A stretch of 63,893 bases of DNA, the filler included, from Dimargaris cristalligena (lineage: Eukaryota): NCBI GenBank assembly GCA_003614675.1. It is 3 parts of 3 records of this genome, joined end to end, with 100 filler letters (N's around TTAATTAATTAA, not from the genome) between each part and the next. Parts side by side here need not be neighbours in the genome. Positions count along the whole stretch, not along the records: positions 46,393 to 63,893 come from ML002798.1; 2 more parts are not named here. One strand, 5' to 3'. Both the position numbers and the translations under genes were made by a program. A model generated the notes under the pieces. That model ran no database searches and had not been told where the DNA came from. It worked only from the letters and a program-made list of their open reading frames with translations. Positions 1 to 63,893 of this stretch are shown piece after piece (the stretch's first letter is position 1; each line of letters begins with the position of its first letter).

Positions 1-1624
1 GTAATAAGTATTGCCAATAAATAACAAAACGTCGACGGCATCTATCAACGATAATCTTACTGCCCCCAATATAGCTTCGCTCTCTGGTCCATTGCGATGG
101 TGTATTTGGAAGCTGGGCCAAATTAGCCCTTGGGAAGAGTGAGTACAAAGCCACCAGAACCTGGACACCGTTTTATATGTATCAGCTGACTGAGAGTAAT
201 CCACTGCCCTCAAATGGTAAAGGAACAGTACCTGAAGCGCTAGTGCACCTACTGACCCCACTCTTCCCATCCATGGCACATATCACTAGTTCATTTCCAC
301 CGTTCCTAATAACTGATACAAAGCTCGACACCAGTTAATTCGGGTTCATTATTGGGAAATAAGCCGACCACACCAGGGGGCAGTATATGAAGAATGTTAG
401 AGTATTGAACGTGGTTGGCCCCCCCCACTTCATTGTGTGTAGCCAAATTCACTATCCCTAACTAAAACTTCGTATAGCCGTAGATTAGGAGACAACCTCA
501 CGTCCAAGAGGGCGCCTAGTATTATTAGGGATTGTCGCCAACACGGTTAACATTAATACAACGGTAAGTTATAGGAGCCTTATCGCAACTGGACTTCTGG
601 CTTGGGTGGACAGACGATCACCACAACTGCTTCCCCTGTCCGCGTGCTTCCAGCGACATTTTTTATACATGAGGGGCGTATCGCAGCAAATGTGCGAAGA
701 TGTTACATGCCAGTCGACATGGTAGGAGCCCCGAAATGGTTCTCTTTACCGACGCGTATACTTTAGATTGGCTACAAAACCACACTTGAACACTATTTAG
801 CGGCAAGTTTATGCTCCACAATTAAAAGGGCTGAGCGGGCCATCGGCGAAGCGATTGAAACTTTGAACGCATTTTGGTCTTCGGGAAGTCGCTCCTAGGA
901 GTAGATGCGCCGAAATAAGCCTTGGTGGTGGGTGATGGGGGGGGGGGTAAGCAAAGTCCCTTTCCATACCTTCCAATAGAGACAAAAGGCGAGAGTCCTC
1001 GTTCCAATTGGACTATTCTTGGGACCCAAAGCCCCTTTTGTTCAACAAGAAAGGCACAGCAGCATCGGCAAACAATAAGGACGGTAGCTAGGAGTAGGCC
1101 AATCATACCCTCCAACTCGGCGGTTCCTATTATGAGACAATGCCTAGCTTAATGGCGAGCCGGTCTGGACGAGCCAACCGTAGATAACGAATGGATCGGG
1201 GAACCCATTCCGGAATCCCCGGGCCCTCCTTGGGCATCCCGTTGGTGACTTAGCGTTGCTTATATTAAGGTATCGATGGTAGGGCCCACCGCCTGATTGT
1301 TTTTCCTGTTGGCGTCCGCCACCAATAATACCTTGCCTTCTTATGGGGACGAAGGGGGCAGGCTCCGATTTCCCTTGGCGACCCGGGCACGGGCGCAGAT
1401 TCATCCGGCCAAGGTGGGGCTGGTCGTCAGGGTGCCGTTTTAAGCCCCGAGCACTACAACCACAGTCGGATGAGACACCTTTGAAAATGACACGGGGCCA
1501 AGCCGCGAACGCAGGGGTAGTTGGCCGCCTAGCTGTATTTCCCCTCTCCACCATATCGACTTTGTGCCGGCTGGTCCCGCTGGTAGGGAGACTCTCCAGT
1601 CTGTACAGGCCCATCCACAACTCG

Positions 1625-1632
1625 TATAAATA
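1625..1632 (+). promoter_or_regulatory. TATA box of the small secreted-protein gene
   Basis: TATAAATA about 150 bp upstream of ATG 1773, followed by a C/A-rich leader and CACCATG context. Confidence 0.55.
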
Positions 1633-1772
1633 CTGTCCTCTTTCTCGTCTCCCAAAATCATCACCAGCTACAACAACCTCCTCTACAACTCGACACGACC
1701 GCAGTCTTTCTTTACCGCTAACCCTCGCCTACTACAACCCCTCTCCTCCAATACCCAAAACCGCCCATCACC

Positions 1773-2219
1773 ATGAAGGTTATCGTCGCTACTCCCCTGG
1801 TTCTCGCTTCCCTGCTGGCCGTTGCTAGTGCAGGCCTCTATGACAGCAACCACTATGGTTCGACTTCCAACATTGATTCCGATTTATCCCCCTCGGCTGG
1901 CAACTCGGGGGGCTACGTGGGATACCAAAGTCAGATGGGCGGCAACAGAATCCCGACTAGCAGTTACTCCGCGGGATTCCAAGAACGTGGAAATGGGGAT
2001 GAGTTTTCGGTTCGTAGTAACTCCGCGACCAATCTAGGTGGCCTTACCAGCAACCGTTATCTAGATGAAGAGACTGAGGAAAGCGCCTTTGGTGACGATG
2101 AGTATGATTCCTCCTTCTATCAACCGTCATCCCAGTATGATGCAGGTGATCTAGAATCTGGCTCTCGTTACGGCGGTTCCAAGAAGCCCAACTACGGCTC
2201 CAATAGCTATGACTTCTAA
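1773..2219 (+). CDS. Small secreted low-complexity (Ser/Gly/Tyr/Asp-rich) protein, 148 aa, unknown function
   Basis: Intronless ORF; signal peptide MKVIVATPLVLASLLAVASA; no Cys; TATA upstream and AATAAA downstream (~2412, ~2436). Confidence 0.8.
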   Translation: MKVIVATPLVLASLLAVASAGLYDSNHYGSTSNIDSDLSPSAGNSGGYVGYQSQMGGNRIPTSSYSAGFQERGNGDEFSVRSNSATNLGGLTSNRYLDEETEESAFGDDEYDSSFYQPSSQYDAGDLESGSRYGGSKKPNYGSNSYDF

Positions 2220-2974
2220 GGCTTAGCCAACTGGCTTGTGGACTGGAGTTGATTGTGATGTTGCTGAATGCCTGATAACCTGATACATACCATTTTTATT
2301 AGCCCAATGGTCGGTTTGTAAGTATAGGCTTGACACACTTTATACCCGACATTTTTGTAAACTACCCTTTACCCTTTTTTTGTTCAATTTTAAATATTCG
2401 CCGGCCTGCTTAATAAAATTTACTGTATTCAGCTCAATAAATACTTTCCGTTGATACCCCCTCCCCCCCCCAAACAAATCAACTATCCTAAGAGAAATTC
2501 TCGAGATATCGGATAGGGCCTATTTGGGGCTGGTTAATATCCGAAATGAATATTCTCGTTAAATCGAATATAGTTTCAACGCAATGTGATACAAAATGGC
2601 GCGGAAACCCACGTATCTGATCATCAGGTCGCAGTGCCAAAAATAACCATGTTCCATGTTTTATAGTCTATACTGGACATGGGCTTTGGAATACCCCTTT
2701 TAATTAATAATAATAACATGGTTACTTGGGGCTTTATACAACACGTCAGTATTAAAAAAACAAAAACAAAAGGATGGTGGCTTATGGATACGATATCGAG
2801 GTATGCCAATAATCCGTTTAAAACAGGGTGGCAAAATTAGGCAACCATCAGACTATGTAAAGGTAGATCATCCAACTGATGCCACACTACCATCTACCTA
2901 GCATCTCGGGTCAAAATCAATAATAAAAATGGGGATAGCGTAGGATGTAATAATAGGTACAATTATACTAGCGA

Positions 2975-4948
2975 CTAGCCTTGGACTTGCCTAGCCCGAG
3001 TTTGTAGGGTTTCAAGTGATTTGAGGACTTCATTCTCGTCGAGACCGTGCCAAACCTCATACATGGTAATCATATCCTGGGCAACGTTTAGAATCTGCTT
3101 AAGGATATCGGGTAAAAAATATTATGAAATATAACTTATTAATATCGGTTTACAAAACATGAAATATAAAGTGTAGAGGTAGTCGGTCAGTAGCAGCTAG
3201 GTTGAACTCTTAATATTAGCTCCAAGTCATCATAGGAACACATTACCTCAACGATATCCACATTCAGTTTGGCGAACCAGGTCTTCATGGTTTGATTGTC
3301 TCCCGGTTGACGGTGAACCGTTGCGATATACAGCGACCCAAGAGCAATCATATGCGGCGGGTAGAGCAAGCAAACGTCGGTACGTAGACTGTCGTTAATT
3401 ACGTACCTAAATCCAAGAATGGTGCATGATGGCAGACGCAGTTTAATTAATATTATCCGCAAACTGGTCCACGTCAGCCGATGTTCCCATTCAACCCGGC
3501 AGGGGTGGTTGTGGATATAAAACGGTAAGAATATTTAAGCGTTGGGCATAAACAGGGTCGAAATACTTACCAGACAAATTGTAAATGGCCCCGGTCGAGA
3601 GGTAGGTCGTTTAGGAATCTGGGTTTCAGAAAGTACATGACAGACAAAAAAAAATCAGCGGCAGTCGATGGGTTAAGCAGAGTAAAGGATGTGTTATCCA
3701 AAGTCGGGTGGGCGTAAGTGGGGATGTAAATGACTCGGATGGATGAGATAACTGTATTCTTACTTGGTAAGCGGTAGGTACGGGTGATATACAATCATAT
3801 AGAAATCGAGTTCTTCCAATAAATAGCATTCGAATTCCGCTAGGTCACAATATTCGTATTTGAAGGGTATATTTTTCGCTAGATACATACCAAACCACGC
3901 CACGAGGATGGACACAAATGCATGAGTATACAGGTCAACAAGGACAGGGTTGAAAATCACCCAGCAGGATAGACAGCTCCAAATCTATCCGATTAGATGT
4001 AATGCCTGGGCGGTGCTTTTAAACATTACTGAACTGTCCTGAGCAATGCTTACATTGTAGTATGTTTCGGGATTCGTTAAAAATAGTTTTTAGATGGTGG
4101 GGCAGCTCCTCAACCTTGCAGGCCAGATAGAGGGAGGTGGTGGCTGTAAGAAAGGGATCGGTCTGCGAGAACGAGTTTCTAGTGAGTGCGGCCAATTGCG
4201 GATTACAACAGCATAAATGTTTAGCAATATATCTTAGAGGGGGTTGGGCCATTAGGGCCGTGACTATGGATCAAAACAAGGCAAAGAGCTAAGTAGCAGT
4301 ATGAATAGTTGGCTACACGCACTTACTTGAGGTAAAAACGCTTAAAAAATACACACGCGGTGGCATGGATCTCCTGGCGTAACCGTAATTTCTTCCCGAT
4401 GCTGTGTATAACTACAAAGGTGTATATAAATGTATAAATATCTCGTCAATAACCGGGTTAGATATGATATATTGCCAGTTGAGTGGACACGTCCGGTCGC
4501 CGACAAGGCTTAAAAACCCGGAATATTCTAATATTCGTATGAAGTGACGCTTGGCTCGGTTGCCTACAGGAGAGGGGTGGCAGGTAGTACCAAACTTCAA
4601 ATAAGAGCACCCCGAGGCATAGCTAGTAGACTTACAGTTGGCAAAGTAAATATGGAAGCGTGCTACCGCCATGTAGTCGACGAATTGAAGGTCATCTAAG
4701 CGACTACATAGGAGGCCCTGTCGGGTGACCGTCCAATGGTTCCTAGGGAGTGGGTCGTGTGAAGCAGTGCCAAAGGCATACGGGAATGTAGCAACGGGTT
4801 ATATAGTTAGATTCCGAATTGGGCTCAGGGAGCGGTATCCTGTCCACAATACACTAAACGGGTGCCTACCGACTCTACTCATAACTGGAGTTAATGGAAA
4901 GTGGGGGGAAGTATACCTTTGGGAGGAATCCCAGTAGTTGGCAGACAT
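2975..4948 (-). CDS. SSN8: Cyclin C (Mediator kinase-module cyclin), 8 exons
   Basis: Spliced by eye with GT-AG introns: MSANYWDSSQR-NHWTVTR, KLRLRQEIHATACVFFKRFYLK, YLACKVEELP, EFECYLLEELDFYMIVYHPY, INDSLRTDVCLLYPPHMIALGSLY, WFAKLNVD; stop at 2975-2977. Confidence 0.95.
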
Positions 4949-5527
4949 GGTGAACCTTTATAGCGAGGTGGTGGAATGGGAAAACTAGTATGGTAAGGTG
5001 GTTAAGGCATGAGACAGTGATTAGAAGGATGTGCTACGAAATGGGAACTGAGACGGACAATCTATCATGCCGTGTTGCATTGACACAACACGCGATTGAA
5101 CCCTGGGCGTCAAGGCGATGAATAGTAGATGCGAGTCCGGCTCTTGGTGTAAAGCTTGCTTTATTGATGGCCAGAGGTGGTTTGCCCGGTTTAGGGTACG
5201 GCAATATTGGTCTAGGTTGACAACCCACCTGTTCGAACAACGTTGGTGTTTGCAGGGGAAGCCACAATGCACTGTTATCCTATACTATATCGACAGCTTC
5301 CGCAGGTTAATTAATATAACATTTAAGGAGAATATTCTTTATATATAAATCATACTAAAGGACTTAATATCCAGTAGTCCCAGAATAAAATAGTACACAC
5401 GCAGATATTGTTGGGCCAAAGGCCCCTATAGCGCTTAGGTTTCAATACCAAGCCCTGTAGTCAGCGGGCCTATGTGAACGGCTTATTCCCTCCCTCCTTC
5501 ACATATAAACGACGGTTTGTTCGAGAC

Positions 5528-6076
5528 CTACTCGTCGCTGTCCAGTACGACCAGCGCGCAACCAATGATATGATTTAGGGCATTCCTCACCACCAAATAA
5601 GAGCCCACGATGGACTGATTGCCACTCAGGCTGATGGTATCATCGGAATAAGTCCGACTAAGGGTCTTGCCGGCCGCCGGACCCTTCCAACAGCCGAATT
5701 TCCCGGTAAGCTGACCCAAGGCACAGGCTTTGCTGGTGGCTTTACTATAGCACGTGTAAGTAGGGGAGCGGGTCGCATGAAACGGGTCGAGCAAGTCATC
5801 GATGGGACAGCTCAACTGGGACCGGCGGCTCTTTTGCGGATTGAGAGCGGACGTGGTCAAGCCGGGCGAATACAAATCCCAGCTGTATTTGTTGAGGTGG
5901 CTAAGACCCGTTATGGAAGTGAGAATATTAACTGAGGTGTCCGACGCTTGAAACCGGACGGTTCCTTGCACCGTGGACGTGGAGTCGAACGTGGCAATCG
6001 CTTCAGAATTGATCACACTTCTCGCTAGCGAAGGGGCTAATAATAAGCTGCCGATTTGAAATAGGATTGCCCACAT
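5528..6076 (-). CDS. Secreted Cu/Zn-SOD-fold (Cu-only SOD5-like) protein lacking the His ligands, copy 1
   Basis: ATG 6076 with signal peptide MWAILFQIGSLLLAPSLARS; SOD-fold motifs VQGTVRF, LLDPF, CALGQLTGKFG, YSDDTISLSGNQSIVGSYLVV, IIGCA. Confidence 0.8.
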   Translation of the reverse strand: MWAILFQIGSLLLAPSLARSVINSEAIATFDSTSTVQGTVRFQASDTSVNILTSITGLSHLNKYSWDLYSPGLTTSALNPQKSRRSQLSCPIDDLLDPFHATRSPTYTCYSKATSKACALGQLTGKFGCWKGPAAGKTLSRTYSDDTISLSGNQSIVGSYLVVRNALNHIIGCALVVLDSDE

Positions 6077-7219
6077 ATTTAAGGTGAGTGGCTGGTATAA
6101 TACGGCCAAGGCCTGGAAATTAGGTATACAAAAAGGGATATAAAAGGACAGACAAAAATCAATCAAACAGTTACAAAAAATGATTATGGCAAGTATTGGA
6201 GGGATGAAGCATGCCGTTGAACCAAACGACCAACTTCAGACACCCTATGCAAATATGGTGGACCTTTGATTCACAGCTCGGGTTGGAGTGTATTCAGTCA
6301 ATAACAATGTTCAAAAGTGAAGGTTGGAAAAGCTGGGACATGTTCACTATGCGGCACTGTTTCACACATGTATTGGAAGAAAAGGCAAAAGATCGCTGCT
6401 GCCTTTCTAATACAAGGGTAGCAAAGACAATTGGAAAGCGAAGTGTGATTTGGCATGAGAATTGCCCTTCTCCCCCAACTCATACGTATCCCTGAACAAT
6501 GGGGTAAGTGGCTATTGACTGGCCCTATTGTCGCACCAAAAGGGAGGGGTTACAACTGACGCCCAGTGAGACACCCACCCACACCCCGCTGTTCGCATAA
6601 GCACCCATTGTGGTCGGTGAGGCTCTTGTGCGACCCAACTGACCAGTGGAGCGAATGGACAGCAGTGAGGAGAGAGGAAAACAAAGCCAGGTGAATGGTC
6701 CAGAGAATAAGCAAGGCCTTTCCAGTTGAATCCAATATTAAGCTAGACTGTGGCGGTACGGAACTGCATATTGGTCAACGGCATGCATTATCTTGAATCG
6801 ATGTTTACGCCAGTTATCTCGGCGGCAAACGGCAGATGGCCGGAAAACTCCCACTATTTGGCCAATATGTATATACTGAGTGAATTTACTACACTTCGTT
6901 TCTTAGTTCATTAGCTTACCTTGATCTTATGACCACTTTTCAAATTACATCCCAAACACAGCTTGGAATAAATCACTGTATATTGATGTATCGAATCAGT
7001 ATGTAGATAATAATAGGTTTATATAATCGAAATATATAGAAGAGTATAATGAGTTTATGACTCGACGAACAAAGATAAATTGGCGGAGTAAATAATTACA
7101 AAAAATGTGTCAACTAGGGGGAAAAATGTGATAATATGTACAAACAAATGTATAAGATTAACTCCCTTTCGATATGGTGGGAATATTATAGCGACCGTGA
7201 ATAGGCATCCGGTGAGTGA

Positions 7220-7795
7220 TTAGACGGCGTGGATTTGGTCACAAGCCACAATCTGACCCTTGCTGTTCTTAATCACGAAGTACTTGTCCACAATGCTAGT
7301 TGAACCGGACAGCGCCAGGCTCACATCTTCAATTTCGATGTAGTACTTAGAGGTAGTGGATGGTCCAACCCAGGGGCGGAATTTAGCGCTCAAGTCGCCG
7401 GACACGCAAGTTTTGTAGTAGGTCAAAGGATCGCACTTGTAGCCAGTGAGCGCTGCGCGATTTTCGGGATCGAAGAGGGTGCCGATGGGACATTCGGGGC
7501 CGTTGGCACGGCGAGTCAGGCGGCGGTGCTCGTCCACAGTGCGCTTGGTGGGGGTCTTTCCGTTGTAGATGCCGTAGGTATACGACTCGCCGGCTTTGAG
7601 TCCGTAAACGATACCGTCGCCACGGACGGCTTTTTTGTCGGCGATGGTCATCATGGAGAAGTTGACGTAGCCGTCAAGCTGGCCGGAAGCGGCGGGGAAG
7701 TTCACGCTGTAGCCGGAAGCTGCCTCCACGGAGGACCACTGGGTAGCGGAGGACACCAGAATAAGGGCGGTTAGGAAAAGCGACTTGATACCCAT
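7220..7795 (-). CDS. Secreted Cu/Zn-SOD-fold (Cu-only SOD5-like) protein lacking the His ligands, copy 2
   Basis: Signal peptide MGIKSLFLTALILVSSATQWSSVEA; motifs LDGYVNF, LFDP, CVSGDLSAKF, EDVSLALSGSTSIVDKYFVIK, IVACDQI; TATATAAA on the minus strand near 7980. Confidence 0.82.
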   Translation of the reverse strand: MGIKSLFLTALILVSSATQWSSVEAASGYSVNFPAASGQLDGYVNFSMMTIADKKAVRGDGIVYGLKAGESYTYGIYNGKTPTKRTVDEHRRLTRRANGPECPIGTLFDPENRAALTGYKCDPLTYYKTCVSGDLSAKFRPWVGPSTTSKYYIEIEDVSLALSGSTSIVDKYFVIKNSKGQIVACDQIHAV

Positions 7796-9403
7796 AGCGA
7801 CTAAGTATAATTATTGAAAAAGGGGGTGATGTGTGATATTAAATGATAGCCTGAAATGTTCAGCTTGGGGAGATTAATTAGTGGAATGAGGTTCTATAGA
7901 TGATGGGCAGGAATGGTGGACACAGAGACTGGTAAAGTGAGTTGGATGATTGGAAAAATAACAGGCCTTACGGCTCTTTATATATAGTTTTGCGGGGGTA
8001 TCTATTTCAAAAGGCTAGGTAATGTTGGCCAGGGTCCACCAAACCCACAAATAGCCCTCCAGGGGAGAATGGTACCGGTAGTGTGCAATACTAATAATAC
8101 GGTCTCAGGTGATTGGGCCGGATGGAAAATCCCTCGGCTGGTCCTCATTTGGTCAGAAATCAAGATGAGGGACTTTCCCTAAAAAAATCTAACCTTTGGG
8201 CCCTTGCTACCCAATCCACCACCATTCACTGCAAATCCGCTGAAAGGGGGCGTATATGTTATTTCCCGCGCGAATAGCGAGACAATATACTTGCCAGAAT
8301 AGACGGGTGTGCCACACCCTGCCGCATTCCGCCGTCACTCCGACGTAAATACCTGATCGCCCAACCCATTGTTCCAAACTACCTAAGCGTACATCATGGG
8401 AATGTCTTGTCGATGGATGTTTTCATAGGACCGGGTAGACTATAACCCCCACGAATTGGTCTAGCGGGATGAATCCACCAACCTATGCACGCACCTCTAA
8501 AGGTTCCCATCATCGACATTTTCTCTGCCTAGGAATAAAGGGCATTGCTGTTGCAGGATCCTGAATAGACGCCAGGGAAAACGGATATGGTGACCATTAG
8601 TCGACCATCGCTCAAGCTGCACCCGTCGGTCAATACCCCAGGGTTCCTGGCCCTAAGTATAAACCGGCCCATTAAATGACTCGTACCATAGTACTATACA
8701 ATGGTGATGTATATGCCAAAATGGGTCAACTCTTTTTCGCCGAAAGAACAATATAGATATATGCCTATTGTTGTGATAACCCTGGTCCTAACATTCATTT
8801 CTATTGTCTGCCACCTGTACCAACCCATTAATAAATAGACGCCTGCGAGGATTTTTCTTCCCGATTCTGCTGGATTCCCAGGCTAACGATGTGTTGATTA
8901 AGAATCCCTCAAATCGATCCATTATCCGCAATATACAATGCCCGTCCCAGGTCGGGGGAATGAATGATTAAACCCAGTGCTGGGAAACCAGAATGGCCCG
9001 TCTAGGTTAGTCAATTTTACCACTCCACCTCGATTTCAGAGCTAATCTATTGGAGAAAAAAGGCGGGAAAAATAAATATAAAAATACCTCCCATTTGACT
9101 ACTACGAACGCACGGGGCCAGCCAAAAGAAATAGACCATCCCCTTCCCCTACAAATCGAAGTGGGACATCCATTCTATACCTCCAGGGCCAAGGGGGGGG
9201 AGTCCGTTGCTGAATGCCACCGAATAGCCCGTTCGTTAAGTAAACAATGGACCACACACCCAAAGACTGACCAAGGGGTCAAACGAAGGCAGAAACAGCC
9301 GCCACGGGATCCCTTCTACCAAGAGCCACGTTGTACTTTCCATATACCGATTATTCGTTCTTTTCCACCCTTGCAACCTTCCGAAACAATCCCTAATCCC
9401 GAC

Positions 9404-10428
9404 ATGGACGTCGACGCCCACTCACCAAACAGCCAGCCCCCCAGCGATGTCGATGCGGAACTCGAAAATCCAACCCGGTTTACTACTCAAGCCCAGGCCG
9501 GGTCCGGCGAGGCTGTCGGAGACTTCCAGGTAGACTCAACGTCTGATTCAACCCCCGCTCCACCGGACCATCGTGCTAATTCTACGGCCAAATCCAGTTC
9601 TGCCGCTACGTCGACCAATGTGACTTTCCCAATTAGCCGAGTTCGGCGTATCATTAAGGAGGACCCCGATATTACCATTTGCCAGGCCGACGCTGTACAC
9701 GCCATCGCCGTTGCCGCGGTAAGTCAAGCCCCTAATCTTTTTGTTACCCGTTTACTGCCATCATGATGGACTAGCACAATCATATAGATTACCTTGAAAT
9801 ACCAACATAGCTATATATAATAATTGTGCATCAACCAGGATCCTTACAATTGTCTGTTTTAATCTAACCATAACCTGTCGCTTGCACATACATTGCTTTT
9901 TATATTACTTCAGCAAATTTTTGCCCAAGAATTGGCTAAATCGGGCCAACAGATGGCACAGGAGGGCAAACGCAAGACCCTCGCCTACAAGGACCTAGGT
10001 AATTTTTATTGTATATTTAGTCAATTAGTTAATTGTATTACCGATTCCGGATTTATATTCCAACCTTTATATTGAAATCTTTTGGGGAACCGTGTTTTGG
10101 TTGGAGGCCTAGCATTTAACCCAAACCTGCATCTGTATCGCCTAACATTTATGGTTCTTAGCCAAAGCCGTTTCGGAGACGGAGAGAATGGAATTTCTGT
10201 CAGGTAAGTAATCCAATTTCTATATTAGTATCCAAATATTGGTATACCGACTACATCTATACTCGGTGGTATCCCCCATACATTGCTAGACTCGTCTGTC
10301 CCATTTATTAATACTATAAAATGCTTTTACGTTGCACTTGCCTGCTTTTAGACTTGATCCCGCCCATGGTACCACTTAAAAAAGCACTCGAACGCAGCAA
10401 GCAAGACGCAAAAACCACCGCTTTGTAA
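9404..10428 (+). CDS. Histone-fold (CBF/NF-Y family) protein, Dpb3/POLE4-like, 4 exons
   Basis: Exons about 9404-9718, 9914-9998, 10162-10203, 10352-10428 give FPISRVRRIIKEDPD...QIFAQELA...KRKTLAYKDLAKAVSETERMEFLSDLIP. Confidence 0.85.
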
Positions 10429-10573
10429 ATCACCTTGATGGTCGCGAGCATCGAACCCTTTTATCTTGTATTCCAACCCATTAATATTTGACGTATCTAT
10501 ATAATTAAGCCCGGAATAAATCATACCCTACTAAGCTCTACCCTGCTTTAATTTAAATCGCACTTCTGATACT

Positions 10574-10717
10574 ATATGGGTGAAATTTGACCCAGCTGAA
10601 TAGGGGTTTGAAGAATACATGTACGGAAAGATCGGTGGGATATTCATGTTAAACCAGTTGCATTCGCCTTATCCAACGGATTTTTCGTTATACAGCCTGG
10701 TTGAACCTCTCCCATAT
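10574..10717 (+). mobile_element. 144-bp MITE-like repeat, copy A
   Basis: ATATGGGTGAAATT...AACCTCTCCCATAT with imperfect terminal inverted repeats; colinear with the copy at 36049. Confidence 0.75.
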
Positions 10718-11739
10718 TAATACATCCCAAAATTACAAAAATTGTATGTTGTAGATCACATACTATAGCTGGGTCGTGAGATTTAGTATTCTGTTAATTT
10801 CTAGGTGTAATAGATAGGGAATTGGCGACATGTGAATATACAAGTGTAGTATATTTGATACAACAAGGGTGTAACGATACAAGAATTAAGAGAAAACTTC
10901 ACTTCGTTCAGCATCAATGTTGGTGTTAAGACGAAGGTTTATTCGAGGGGTGTAAATAAGATAGATAAAAATAAGCCAACAAGTAAAGGAATTGTAAATT
11001 TGATGGTGCACGTTGTTTGGGATGACGGTCGATGGTCTTATTCCACATCCACCGAGGACATTCTTTATAAGAGGTTGGTGTAGTTGTTGGGGCCGAGATG
11101 TAATAATGGCGTGTTGTAGTAAAGCCAGGATACCCTGGAAGAACGTAAGGCAGTAATGACTCGGACTGTTGAAAAATAATAGAGGAGATGTAGATAGACA
11201 CGTCAATGACTGATTGTGCGTTAGACATGTAACGTAAAGCGCCACAAAGGGAAAGCTCGAAACCCAGAGAGATTGTTAAGACAGGTTCGTGTTTAAGTCG
11301 GGTGTAAATAGAAACATGCGTATTTCGTCCCCAATTGTTGCCCATAACGCTGTCCAATCACGATTAGAAAGCTTACCAGCCCTCCGTAGCTAGTGTTTAT
11401 CCAATTATGTATGCCCCTGGGAATATGGATGATTCTCTAGTAAGGGTGATGTGCTCGCTCTAAAAATAAACCACAGTTGACATGAAAAAACGATTATTGT
11501 TGTATTAACATTATTTGTGTATACGTGAATATATTAGCAGATGTAACGATATCGGGTCTCCTCAGCGTAAGAGCCACACCAGATAACTTAACGAAAGGGC
11601 GGCAAAAGAACAGAAGTAAGCGGCATCTTTGAGTAAGACCAATCTAAAAAAATACATCAGCTCAAGTTCAATTCACCAACGGATTGCAATAATTGACGGG
11701 TCCGTGGACCACCTTAAAGAGTGTATGCTAAGAAGCTGG

Positions 11740-14379
11740 TTAGCGCTGAACCTTGAATTCAGGGGAGGTCCAGGTATCATATTGGGTGGCATTGTTCTTG
11801 TCACCGAAGGGACGGAGAGCTAACACTTTGAGGCGGTAAGTCCCATTGGCCATTTTAGTCAAGATGGAACCAGACTTAGTGTAACCAGTCCAGGAGAAAT
11901 CAGTATTGGGCAGATAGGACTTGAAGTTCTGGGGTACGTTGGTCAACCAGCCCGAGACAACGGCCGTGTACACCTTGTTGGCAGAGTTGAGGACCTGGAT
12001 AGTGATCTGTTGGGTAGGGTGGTCTTTGACAATAGTCACAACAGGCACGTTGTTGACCATATCGTAGGAGAGAATATTGCCGACTAAGGGCGCGTCAGTT
12101 CCGTTTGAGGCGCGCAGCATGGGGAAGGCATCGGTGTTGGGGCGAAGAATCGGCACAGTGCGGTAGTCACCCTTGAAGCCCAGGTAGGGAAGCGTGATAC
12201 CCTGAGTGGCATTGGCCCCGGAAGCATTCTGGGGAGTGATACGCACGAAACCACTGTAGACCCAGTGTTCAATGTCGGGAAGGTTGGGCAGAGTGAAGGT
12301 GGTGGTGAGACCCACGGAATCACCAGCCGCCAAACTCATCGTGGTCTGGCTTAGAATCACCGGGGCGGCGGTGTTGCTGGTGCGGACGGTATCGGCCAGG
12401 CTCTGGTTGGCCCAGTGGGCGGACACCGACTGAGCACTCCACATCTCCAGGTTCAGGGTAATGGCGGTCTTGCCGCGATTCTTGATGGTGGTGTCCCGGT
12501 TGGTCACATCGCCGTCGAACGAGCCATTCAAGGTGTCATTAAGTGCAAAGCTGTTAACGGAGGAGATGATGGGGGTGGTGATGGCGTTGTACACATTCAA
12601 CAGACCCGCGCCCTGGCGGGCGACGGTCTCGCAGCCAGTCTTGCTGGGGCAGTACGGGGTGGAGCTCTGCATGAGGAGGGCCTTGATATCCTTGGGGGAG
12701 ACCTTGGCTTCCAACATTAGGGCCACAGCGCCAGTCACATAAGCGGTAGACATGGAAGTACCGGAGTTAATAGTGTACATACCGCGCCAGGCGGGAACGG
12801 TGGAGTAGATCTTGTCACCGGGCGCACCCACTTCGGGCTTAATGTTAAGCTCAGGATCAGGGCCGTAGGAGGAGAGGTCAGCTTGGATCGAACCCGGGGT
12901 CGGGTGGTTTACGGCATGGAAAGAGGAGTCGCTGGTGAGCGTCACGGGCGTAGTGGCAGCGCTAATCTTGCTCCGCAGCCAAGCGGCATCTTCGGGGGTA
13001 ATGGGAGCCACCGAGATGGGGTGGTAGCGTCGGATGAAGTAGTAGGTAGGCAGCCCTGGAAAACCTTGGTCCAAAATGACAGCCAGAGCCCCGGCGGAGG
13101 CGGCGGCATCGACACGGTCGTCGTCATCGCAGTTCATGGTAAAGTCCAGGAGAACAATCTTGCCGGTAAGCGCACCGGGCGAGTAGCCGGCGCACCCGTA
13201 GTAGGCACCTTCCAGATCAGGCACGCGCGCCACGGGAGTGTCGGTGTACACAAGAGGAGGGAAGGGAGCGCCAAAATCAATACCGCGCATCAGTTCCTTG
13301 GTTTCACCGGCATTGATCGTCATGGTGTTGTAGTAGATCTGCTCGGAGTTGTAAGCGGTTACTGACAGGGCACTACTTCCAGTAGCCGGTGACGAGGGCG
13401 AGTAGAGGCTTTCGTGACCCAGGTTACCGTTCGCACCCACTGTAATAATGTTATACTGCCTGAAGAGAATATCCGCAACGGCGGCACTGGGGGCCTGGGC
13501 CCAGGAACCGGGCTCGCCGGCGGACACATTAATGACCTGCATGCCATCTTGTTGGGCGGCCAACATAGCCTGAACAATAATATCCTCACCAACGTCATTC
13601 GAAACACAGCCAAAGACCCGGTAAATACCGAGGGTAGCATTGGGGGCCACCCCTTCGAAAACGCCATCCTTACCCGTCGCAATACCGGCGACATGGGTAC
13701 CATGGCCGATACAGGTATCCTGTGGGTCATCATCAGGAACGGCCACGGGATTCAATACCCCGTCATAATCGTCACCAACCAGGTCCTGGCCGTAAGCCAC
13801 GCGGCAACCGGCGGTTTTGTAGCAGTTCCCGAAAGCGGGATGGGTGTAGTCCAGACCGGTGTCGATGAAGGCGATTTTGACTCCAGCACCAGTGAGATTG
13901 AGCTCCGAGCGGGCCCGGCTCACGCCACCCTGTTTCAAGGTAAGATTGGGCAGAGCCGCGGCCGCAGGGGGGCCACCTTGGCGGCGCTGCAGCGTCGAAC
14001 TGGCACTGGTTGTTGAGTTCCAGAAGCCTTCGAAACCGCCGTCCAAATAGGTGCGGGGGCCCTTCAGGAGGCGCACGGGCCAGACTTCAGCGACCTGTTC
14101 CAGGTCGGCCAGGACGTTGGGCGTGTCTTCTTCCAGGGTTACGGACATGCCGGTGAAGGCGCCTTCGTAAACCATATTGACATCATAGCCGACCCCCGAT
14201 TCGTCCAGGGACGCTGACATGGCTTGGGCGGACATGGCCATACGGGATTTGGGGTGGCGGTTGAACTGCACAATGTATCGGTTCGGGATAAACACGGGGG
14301 CGGGGGTGATAGCGTCCACAGCGGTCGCTGCGGCGGCGAGGGCTAACAACCCGTAAAGAGAGACCCACTTTGACTGCAT
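11740..14379 (-). CDS. Secreted S8 subtilisin-like protease (propeptide + S8 + PA insert + C-terminal Fn3-like region), 879 aa, intronless
   Basis: Signal peptide; triad motifs FIDTGLD, GHGTHVAG, SGTSMS; oxyanion Asn in GANGN; KPEVGAPG; PA-like GKIVLL...AGALAVIL. Confidence 0.95.
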   Translation of the reverse strand: MQSKWVSLYGLLALAAAATAVDAITPAPVFIPNRYIVQFNRHPKSRMAMSAQAMSASLDESGVGYDVNMVYEGAFTGMSVTLEEDTPNVLADLEQVAEVWPVRLLKGPRTYLDGGFEGFWNSTTSASSTLQRRQGGPPAAAALPNLTLKQGGVSRARSELNLTGAGVKIAFIDTGLDYTHPAFGNCYKTAGCRVAYGQDLVGDDYDGVLNPVAVPDDDPQDTCIGHGTHVAGIATGKDGVFEGVAPNATLGIYRVFGCVSNDVGEDIIVQAMLAAQQDGMQVINVSAGEPGSWAQAPSAAVADILFRQYNIITVGANGNLGHESLYSPSSPATGSSALSVTAYNSEQIYYNTMTINAGETKELMRGIDFGAPFPPLVYTDTPVARVPDLEGAYYGCAGYSPGALTGKIVLLDFTMNCDDDDRVDAAASAGALAVILDQGFPGLPTYYFIRRYHPISVAPITPEDAAWLRSKISAATTPVTLTSDSSFHAVNHPTPGSIQADLSSYGPDPELNIKPEVGAPGDKIYSTVPAWRGMYTINSGTSMSTAYVTGAVALMLEAKVSPKDIKALLMQSSTPYCPSKTGCETVARQGAGLLNVYNAITTPIISSVNSFALNDTLNGSFDGDVTNRDTTIKNRGKTAITLNLEMWSAQSVSAHWANQSLADTVRTSNTAAPVILSQTTMSLAAGDSVGLTTTFTLPNLPDIEHWVYSGFVRITPQNASGANATQGITLPYLGFKGDYRTVPILRPNTDAFPMLRASNGTDAPLVGNILSYDMVNNVPVVTIVKDHPTQQITIQVLNSANKVYTAVVSGWLTNVPQNFKSYLPNTDFSWTGYTKSGSILTKMANGTYRLKVLALRPFGDKNNATQYDTWTSPEFKVQR

Positions 14380-14527
14380 GCTCGGGATAGTTGATTAAGG
14401 GAAATGTGATATTGGGGAGAGTAATTAATATAATAATAGCGCGACTAGATATAAGTTGGATATATAAAGTCGGGATTGGGCATAACAAAATGAACTCGCT
14501 CTAATATTAATGGGCAAGAACAAGTTA

Positions 14528-14568
14528 TTCAACAAAAGGCATTAAGAAAAACTAACAATGGCGAGTAT
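14528..14568 (-). promoter_or_regulatory. 41-bp block upstream of subtilisin 1, identical (inverted) to 21300-21340
   Basis: TTCAACAAAAGGCATTAAGAAAAACTAACAATGGCGAGTAT is the exact reverse complement of 21300-21340. Confidence 0.7.
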
Positions 14569-17500
14569 CAAAAACGCCAAGCGATAAAAATGTATTAAAG
14601 GATAAGGGACAGGATCCCCTGGTTTTTAAATACCCGATATTATAACGACGGGTTGCAGCGGTCAAATGCAAGAGTGGAAATGTAAATAATAGCAATTGCG
14701 CTAAACAAATCAGCTCATGTTGGAACATTGAGCCAGCTAATGGGCCTGAATATCCAGCATGGCCTGGTCCACTTACGATTAGCGTATTTATCCGGTCAAT
14801 TGGGGTCATGCTTTTGACCAATCAGTACTTATCGTTTCATGGTGACTATCCCTTTCCATTTTGATCTGCGAAGGCATACAATGATCCATTGGAAGACCGG
14901 TACCTTTTTAGTCAACGATTGCCCATGCACAAGCACTAGTATTCTGGATTGGCTTAAGGATATGGTTTTGCTCAACAGGGGGGAAGGGGCGAGTGCAGCT
15001 ATCCAGGGCGGATATCACTATGGACAGGCCATGACACTGTGATTTACCAGAGGATGATCGTCGTCGAGCCAATCAATAATGTGGTGCTTATTATAGGGGG
15101 GAAGAGTGTTCTCCGCTCCAAGGTTATGATGGAGAAGTGTGGCTCTTCTTAGCCAACCAGTCCATCCTATTTGATTGGGAATTGGCTAAATTCCATGTGA
15201 TGTCCCTCATAACTGCATGAATTATCGATACCTTACTATACTAACGTTCGGGAATCCTGATTTTCTCCTTCCAGCAATCTCTCCGACCTGGGCATGAATT
15301 GTAACATGATTAATGAGGACGCAGTAGATAGTTGTTGTTGAGTGGTGCATTGTCTGGATATCGTATTAGACAATGGCGGCCATTGGCCCTATCATTAACA
15401 CAAATCCCCAAACGCTGTAGCCACCCCGCTACTGCCTCGCTTACTGTTTCAATAGTGGCAGTGCTCTGAGAAATATTTACCTCCCCCCCAACTATTTCTA
15501 TCAAAACATGGCCAGGCCGTCCTATAGCAGGGGGTTCTTAATGAATGGTCGGAGAAGATTCTTCACCTTATAATTGACAATATGGCTCTGTTTTGTTAAG
15601 AAAAGCCCTTTTAGTTATGAAACCTCACAACGACCACCCATACAAGTAGCCACACCGATTTGTCTACTACCAATTGAAAACGATCGACCTTTTTTTCACT
15701 ATTGGAATATGTATATACTCACCAAATACTATGGGCTGTGGTTGCCTTTTAGGAGGAACTCCCACGGCCGAACCTGACAGTAGTAAGAGAGTGTTGCAAT
15801 TCTGCTGATTATTATTTCTCGCCCGGTGCGGCAGTCTATCATTTCCTTACCAGTTCAATTTTGGTGTCATCAGGCACCGAAACGGGGCCAGTTTGAGGCC
15901 AGATAACAGCCTATGGTAAGTTCGCGGGGTTTATAGATAGATACCGCATAGTGTGATGTTGGCCTAACTTCTATCTAAAGAGGCTGGATTAAATGATGTC
16001 ACTTAAATATTTGGTCATCAAAATATTGACAAGTCACGTCTGAAATGCAAACCGCTTCTTGGACAGCGGCATCACTGTTGTTAACTTAGCTATTAGAATG
16101 CCGCAGAAAAGGCCCAAGAGTTTACTAATATAGGCGACGGTGTTCGCGGGCTATATTTTTATATTGTATCTTGAATGAGTATCCTGAAAATATCCCAATA
16201 CTCCGATCTGGTTTCGAAAAAACCCCCCCCGAGATGTAATATATAAAGAGGCCGATGATAGCTTTCCTAGCAGGGTTTTAGCTACCTTAGTAAATCAGAG
16301 TACATTGGCAACATCCACGTTTAGCAGGAAATGCCGTGTCTTAATATTGCACCCGACATGCCGTTGTATTATTGAGCTGCAGCTGTGTAGCGTAGGGTAT
16401 TTGCAATATCTAGCGACAGGTGGGTAATAATGCAGGGCCTAAAGTTGTTCTGTGCACATTGTACACTGCAACCACTTGTCGGTGCCAATCACCAGAATAT
16501 CGAAAAGTGGCCTGACCTCCCGGTGGAACAGACACCAACAAGGGATTAGCTAACGGTCGCCAACCTACTTGACGCGCCCAATGTACCCGGTGAATAAAAC
16601 GGGGACTACACATGTCACCCTGGGCTCTTCGTTTCAATAAAATAATTCAACAGCTATACGTATACTATTTGTGTCATGTGAAAGCTGTCCCCGGCTAAAA
16701 TATTTATCAGTATATTTGGCCCCCTTCGGCTCAACGTTATATCACCACCCACTATTGAGTGATTCACAGTTTCAAACGTTTACCAATACTACTGGATATC
16801 AACTTATTTATAGGGAAGATCGTGTACATTCAGTGACTTCGGGCGTCATCACCACCCTCATAAAATAGTCAACAGTCGTTTGTTCAAATTTTATTAGAAT
16901 GGGTACCCTAAAACTTTAGAAATGTTAGTAAAGAGTAGTTCACTGCTCCCTACTATCTATTTGTCTGTTACCAGATTTATAGACTAATTCGCTGGACGAG
17001 CAAAAAAATATGTATTTGAATCGGTTACTAAAGAAATAACTAACGTCTAACTGGGACAGCGGTAGTTTAGTTGAGTAGTGCGAGATAGATGCTAATATTC
17101 CGGTGGTGGCTTGGGAAGTCACTTCAGGGTAGGATTCTAATGAATGATTGGCGATGCCGAGATCCCCGCACTATCCCCATTTCGACCTACGCCTCGCCAG
17201 CTTAATTCGTAATTGATGTCACCATGGCATTGATAACCATGTCCCAGCTGGCCAATGATGAAGATTATTATCCCATGAGCCTTAACGCTAGGCATGGTTT
17301 GGGTCAATAGCAGTAGAGCATAACCATGGATCTAAAATAGTAAAATTGGCTTTGGTCCGTAAACCCCGTACTTCATTTCCCTGTCAATCCAATTGCCAAT
17401 CACCATTTTTTTTTAAAATGTATTAATTCGGCATCCTAATGTAGATGTTTGTGTAATAACAACCCAAGACCCTTCAGCCATGTCTTTTGCAATATTTTAT

Positions 17501-20500
17501 CATAATTGATTTATCTGAGGTTTAATAAGGTAGGCACTTTCGGCACATTGCCGATGGTACTCCGAACGCTCTAAGTCAAGATCATGTATTCTTGCCTGTT
17601 CCAATAATCGCATATCCTTATTTTGTGGTTACCATATACGAAGTTTCGAGGAGCCGGCTGAAGTGGTGCACCACAGTACTCCTGGTATAATAGAAAAGCA
17701 GAATAGTCCCATCATCCATTTGTCAATTATTAAAGCCCTAAATTCAATATTGTACCAAAGCAATCCCTCGTTCTGCCCATTGAATATAACATTCTAAAAT
17801 CTTTAACCAGACTTCCTGGAAGTAAGGACAAAACATTGTGTGCCACTGTGATCGTCGCCCGAGTTCTTTTTAGAAACCCAATATACCTGTTTGGGCCACC
17901 ACTTCTCCGGTTCAGTACAATGGTACACGGATTGCTCAACAGCTGCGGTTCAGATATTTTTCGTTTGTCAATTCGTTTTGCTATATTCAAGTATATTCCA
18001 TGATACTATTTGTATTCTAAGGCGCTTGTACTGATGACCAATTTCCGGCGGAAGCTATCCTATATATATTATCTCCGCGGCCCTATTATAACTTAAGATT
18101 TCACTTGTGGACTCGTGAATCGAGTGTTCTGAATTGTACATCTAGGAGTGGGTCTACTAATAACTGAGGAAAATGTATTTTTTTCTTATTTTATGTGCCC
18201 GAAAACATTTTTGGACGAGGGTTGCCCCATATCCTTTAGCAATTCCAATATTTAGCAAAGTATGGGGTGTCGCTTTAACACCCGTCGTATCTATTTTATT
18301 GGGCGTTCATTTATTCAGTGCTGTAAGATACACTTGTTTCACCTTGAATGGTTGTAGATGACGGCTCGACACCAAGCCAGCTCGGCCAAACACTATCCAA
18401 ATGAGTAAACCAATCCATCATAAATAGTTATTTATAGAAGTATCAAGGGGTCTTTGACCTCCACTGTGCTGTTAGTCCTGTCGGAGTTGGGCAATCTCAG
18501 GTCAACTGCCGTTGTCTTCAATGTTTACTTCCGTTTTTGGCGGTGTAAGCAAATCCTGGTGTGTGGAAATGTAGCAACGGGTGTTGCTCGCTACCAACTA
18601 CTACTGAGTGCGGATTTACTATTATTTAACGAGTTCACTAAGAGAATAAAATAAGTTTACGATTAGCCTGTTATACAAAGAGGGATACCATTAGCGCGTT
18701 TGTCCTTGAAGCCATTTTTAGCATTCACTGCTGTCGCATCTCTTCTCACGCCACACCAGGATGCCGGGGTTACATCGGGCGTTTTTCGCCAAGAGTTTGC
18801 CTATATTGTGTCAGTGAACTGAATTGAGCCGAAATGTCATGTAATTGCAAATAAAGACTGGTGTTCGACAGCCGCGCACACCGAAATAAAACCGATTCCC
18901 CTAATGAAGGAGATTACCAAACCCTCGAACACCTTAGTTTCAAAAAATAAAATAGAAAATGGCCAACAAATAGAACGACGTCCTACCATTTAGCCCCTTA
19001 AATGGATAAAGTTCCAATGGCAATCGTAGTAGTGGACTTGAACCTTAACCCCATGGGAAAAACGGACTGAAAGGAACCTAATTTCCCTTATTGGGCCATT
19101 TTACTGTTATTGATGGAGGTAATCCAGGCAACAAGCCTTCGGGTTGATTGGCACCTTGTCCATCATTGCCTCTCTATTTAGGACCAACTCGAGCCGTCCA
19201 ACTACAATCCCATTGACCGTAGAACTTGAAGGCAAATGGTGTCCGCTCCAGTATCGGCAATTTTATTTGAGAGAGGGGGGAAGGGAGGATGTAGGCAAGA
19301 GGGAGGCCGGCCCAATTATCTGCACCGGTGCTTAAGCTGAGCCCTGATGGCGGAGGGATTGCCTATCGCTTGCGGATTTTGACCAATTCATCGACTCATT
19401 CGAAGGGCCATGGTATGTATCGTTATGTTCGTCGGTAAATAGGGATTGGTGGGTGGGTATTGATAGACATCTACTTCTTGCCTGCATGGGCTAAATTGTG
19501 TATCCGCAGCAAATAGCCTCGAACAATAGTTCGCTTGTGGATGAAGCTCGAGTTGGCAAATGGGTAGCATATTTGGACACGCTTGATTAAACCACCACAT
19601 AGGCACCAGGCAGCCACGCCACGCCACAGTCATACGTTACTGCTTGGGCCTTCGGATCAGCACTTCTATTATGCTATGTTTTTTATTTTTGCGAGCAGAA
19701 GGATAATAGAGTTAGGTGGGCCATGGGAATGTGTGTCAGATTTGCTGTTACATTACTCCTCCCAGCCCACTTGTGATGAGTTACCTAAGTTCGTAAATCG
19801 GGGGTTTTTGGCGTGACGGGTTAGACACTCAAAGTAGGGTGGAGTCTTTCGAAGGGATTGCTGACCCTGGGTGTATTTTGCCTTCTTTCAAATTATGTTG
19901 CTCAGGTGAGTCTGTTCATCAATTTGGTAACGGTCATTCACAGAATGTTTCACATTCTGGCTAATGCACTTATGCTTATTTGGGCGAACCCGACTCACTT
20001 GCAAAAAAAAATTACTACAATAAAGAAAAATGTAAATGAGGTGGGTAATCCGCGTCTAATGCCAAGCGAGTGTGGCGAAAAGGAGCAGTCAGTAATACTC
20101 AAGTGAAGAGCAAAGGTGACAATCTCCCTAGTTTGGTAAAATATAGGTCTTAGTGAGCAGACGAGGGGTGGGAGGCGGTTTGTGAGTACATCACAACTGC
20201 CGCCACTGGCTGGATGCCCCGGGCGTTGGTTACGTACCACATTCGTTCTACTCTTGCCAACCTGTGGTTTCATGTATTTTAGTTGTCCTGGGGTATGCCG
20301 GGCTATGCAAAAAAACCATCAATAACCTTGCTCGTGGGTGAATAAATGGTACCCCTCTGGGGTAATACCAGGTCTAATGAAGCCTGGTTATAGTCCGACC
20401 ACCCATGATAGGCACCTCAACTGGCCACTACGCGACGTGGTTGCGTAACGGGTAACTATTTTGCCTATAGGTCGTTGGACGTGGGCATCAAGGAATCGTG

Positions 20501-21299
20501 GCGACTTGAAGCCAGTAATGCGACCCTGACCCGTTTTCTATTGCTGGGCCAATGGGGACGGCCTGTGGTTAACCCACCGAACAAATCATAAAGTAAGGAT
20601 CGGCCTCCGCCAGCTTGGATAGTTCGGATAATCTCCGTTCAAGTAATACCTATTTATTTATTTTTTGGATTAATGAGTATACTATATTCTGCCCACGCAG
20701 GTCCAGAATGGCCCTGAAGGGTAATGTGAAACTGGGGAGTATAGTGAAGCTCTATGTGGGATGAAGTAAACCGTGGCGTGTTAGCCAAGTCAAATGAGTC
20801 GACACGCTACCTAGAGCCCACCAAATAATGAGGTATGTGGACAGTGCTGAAGAAAGCCGTAACCCCCCTTTTTTCCATAGCATCCTCCAGCCCCTCTTCC
20901 CCTTCTCGGTTAAACAAAAACTAGCGCCGATCCAGGCTACAATTACTTACGCTGGGGCAATCTCTGACTTATAGGGCAATACTAGCCCAACGACTAGCAG
21001 TGTTCTCCAGTTCAACGGGTGGGGAAATGGATTGGCATCATGAAACATACTATTGGTTGGACACGAAAATGGCCCTGATACACCCAAGGAATCTAGAAAT
21101 GACCACCGGTCCAGCTCATTGTCACCATATAAGCGCAATGTGCTCAAAGGCACGGATTTACGCGGAACCTTAATTTTGCTTCTTGGTCACCTTCACGTTC
21201 TATCTTGCGAACTAACCTTCCCAACGTCGAATATTTAATGGTCACAGGCCCCTACCCATTCTCGACTTATCCATTCAATTTCATCGTTTGGCGTTTTCC

Positions 21300-21340
21300 A
21301 TACTCGCCATTGTTAGTTTTTCTTAATGCCTTTTGTTGAA
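21300..21340 (+). promoter_or_regulatory. 41-bp block upstream of subtilisin 2
   Basis: ATACTCGCCATTGTTAGTTTTTCTTAATGCCTTTTGTTGAA, 170 bp before ATG 21511. Confidence 0.7.
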
Positions 21341-21510
21341 CAAATTCTGGTCAATTAATTTCATCGCTAGCTCGTCTTGTTATGAAATAGTCTACTTCTC
21401 TCTACAAACCAATCATCTAATCCCCATTTATCTATCGGTGCTACTATTCCTAATTACTTTAAATTTATACCCCTATAATTCTTCTATACCTTAACCCACC
21501 CACCTTCAAT

Positions 21511-23036
21511 ATGCAATCCAAGTGGGTTTCCCTCTACGGTTTGTTGGCGCTCGCCGTTGCGGCGACTGCGCAGAATGCCACTGACACTGACCCAGGCACG
21601 GACTCCAGTGCCGCGGGGTACATTCCGAATCGCTACATTGTGCAATTCAATACGGACCCCACGTCTGCCATGGCCCTGTCGACCGAAGACATGACGGGTA
21701 CTTTGGACCAAGCCGGTGTGGGTTACGATATCAACATTGTCTACGATGCCCCCTTCAGCGGTATGTCTGTGACCCTGCAGGATGATAACCCCGAAGCGCT
21801 TGCCAATCTCGATAACGTGGCGGACATCTGGCCCGTGCGTCTCCTGAAGAGTCCCCAGACCAATTTGGCCTCCAACTTCGAAGGTTTCTTCAATTACAAC
21901 ACCACCGATAGCTCGGCTCTGCATCGCCGCCAGGGTGGTCCCCCGGCCGCCCCGGCTCTGCCCAACCTTACCTTGAATCAAGGTGGCGTAAGCCGCGCCC
22001 GTTCGGAGCTCGGTCTCACTGGTGCCGGTGTCAAAATCGGGATCATCGATACAGGTTTGGACTACACCCATCCCGCTTTCGGAAGCTGCTTCAAGACCTC
22101 CGGTTGCCGTGTCGCTTACGGCCGGGATCTGGTTGGTGATAATTACGATGGTGTGCTGAACCCCCATCGCGTTCCTGATAACGACCCGCAGGATACCTGT
22201 ATCGGCCACGGTACCCATGTGTCGGGTATTATGGCGGGTAAGGACGGTGTATTCGAAGGCGTGGCCCCCAAAGCTACCCTCGGTATCTACCGAGTCTTCG
22301 GCTGCCTTTCGAACGATGTCGGCGAGGACGTGATCATTCTGGCTATGCTGGCCGCTTTTGCTGACGGCATGCAGGTGATAAACGTGTCGGCCGGTGAGCC
22401 CGGTTCCTGGGCCCAGGCCCCTAGTGCAATTGTCGCTGATATTCTCTACAAGCTGAGTGGTGTCATCACCATCGCCGCCAATGGTAATCTGGGCCACGAA
22501 AGCCTCTACTCGCCCTCTTCCCCCTCGACCGCTCGCAACTCCATGTCGGTGACGGCGTATAATCCCGAGCAGATCTATTACTACACCATGACTATCANNN
22601 NNNNNNNNNNNNNNNNNNNNNNNNNNNNNNNNNNNNNNNNNNNNNNNNNNNNNNNNNNNNNNNNNNNTGCGTGTCCCCGATCTGGATGGTGCCCACTACG
22701 GGTGCGCCGGCTACTCGCCCGGTGCACTGACCGGCAAGATTGTTCTCCTGGACTTTACCATGAACTGTGATGACGACGACCGTGTTGATGCCGCCGCCGC
22801 CGCCGGGGCTCTGGCTGTCATTCTGGACCAAGGTTTCCCAGGTCTGCCTACCTACTACTTCATCCGTCGCTACCACCCCATCTCAGTGGCCCCCATTACC
22901 CCCGAGGACGCCGCTTGGCTGCGGAGTCAAATTGATGCTGGTACTGGGCCCGTGACGCTCACCAGCGACTCCTCCTTCCATGCCGTGAATCACCCAACTG
23001 CCGGTCAGATCCAAGCTGACCTCTCCTCCTACGGCC
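21511..23036 (+). CDS. Secreted S8 subtilisin paralog; partial (internal N gap 22598-22667, 3' end missing)
   Basis: Closely similar to 11740-14379: MQSKWVSLYGLLALA, IIDTGLD, GHGTHVSG and the PA domain; homology stops at ADLSSYG (23036), before the catalytic Ser. Confidence 0.9.
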
Positions 23037-23098
23037 TCCCGCTCTTCAAGTAGGCGTTCTCCCTCAAATCGAGGGACAACATCCTCAGCGAGAGCTCC

Positions 23099-23198
23099 NN
23101 NNNNNNNNNNNNNNNNNNNNNNNNNNNNNNNNNNNNNNNNNNTTAATTAATTAANNNNNNNNNNNNNNNNNNNNNNNNNNNNNNNNNNNNNNNNNNNN
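23099..23198. other. Artificial scaffold spacer N44-TTAATTAATTAA-N44
   Basis: 100-bp linker with stops in all six frames; genes on both sides are truncated. Confidence 0.95.
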
Positions 23199-24833
23199 TA
23201 GAGGGATGTTGCGCTGGTTGCAGAGCTGGATAAAGTGGGCCCCCTTGAGAGCCGACTCCGAGAAGAGGATACCGTTGTTGGCAACAATCCCCACGGGGTA
23301 GCCGTTGATCCGGGCGAAACCTAAATGTGAATAGTATGGGGGCAGCGATACGGGCATCAATCGCTCTCAAAATAGATAAGTAGGTCATTATATAATGCTT
23401 GGTACACATACTGTCCAGAATGATTGGGTAGTAATTATAGGTAATGTATTCCAGCTATATGATTTTTAAGTAGTACTTACCAGTCACCAGGGTCGTTCCG
23501 TACAGTTCCTTGAATTCGCTGAACTTGCTCCCGTCCACAATGCGGGCAATGACGCTCTTGATGTCGATGGGTTTCTTGAGGTTGTCGCCCACGATACCAG
23601 TCAATTCGGAGGCCGGGTACAGAGGCTCCTCCGTCGGGATAGACGCGAGTTGGCGCTGCTTCTCGTAGTTAAGATTGCCCACGACACGACGGGCCAGGGT
23701 TAAAGCGTGGTCATCGTTGAGGGCATGGTGATCGGTCACACCCGAGGTACGGCAGTGGAGGTCAGCCCCGCCGAGCTGCTCGGCTGTGACAACCTCGCCC
23801 GTAGCGGCCTTCACCAGCGGGGGACCACCCAGGAAAATGGTACCCTGCTTCTGGACAATGATACTTTCATCGGCCATAGCAGGCACATAGGCACCACCCG
23901 CCGTACATGATCCCATTACCACAGCGATCTGAGGAATACCCTGGGACGACATGTTGGCCTGGTTGTAGAAAATGCGACCAAAGTGCTCCCGGTCAGGGAA
24001 AACATCGGCCTGGCGGGGCAGGTTGGCGCCTCCCGAATCAACCAAATAAAGACAGGGGAGTCGGTTTTCACGGGCGATTTCTTGGGCCCGAAGGTGCTTT
24101 TTGACGGTAATGGGGTAGTAAGTCCCGCCCTTGACCGTAGGGTCGTTGGCCACAACCATGCACTCGACCCCCTTTACGCGGCCGATACCGGTAATTAGGC
24201 CACCGGCAGGGACTTTATCCTCGTACAACTCGTGGCCGGCCATCTGGGACAGTTCGAGAAAAGGGGAACCTGGGTCCAGTAGCTGGTTAACCCGGTCCCG
24301 CGGCAGTAATTTGCCTCGGCCCAAGTGGCGCTGACGGGCCTCCTCCCCGCCGCCCAGTCTGATCTTTTCAATGTCTGCCTGAAGAGCGGCGACTAGTTTA
24401 TTCATGCGGTCGGCATTTTCCTATTAGGATGTTCCGATGCGGTAAATATGAATAATGGGGTTAACGGGTATACTTGGGCGGTTACGGGGCTGGTAGGGTG
24501 TGGGTGGTGGTCAGGGTAATATACTGCCCGAGTCGCCCCCGCCTCCAAACCGCGAGGGAGACAGAGGCACAGGGTACGGCAGTGGGTTGTGTGTGAGATG
24601 AGAGGACCTCAGTGGGGCCTTTAACTGCGTACCTTAAACGCGGCGCTAGAGGAGTTGACGTTGTTGGGTAGCACGGTGCTCTGGTCTTCGAACAGAGTGT
24701 GGTTGAAACGGACACGGGTAGCTGGAGTTAAGAGGTTGTGGGCTGGATTGGGGCGGAGGGTCACCTGGCGGAGACCAACGGCGGCTCTGAGCCAGGTGGT
24801 ACGCTGCCGAAGAAGAGTAGAGGTAGTCAGCAT
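23199..24833 (-). CDS. MCCC2: 3-methylcrotonyl-CoA carboxylase beta (carboxyltransferase) subunit, 3' truncated
   Basis: Arg-rich mitochondrial-type presequence; exons 24833-24633, 24420-23481, 23320 to the gap; [65 protein letters not shown]. Confidence 0.95.
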
Positions 24834-25958
24834 GGGTGCGCGATTAGAAGAAGTTCAAGGCGGAAGGAAAACCAACGGAGAGCGGAGCAATCAGTAGTGG
24901 GAAACTTTAGGAGATGGGGCAGCCTGGGGGGGGAGCAGTATATATATAGTGCCTATATGCGCATACAAAAGAGGAAAGGGTTATATATGTTGGAGGGCAA
25001 GGGTGCTATGATGATAATGGTGATACACCAGGAAAAAGGCAAGTCACAGTCGCTGAAGGACGGGGCGAGTGGCCAAGTTGGTAGCCCGCGGGGTCAGGAG
25101 AGGCTGTGGCCAGTGAAATCCACCTTGGCCTGTGGTATGTGTGACTGGTAAAAATGGGCGGGAAAGTATCTGTTTCCTATTATCATGGGAATAAGCTTAC
25201 ATGGCGGCTATTCGCACACGCCCAAACCCCACAGGTTCTGATTGCTCAGGCATCCCTCACTCAGAACCAATGGTCGCTCTAATGGAAACTCGTGTGGGAG
25301 ACGACAGAAAGGAAGAATGCTGCCCTAATGTGCCTGCAACCCGAAAATCAATCACGGGTCGAGTAGTTCAGCCATTCGAAGGTGTAGTATATTCCTCCTG
25401 GGCTGTGGTTTACCAAGAACGTAGCAGCCACACATATAATATATAAAGGGAGGGGGGCGTCACAGTGTCCCGTCCCAATCTAGCCCACCTCGGTGGCATA
25501 GACAATGGCCGCGGCATTTCAGGGTCAGCCCCACATCCTGGTGGGGGGCCCTGCTGATTCCAGCCAGACAAAAGGTCTCTCAGTTCGTGGGCATTTCCCC
25601 AGGCCAGGCTAAAACCCCCTCTATGATTATAGATTTCCCATGGGACTTTAGAAAGCGTTTCACCTGGCCTGGCGCATACATGTTCCTTCTTGTAGATAGC
25701 CTTAAACCCCGACCCTGGCTATTATTCATTCTCAATGTGCCACCCATGGTTGTTAACACCTATTGCCCTTGAACCGAGTCTACTTATTGTTGCTTCCCTA
25801 TTCCCGACTACCCATTTCCTTTAGTCTTATGCTTGCTTTGTAACCTTACCATTTGCCCTTCTTTACTATAGCCGGACCTACCGTTTTTCTTACCCTTCCT
25901 CATTGCGTCCCTTCTAACTGTACAGCGTTAAGCCCTGTGAAATAATCGAGTCGCCGCC

Positions 25959-28804
25959 ATGGATGCCGTCATCACCGACATTGACAAACTAGCCGACAAA
26001 CAGAAAGCCAACAATGCCCTGGTAGAGAGTCTGCTCGACCAAATTATCGCCTTGGTATCTTCCGCCCAACCTCAACTGAACGCAGGTGAGTTCCTCTTCG
26101 GGTACTAGGCCCCTTCACAGCCCCATTCCCTCTTTCCAGGCGGCCATGGTCTGGTCTCGGATTTGCTTCCTTTGACTGTACAAGTGGCTTATCCTGTTTA
26201 TTATATTACCCTTCCGAATGACCTGAATTGTCCTTGCCAGATTCCGCCGACTTCTTCCTTAGTGCCGTCAAACTGGAAAGCAACCTAAAGCGACTATCCT
26301 CACAAACCACCGAGAAACACAAAGAGCTATACAACAATATCAGTAAACACGGCAAATTCATCGAGAAGGTAAGCTAAGCTTAAATATTTTCCACAGACTC
26401 TTACATTTCGGGCCCAAGGCGAACGTGTGCCTTGTGGACACCCAATCCCCCCATAAACTAGCGAATTAATGTTCCCGATTTTCCCGTTTGGTTTATTTCC
26501 ACACTGTATTATATACGGTATATAACCAATCTACTCGTCTTTTAGGCATTTAAAAATAATCTAAATGGCATCCGAGGCTCGAAAGAGTTCGAAAGTGGCG
26601 AGGAATTAGTGGTGATGTCCATTGCCCTGGACTTTATCCGCCAAGGCCAGTTCGAGCTCGCCTGTCTCATATTAAAGGTTCGTTATTGATATTTAAGTCC
26701 ACTTCCTTAGAACTGGTAGTTTCGAGTCGGAACAGCTGCCGGGTGAACGTTATCGTGTCGAATTGCCCTTTTTTCCCGGGAGGTGGCCCTCTCTTGGCCA
26801 AGCGAGTGCAGCCTCTCTCTCTCTTTATCCCTTCCCTCCCCCCTGCGCCACTTTATTTTAACTTGCCAATCAGTCCATTAACCCATTGATTAACCCTATT
26901 ACCCTTTTAATTTACATGAACCTTGTGGCTATTGAGTAGGAGGCCGGACTAGAAATTCCACACCATGTCATGGACGGTTTCAAGGATATGTTTAGCATCG
27001 TGGACTCCCTAAAAAAACGGGACCTGGATCCGGCTTTACGGTATGTAACCCCCGTTGCGCCCGACAGCATTCATCAGTTAGTATTGAATCTTGCGTCCCG
27101 ACGATTTTCCTATTCACCCGATTATCTGATGTGTCCTGACCCTATAGTCTGCCTTGACGATTGGTAATTTTTATACTTTAATACAGCTGGGCTCAAACCC
27201 ATCGGGACGAACTCGGTACGATGGGCAGCGACCTGGAATTTAATTTGCACAAAATGCGATACATACATTTGCTCACCCAAGGACAGCACCTTGAGGCCCT
27301 GCGGTACTCCAAAGAGCATATGTCGCCATTTAATGCCCGTGAAAAGTATTTTCAACGTAAGTAGTGTCTACAGGTCCCACTTTGGTAAAAGAAACAAGGG
27401 GTTATAATGCTCACTGTATCCCGGGCGTCATATTCGCCGCTTCTATTTACTCCCATTCTCCAATCATCCAAATCCTAATACGCTACCTTCACCAATACCC
27501 CGGTTCTTACATATTACCGCTGCCTCTACCCCACTAACCAGAGATTAAGAAGCTATCGGGATCTGTCCTATACGCCCACAGTCTCGAGTCATCGCCCTAT
27601 GGCTATCTACTATCACCCAGTCTATGGACTGAATTAGAACACAACTTCACATCCAGCTTCTGCAAAAAGCTGGGATTGGCCGACCGCAGTCCACTCTACC
27701 TTAGGTAAATATGCCCTGCTTTTGGTTGACGTTTGATTACTTTAACACATGGCCAGGCTGTGACTAAAAATTTCAACTGACAGAGTAACTAACCTGCTGC
27801 CTACCTCATTTTGGAAACCGTGTATTGCCAATACTTACCATGTCTTTATGTAACCACCAGTGTGACTATGGGTGTGATGGCCCTCCCGGCGATCATTAAA
27901 ATGTCGAGTATCATGAAGGAAAAGAGGGCCGAATGGAGCCAACAGGACGAGTTGCCGGTAGGTCTTAATTAATCGCCGTATAGTTGCTTTGGAGATTAAC
28001 GGGCGATTTATATTAGCTATGCTGTTATAGTGCTGGTGTTCCGATCCTATACCCTTCCGGTTCACCATGATCTATCATCTGGGTGGCAGAGGAGGAACTG
28101 TTGCTAATTACGATGATGCCGGTTTTTTTTGTATCTGAACGGAACTATGCCGGTTCTGTAACGTAGGTCGAGGTCAGTCTCCCCGAGGATCTCCGGTTCC
28201 ATTCAACATTTATCTGCCCCGTCTCGAAGGAGCGGGCCACTGACACCAACCCCCCTATGATGCTGCCCTGCGGCCACGTTATCTGTCACGAAAGCTTAAA
28301 TCGGTTGTATAAGGCAGTTCGGTAAGTGGTTCGTTTTATTGCACCAGTATATCCGGTATCACATTTCCTAATCAGGATCAACCGATTCTGGTGTATGTCA
28401 ACCGGAATAATAAGGCCCTTCCATGTACTTTTGTGAGATGATATCATTATGACCTCATGCCAGTGGAGTGGGTGACTTGTCTCCTCTCCCCTGGAACTTG
28501 AGTCACATTATTAGGCAATAATTCATTACATCCAACTTCGTCACGATTCTACTGCTCCAAGCAATGCTCCCCCTGGGGCGATTAGATCGGTACAAATTGA
28601 ATATGCCGTGACCCAATACTGCATGGGAGTGCGGGGCATTGTCGATCTGTCCTAACCATTTATTTATGTATTACCATTTTCCACCCCTTTCTATAACCCA
28701 ATCGTCTGTGGAATAGTGGAGGCAATAGTCAAACGACTCGGTTCAAATGCCCCTATTGCCCGGCATTCGCGACGGCCCACGAGGCGGAGCGCGTCTATTT
28801 CTAA
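25959..28804 (+). CDS. RMD5: GID/CTLH complex RING subunit Rmd5/Gid2 (RMND5), multi-exon
   Basis: Spliced exons give [58 protein letters not shown]...AERVYF*. Confidence 0.9.
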
Positions 28805-30834
28805 ACCGAGTTTCAAATTAGCTCGGCTTATCTAACCCCCTGGCGAGGACATGTATCCCATCGATTGAATTATAGTCGCCGATAATTACCCCTCCATTCT
28901 ATTGTCATTTTCATACCCATACTCATATCATTCCATAACCTTAGTTCTGGCTGGGCTGGTCTATCAACCACTTCCCATTCCAATGGCCAGCCGTGTAAAC
29001 CTTTCCAATGAATAGCATAATAAGAAATAGTCCATAGTCGTGAGCCATCCCCAACCTGCTTTTGACCACTGCTCCCATTATTCTACCCATACCGGCTTGT
29101 GTATTATTTTGTTTTTTCGTGGTCATCAGAGACCACTTTACACTCTCACAGTGTTTTTTTTTTTACTATCGATACTTGTAGAATATCGACATCTATACAA
29201 TATACTAATTATTACTGGAGTGTCCTTTTCATTTGTAATGTACAGCTTAAATCGTCTACCCAATCCCTAGTTAGGTGTCTGTGTATAAATTGGCACTATA
29301 TTCGCGATCAGCACCCAAGCTAGTATGGGGATCGGGACCATTTCCTGTACCTAATCCAGTAAAGGCGGAAAGAAAGCATATGATCCGGGAAAGTCAGGTG
29401 GGGAGGTCAATGGCCCGGGGCTGTGGTCGGAGTCCCAATTAGAATTATCGCTATGGTCTTTTTCCGGGCTGCGGATAATCAGCACAATATACGAGGCCGT
29501 AGATGGACAATTGGAAGTGGGTGAGTGCCCCCGTGATCAAGAATCCGCAAGGCCGAGGCATCAGGATGGTAAAGCCAAGATTAATACAGCCATGATTGAC
29601 CTACAGGCCTTACTGAACAGGCAATACTTACTTGACGAGAATCCTCAAGTGGTTAAATATCTGGCCGAAGGGGATGATCACCCGCCCTCCATCTACGGAA
29701 TACAGCCTAACCACCTGGTTTATTGTGTGACATGCCCAAAAATATAGATTCCAAATCCGGCGGACCACCAGTTCATTCGAAAATCTAGACCGCTCATATT
29801 CCCCTTTTGATTGTTTCGCTTGGACCGTCTATCAGCCTAAACCGGGCACCTTAATATTGGAAGGGACAATGAGTTGGACCAAACACAGCGGAAAACCCTG
29901 CCCGATTCTGGACCACGTCAGCTGGGTATGGTTGACTTCAAATAATACTAATAAAAATACCAAAAAGGCGCACCGTCCGAGTAAAGCAACCCAGTGTCAG
30001 GCGAATAAGGCAAAATGGGGAAACGGGGAAACGGGTGATCGGCGCATATGTATGACGTTGGCGAATCTATGTCCACCCGTGCCGCCGCAACAACTCAAGG
30101 TGGTCGGGGCTGACCTATCTCCAAGCCCAGCCCAGTCTACCGGCTTACAGGGGATGCAGCGGGACGAAGAACTCGTGACATCTGCAAGTATGGGTCATGC
30201 CGCCTATTCCCCATTTATATACCCTCCCAACCTCTTGATTTGCCTGATTCTGTATACCGTAAACCCCGTTCGGGGCGTGGTGGTGATAAAAATCATCGAC
30301 TCCTGCCATATGAAGCGGTGAGCGACGCTATTGTTTAGCCCCATAAATGGTCACTCCGGTTGATTAGTTATAATTTTGCCCGCTGATGACTACGGTTGGT
30401 CAGGCGCGGTTATAGCCAAAAGAGCGACTAATGCATCTAGCTGGAGGAAAGCGCAGAAATGTCGGTAGTGCACCGCAATATAATCGGAGTCTCGACCGAT
30501 GGGCTTAACTTTGTGCCGAGCAACTGTAGGAAATGCCATCATGGGCCATTGCTGTCTGGCGAGAGGAATTAGATATACTCGCGTAGTACCGAAGTTAATG
30601 GTCTAGAGGAAACGGGTGATATGATTGCTATATACTAATCTTGTCCGTGGAGTAACCAACACGACGGGCGTCCGCATTTACCGCGAAGTGACCTGTAACC
30701 GCCACCACCACAACCCGACAATACTTCTTAGGGGTGTTTCAACAATGTGATAGAGGAAATCAAAAGACGGGCTTGATTGGGCCCATATTCGGTATGCAGT
30801 TTACAATAAAATTAAAATCAGAAGAGTGTGATGA

Positions 30835-30864
30835 TAATACTAATACTAATACTAATACTATTAC
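30835..30864. repeat. (AATACT)n microsatellite
   Basis: About 4-5 tandem AATACT units. Confidence 0.7.
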
Positions 30865-33056
30865 TGATAATAAGAAGCAGTTTATTTTGTCCACCACCGG
30901 TTTCCCTTTTGTTTTGGGGGACACGTTGGCTGAATATGGCCCAGCCATTGGCGGAAATGAGTGCGAAGGATATTAAGCGGTGGTCGTATTCCATCACCTC
31001 CAGTTAGTTTCTTCCAGCCTGGCCCCGTGAATGGCCAGGCTTTGGCAGTGCACAGCCGACTGAAGATAATGCGGAAAATCCCTTTACCTGCTCTACCAAT
31101 TTTTGGTTTAAGACCCTATCCAGTGGAATAAAGGCAGTGGTGGGGCAAGTGATCAACCCCCTCACTTGGGCGAATTGCCCTGTAAACTCAGACAACCTTA
31201 TCCTATTCACCACCGCGGCTCTATTTACCAATGGCTCCCGCCACATGTACCAATTAGCAGGAATTGCCAACGAATGCAGATACCTCTACTTTCATGCCCA
31301 GGCCGAACTCTATTGAGTCTTGTCGGAGGTTTCAGCGGGCGGAATTGGAGGCGGGAAATGAATGGGTTAATGACAAGTCCGTGTTATATATATGTTTTGT
31401 TTAGGTCATTTGTTTCATCCCAACACTGTTCCAACGTGAGCCCAACAGATGGGGGTTAATCCACCCTCCCACTCAATTTTTTCACAAATGTGTGACCAGT
31501 ATTGTGTTTTTCAATTTTCCAAAGTCACTCGGGATGTATGGGGCGATGAAAGTTGTTTTGAACAAAGCGAAGTGGGTAGGGCGGAAGACAGAGAGGGGAG
31601 GGGAGCATTTCCCGTCCTTTGGTCCCAGGCTGAGTTTGGGGTCATTCGGGGGAGATTTGGGTCCTCTTTCATCGTCGACTGGGTTAATTTGAACCAGTCC
31701 AAGAACTACACCCGCTACTGGGCAGTCCACATTTGAGCCGTCTGGAGTAATCTATAGCCGGAGTATGCGACTGCTTTGCTCTGTACGCCCCCTCGAAAGC
31801 CAAACGGTCACCTACTGTCGGGAGGCCGGTAGTATCATTAATGAATGAGGCAGCATGTACCCAATGTCTTAGACACTCATCCAAGGACTCAGCTGGCCCC
31901 CTATCGGCCCCTCCTTTTTTACGTCATTTGGTTGATTACCTTTGCCCATCTCTTCGTTGAGATACATGCAGAGGAATAATATAAATGCATATATATATAT
32001 ATATATTCAAAGTAGCAGTGGCTCTTTCCCTGAGGCCTACGCCGCACGTGTGCGACGCGGCTGACGACACTAACGGAATTCCCGACCATGGTATGTACAA
32101 CGCAATCCAAGGCTGAGGAGGCTCTACCGTATCGCAGTGTTTCGATTAGGGCGGGAGTGGAGAGGGGAAGGGAGGCCCACGACGTGCAAGTCCCGTAAAA
32201 TCGCCAGAGAGTGCGATCCACCGGACCTGGTCCCTTGGATGCCTAAAGAAGGCCAGATGACCGCCGTTGGCCCGGGCCCGATTATTCTAATCACAAGGAC
32301 AATGGTGGTGGTAATATCATAGGCGGTAAAGAAGAAAGGAACGAAGAAAGCCAGTGGTAATATCATAGGTGGTTTCAGGGCCACTCCATCCTAGCACATG
32401 ACTCGCCGGCAAAATCGAGAGGGAAGGAAACGAATGAGCACACATTAGAGATACGGATATGGGTTTAGGGCTCTATGCGCATACATTGGCCTCCTCGTTC
32501 ACCTGTGTATGGCTATAACCCCCACCGGGATCACCTCGCTTAACCCTGATGACTCTCCCCTATTAGGGAGAAGGGGTCTGGTATATAAACCACTTCCTTT
32601 CTCCTCGCTCCCCTTGTTTGAGATCCCTTACTCCACTACTTATTGTAATGTGTGCTCTTGGCCCCTGATCCCTATTTTTATCACTATTCTTTAAACCCCT
32701 TTCTTGCTTGTGGTCCCTCTGCTCTGCATTGGCCACTCTGTTCTATACGGCCGTCCGATTATTTGGTTTTTAAACTCTTTGACAGCCACCTTGCTGTAAT
32801 CCCTTTCGTCATCGACTTGGATACCGTTGTGGATAGTTTTCTTTCTTGAGCCATACCTTCCCGCAGTCCCCCCATTAACCACTGTTGGATTTTCATTGCC
32901 CACCTATTTAATTGTGGTCTTCTTTTTGTTAGTTACCATTTTCCCCTTTTCCCGCATATTGACTTATTCCCCTGCCTTTCTCCTTTGCTCAAAGTATTTT
33001 GGGGGTTTTTTTTTGTATTTGCTGCGGGTTACGTTAGCACATTTGCTTAGTTAGTC

Positions 33057-35055
33057 ATGGAAAAAGCCCATTACCCTCTCCTTCCCGGCGCCGTCCCCCA
33101 TTCGTACTCCGCCCCACGTCACCCAAGCCAACTGGGCACCCGGACTAGGTTCGCCTTGGCGGGGTTCCTTGCTGGCGCCCTGGTTTTCGGTGGTCTATGG
33201 CGGGCCGGCCTAACCGACTTGTCCGTCGGCTATCTCAACTCGGCTACCGTCAGTGACCCCGCCGGTGCTCCTCTTAAGGGCAGCTTCCTTCACATTAGCG
33301 ATATTCATGTCGACGCCAACTACGTCCAGGGAGCTACCCTGGATTCCTATTGCCACCGGTTTCCCAAGCGCAAGGGCGACCCCGAGAACGAGGACCTATA
33401 CGTCGCCGGCCGCTTTGGCGCCCCAGTGTCGAGCTGCGATTCCCCCATTCGCTTGGTTGACATTACCTTCAACTGGATTAACCGTACTGTGGCCCACGGA
33501 CTCGACTTTGTGGTATACACTGGTGACAGTGCGCGGTAAGTGTCTTTAAAAGTAGGAGGGCATACCACATGGGAGAAACCCTTGTCGTTCATGTCTTTAT
33601 TCTGCTGGGCCTGGTGGCTAAGTACTTTTCATAAACAGGGTCCCCCTTTTAGGCTAGGCCGGCTTATCTACACCCCTGTACGGCGTCCCGCTGTGGTGGG
33701 AAGCGAGCCTGGCCGGTAGCAGTGTGGTGCACTGGCACCCTTAGATGGCTGCATGCCGGTGACTGCTGAATACCACAGATTTTCCCTGTTCGGACATCCT
33801 CCCTATTTTCCCGAAGCTGTCCCACTAATACCCTCCTGCTTCTCCTATATCTCATATCTCCCCAATCTATCCGATATGCCCCAATAGCCATGAGCGGGAC
33901 GAACGTATTCCCCGCAGTGTCGAGGAAGTTACCATGCTTAACCGGTTCGTGGCCTCCCGGTTTCTAGGGGCATTGGGCTCGGCCCAGGTGCCTGTCATTC
34001 ATGTGGTGGGTAACAACGACGTGGAGCCCCATAATCTCCTGACCCCGGGCCCCAACCCGATGCTCCGTGGCTTATACGAGGCCTGGCAAGAATACATCCC
34101 GGCTGACCAAAAGGATCTGTACCTAGAGATGGGTTACTATACCCGGCCCATTGCCCCTGGCCACCTCCGTGCTGTGGCTCTCAACACCCAATGGTTCCAC
34201 ACTTCAAACGATGTCATTGGAGCCTGCCGCAAGCCCAAGCACCCCGGGTCCCGCCAATTGGTTTGGCTGCGCGAGATTTTGGCCGAAGCTACCGCTAATG
34301 GTGAAGCAGTGGTCATTGCTGGCCACGTAGCCCCCGAATTCGACGATTACTACAACTCATGCTATAAGCGCTATACCCACCTGATGAATGAGTTCCGAGA
34401 TACCATCCGGGGCCAATTCTTTGGCCATAATAACAAGGACCACTTTTACTTCTTGTCCAGCGATGCCAAGTCCCGCCGCGAGAATATCAAGGCCCTGCCC
34501 CCACCTGACGTGAGCGTCTTGCCCGCTGCGCCCGAGCCTATCGCTGTTCGCGGTTCGGTTCAAATTATGAAGCGCGTGCCTTCCATGATTCGGGAACTGA
34601 TGCAGCATTTTAAGAAGGTCTGGGATGATCGTGATAAAGTGGATTACACCGTTGTTAATATTTCCCCATCCGTAATCCCCACCTTCAATCCCACCCTCCG
34701 AGTGTACCGCTACCAAGTAGAACCCGTGGTGACCCCTTCTGAGGGATCCGACAAGTACCCTTCGTTCGTTTCACCCTTCCGGCTACCGATCGGCACCCTG
34801 CTCGACTATGATCAGTTCTGGCTCAATCTGACGGAAGCCAACGACGAATTCAGGCAGTCGGGTGATGTGCTCTACCAGCCCGAGTACGAGCTGTTGTACT
34901 CGGCCCGCCAACAGTACAGTATGCCCGACCTAACTACCCAGTCGTACTTGGACCTGGCCCACCGCATGACTCAAAACAAGACCCTCCGCCAGCAATTCGC
35001 CGAGTACCTCTGTGTCATGGCTGGATTACAGGAGGACTCCTATGTTAGTATTTAA
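33057..35055 (+). CDS. PPN1: Endopolyphosphatase (calcineurin-like metallophosphoesterase), 2 exons
   Basis: N-terminal transmembrane segment; motifs HISDIHVD, CDSP, TGDSAR/HE across intron 33536-33887, GNND, GHVAP, GHNNKDHF, SPSVIPTFNPTLRVY. Confidence 0.88.
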
Positions 35056-35503
35056 ATTTCAGTTAACTAGACCCCTTCTTTGGGGCACTGATCCCCAACG
35101 CAACCTACCCACACACCTCATCTTGTATTTCTTATTTTCTCTGTACCATTAAATATTTGCTTATATTATGTTCCGTTTGCATGGACAACAGTTCCATCGC
35201 ATCAATCAACACCGGCCCCATTTTTCCCCTTAAAAGATGCGATTAGAGTTCAGCCTTGGGTCCTTTTTTATTTCATTTTACTCCAAGGCTGAACAGATCG
35301 TTCGATCTCCAATCTTCTTTCATTTTTGATACGCCATGCCTCTATATTAATATCTCTTTCTTTTTTTCACCACCCTCCCACCTTTTTATTAATCAATGGG
35401 CAATAGCCCATTGTGCACGTCTTTTTATATACCTGTTGTCACCTTATTGCCCCACTATATGTAGCATGCAAATACATGGCCATTTTATATAAACTTCCCT
35501 AAC

Positions 35504-35786
35504 ATATGTGATAGGCTCAATTAGACTGTATAACGATAAATCCGTTGGGTGAGGCAAAAAACCACTGGTTAAAAATGAACCTCCCATATATTTCCCTATA
35601 TGCGTATCATTCAACACCCTGCACAGCTGCACTGAATTCCACCCATATGGCAGAAATTCATCCAGGCTGTATAACGAATAATCCATTTGATGAGGTAAAT
35701 ATTACTGGTCAAAAGTTATTCTCCCACATATTATCCCATACATATTGTGTAAAATCTTATACAGTTGGGTTGAAGTTCACCTATAT
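35504..35786 (-). mobile_element. Two tandem MITE-like copies (35504-35648 and 35645-35786) sharing an ATAT junction
   Basis: Each aligns to the reverse complement of 36049-36192; lengths 145 and 142 bp. Confidence 0.75.
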
Positions 35787-36048
35787 TGATCCTATACTAT
35801 TTTTGCAAATTCAATACTTTATTATTGTAATTATTGGTCATACTAATATGGCATAGACCGAAGTTCCTGTAAATGCTGAGATAGCCTACGCCAGGGAAGG
35901 GTATATCAAGGAGCCCTAACATACTGTGGCAAAAGGCGCTTTAGAAAATGTATGATAATAAATATATAAAGAATGCCGGGTAAGTATTTATGGAATAAGG
36001 GTATCGAATAGGCGAATTCGGAAAATGATTGACCACTTTCGTTCATTG

Positions 36049-36192
36049 ATATGGGTGAAATTCGGCCCAGCTATATAAGGGTTTACATTATACGTGTATG
36101 GGAAAATATATGGGAAATGTATTTTTAACTAGTAATATTGGCTGAATCTAATGGATTTTTCGTTATACAGCTTGGATGAACTTCTCCCATAT
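36049..36192 (+). mobile_element. 144-bp MITE-like repeat, copy D
   Basis: ATATGGGTGAAATTCGGCCCAGCTATATAAG ... GTTATACAGCTTGGATGAACTTCTCCCATAT; imperfect inverted repeats of about 30 bp. Confidence 0.8.
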
Positions 36193-36962
36193 GATTGGGA
36201 TAGTAGGGGAACTGCAACCTGATAGGCGTCAGTTATAATCATCCTTATAATTAGGCACGGCGCATTAAGCCACTAATGAAAAATATAACAAGCCAGGCCC
36301 GGTAACATATTTAGCAATATCTGATAATATGCCCTCTTTTCCAAATCCGGGGGACAATAGCCCTATTTGACATTCCTAGTACGTTCCTGAACAGTTTTAA
36401 ATTACTCGAAGGCACCTTTATATCATGGCTGGCATCTACAATTGTTTCCGGTTTCCGTTAGACAGTGCCTGTGTGCACGGCATAGCATCCATAGTTTCTC
36501 ACTATCCGCATTATTTGGTCTAACCAGCGACTATTTTCGAGTGCCTTTTAATTATGACCAAATCTGCAGTGAAGCGCTTATCACTCTACAATACAGCTGC
36601 AGCCCTTCCCAGGCTGAAACAATTATTTATCCAAGCCAACGATTAACAATCGGTGGGGTTTAGCCATTCATCCCCAGAGATAATCAGTCCGGTATAAATA
36701 GGGTTTATTATCTTAAAACCATACCAATGGAAGTGAAGCAGCCCAACTCTCATTTCAATGTAATCATGTGCCACCCAATTCTCTATTTATTGAAATGGGT
36801 CAGATAAATTTGGTTTTATATAAAAGAGTAGATGTCCGGGGAATCTACAGTCTAATGACAATGTCTGGGTACAACAATACTATCCCAATGGCAGTAGGTG
36901 AGAATGTCTGTAAGCAAGGCGGGTCATATAGCTCAAGCGAATTAGCCCATCGGGGGTTGGAA

Positions 36963-37682
36963 TCATTCATTGCTAGAGGGCCCTTCGGCACCTTGACTAG
37001 AACATTTCGTTTCTGATTGGTGTCTATCTAGGGAATCTCCACGACTAAATTTTTTACAACACCACATACACTGGAAGGGTTGTAAATTGGCGTGGTATCT
37101 ATATGCCGATCGCGATGAAACTTACGGGCGAATGATTTAGGGCATTGTGGACAGGTAAATGGTTTACCAAGACTATTCATATTCTCATATGAACGGCTGT
37201 TGTCGGGCACCTGTGGTTGTTGTACACTGGCAGTGTCCTGGTTCATTAGCTCCTGGGTGGAGGGGGACTGGGTCGCTGGCAAGGGGAGGCTTCCACTTCC
37301 CGAACCAGAACCACTGGCTTCGGCGCGGGGATACGAACCTATAGTTCCAAAGGATCCTTGGGTGGCCTGATCAATAGTGACCGATTGTTTATTGGCTTGG
37401 GTATATCCTACGCCCCCGTAGCTCGTGCGACCATGGGGAAGGGCATTGCGGTTGGCCAAATTGTTGTGGCCTAATTGTTCGATAAGCTCTAGCTGTTCAT
37501 CTGTCGACAGCCTGGAAATTGGGATTGTTGATTAGATTATCGGCTGCTTCGTCGAAGGTACTGTCAGGGCTACCGACATAAAGGAAGTCATCGATATCGT
37601 TGGGTCGATTGGCCTGTTCGGAGGCTCGGTTGACGGCGAGTGAGCCCAGGAAAAACAGAGAGACTGCTCCAATGAAACGCAT
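36963..37682 (-). pseudogene. Signal peptide plus two zinc fingers (C2H2 and C2HC); two frameshifts; about 239 aa when repaired
   Basis: MRFIGAVSLFFLGSLAVNRA...; frameshift near 37500-37535; then KPFTCPQCPKSFARKFHRDRHIDT; one missing base at 37094-37095; then HANLQPFQCMWCCKKFSRGDSLDRHQSETKC...NE*. Confidence 0.72.
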
Positions 37683-39670
37683 TTTTGTTGACGATAGACA
37701 ACCGGAGATGCAGTGCTTAACTAAACCACGTCAGGCAGATTTGGATTATTGTCTAATAACAATGATAATAAAAACCGATGCCCGAATAAACCGGTTGCAG
37801 GCGAAGATATAAGGGAATGGGGAATATAGTTATAGTGGAGTAGGTCAATGCGTATCCCAAACGTGGTGGATAATGTTTGGGGGTAGAGGGGCGGGGCTTG
37901 GCCTATTTGTATGGTTTTACAAGCAGGGCCCGTTCAACTGGTGACTTTGACTCATTCATTCGAGTATAGATGGCCATTGCCCTGCGGTTTGCGAATCGCC
38001 TCGTTTATTCTAAAATCAGCGAAGGGTACTTTGAAATACTCGCTATTGTGTGTATCAACATCTGGACGGGGCTACACAACGCAGCCATTTTCAAAGAGGG
38101 CCCAATGAATGGCAACCCCCCAATCGGGGCACTATATAGTATGGCTATCGTTAAAGGATAAACTATTCGCTAAAGAAATGCGCGTCATTTCTTCTCTTGA
38201 CCCTCCAAAGGCCTGTTGCCTATCGGTTTATACCTTCCTCCCGTTTACCAATGGCCGGATGGCTGTGTTACGAAGCCACAGTGGCATATGGCAGGTACAC
38301 ACGCCGGATTGCATTCACTCCTGTGACATCTTTGATTGCCCATTTAACAGGCTTGATTTTCTTTGGCACTTCGACTACCCTATCTTATAATTTATGTTGG
38401 ATACTAAGCTATTAAGACACTACATCATCCCTTCGAGCGAGCATTCTATTGTATTACATGGGATTCATTAGGTCTTTGTACTGGTCATTCCGGTCTATTT
38501 TCGACCGCGTTTTTTTTATTGGTAGTGGACTCTCTGTTGTTCTTCCATGGGCTGAACAGGTCTCTCTAGTACCACTACTTTGGGAGTACGGTGTAATGCA
38601 AGTATGTGGGCGAAGGTAAAGTTCCAATGACAACCACCGGGCATTGACGAATGTGCATGGGAGGGGGGAGGAAGATGGCCCTGCAGAATAGACAGTATAC
38701 ATACATTGGGCCAATTGTTGCCGGGGCGACGTGTAACCCTTAAGCAAAACAAAATAATCGGCAGCAAGAGGGACGGTTCGGAAATATGCGGAATAGCGGA
38801 TAAGTATCAACACAATAGCCGGTTAATGGCAACCAAAAAAATGCTCACCTGGGGGGAGAGAGTAGGTAGAATAGTATACTACTATAGCCCTGCTGTATAG
38901 TTAGAAAAAATGATAGACAAGAAATCAAAGTGCATTTGATATGCAGATAGTATTACAAATTTGACTGGCTTGTATGTTAACCAAACAGATTTAAAGTGGT
39001 ACTCTGTATCCATGGAGTTTGGCTGGTCGGGCCATACGGATGAGTACTGTACGGAGTTGGGCAGAAAATAGGATGGGAGTGCTTATGCGTGTAAGGCCCC
39101 GTAAGACCACTAGAAGTTCGAAAGTAGTTCCCCCTGGCTAGACTAGCGATATGTGCCAAATTCAGTACAGCTGTATTGGGTAGAATACGACAGGGTGCTG
39201 TAGAGCTTTGAATGCTATTCAAAGGGAATATGCCCTTCTAACGAATAGTACACCGTCTCATCAAACACTTAATTTGCTATACAGTTGGAATGAATCTCCC
39301 CCACCTTGTTCCTGCAGATGCCGACCCACAGGATCTCAATGGTGATTCAACAAGGCTCACCTAATATAATAATGATTCATATGCCATTGTTACTAAGGAC
39401 CTCCGTATTGTCCGAATCCCTTTCCCAGGACTATTTGATGGTGACAAACAACCTGGGTATCACCTCTCCTTCTCCGTATCTGTATAAATACACTAACAAG
39501 GCACCTCTCCTTGACATCCCAACTAGAACGCCCTCTCCTTTAGTATTCACTATACGCATCTACCATAGTGCATGTGACTTCCCTTATTAACAACTTTTAC
39601 TCACTACCAGGAGTCTCATTGATTGTTCCCGTTCCTATATTCTTTTAATCTTTGAAGTGATTTTAGACCA

Positions 39671-40820
39671 ATGGCTCACTCTGACGACACCAAGGACCAT
39701 TGGAAGCCTCAGCTATACCAACAGGAAGCCAGCTTCGTCCCTGCCTTGACCGAAAGCATTGTCTCTCGCCTCCAACCGCATCTGAACTCCGAGGTAACCC
39801 TTCTGGACTTAGGTTGCGGCGATGGTGTACTCACTCGCACCCTTCAGAGCCAGTGCGCCCGCGTGGTTGGGGTGGATATGAGTTCTGCCATGATCGAAGC
39901 GGCGCGAATCAATGGCTGCCAAGATGCTCGGGTTGCTGATGGTTCCAACCTTCGGGCCGCTCAGGTTGGCGATGGAGAATTCGACGTCGTCTTTTCCAAC
40001 GCGGGTATGTAATTATACCGGTATTTAAAAGCGCTACTGATGGGATGATGACATACCTGTTGTCCGCCAATCTATCAATAGCCAGCCCTTGCAAAAAAAA
40101 TGTGCTCATTAACACATTATATTTTTTGGGTAGGTTTACTAATATCTGGATCACCGATGTATCGTTTGCCAATGGGCATGGGCCCAATCCATAAAAAACA
40201 GCTTTGCATTGGATGAAAAGGGACCCCGGACAAGTCGTACGCGAGGTAAACCGCTCCCTAAGGCCATCCGGTATGTTCATCGGCGAAATGGGGGGGCACC
40301 TTAATGTGGCAGGTAAGTATGCATATCCAAATCCTGTTCAGTCACCGAGTTTGTCGTCGGGTATGGGGTTTTTTCCGGTTATGGCGGGCGACTAGTTGCC
40401 CAGATCGCACTTTATTAATCCAAATCTGGAGCATAACTTTTCGGTTTTGACCATTATCTGAGGACAGCCATTCACGCCACTCTCATCGATGTGGTCAACC
40501 GCCATGGCCAAGACGGTGAGGCATTATCCCCGTGGTTTTTCCCCACTGAGCAGGAGTACCGCACTCTCCTTGAACAGAACGGCTTCCAGGTTCAATACAT
40601 TGAGCTAGTCCCCCGTATAACTGCGCTACCTGGTGACGTACGCGGTTGGTTAAATACCTTTGCTGCCCCCTTTGTTGAGGGATTCGACACCCTCGAGGAA
40701 CGGGAAAAGATTCTCGACGAAGTTCAGGAGATTCTTCGACCTGTTACACAGCGTCCGGGGGGGCACTCAGTTATGTACACCCGCCTGCGCTTTGTGGCGC
40801 AAAAGACCTCCACAGCCTAG
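39671..40820 (+). CDS. Class I SAM-dependent methyltransferase (small-molecule, trans-aconitate-methyltransferase-like), 3 exons
   Basis: LLDLGCGDG, VVGVDMS, FDVVFSNA/ALHWMKRDP, GEMGGHLNVA, PWFFP, YTRLRFVA; introns 40005-40201 and 40313-40467; TATAAATA at 39483. Confidence 0.9.
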
Positions 40821-41925
40821 TCTTAATTGGAGTTGGCCCAGCCAGACCTGGCTGCTCAACTTATTACCGTAATAAAACATATATTGGTTCGGGATTATAA
40901 GGATTTTGGCCTAGATATAGTTTTAGTTCGTGGTTCTCTTCTTTATATTAAATCAGAGGTGCACCCTATAATACAGTAACAATTTGTATCCACAAAATAA
41001 ACATTTGCGGCATAACGTAGTTCCCCCGACAAACTGATGGAATTCCTAAGCATCAGCCAGTATAATGCCATTTCAAATATAGCATTGTATGATCGAAATA
41101 TATTAATTGAGATCTATAGCCCTCGACTGATACTAGTATATGGAAGAGTAAGCCGTATATAAAGTCGATGTTTTTACGAAAACATTGCCTGTTGGAGATT
41201 ATTATACAAAGGTTGGTTTGTCTGAGCTTGGCATTATATACCTAGTACCTATAGTTTCCCATCTCCCTGAATGCAACTACTAAGCTAGACTGTTGACTAT
41301 TAGAATGAGACAATCCCACCAACAACTTGTCGTATATAGGAGCCCCACTCCGGCCGAGGTGAAATGGTTTTCCAATACCAACGGAAATTGGTGGGGAAAA
41401 TAACTAGGGTACAGTGAACCCCGAAACCACGAATTGACCTGCTGCGTCCGGCCTGGGTCGCCGACTTTGCGGATACCAAAATACCATATACTAACTCAGT
41501 AGACCCGGCCAATATGGTCGAAGGTTACGAATAATAAGGTGTGGTGATGGTTAATGGGTCAGTATAAAACGGTTTCTGGGATAGAAACTAGGTCATCCGG
41601 AACTCGATCGTAATCTTTGGAACTACTCCCACTTGACTTGGGTCAGCCAACCCCGTGACTTACAAAGACTCCGCTTACAAACCAGTTGAAAGATCGCAAA
41701 GGGACTCGCTTATTCAAGCCATTCCGCAATCCCCCCCTGAGTAGATGGACAGATACCCGCTAGTTGCCCATCACAATACTCCATACTACTCGTTCCGTTC
41801 TTTCATTAGCATTCCTCGAACTCCGCCTTTTTACAATTTCGCGTTATCGACATTTACCCCTTTACCATTACTACTTCGTTTACCCCGTCTTCCAGCCCCT
41901 TCCACATACCATCCCAGCCTTCACG

Positions 41926-43887
<1,962 letters not shown>

Positions 43888-44329
43888 ACCAGGTCCCACT
43901 CAATGTATGTCGCTTGACCTTGACTACCATTAACCCAGTTGTTTACTTGAGGGGGGACGGCCAGTATTTTGACCATCCCCTCATCTACAATCCCGCTCTT
44001 TGCCTCTCTCTCTTTTTCGCAATTTTCTCTTACCCTCTCAAGTGTACTTTGGCGGAACTCCATTGCCGTTTTCCCGTTTTCGTTACCCCCCGTAATCTTT
44101 CAACTTGGTTGCAATAAACGGCGGGCATTACCCCTTATAATGATACCGACAGATGGACTGGAAAGTTGCAGTGGGCCACCTAACTGAAGCCCTGCTTGTT
44201 TTTTTTTATTACATGTACATGATAGTCCCGTTATGCTAATACTGATTCTGACTATATGGAGGCTCGCACATAATTTATATAATGAAGGGATAGGGATAGA
44301 GTCACTTTCCACTCGATCGATACGGTTCA

Positions 44330-46292
44330 CTACTCGGCTGGTGGTTGATAATAGCGGTTACCAAAGGCATGCTCTTTAAGATAGGCCGGCCCATATTCTT
44401 CGTACTCGGCCTTGGTGATGGCGTACTGATTCCATAGGTTAGAGTCAACGGTACTCGCCCAACGGGCCGCCCCACGCCATGCGTCGTTAATGGGGTCGCG
44501 GGCTCGATGGACATTCAGTGCGCTTCCGACAGGTAGAATACTCCGCATAGAGGTTTGTAAGCGGTGTTGGAGATTGGGGATTAAACTGGGACCACCAGTC
44601 AGGAAAATATTCTACCGGATTTTAACCCAATAATAAACAAGGAAATAGCAAGAATAGGTTAGGTTTGGGTTTGGAGAGTATAGTATACAAGATAGAGGAT
44701 AAGTGAGTAGGATAACCATAACACTAAAACTATATTAGCGGCAGTAGGAGAATAAAAGTATCGCATCCAAGTTAAACAGAAAATGACCTACCTTGCTGAT
44801 ACTGGTACGCTGGGCGGCATTCAGCTGCTTCAAAATACCGTCAATCACTTCAAGCAACCCGGCCTGCTCCACTCCCACCATCGAGGGTTGGAACAGCGCC
44901 TCGGGGACCTTGATCCGTTCTACATTGAGGTGGATTTGGTAAAGCTGCTCCGTTTCTTCGGGCGTTTCGGGTGGGGGGATAACACTAGTACCGCGGCTGA
45001 ACTTGTAGAGGACGGAATTGCGAATGGTCTCTTGTTCGGTTTGGAGTAAGTCGGCCAGGTAAGTGGGTGCGTATTGATTCAGTTTCTCTTCGTATTGGAT
45101 CAGTAGAAGCTGGTCGTTTTCCTCCTCCTCTTCTTCGTCGGACCCATCTTCCTTGCTAATCTCCCGGTACACGGCCCAGTCGTTATCATCCGCCCCGAAA
45201 GTATCGTCCGAGGGCCCGCCACCGCGACCACCCACCCGACGCCGGCGAGCACCACCACCCGCCGCCGCGGCCGCACCGCTACTTGCTGCGCCCGTCTCAT
45301 TCGATACCATGGATTCGGACGGGGACATCCCGGGAGGTACCATACCCGAACCCCCCCCCGCCACCACTATTGTCGTTGGAGGCCAGTGCCGAGATGGATT
45401 TCATACGCATCTGGGAGATGTGGCTCCGTCGGTCGGCCAGCTGCTGTTTGAGTTGCTCCCGTTTAGTCATTTTATCGATGAGTTCGATGCGCTTGCGCTT
45501 GAGCTCCTCGAGCCAACCTTCAAGGTCGTTGGTTCGGCGATCCACCTCCTGCTGCTCCTGTTCTTCCTTGCGCAGCCGCTCCTCTTCCTTGACCCGCCGG
45601 GCTCGCTCCCGGGCGTCGTAGCCTGCCTTTAGGAGGCGCTGCTTCCGCTTTTCTTTGCGCTCCACCTCGCTGAGTTGGTCATCCGGTATTTCGACTAACG
45701 GGAAACTGGGGGGGCCCTCCTCGGCCTTTTCGACGCCCAGGTCCTTATTGCGGGCCCGCTCGATGAGTTGTTCGAGCTTTTTGATTTGCTGGTCCATTTC
45801 GTTTTCACTGCGGAATCCTAGGGCGCGGATCTGCTCCGTATAAGCACTTTTACTTTCCGTCTCTTTACCCTCCTTGACCCGCTGGTAGGACTCCAAGTCC
45901 TGCTCGTTCTTAATCAATTTATCCAAGCGGTTCTTGGCGGCAATTTCCTGCATGCGGCGCATCTGTTCACGCCGCTTCTCGGTCAGCCGGGCCAGTTCCT
46001 CCTCGGATTTTTCCTCGGGTATATCAAGGGTGAACGGGAACTGGATGACATGATCCTCGCGGGCCAAAAACTCCGGATCGCGGTAGTGAACCAGCTCGGT
46101 GCGGTAATCGGTAGCGAAGTAAGTGTGGTGGTGCACCATGTACTGGGCCTGGTAGGGGGAAATCTTGGTCGGTAGCGTGGGGTACTTGAGCTGCAGCAGC
46201 TTGAGCAGCGTATCGGCACAGGCCTGGCCGCTAAAGTCCAGGCGTTTGCCCAAATCGAAGCGGGTCTGGCCCCCCAGGATAGGGAGCGCCCG
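44330..46292 (-). CDS. ARP5: Actin-related protein 5 (INO80 complex); 5' truncated; apparent 1-nt frameshift in the C9 run 45351-45359
   Basis: LLQLKYP, KEKRKQRLLKAGYDARER, LADRRSHISQMRMKSISALA, DDTFGADDNDWAVY, LNVERIKVPEALFQPSMVG, DAWRGAA, ITKAEYEEYG; intron 44612-44791. Confidence 0.92.
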
Positions 46293-46392
46293 NNNNNNNN
46301 NNNNNNNNNNNNNNNNNNNNNNNNNNNNNNNNNNNNTTAATTAATTAANNNNNNNNNNNNNNNNNNNNNNNNNNNNNNNNNNNNNNNNNNNN
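46293..46392. other. Artificial scaffold spacer N44-TTAATTAATTAA-N44
   Basis: Same 100-bp linker as at 23099; ARP5 and UreD are both cut at it. Confidence 0.95.
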
Positions 46393-47115
46393 CAACAGCA
46401 AAGTGCCCCCTAGGTAAATTGTGTTGGTGGAATTGTACAGATCAAACTGCCAAGACTCCCCGCAACTATGGCGTCCGCTAGTCATCCAGTCCAAAAGGAC
46501 CAGCCCGGACGTGGCGTCCTGAAGCTCGATGCGCTGGTTCTGTAAATAGCGGGATTCTTTAAAGCAGGTGACGGGACTGGGTAAACACACTAAACACCCG
46601 CCCGGTGCCACAGTGGCGGTCAGCTGGTTAAGGGAATACTCCGCTAGGGGTGTGGGCGGGGAATAACCGTATCCGCCAACGGTGCTAGTACGCGTGTCCT
46701 TAGAAGAGTCCGCCCCTCCCTTGGAAGCAGGCGCCGGTAGGACCGATAGTTCAGGGGGCACTTCGGGTTGGAGGGCCTCGCCGTCACGGTTACGAAACAC
46801 CTTGGTTGAGCCCTGGGTAAGCAAGGTGAGTACGGCGCCGGGGTCCACTTGAACGGAGAGGTTAATACGATCCCCGTGGACGATGCCACCGCCGTAGGTG
46901 AGAATATAAACGGCTGCGGCGGCGCTGGACGCTATAGTCTTAGGGTGGGATTTCTGCCCCGGAACGGCAGTGCTGGGGGCAGTAACTGGGTGGTGGTGAA
47001 CCCTGGGGGCAACCAGCTTTAGAGGGTATTTGCCGGAGCATTGGAAGAGGGTGGGTTGGCCAGCAACTAGGCCACAGTGAATGTGTCCCTGCCCGGGTTC
47101 TTGGAGTGGAATCAT
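46393..47115 (-). CDS. ureD: Urease accessory protein UreD, 3' truncated
   Basis: KYPLKLVAP, VYILTYGGGIVHGDRI, LLTQGSTKVF, LPSPVTCFKESRYLQ, LLDWMTSGR, GESWQF. Confidence 0.92.
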
Positions 47116-48267
47116 CGTGATTGAGAAATAGGGGGATATAAAGGGAACAGGAAAGTCGGCAAAAAGAGGGAAGGGGTAATACGTTCTAGGAATAAACGGA
47201 GAGGAAAGAGGTATGGCAAAGCAAAGCGAAACTGATTCCAAAAAAAGCAGTAACGATGTGAAACAAAGACCAAAGGCTGGTTGCAGTTAGAGGCTGGTCT
47301 GCAGGTGGAGTAGGCAGCAGTGGCGTATGATGCTCGTAAACAGGGGGGCCGTTATAAAATAGTATACATTAAATTAAACAGCGGGTGGCAAAATATAATA
47401 ATGGCACGGTCAAGTTACCAGCTGTCTAAATTCGAGTTTTATGGCAATGTTTGCATTGCATACATCTAGGTTCAGAGTACCAAGTAAGCTGCTGTTAAAA
47501 TATCGGACAAAGAAGGCAGTCACGGGTGTGGCTGGGGGGAACTAAATGATAAAAAGGGATAGAGAGGGACAGGGGAGACATAAGAGGCAGTAGAACGAGA
47601 CAAGATTGAAAATTGAGAGAATGGGGAGGGCGACCCTCGGGGTATATATGTCCAAAATGAAACCTGCCCGGAGGGGGGGTGGGGCTGGCTGTGTCCCAGA
47701 GAAAATGGAATACCAAAAGGTATGTGGGGTTTTGGGAACCGATCACTGTGGGCGGGATAAACAAGGTTTCATGATGTCACTTTATTCGCAACTTACCCTC
47801 ATCTACGAACGAAATTAGCAGGGTCTGGCACTTGATTGGTGTAATCATATTTGGCTAACGATTGGTTATGTTCACCCAAGACCACCACAGGGCTGCTTTC
47901 GTAGTCAACAACGTGAAATGCAACTACGCCAAAACAAGTGCAAATGGGTGGGATGAGGTGAACTGGATACAGTTGAATCAGCTTGTAGAGGAGATGGTTG
48001 TAAATAGGCGGACAGTCTTAAAAGTCTAGCGGCTTTAAAGCACATACGGAAAGAGATTCAGGGCCGGGGTGCCAATAATACAGATTATGCGGACAAATGT
48101 CGTCCCAATTACCCAGGGAAGTATTACCTGTCCAATAAATTCACCAGAAACAAACTAATGACAGGGCTACAGAGTTAGGATGGGTAAGTTTCGGTACATT
48201 GAAGTTCCAGGAGAGGGGGTGCAGGGTTGCAAGGATGTAAAGACAGGAAGGTATAGCAGCAGTCTTA

Positions 48268-48413
48268 GTAAGGGTGAAATCTGACGCGACTGTATAAATA
48301 AATTTAAGATCGTATGCCAATGGAAAATGTCGACAAATTTGCTATTAACCAGTAGTGTCCTATTTTCTCAAACGAACATTATGTTTTACAGCTGGATAGA
48401 ACCATTCACATAT
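48268..48413 (+). mobile_element. Diverged 146-bp copy of the MITE-like family
   Basis: GGGTGAAATCTGACGCGACTGTATA...TTAACCAGT...TTTTACAGCTGGATAGAACCATTCACATAT is colinear with copy A; termini degraded. Confidence 0.6.
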
Positions 48414-49813
48414 CCTCGTCAAGCGAGTGGAGAGTCTGAGGGGATCATTTTTTGATGATCAATGCCATGATTAGGGTAGTATTGTGATTAGAGGAAACTC
48501 TAAACTTATACGCCCCTAATCCACAGTTGAGTCTTCGCCAAAAGAACGCAGATGTGCTAATGCAGCAGGGGGGTATACTATTTACATTTTGGTTCGTTGA
48601 TGATGAGGGTGAATGAGTGGCAATTGGTCCCAGTGAGCAATCCTCACGATTTGCCCTTGTACGGGACAGTGGGCAAAAAGCGGTACCGCATAATTGAGGG
48701 ATACTACTACTATTCGTGGCAATTGATAATGTTTCCTGGTTGCGCCGTAGCAAAGGTGTGGAACAGGTGAAGGAGCAATGAAGGAGTGCCTACCAATGTA
48801 CTGGGGAAACAATACCGGAGAGGGAGCCTTGTCAATTAAAGGTGGACAATAGACCGCTATACTAAATTGATTCTAATAAAAGGAGACAACAGGCAATATT
48901 GAACGGAGTGCAAAATGATAAACGGTTAGGATTTCTTTACCCAATTAAAAACGAAATGGTGCATAAGTCCAAGAGAGGGAGCGGGAGGACAGGGTTATAT
49001 ATATACGCAATTAGTAGCAATCGATAAGGCAACCGATGATATCCACCCCCCGATGGAGTAGTGATAAGTGGAGAGGGGCATTTAAGGAAAGGCCTTTGCT
49101 CAGCCTACATAGTAAATACTCTGGCATCACATCATCCATCAATGCATATAGTAAAGGGTTCTTGGTAGGAGAGAGAGAGCCACCGACAGGCCCTGTAACA
49201 AGGAGCATTAGGACAAGCTGATTGGGTAAGAGTAATCAACCGCGCATATATTATTATATTACTATTATTATTACTATTACTAGCCGTGACTGAATTATAT
49301 ATTGTATGCGCATACATTATAATCCTCCCACCACTCACCATTGCGCATTTAAATGGGGTGATTCCGGTGTATCGGCGTTCTATAGGTTTATTCGCCTTGT
49401 TGGCGCCGCCGCTATTTACAAAAGGCACGAGGCATAATAAATAATATGGGAAAAGGCGGTGGTAGCGCTACTACTTACTTATCTATCCCAGGCCTGGTTA
49501 ATAGGGAATAAGATAGTAAGTAGTAAATATAGGACAGCACAGCATATGCCTCCTTTCCCCAACCGCAGGCCCACACTCTACTCCCTTCCTTGCCCTTCTT
49601 TCTTATTCAGTCCTATTACTTAAGCGCCCCTTTATCCCCTACAATCTCCTCTCCCCAGCTAGTGTTTAACTACCCTTCCTTTTGAATGCGTCACCTCAGT
49701 TTCCCCTGCCAGAGGCCCCTAATTCAACCAACTTTTAATTCTTTTTTCCCCCCCGCATTCGGTGCTTTTGGTTACCAAGCCTGACAGTTGCGTTCCATCC
49801 TCGAACTCTCACC

Positions 49814-51139
49814 ATGATTCACATCCTCATACACTTGTACCAGCGGGCCTTCGCCTACAGCCCGTGGCTGGCTTACACAACCGCAACCCTACTCGCCCTA
49901 CTCGTGCTGGCCCGCCTCTCGAATGTGTTCAACTTCTACGTGCGCCATTTGACCTTTGTGGTCTGCATCTCCGTGGCCAGTTTCATCGGGCTGGTTTCGT
50001 CCTTGGTCCTGGTGCCCATGGGCCGGAACAGCTCCATGAATTGGGTCGTGGCCCGTACCTTCATGTACGCAGCGCGGCTCGGTCTGGGCATCCGAACCGA
50101 AATCATCAACCCGGAGAACCTAACTGCCTCCATCCCCTGCATTTATGTGGCCAACCACCAGAGCTCGCTAGACTTGGTGGGCATCGGTGCCGTATTCCCC
50201 GAAAATTGTGCCATTACCGCCAAGCGGTCGCTGAAGTACACGCCACTCCTGGGCCAATTCAGTAAGTTATAATCTAGGTTACCCGGTGCTTTCCCCCTCA
50301 TTTATAGGTGATAGTCCACTGGCGCCAGTGATGGCCATTTACTGGGGAAACATAGCAATTCATTAAGTGTTTAATCCGCTTGCTAAACCACAAAGATATG
50401 GCAAGTGCCCCCCCCCCCCCATATGGCACCAAAACCTTCTATTATGTCTCTACTCCCTAACCGCTGGCCTAACCGAACATTCATTCTGGCTTGCTTATTT
50501 TGGATACTTTTTTTATTACCTAGTGACCTTGGCCAACAATATCTTTATTGACCGGGGCAACCGCGATGAGGCCGTCAAAATCTTCCAAGACGCGGTCAAG
50601 ACCATCCACAAGAAACAGGTACGTACCCTCCGGCTGTTTCGTGCCTTTAGGTGCTAATTTAATCTCCCGCAACAACATAGGTTTTTTTTAATGGGCCCGG
50701 GTGATGTAATCCCGGGTAAGATTTGCTTTACCCGACCAACCTATACCGCCTAATTGACTTTACTGACACTATTGCTTAGTTATGCCTTGCTTACTTTCCC
50801 CGGTCCATTGAAACGGAACAGCTGAGTGTGTTCATCTTCCCCGAAGGAACCCGTGGACGGCTCCAGAACGCATCCCTGCTACCATTTAAAAAGGGGGCCT
50901 TTCACATGGCAGTGCAGGCCGGGATTCCGATTGTGCCAATTGTATTCTCTGACTTCCATAGCTTCTACTGCAAACAGGAGCTGCGCTACGAGAACGGGTT
51001 GATCAAAATCCAGGTCCTACCGCCCATCTCCACCGAGGGAAAGACCGCCGACGATGTCGAAAAGCTGGCCATCGACACGCGCGAGGTTATGATCCAGGCT
51101 CTTGGTAAAATCTCGGATAGTAGTAAAAAGCACGACTAA
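49814..51139 (+). CDS. SLC1: 1-acyl-sn-glycerol-3-phosphate acyltransferase, 3 exons
   Basis: NHQSSLD, AKRSLKYTP, FIDRGNR, FPEGTR, LLPFKKGAFHMAVQA; introns 50262-50523 and 50619-50821. Confidence 0.93.
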
Positions 51140-51227
51140 AGGGGGCGGAATGGATTTGGCGTTCTTAGAGTATTTTATAAATATTGGTTTAGCTATTGTA
51201 GAGAACTATTAGTAGTGGTGCATGTGC

Positions 51228-51458
51228 ATATGGGTGAAATTCGGCCCAGCTATATAAGGGTTTGCATTATACGTGTATGGGAGAATATATGGGAAATGTA
51301 TTTTTAACTAGTAATATTGGCCGAATCTAATGGATTTTTCGTTATACATAATACGTGTATGGGCGAATATATGTGATAATAGCTTTTAACCAGTAATATA
51401 TTTTCCCATACCTGTACCATTCAAAATCTTATAGAGCTACACTGAATTCCACCCATAT
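51228..51458. mobile_element. Rearranged 231-bp MITE-like copy with a left-type terminus at both ends
   Basis: First ~120 bp almost identical to 36049 onward; then an internal duplication and an inverted left end (CTGAATTCCACCCATAT). Confidence 0.72.
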
Positions 51459-52431
51459 GAAGATTGCGGCTCTAACTATCCGCAGCCAGCGTCATATATA
51501 TTGGGTAATAGGGAGGAGAGGGGGATGTCAGTCAGGAATCAACAAACAAAGGAGTGGAAATTGGGGGAGGCGATTCATTCAACAATCATTATTGGGTCTG
51601 TGCAGCGTATGAAAATCTAGAAAGTGATTGGGGTGGGGGGCTTATTCACGGGTTAAGTTGGCGAATAGCAAGCAGCTCAGCCTGTGGTACCTTGCTGCTG
51701 CTGCTGCTGGGGAACTTCACATGCTGGAGAAGTGACCCGCAGTGGAGGAAGGGTTGAAGATTTAGGCTGGACACGTGGCGTACTATATATATAACCCCTT
51801 GGAAAAAGACAACCCCATTCTCGCTTTTGTATTTCTCCTCTGTAAGCCCTTCTACCAAGGAGGTATAGGTATAGGAATGCAGCTTAGGCTGAGGCTGCTT
51901 TGGGAGAGCTATACAACTAGCATTAGCATTAGCTATAGTTAATTAATCAGTTAGTTAGTTAGTCACCACAGGAGGCGCTGGCCCTTCTCATTCGCATTAT
52001 CGGCCATTCCGCACTCCATGGTGGCGGGCAGAGCCGATCCACTCAGTATGGAATAATGATGGATGGGGAGGAAGTCATTCCGGCTCATTAAATGTATGCA
52101 TGCATGTATAGTGACCACTGCCGAGGCATGTGGCGTTACACCGCCCTTCCCCCCATTTCCCGGCCCCGATAGTTAAGGTGACCCATTCATTTTTTTTCAG
52201 CCTAGTTTTCCCGACTTTTCCTACCCACCCTTTACTACTATTTACTAGTGCTACTGCTTCCCTTCCCCTCTTCCTTTAGCTTGCCTCTCGCCCCGCATTC
52301 CGCTTGGTGTTCTGTTCCTCTCCTCTAACCCATACCATACCCTTCCACCCGAACTCTCTTCGTTCGCGGACTATTTGCCCTCCCTCTCCCCACTTTGGAC
52401 CATCTGTCCGCCCTCCTTATTATACTTCACC

Positions 52432-54756
52432 ATGGCCACCGACGGAGCGATACCCACCGAGTTATTCCACCATACCTACCACCATGACTCCGCCAAGCAC
52501 TACCAGGCCGCCAAGGCCGTGTTTGAGCAGTTCGCCAGTGTCCAGGAGGAAGGCGAGCGTTTCATGACCTCCACCGATTTCGCCCGGGCCCTGTGGTCCC
52601 TGGACCCCGCCACCCAGTCGCTGCAGCAGTCCCCCTCCTCCACCAGCCCGAGTTTTAGCTCCGCCCAGTACGACATCCTATTCCGCATGGCCGATGCCCG
52701 GAAACGGGGCCGCATCTCCATTGCCGACTTCCAGGCCTTCCAGCTGCTACTATCCCGCCCCTATGCCGAATTCGAAATGGCCTTTAAGCTGCTCGATACG
52801 CAGGGTCGGGGTACCCTGAGTTTGTCCGACTTTAAGCAGATTGTGACTGCTACCGAACCAACGAGTAGTACCACTACCCCAAGTACCACCCCGTTGCACC
52901 TGGATCCCGCTTGGCTCAGTCTCTATGCCCGCCGCTCCAGTCCGGCGGCCGAAGGTGAAATCGACTACCACGTGTTCGGGCAAATGATCCACGAGTTGCA
53001 GGTCCAGCGTCTCCAGCACAGTTTCCGGGAGGCCGATACCTCGGGCTGCGGGGTTATTAGCCCCGAGGCCTTCCAGCGCATCGTCTACGGTTTCGCCCGT
53101 GAAAGAGTATCTCCCCTGGTCCTGGAGCACATTCCCACTCTGGCCCGACTAGGCGGAGGCTCCTCCCCTCCCCCCTCTGCCCTGGCTACCTTGGAGACGG
53201 AAGCCGTCGCTGCCGCCGGTCCGCTGACCTACCCGTTGTTGGTGGCTCTGTACCAGCTGGTCCAAAAGACCGACTGGGTGGAAGTCATTCTGATCCAAGC
53301 CGCCCAGCGCCATCCCCAGGGCCGCGTTACCCGCGACTCCTTTTTGGCCACCGCCGCCCAAGTCACCCGGGCGCCCCTGCTGACCCCTCTCGAAACGGAC
53401 GTACTCTTCCACTTGGTCGAAGTGGAAGCCGTGAGTGAGTCAACTCCCCTGGGCTCGGTCCAACCCAGCCAGGGCTTCGCATTGGCCGATTTCCGTCGGT
53501 TGCTCGATCCCACCTGGCGTAAACCCATTCCCTCGGAAATTCGGGAAGCGACCACCACCCTAGCCACCACCACTCCTGTCGCGGCTGAAACTAGCCCCTA
53601 CTGGGGGTGGGCAATGGGCGTATTCGAACAGGCCTACATGTTCGCCCTCGGGTCCATTGCCGGGGCCGTCGGAGCTACTGTGGTCTACCCCATCGATTTA
53701 GTCAAGACCCGCATGCAAAACCAGCGCTCGGCGGTGGTGGGGGAATTGCTGTACAAGAACAGTATGGACTGCTTCCGCAAGGTAATTAAAAACGAAGGTC
53801 CCAAGGGTCTCTACCGGGGTCTGGCCCCCCAACTGGTGGGAGTCGCCCCCGAGAAGGCCATCAAGCTCACCATGAACGACTTGGTGCGTAAATACACCAC
53901 CGATGCCAAAACGGGCCAGATTCCCCTGTGGGCCGAAGTGCTGGCCGGGTGTACGGCCGGTGGCAGTCAAGTGGTGTTCACCAACCCTTTGGAAATCGTC
54001 AAGATCCGCCTCCAGGTGCAGGGCGAGATGCTCAAGTCCGTGGACGTGGTACCCCGCCAGTCGGCCATTTCCATCGTGCGCCAACTCGGGTTAGTCGGGC
54101 TGTACAAGGGTGCGGGGGCCTGTCTCCTGCGGGACATTCCCTTCTCGGCCATCTACTTCCCGGTCTACGCGCACATTAAAAAGGACGTCTTCCTCGAATG
54201 CCCCGGGGTCAAACTGGGCATCTGGCAACTCCTGGTGGCTGGTGCGTTGGCCGGTATGCCCGCCGCTTATTTAACTACCCCGGCCGACGTGATTAAAACC
54301 CGTTTGCAGGTCGAGGCCCGGCAGGGTCAAACCGCTTACAACGGTATCCGGGACGCCGCCCGGAAAATCTACGCTGAGGAAGGGTTCCGGGCGTTCTTTA
54401 AAGGTGGAGTGGCCCGTATTTTCCGATCCTCCCCCCAGTTCGGTACCACGCTCATGGTCTACGAAGTCCTACAACGGTACTTCCCCTTTGCAGCGGCGGG
54501 CTCGGAGACTTCGCCAGGAGGGAGTGGTGCACTACCCCCGCCTGTGGCCTCCCCTTCCAACCTGGCCCACCGTCCCCTGACTAAACCCGGCGGCGGCGGT
54601 CTCCTGTCACCGACGCAAGCCCTGAATATCTCCCAGCAGGCCCCTTTGGCCTACCTGCGCATGCGTAATGCGGTCAAGTTGGTTCAGGATGTGCAGTACA
54701 GTTTCGGCAAGCTGCCGCCCGTCCCTACCACCACTGCACCCCCTTCACCGCAGTAG
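52432..54756 (+). CDS. AGC1: Mitochondrial aspartate/glutamate carrier (aralar/citrin-like), intronless
   Basis: Degenerate EF-hands; carrier signatures [67 protein letters not shown]. Confidence 0.95.
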
Positions 54757-55398
54757 ATGCCTTACCGCATGCTATGCGATGTATCCCCATACCTATTATC
54801 ATTATTATTTTTATTTTATAAACAGAAAAATCCCCAGGGACGGTTCCATGGCGGTTCATTTTTAATCTTATTTATACATATTTATATACATATGTATCTA
54901 TCGTTTGTTGTTTTTTTCCGCCCAATCTCCCCCATGTCTCTCTCTCTCTCTCTCTTCTCGAGTATATTCACCGTCCCGGAAACTAAGTTAGATGCCATGA
55001 CCAACTCTTTCTCTTGATGACTTTTTGTTTGCCGTTTTTTCCTATTATGCAGTACATTCACCCTCCATTGACAAAAACTATATACGTCCAAAGCTTGGCT
55101 GGCACGATTTCGATTTATCCTATATTTAAGTTCGTATATTAGAGGGGGGACGTTATGGAATGCGAAAAAGACAATGATGATGATAACAATGGGGGGAGGG
55201 GAGATATTTATCAGCGATGTATACTATGTACAAGCGGTACTGAGGATTGAAGAGTGGGGGAGATCAAGTAGTATTCACCACCGATTGGAGGGAAGGATTA
55301 AGTTATACAATAGGGGGAATACCGATATAATAAGGGGGATTGGGGTGTCAGTCCAGGAGGACACCGTGCTGCAGCAAAAATAACCAAACAGGGGTTTC

Positions 55399-56625
55399 CT
55401 AGTCCGATTTGGACCCGAATGTTTCCGGCATTGACGACAAATCGAAAAGGATGGCCCGGGATTCTTGGTAAACGAATTTGAGGATAAGCAGGCTTGGCAA
55501 AATGTTCTAGAGGGCCCGAAACAACCATGAGAAAAAAACGGCGAGGAAACCGGATATATTCAAATTAGTGGGGCTAGGTGTGTGTGTGTGGGGGGGGCGG
55601 CGTTGATTTATGGGGAATTACTTGGGAAGTTGGTAAAAAACCCCGGTGGGACATTTAATCAGCCAGAATAATGTAGAATGTGACTTACCCTGAAGATAAC
55701 TACTATGGAAGGATCATTTTCAAGCATCAGGGCCAGGTAGGGTTTGACTTGATACATCGTGATGGCTTCATTGATGACGATATCGTTAATGTCTATTTTA
55801 TCGATAAACCGAACCGATGCGGTGCCCAGTATGGTGCTCGAGGTCAGTTGGAAGCCGACCTGACGGATCACTAGCAGTTTTTCTGACCGGGGCAGGGCGG
55901 GGTGGTTGAGTGTGGTGAATCAAGTATACAGCAGGGTGCAAGATATGATAACTAAGTAAGTACATTTGGAAACCACGATGGAAACAACAACAATAATAAT
56001 AATAATAATAACCTCCTTTGAGTCAACGACATTTTGCCAAGTAGGTTGATCAAATCGTAGCGGGTTAAATTCCCGGAATAATGGAGGGCTAAGAGTACAA
56101 AATTTTCACACTACTGCTATGCCTACCTTGTCGTATCCGGGTACATAATGATCGGAGCCAGAGAAAAGCTACGCCGTACCAGGGAAGCATATACCCTGAC
56201 TGCCAGTCAATTTGGAGCAGCGGACCCAAGCCGATTAAAAGGGCCAGGGTTATAAAGGCGTAGTCAAGTCCATTGAGCCATGGGCCGGGAGTCTGGACGA
56301 TGAATTCAATCACGTCGGGGGAGTGGACGTGATATTCGAATATGCCCTGGTTGGAATCGAACGGCGCGGGGGTCTCCTGGGTAGTAGTAGGGCAATGTGG
56401 GACAAGGGGGGAGGGGGCTAGACCCGGAAGATCGGCGGTGAGCCTAGTAGTGGTGGTCAGGTTAGGAGAAGCCTTGGCAATGGATGAGGTACGCCTTCGG
56501 CCAATCCGCCTGACCTGGGCCGGACTGCGTAGGGGAGGCGGAGTAACAATGACAGATGCCGGCGTGGAGGGCCCCTGTGGGGGTAGGGAAAGTTTGGATG
56601 GGGTCCGTGGCGTGTGGCGGCCCAT
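55399..56625 (-). CDS. GPI15: GPI-GlcNAc transferase subunit PIG-H/Gpi15, 3 exons
   Basis: Exons 56625-56127, 55882-55689, 55506-55399; two hydrophobic segments, then EKLLVIRQVGFQL...INDIVINEAI...YLAL...VVIF-R-NILPSL. Confidence 0.8.
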
Positions 56626-57259
56626 GTAGATGATAAAACTAGGGATATATGGGACTACAATAGTATATGAAGAAGGGGTATTATAGTTGGTGATGAGGTT
56701 AGAGGCAAGCTATGAATAGAGTAGAAAGAGGTTGGTGAATGCTGGCCATGCATTCACAACATGGCAAAACAATGGGTCGGAATTTCAGATGGGTTGTATA
56801 ATTTATAGCGCCCATTAGACTGAGGCTGAGGGAGGCATGCCTGGTATCAAAAGATTCCCCTGTTCATCCATTAATTTGTGGTGCAGGTTAATCCTAGATT
56901 CCACTCTAATATTGCACTGCTTCTAGCACGCTTTTTATTATTTTATTTTTCACACCGCCCAAGGCTTCCATAAAAATAGACCTGTATGCCCGTCTGCACC
57001 AATTACACCCGAACGTTTTACATGGGCGCACCTCGATCTATTGTATTTTAAGCGTTGGTCTAGCTTGATTTAGTGTGTCTAATTACCTGGTCGGTGTGCC
57101 TTGATTATATTAACCGGTAGTCTAGACCGGCCAGGAGATATAGGTAGGGATAACCTTGCAGTAACCCCCCATTCACCTAGTAGTGATCAACCAGTCCATT
57201 CCAATTAATCGAGCACTGGTATATACGGTATATATCAAGTGATATTTAAGGCGCGAGCC

Positions 57260-57260
57260 C

Positions 57261-57291
<31 letters not shown>
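57260..57291. repeat. Imperfect (CT)n microsatellite
   Basis: CT runs; similar runs near 54937 and 59738. Confidence 0.7.
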
Positions 57292-60102
57292 ACACCGTTT
57301 CCCGGTCTATTAGCCGAATTAGCCCCTGACATCCCCCTCCCATGGAACAGCAGCACCCTTGGTCTAATGCCGGTAAACCCGATTCAATCTGTTAATAATT
57401 GCACATATATACCTTTTTTTTTTGGATTATGTACAGCTACATAGCTATTTCACAATCACAACTTACACGACGGACCTTTGTTTGCTAGTGACATACCCTA
57501 CCCATAGCATTCTATAAAGTACAATACGGCCTTGCCGGGGTATGGGAGAGCATAGCAATTCGATGGCTATTCATGATGCATAGTACCCGCCGGGCTTCAC
57601 GGGTATACTTTGAGGGCGAACTCAGTGCCGATTGGACTGGGGTAGCCCCGTTTCCAAAAGCACCTCTTGCCCACGATTTTCCGCCCACAGACCTCCAGCG
57701 CGTTTTTATTTACTTCTTGTATAATAATGGCCCGTTTTTAGACGGACGTGTCTAGAACAGGACGGGGCGGGGAAGGAAAAGGCCGAGCGCACGCGTCGTA
57801 CTGTGAAGGCCAACTACCCCGTTCAGCACCCAATGGCCAAGGACTAAAGAAGAAGGTTCCTGAGGGGGGAGAAAAACACATAAAACAATAGGGAATGTCG
57901 TTTCATCCTCAGCAGACGTGGGGTTGCTGGGAAGGAATGTTTTACAGTGGTGGACTTGCAGGAGTGGGGAAATGACTGGTGGTGTTATTTCCCCAGTCCA
58001 TACAGTGAAGGGTAATGTATTCCACATTGGGGCCATGGGATATATACCCAAAAAAGAAGGTACAGAGGTCAAAGGAAAAACTAAAACATTTGCGATACGA
58101 AATAAGAACCGACGGTCTTCCTAGTCGTGCCGGGGAGGGCACCGCACGGACTGGCTGTGATTTTGCGAGGCTGTAAGCATCGTTGGATTGGGTTTTGGGA
58201 ATCCGTTCTTCCTAGATCCACCGTATTAGTAGTTATAGAGAGGGGCGGTGAGCTTCGCTAGGGTGGGGTTTGTTTACATTAGCGAGGGGAATGCGGTAAT
58301 CCGGCGCATTGATTGGCTGGATGGACGTTGCCCACATCCCAGCGGATCTTTGTTTACGTTTTGGGAGCTGGACCATCCCTTGATGGAATAGTGGAGCTGG
58401 TGGATGAAAAGCAGCCATACTCCCTTGATTGAGCAACCATTTTTACACCACAAGTGGGAGGGATGTGCTACAGACGTAGCACAGGCTGGAGGGATGAGGA
58501 ATAGGCCACTTTGACAGATAGATACTAAAAAAACACAGCGGAGTTTAATTTGCGGATTGGAGGGATGAGTACAATGCGAGGAGGCATTGTGGTGGGCGGG
58601 TTGAATCAACGGGGCGGGGTTTTATATTAATAGATCAGATGGATGGAAAGGAATCGGGGTTACACCCTGGAGGACGGCGCATACGGAGGGATAAACACAC
58701 CCATACACCCAGACTTACGTTGGTTGGCTGGCAATGCGGGAGTGGACTGATTTAAATGTCAGGGAACACAACCATAGACCCCCCCTTTGTAATGGGCCGA
58801 ATAACTCGGGATGCATGTTTGAAATGGGGCCAACAGTTCGGCCATGTAGGGATCCTGCAGCTGGTCATTCAGTCCAGGCCCTGTCAATTGGCAGGAGGGC
58901 GTTCAACAGGCAATGCATGGAATGGGAAGGTCGGTTTCTCTAGGCTAATGGCACTTGTTCGATGCCAGTGCATGTGGGTAGGTAAGTTTAATGAAAGACG
59001 GCTATAGAGTTGAAGAGGGAGAGAGTCGGTTGTTTACGTTTGGGGGGAAACCCTTCACCACACGCGTATATGCACTATTTGACCCATTCTTATACACTGC
59101 CCTCCTCCGCTGCCGTTTTTTCTTCAGGATCAGCTTTCTCTCTCTCTTTTGCCTTCGCGACTCGACTTCCACCAGTCGCCCTTCTTTCCCTCCCTACACT
59201 CGCGCATACATTTATAGGCCCCGGCTGACACGCGTGCGTGGAGGGCCTTGACTGAGAGTATTTGGTGCTTCGGCGAGATTCCTTCTGGCTCTTTCTCTCT
59301 TCTCTCTCCCGTTGTTTTATTTGGTTCTTTCCGTTCGACTTGGTCCTCTTCTTCCCGAATGTTTCCCCCTTTACAGCTATAACCCCCTCGTCTTCGTTTC
59401 TTCCGTCAAAGTCAATCCCCTCGACGCTTCCAAACTCCGACTCACCCCCTTTTTTTATCGAGTCACTGTCCTTCTCGTTCCCTGCTCCATCCGGTTCGGC
59501 AGTCCCCGCTCCCTTCCCGTAAACTCTAAGCCACTGCGTCCGGAACACATATACCCCCTCGACACAACCCGATTCTGCTTCCTGAGCCACACGCGCCGCA
59601 GCCCCCTCCACCCTATACCCACTCCCATCTCTCCCTCCCGGTTGGTTAGACCTGGTGGCTCTATCTTGGACTCACGCCGTCACCCTTTTCTTGTGGCCGT
59701 GTTTCCTCTAAAGTTGGTCTGACCCGCTCGCGAAGCCCTCTCTCTCTCTCTCTCTCCCCTCCTTTCTGACCATAGCGGCTTGGTGGCCCTAGACTCTAGT
59801 CCGTAGAGCGGGTTGTATATAGTGTGGCACATATCGGGTCCTTTTTTAAAAACGCTTTAGCTGATTTCCCTAGCTTAGTCCGCCCCGCTCTATCTCTCTT
59901 ATTATTATACCTTGGTTTAGCTTTAGTTATAGTTTTATCACTCCCATTGCTTATTATTATCATTAGTATCATTGCCAGCACATCCCCCTTATCAGTATCA
60001 ATTCTCTATATATCCCCCTGAGGTACATTGATTCCCCTCCTGTTATTCCTATCCACTTGCTGCTATTCAGGCCGCCTTCCTCCACAGTCCCTGGTCTAAA
60101 CC

Positions 60103-63100
60103 ATGTCCACCGCCCAGGGAAAACCGGCGTCGGACAAGGCGTCCCAGGCCCCATTCTCGTATGATATTCGAGTAACCGGTGATATCAGTCCCTACGCTAA
60201 CGCCGATGACGGCCGTACCACCCGCGTATCCGTCAAAATCACCAGCAATGATGATCTGGTCAATATCCTTCAGGCCCGCAAGGCCGGGGGTGCCCATCGA
60301 CCCCACAGCCTGGCTAACCCTCGGGAACTGCTCAATGTGGACATCAATGCCCGCGTAAACCCACTTACCGAAGATCGGGATCCTAGTCCTAAGCGCCACA
60401 CGAGCGAAAAAGGCTCCGTGCCCTCCTCCCCAATGAACGTTCCAGTCTCCAATGGCTACCGGGCCTACACCGCTACTCCCGTTTCGTCTACCGTGAACAG
60501 TGGGGGTAGCACTCAGTCCACACCATTGGCTATCGCCGCCACCGCCGCCAACGAGGACGCCAACGACCGTGCCATACACCGTTTGTGGAGTCGGTCTCCG
60601 CCCAACCAAAGTCGATCCGAGTTGTCCGAGGTGATGGAACGGACCGCCGGTCAGATCTTCCCCAACGAATCGCAGGCCTTCTCCCCTCTTCGCTCCGAGA
60701 TGGAACTGGATGAAGTCATGCGGCGGACCGCTGGTATGCCCGAGTCCGCTTTCCGTAGCGGGACTGCATCGAGCCTTTACGAGGAATATCGTTCTCCGCC
60801 CTCCCGTCCCGCTCGCCCCCCTAGTAAAACCTTTAGCTCCCACCAACCCCCTCCCTCCAGCCGCATGGGGGGTAGTATTTACCAACATCTTTCCCCACGG
60901 GCCGCCTCTCCGCTACGCAGTTCCAACCGGATTCAAGTCATTGAGGAGGACCCCCACCACTACCCGGCCCCGCTGTTGCTCTCCCGCAGCCTGTCTCCCC
61001 CTCCCACCCTGGGCCGCCGATCGGGCTCGCTGGCCCCTCCTAGTCCCGCCTTCGCCCTTAAACCGCGCAGTGCCACGCCCCCACCGGTAATGGAGCAGGC
61101 CTGGTACATGCAAAGCAGAGCCGGGGGCGAACATGAGGAAATATCCCGCCCCGGATCGGTCCAAAGTCAGGTTAGTTTGGCATCCAGCTCCACAACCACG
61201 ACGACCACTACCACACATTTAACCACCACCACCACCACCACTCACGATGCGGCCGTCATGATGCCGCTGCACACCCACCCGTCCACGCCCATGACCACCC
61301 CCGCCCGGGGTTCCGCTCCCATGTCTACCGGCCCCGCCCCCGATCGTCGGGGTGGCTGCAATACCCGTGGGGACTCTTCGTTCCTAAGTGCCTCCACATC
61401 CAACTTTTCCAGCGACTCGTCTAGTTTCGTGGGTTACCAGGACTTCAACCGAGTGCATATGGCCCATATGCAGCGGTCCCCCAAAAACTGCTTTGAGGTG
61501 TGCTATCTGTGCAATAAGCGCATCTCCAGCGGGGACCGGGTGTTACCCCACGACCGCCCAATTCACCGCGGTTGTCTACGCTGTGCAGACTGCCGCAAGC
61601 TACTCAGCGTAGACAACTACTCCAGTGTGGAGGATGTGTTTTACTGCCAGACTCACTACGACCTGCATAACCCCATTGTTACGACTACCCTGTCCTCCCG
61701 CATTGGCGGTGGCCACAAGTCCACCACCCGACCATCGCACCTGACCCTGTCGTTCAACCCCCATACCATCGCCTATTCTGATTCGAACGCAGGACATCCT
61801 AGTTTCGACAGTAGCACCTCGTCCCTCGACCTCAACGCCTCCGTGGCTTGCAGTTGCACCTGTGCCTGCATTTACTGCCCCATCAGTTTGTACGGCATCA
61901 ACGGCTCCGACAACGGTGATTACCCACAGAGTTGCCATTGCGCCTGCCACTGTCCCGTCTGCGTGCGAGCCCGCGGAATTCACTCTAGCCTAGGCACTCC
62001 CCCTCCCTGGACACCCTGCGCCGATAAATCCATCATTATCCACCCTCCCTCGGCCCGTTCGACGCCCTTCCCGGGGGCCCAACGGTCCGGCGGATCCATG
62101 TGCCAGTCGTTCGCACGATCGGAAACCCCTTACCACGCGCTGGACCGATCCATCAACCCCGAAGCCGCCTGCCACTGTGCATGCCAGTGTTCGTTCTGTC
62201 CCAACGCTCTGTATGGCCTGGTGTCCACGTCCGAGGAATTTGTCTCGCATCCCTGCCACTGTGATTGCTCTTGCTCCATCTGTATGCGGGCCCTTAATAT
62301 CTACGATAATTTCGGGGCCCCGCCGCCCCGGACCAAGACCCCCGCGGGCTGTCTCAACCCCGGCGAAAATACCCCCTGTCTGCTTTTTGCCCGTACCGGG
62401 GGTTCCACCGATGCCAGTGTCTTTGAGTGCCCCTGCCCCAATTGCCACGACCAGCGGACCAAGGACGCCACACTAATTGAACGCATCATGGCCTATTATT
62501 ATTCCAGGGCCATGTACGACTCTTCCTTTTACCTCTCGCCCAACGACAAGGAATATATTCGCCTGATTTGTCCCTGCTGCCACTGCCGGCGTTTCCGGGA
62601 GTCCAGCTTTAAGCCCACCGGTAGCCCCGCGCTGAAACCCCAGGATAACGTGGCCCCACCTAAGGCCTCGCCGACTCCGTCTAAGCCGGCCCCGACTCCT
62701 GCGCCCCCTTCCCCAACCCCTCCCTCCAAGTCGGCCGATAAGTCGTTCGCGCCTTGCCCGTGTCCTAACTGCCAGACCTCCGTTGGTCCCGTTCCCGCCG
62801 CTGGTAATGGCAAACCGCCCAGTCAACCCGGGTCCAAGAATGGTAATACTAGCAAAAGTGGTACTCCTCCCCCGGCCTCCAAAGCTCCAAGTGCGGCCAA
62901 ACCCGCTGATTTCGGCGCCTGCCCATGCCCTAACTGTACCAGCGGGACCCCCAAAGTGGCCCCCGCCGCCAAACCAGCTTCTCCGCCACCACCACCGTCG
63001 GCCTCGTCTAAAGCCAGCTCACCCCCGAAAGACTTTGGCGCTTGTCCGTGCCCGAACTGCACTAGTGGATCACCCGTGGCGGCCCTTGCTGTCAAACCAG

Positions 63101-63893
63101 CATCTCCGACCCCGCCAGCAGCCTCGCCCAAAGCCAGCTCTCCCTCGAAGGACTTTGGCGCTTGTCCATGCCCGAACTGTACCAGCGGGACCCCCAAAGT
63201 GGCCCCCGCCGCCAAACCAGCTTCTTCGCCACCACCACCGCCGGCCTCGCCCAAAGCCAGCCCATCCCCGAATGACTTTGGCGCTTGTCCATGCCCGAAC
63301 TGTACCAGTGGAGCGCCCGCGGCGGCCTCTACTGCCAAGCCAGCATCTCCGACTCCGCCGCCGGCTTCGCCTAAATCCAGTTCTCCCCCGAAGGACTTTG
63401 GGGCTTGCCCGTGCCCGAACTGTACCAGCGGGACCCCCATAGTGGCCCCTGCCGCCAAACCGGTCTCCCCCCCGCCGGCCTCGAAGGCCCCCAGCGGTCC
63501 GAAGAAGACTCCGCCTCCCTCGGCCTCTCCTCCGCCCAAGGATTTTGGCACTTGTCCCTGCCCTAACTGCACATCCTCTGGATCTGCCAAACCGGCTACC
63601 CCTGCCCCCTCGCCACCGGCAGCCACTCCGGCAAGTCCCAAGCCTTCCAAAGCCCCTTCGCCGCCGCCATCCAAGGTCCCACCCGCGGATTTTGGTGTAT
63701 GCCCTTGTCCTAACTGTCAGACCAATCCGCCACCCGCTTCTAAACCCTCTCTGGCCTCGCCTCCCGCTAAACCCGCCGCCTCCTCGTCACCACCACCGGC
63801 TGCGAAGGCTCCCAGCAACCCTCCCAAGGATTTTGGCAAGTGTCCCTGCCCTAACTGTGACTCGACTTTTACCGGTAAGGTCCCGTCGAGAGT
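60103..63893 (+). CDS. Large LIM-domain protein with Cys-rich modules and Pro-rich repeats (at least 1263 aa, runs off the window)
   Basis: Manual translation from CCATG at 60103 has no stop to the window end; LIM Cx2Cx17Hx2Cx2Cx2Cx17Cx2H at 61501-61656; Cys modules; DFGxCPCPNC repeats. Confidence 0.88.
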   Translation, partial: MSTAQGKPASDKASQAPFSYDIRVTGDISPYANADDGRTTRVSVKITSNDDLVNILQARKAGGAHRPHSLANPRELLNVDINARVNPLTEDRDPSPKRHTSEKGSVPSSPMNVPVSNGYRAYTATPVSSTVNSGGSTQSTPLAIAATAANEDANDRAIHRLWSRSPPNQSRSELSEVMERTAGQIFPNESQAFSPLRSEMELDEVMRRTAGMPESAFRSGTASSLYEEYRSPPSRPARPPSKTFSSHQPPPSSRMGGSIYQHLSPRAASPLRSSNRIQVIEEDPHHYPAPLLLSRSLSPPPTLGRRSGSLAPPSPAFALKPRSATPPPVMEQAWYMQSRAGGEHEEISRPGSVQSQVSLASSSTTTTTTTTHLTTTTTTTHDAAVMMPLHTHPSTPMTTPARGSAPMSTGPAPDRRGGCNTRGDSSFLSASTSNFSSDSSSFVGYQDFNRVHMAHMQRSPKNCFEVCYLCNKRISSGDRVLPHDRPIHRGCLRCADCRKLLSVDNYSSVEDVFYCQTHYDLHNPIVTTTLSSRIGGGHKSTTRPSHLTLSFNPHTIAYSDSNAGHPSFDSSTSSLDLNASVACSCTCACIYCPISLYGINGSDNGDYPQSCHCACHCPVCVRARGIHSSLGTPPPWTPCADKSIIIHPPSARSTPFPGAQRSGGSMCQSFARSETPYHALDRSINPEAACHCACQCSFCPNALYGLVSTSEEFVSHPCHCDCSCSICMRALNIYDNFGAPPPRTKTPAGCLNPGENTPCLLFARTGGSTDASVFECPCPNCHDQRTKDATLIERIMAYYYSRAMYDSSFYLSPNDKEYIRLICPCCHCRRFRESSFKPTGSPALKPQDNVAPPKASPTPSKPAPTPAPPSPTPPSKSADKSFAPCPCPNCQTSVGPVPAAGNGKPPSQPGSKNGNTSKSGTPPPASKAPSAAKPADFGACPCPNCTSGTPKVAPAAKPASPPPPPSASSKASSPPKDFGACPCPNCTSGSPVAALAVKPASPTPPAASPKASSPSKDFGACPCPNCTSGTPKVAPAAKPASSPPPPPASPKASPSPNDFGACPCPNCTSGAPAAASTAKPASPTPPPASPKSSSPPKDFGACPCPNCTSGTPIVAPAAKPVSPPPASKAPSGPKKTPPPSASPPPKDFGTCPCPNCTSSGSAKPATPAPSPPAATPASPKPSKAPSPPPSKVPPADFGVCPCPNCQTNPPPASKPSLASPPAKPAASSSPPPAAKAPSNPPKDFGKCPCPNCDSTFTGKVPSR
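62908..63858 (+). repeat. Coding tandem repeat, 120-147-bp units encoding DFGxCPCPNC plus Pro/Ala/Ser/Lys linker
   Basis: Motif starts at 62908, 63031, 63151, 63274, 63394, 63541, 63688 and 63829. Confidence 0.92.

Follow-up and report, generated by a model that had tools for sequence, protein, structure and literature searches.

A long LIM-domain protein of Dimargaritales with duplicated ten-cysteine modules and a CPCPNC bead array, possibly an intracellular metal-thiolate scaffold

The window (the whole stretch of Dimargaris cristalligena DNA that was analysed, 63,893 nucleotides with filler included) carries, as judged by comparison with related sequences, the 5' two-thirds of a real, truncated Dimargaritales gene. 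Its product, predicted to reach about 1700-1950 residues, combines a LIM domain with two kinds of cysteine-rich modules (Table 1). We tentatively favour, at somewhat less than even confidence, a role as an intracellular metal-thiolate scaffold or tether with multivalent three-cysteine beads.

Table 1. Features of the gene and of the encoded protein (positions in the window)
Feature	Residues	Position	Strand	Remarks
Partial coding sequence		60103..63891	+	1263 codons; intron unnecessary; 3' end cut at window edge
In-frame TAA		60097..60099	+	two codons 5' of ATG; read directly from sequence
Conserved N-terminal region (APFSYDIRVTGDI...NVDINARVNP)	16-87	60148..60363	+	no known family
Ser/Pro/Thr-rich low-complexity region	~100-460	60400..61482	+	composition; conserved short motif islands
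LIM domain	467-519	61501..61659	+	Pfam PF00412, E 5.3e-8; ligand pattern
10-Cys module 1	583-623	61849..61971	+	CxCxCxCxxCPxxLYG - 12 residues - CxCxCxCxxCVRA
10-Cys module 2	690-730	62170..62292	+	internal duplicate of module 1
Conserved region	750-832	62350..62598	+	C750, C759, ECPCPNC (776), predicted helix, ICPCCHC (823)
Bead array	885-1252	62743..63858	+	9 F-x-x-CPCPNC motifs; unfinished at window end
Most recently duplicated array part (DNA level)		62914..63461	+	period 120; two-bead super-repeat 243 nt, 88% matches

Open reading frame and sequence support

The sequence-only reading had claimed an uninterrupted frame of at least 1263 codons without a stop in the window, and this frame was recovered: no stop codon occurs between the ATG at 60103 and the window end. 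In the alignment the annotated N-termini of the orthologues start at the equivalent place and the frame is colinear with them. The DNA extends beyond the window end in sequencing runs X1 and X2, in X2 as part of an 11,456-base contig. Full-length orthologues measure 1675-1943 aa and carry extra modules; about 570 or more residues should therefore lie past the window. Run X2, which is independent DNA from another study, differs from the window by six single letters and no indels, its contigs covering the gene except for 63205-63273. An antisense ORF (60067-60912) lies opposite the conserved frame; it has no Pfam match and was discarded.

A non-functional origin, be it a pseudogene, an artefact of assembly or a frame open by chance in repetitive, GC-rich DNA, could be argued from three observations: the contig terminates within a tandem repeat, one Logan contig of run X1 has an additional C in the C5 run after 60950, and no RNA support for the gene was found among the listed sequencing runs. 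However, the additional C does not occur in X2, X3 or X4 and the orthologue alignment crosses the site in frame. The 1263 stop-free codons, the orthologues, which come from four named species and keep the cysteines invariant, and a bead motif that varies only synonymously also make such an origin extremely improbable.

Taxonomic distribution and full-length anatomy

An exhaustive HMMER scan with a single-sequence query against 1.84 billion representatives returned 286 matches at E<=0.001. Among the best 150 of these, 146 cover the LIM domain only, some with an adjacent low-complexity stretch, and four extend outside residues ~353-549. The four are the window's own protein, that of Tieghemiomyces parasiticus (59% identity over 854 residues, E 2.8e-272), that of Dimargaris verticillata (~43-44%) and a fragment from Dispira parvispora (46%). 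All belong to the order Dimargaritales, whose members are haustorial parasites of other fungi. The lineage specificity proposed earlier is borne out at this depth, since outside the LIM domain the family appears confined to Dimargaritales among the best 150 of the 286 matches. In the databases the relatives bear only the names 'hypothetical protein' or 'LIM zinc-binding domain-containing protein'.

The proteins of Tieghemiomyces, Dimargaris and Dispira share a colinear succession of N-terminal region, LIM domain, two 10-Cys modules, the ECPCPNC...ICPCCHC region and the F-x-x-CPCPNC array. When the Dispira protein is searched by its C-terminal half, only Dimargaris is matched. Orthologues that are full-length possess, in addition, one more 10-Cys module (the third), a conserved stretch that looks helical, another LIM domain and, at the C-terminus, a short tail; in one of them the array closes with an F-x-CPCP-x-C motif and the tail contains 'SLEQRF.ETE'. 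Their LIM domains, at about residues 450-467 and 1494-1757, are more than 1000 residues apart.

N-terminal region and LIM domain

The N-terminus had been described as disordered and Ser/Pro/Thr-rich. The composition fits residues ~100-460 (S 17.5%, P 11.7%, T 9.4%), within which the orthologue alignment reveals short conserved islands, but the description does not suit the first ~90 residues. Here conservation is at its highest for the whole protein: 52 positions between residues 16 and 87 are invariant in all four sequences. The N-terminal region has no Pfam match at E<=10 and only chance-level matches in the PDB (the best being a pectate lyase, E 0.37). Residues 1-100 gave no usable match in the ESM Atlas, and their AF2 model from the four-sequence alignment has a pLDDT of 47.6, too low to use.

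A Kyte-Doolittle scan of the window protein detected neither a signal peptide, as stated previously, nor a membrane segment; the highest 19-residue mean is 0.11 in residues 1-40 and 1.6 across the whole protein. Because both are absent and LIM domains are present, the protein would be located in the cytoplasm. A secreted mucin or cell-wall protein was rejected in view of the missing signal peptide and the LIM domains.

The single canonical LIM domain announced for the window is well defined. It scores 33.4 bits against a PF00412 gathering cut-off of 22.9, which the orthologues also pass. The ligand spacing found by regex at residue 467, C-x2-C-x17-H-x2-C-x2-C-x2-C-x17-C-x2-H, agrees with the general pattern C-x2-C-x16-23-H-x2-C-x2-C-x2-C-x16-21-C-x2-(C/H/D), and all eight ligands (C467, C470, H488, C491, C494, C497, C515 and H518) are invariant in 4/4 sequences. 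In the PDB the domain matches FHL1 (2cur, E 1.9e-6), EPLIN (2d8y, E 3.8e-6) and 2o13 (E 1.2e-4), and a search of the ESM Atlas with residues 430-900 returned LIM clusters only, with scores of at most 0.87.

All eight GG dipeptides of the window protein align with GG in at least three of the four orthologues, and seven of the eight have R or K at position -2 (binomial ~4e-7 given 9.3% K+R). Nearly every pair of conserved modules has one such [RK]-x-G-G in between, a distribution consistent with a precursor cleaved at these sites into separate LIM, Cys-module and bead-array products. We know of no protease that reads [RK]-x-G-G, and the basic-residue register of ubiquitin-like tails is different. 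Moreover, one [RK]-x-G-G sits within the conserved N-terminal region and the motifs could be hinges or binding motifs, so that we regard processing of this kind as very improbable.

Ten-cysteine modules and adjoining region

The two 10-Cys modules first noticed in the sequence are duplicates of each other, with 41% identity (E 8e-18). Their 20 cysteines (583/585/587/589/592 + 611/613/615/617/620 in module 1; 690/692/694/696/699 + 718/720/722/724/727 in module 2) are all invariant in the four-sequence alignment. They strictly alternate with residues that vary freely, and the Cys content reaches 21-22% inside the two modules versus 5.2% over the 1263 residues. No Pfam family was found for the modules at E<=10, and a profile of the two modules had no match in the PDB. 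The adjoining region, residues 750-832, also includes invariant positions; its helices are modelled by AF2 at low confidence. In Pfam (E<=10) this region and the bead array together gave matches below the cut-offs only, judged to be chance matches to the Cys pattern: YmcF-like (19.9 bits versus a cut-off of 27), the weaker Transpos_assoc, GBBH-like_N and Cytochrom_C552, and, on the bead array, GFA (E 2). The architecture outside the LIM domain, which the sequence-only reading did not recognise, has accordingly no Pfam or PDB relative, whether for the Cys modules, for the beads or for the N-terminal domain.

The AF2 model of residues 550-880, from the same alignment, has a pLDDT of 33.7, too low to use. 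It draws the CxCxCxC halves of module 2 as two paired β-strands (pLDDT <50), and alternating cysteines on two strands are the pattern of cystine-ladder peptides. Such strands could point to a redox- or disulfide-cross-linked material in which the CxCxCxC segments form cystine ladders and the CPCPNC motifs intermolecular disulfides, yielding an order-specific solid body such as a septal plug or part of the haustorium. The gene family does share its order-level distribution with septal-plug bodies: the account in PMC3734964 attributes to Dimargaritales haustoria and order-specific septal-plug globose bodies that are soluble in 2-3% KOH. However, this coincidence is weak because many genes are order-specific. 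The cytosol is also reducing and LIM domains require reduced cysteines, which makes a disulfide material quite unlikely.

Bead array

The abundance of CxCxxC motifs reported earlier far exceeds chance, with 15 observed, whereas 2000 shuffled sequences average 0.17 and never exceed 3. CPCPNC occurs ten times (residues 776, 885, 940, 981, 1021, 1062, 1102, 1151, 1200 and 1247), and nine of the ten are F-x-x-CPCPNC beads of the array, separated by spacers of 27-42 residues rich in Pro, Ala, Ser and Lys. The sequence D-F-G-x-C-P-C-P-N-C is invariant in the eight DFG units: its nine fixed positions show no amino-acid change, and eight of the nine vary in synonymous codons. Between the two copies of the super-repeat, 14 synonymous and 14 non-synonymous codons differ out of 81. 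The window protein has at least nine array beads and Tieghemiomyces 12, by a regex that also catches some non-array motifs.

A word-indexed search identified no shorter proteins with the same bead array, and a full-text search of the literature for 'CPCPNC' returned nothing related. Complex prediction with two copies of residues 930-1000 and two Zn ended in 'no answer' (score 0.00), a result with no bearing on binding. Two other candidate features were rejected: a formin-FH1-like profilin track, as there are only two runs of at least four prolines per protein, and regular clusters of CDK sites, as [ST]-P-x-[KR] motifs are few and their numbers are not conserved (8, 2, 4).

Possible function

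The metal-thiolate reading is suggested by the alternating invariant cysteines, the high local Cys content and the CxCxxC(P) endings, which are as in Cu-thioneins. The protein would then be a cytoplasmic scaffold or tether, and its two single LIM domains, one near each end, would dock it to partners, most plausibly associated with the cytoskeleton. The 10-Cys modules may be small metal-thiolate knots. Zn(II) is the most likely metal because the protein would be cytosolic and already Zn-dependent through its LIM domains; it is a default choice, since a tri-thiolate suits Cu(I) too and CxC or CxxC pairs can make disulfides. A bead offers only three thiolates and a four-ligand Zn site therefore needs a fourth ligand from elsewhere, which might be supplied by a further bead in the same chain, by a different chain or by a partner. 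The array would in that case act as a multivalent 'sticker-and-spacer' segment that compacts or cross-links according to metal or redox state.

An extended version would unite a switchable bead polymer, a new 10-Cys fold and a structure specific to Dimargaritales, a conjunction that we consider improbable. The CPCPNC triads would then be deliberately incomplete sites completed only in trans, and Zn/Cu loading or oxidation would make the protein gel reversibly into a solid body. The CxCxCxCxxC hairpins of the 10-Cys modules would represent a new metal-cluster or cystine-ladder fold, and the structure built would be, for example, the septal plug's KOH-soluble globose bodies or a haustorial part, perhaps following cleavage at the conserved [RK]-x-G-G.

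Two types of Cys module and an N-terminal region without a Pfam family or solved structure are thus set on a well-known LIM background, in a family limited, among the best 150 of 286 matches, to one early-diverging mycoparasitic order. To our knowledge, the haustoria and peculiar septal plugs of this order have no molecular description. If the beads, set on flexible spacers, form cross-links that depend on metal or redox state, the protein would be a natural switchable intracellular polymer with a new metal-binding fold; if this cross-link reading fails, it would remain of local interest as an orphan scaffold.

Comparison with known systems

θ-Defensins, Mia40 and Cox17 are small proteins of oxidising compartments with cystine-ladder hairpins or CPC/CCxC motifs. 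The resemblance is one of pattern only (alternating Cys strands, CPC, CCxC).

Zyxin/paxillin-class proteins and fission-yeast Pxl1 likewise combine canonical LIM domains with extended low-complexity regions rich in proline and lack a catalytic domain, and their expected role is that of intracellular adaptors, as proposed here. Their similarity to the window protein is confined to the LIM domain (best 150 of 286 matches). Among solved structures the best matches to this domain are FHL1, EPLIN/LIMA1 and CRP/MLP, with a likeness limited to ~55 residues; the LIM E-values are too modest to place the domain in a LIM class. Binding of strained actin needs three or more LIM domains arranged in tandem with 7-8-residue linkers, according to the account in bioRxiv 10.1101/2020.03.06.980649. 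Zyxin, paxillin, FHL and Pxl1 have at least three in tandem, C-terminal in the zyxin/paxillin class and Pxl1, whereas here there is one in the window and two single ones in the full-length orthologues.

Cryptococcus CnMT1 and CnMT2 and Tremella TmMT (described in PMC4755600) resemble the present family in cysteine pattern: both have CxC and CxCxxC(P) motifs and grew through tandem amplification of Cys units with spacers in between. This likeness, the growth of the array through recent duplication and the different bead numbers of the species (by a regex partly catching non-array motifs) could suggest a giant metallothionein-like Cu/Zn store or detoxifier whose modules and beads merely soak up metal. 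We consider this unlikely. The window protein has neither hallmark of fungal metallothioneins, the 7-Cys unit or a small size with ~20-30% Cys. The unit given in PMC4755600 is CXC-X5-CXC-X3-CXC-X2-C, instead of which the present family has paired CxCxCxCxxC and CPCPNC. The Cu-thioneins described there measure 122-257 aa, against 1700-1950 aa here, 7-8 times the longest of them, and TmMT has 23% Cys against an overall 5.0-5.6% (~5%). Unlike the Cu-thioneins, the present family also carries LIM domains and further conserved regions that are not Cys-based, and two LIM domains together with a strongly conserved N-terminal region would be superfluous in a metal sponge.

The LIM-gene frame and its sequence support

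The LIM/Cys-bead protein (P0001) is encoded at 60103-63891 (+) by 1263 codons that begin with an ATG and run without a stop up to the window end in an ORF listing allowing open ends. This bears out the unlisted open frame of at least 1263 codons described previously by a sequence-only reading. The second triplet upstream of the ATG is a TAA (60097-60099). In the alignment, the predicted N-termini of the orthologues lie 15-23 residues ahead of a conserved 'APFSYD' shared with P0001, so the start is well placed. GC content is 0.595 at 60-62 kb versus about 0.41-0.53 over the greater part of the window; values comparable to 60-62 kb are seen in other coding DNA, 52-54 kb for example. Antisense ORFs overlap this conserved frame, and the largest of them gave no match in a Pfam search. 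When all six frames of the whole window were scanned, Cys and bead motifs occurred solely in the LIM-gene frame. As judged from sequence, these motifs are beyond chance and this is the translated frame.

The region 59500-63893 was compared with contigs from four DNA sequencing runs (X1-X4). X2, which comes from a different study, supports the window sequence: six single letters differ and there are no indels. Its contigs, built from short reads, are interrupted within the repeat and leave 63205-63273 uncovered; X1 spans 63196-63303. One X1 Logan contig carries an additional C after 60950, in the C5 run at 60947-60951, that would shift the frame. This letter is absent from X2, X3 and X4, and the orthologue alignment crosses the site in frame. 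That the gene is an artefact or a pseudogene is hardly credible, and the descriptive part of this account, as distinct from the mechanism, is practically certain. Beyond 63890, X1 and X2 carry an identical 30 letters, open in the frame of the gene; assembly of the window's contig probably broke off here, in or adjoining the repeat. The final three letters of the window (63891-63893) disagree with the X1 and X2 contigs. The sequencing runs listed included none of RNA.

Protein architecture

Features of P0001 and their positions
Feature	Residues	Window positions	Remarks
N-terminal region	16-87		best-conserved stretch; 52 invariant positions in 4/4 sequences
Low-complexity region	~100-460		S 17.5%, P 11.7%, T 9.4%; short conserved motif islands
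Acidic-helix-like motif, copy 1	~172-184	60616-60654	SELSEVMERTAG
Acidic-helix-like motif, copy 2	~199-212	60697-60738	EMELDEVMRRTAG
LIM domain	467-519		canonical; 8/8 ligands invariant
10-Cys module 1	583-623		
10-Cys module 2	690-730		
Conserved region	750-832		C750, C759, ECPCPNC, helix-modelled stretch (low confidence), ICPCCHC
Bead array	885-1252		nine F-x-x-CPCPNC beads
GG dipeptide	62	60286-60291	
GG dipeptide	134	60502-60507	
GG dipeptide	256	60868-60873	
GG dipeptide	341	61123-61128	
GG dipeptide	417	61351-61356	
GG dipeptide	535	61705-61710	
GG dipeptide	663	62089-62094	
GG dipeptide	766	62398-62403	

The S/P/T-rich N-terminus of the sequence-only reading holds for the low-complexity region but not for the N-terminal region, the most conserved stretch of P0001. 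The remainder of its description stands: a single canonical LIM domain within the window, two 10-Cys modules, many CxCxxC motifs (15, where 2000 shuffled sequences averaged 0.17 and never exceeded 3) and no signal peptide; a membrane segment is likewise absent. The N-terminal region gave no Pfam match at E<=10, only chance-level matches in the PDB and no usable match in Atlas. P0001 classifies as a LIM-domain protein, and the nearest solved relatives of its LIM domain, with modest E-values, are those of FHL1, EPLIN and CRP/MLP.

Several features were observed in the low-complexity region. Both copies of the acidic-helix-like motif are kept in Tieghemiomyces and Dimargaris, not in Dispira. Residues 295-301 (60985-61005) read R-S-L-S-P-P-P, resembling a mode-1 14-3-3 site, in an island where R295, S298, P299-301, L303 and R305 are invariant; R-S-x-S-P-P is found in 3/4 aligned sequences. 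Threonine runs (T8-H-L-T7) occur at 61195-61260 (about residues 365-386), a stretch that is Thr-rich across all orthologues, the run itself not being kept in Dimargaris.

The 10-Cys modules follow the pattern CxCxCxCxxC-P-x-x-L-Y-G, about 12 residues, then CxCxCxCxxC-[VM]-R-A. They are 41% identical to one another (E 8e-18) and therefore reflect an internal duplication. None of the 20 cysteines varies among orthologues, while the intervening residues do so freely.

Neighbouring beads lie 40-55 residues apart, and their spacers measure 27-42 residues. From residue 836 onward the sequence is rich in P (28.7%), A (15.7%), S (15.0%) and K (9.1%), with 40 K+R versus 11 D+E. At the DNA level the array centre is a young tandem duplication, with a period of 120 and a two-bead unit of 243 nt (88% matches). 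All eight DFG-type beads keep the nine residues D-F-G-C-P-C-P-N-C unchanged, and 8/9 of these positions vary synonymously, each with two to four codons. Between the two copies of the 81-codon super-repeat there are synonymous differences at 14 codons and non-synonymous ones at another 14.

All eight GG dipeptides of P0001 align with GG in at least 3/4 orthologues, mostly within linkers otherwise poorly conserved, and seven have R or K at -2 (binomial chance about 4e-7 given 9.3% K+R). They are spaced about 75-130 residues apart, one between nearly each pair of conserved modules, and Dimargaris and Dispira share four more aligned GG sites in the C-terminal half. This [RK]-x-G-G motif may serve as a hinge, in binding or as a site of processing; a precursor cleaved there is a very improbable reading of the whole protein.

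Relatives and distribution

A word-indexed search returned P0001 itself and three fungal proteins, all named 'hypothetical protein', from Tieghemiomyces parasiticus (59% identity, 920-aa partial), Dimargaris verticillata (44%, 1675 aa) and Dispira simplex (46%, 1731 aa). Residues 1-880 were scanned exhaustively with HMMER against 1.84 billion representatives, which gave 286 matches at E<=0.001. The best 150 were examined; the remaining 136 all have E > 2.6e-5. Four of these 150 match outside the LIM region (P0001, Tieghemiomyces, Dimargaris and a 268-aa fragment from Dispira parvispora), and the other 146 are confined to the LIM domain and, in some cases, adjoining low-complexity sequence (residues ~353-549). 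The lineage-specific architecture proposed earlier is thus upheld among the best 150 of 286 matches, this architecture occurring only in Dimargaritales. With the Dispira C-terminal half as query, the sole match was Dimargaris. A search for shorter proteins with the same bead array gave no match. Among the matches listed, the family is, on sequence evidence, limited to the order Dimargaritales, and the organism of the window is accordingly placed in or near that order.

Cluster look-up further brought in P0153, a full-length Tieghemiomyces orthologue of 1943 aa, and another copy, of 1764 aa, from Dispira simplex. Three T. parasiticus entries (P0003, P0153, P0154) and two of D. simplex (P0005, P0155) each fall in a single 90%-identity cluster, and the two Dispira copies differ in bead number. 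Finding two or three almost identical copies in a species fits duplicated or non-haploid assemblies, a non-haploid state being suggested for these assemblies in the available part of PMC9866270.

In the full-length orthologues, arrays terminate in an F-x-CPCP-x-C motif followed by Tyr. The sequence past the array contains, in this order, a conserved 'KQGG', another 10-Cys module (the third) whose loop is longer, a conserved stretch (VDVG.DG...RSP.GSEWLTERI.DNY.RTV.EERQRRLN), a second canonical LIM domain and a tail NPF..L.RE..SLEQRF.ETE. P0153 has 12 array beads and 570 residues from the start of the last motif to its end, so about one third of the window's protein is missing. Among the relatives found, the window's organism is closest to Tieghemiomyces.

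Proposed mechanism and alternatives

LIM domains are intracellular Zn modules, and P0001 is therefore predicted to be intracellular. It may function as a scaffold or tether that docks through LIM modules located close to its two ends. In the 10-Cys modules, the invariant cysteines strictly alternate with unconstrained residues, the pattern to be expected if metal-cluster thiolates lined one face of two short strands. A low-confidence AF2 model, given little weight, has the two CxCxCxC halves of module 2 pairing as strands. Each bead carries only three cysteines, hence tetrahedral coordination of Zn would require one more ligand from outside; pairing of beads, either in cis (compaction) or in trans (cross-linking), might complete such sites. 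Alternatively, a trigonal Cu(I) site could be complete inside one bead, or a disulfide, needing just two cysteines, could form. As a whole, the metal-thiolate scaffold or tether is a tentative reading, somewhat short of an even chance. The scaffold or elastic tether cross-linked by metal or disulfides that had been proposed from sequence is supported in part; the underlying observation is confirmed.

A metallothionein-like sponge has in its favour the Cys patterns and modular growth, which are like those of CnMT1/2 and TmMT in the available part of PMC4755600, but is unlikely for a protein of this size with a Cys content of 5%, LIM domains and conservation outside the Cys regions. Slightly less likely still is a disulfide- or redox-cross-linked structural material, for example of the KOH-soluble septal-plug bodies or of haustoria, a reading with some taxonomic appeal, septal-plug bodies being order-specific according to the part of PMC3734964 available. 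If the beads are switchable cross-links, or if the protein builds a Dimargaritales-specific structure, its interest would be far greater.

Other genes in the window

Two Peptidase_S8 subtilase frames, one with a PA domain, lie at 11740-14394 (-) and 21463-22770 (+); high subtilase numbers are reported for Dimargaritales in the available part of PMC9866270. The nearest large frame upstream of the LIM gene, 52249-54756 (+), has three Mito_carr repeats and EF-hands, and its product looks like a calcium-regulated mitochondrial carrier of the aspartate/glutamate type. In the ~3.3 kb between the 56089-56709 frame and the LIM gene, no known-family ORF of at least 150 codons was seen among those checked.

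Comparison with known systems

P0001 differs from the strain-sensing tandem-LIM class in lacking the tandem arrangement that defines it in the available part of bioRxiv 10.1101/2020.03.06.980649, and membership was rejected. Metallothionein identity was likewise rejected, on both Cys pattern and Cys content as set out in the part of PMC4755600 available. The 10-Cys module, the CPCPNC bead and the N-terminal region have no Pfam family and no sequence-detectable solved structure, and a full-text literature search for the bead motif returned a single paper, unrelated to it. The Cys patterns are reminiscent of cystine-ladder peptides and of the Mia40 CPC and Cox17 CCxC motifs. P0001 is an order-specific LIM protein, already deposited though uncharacterised, with two undescribed types of Cys module.
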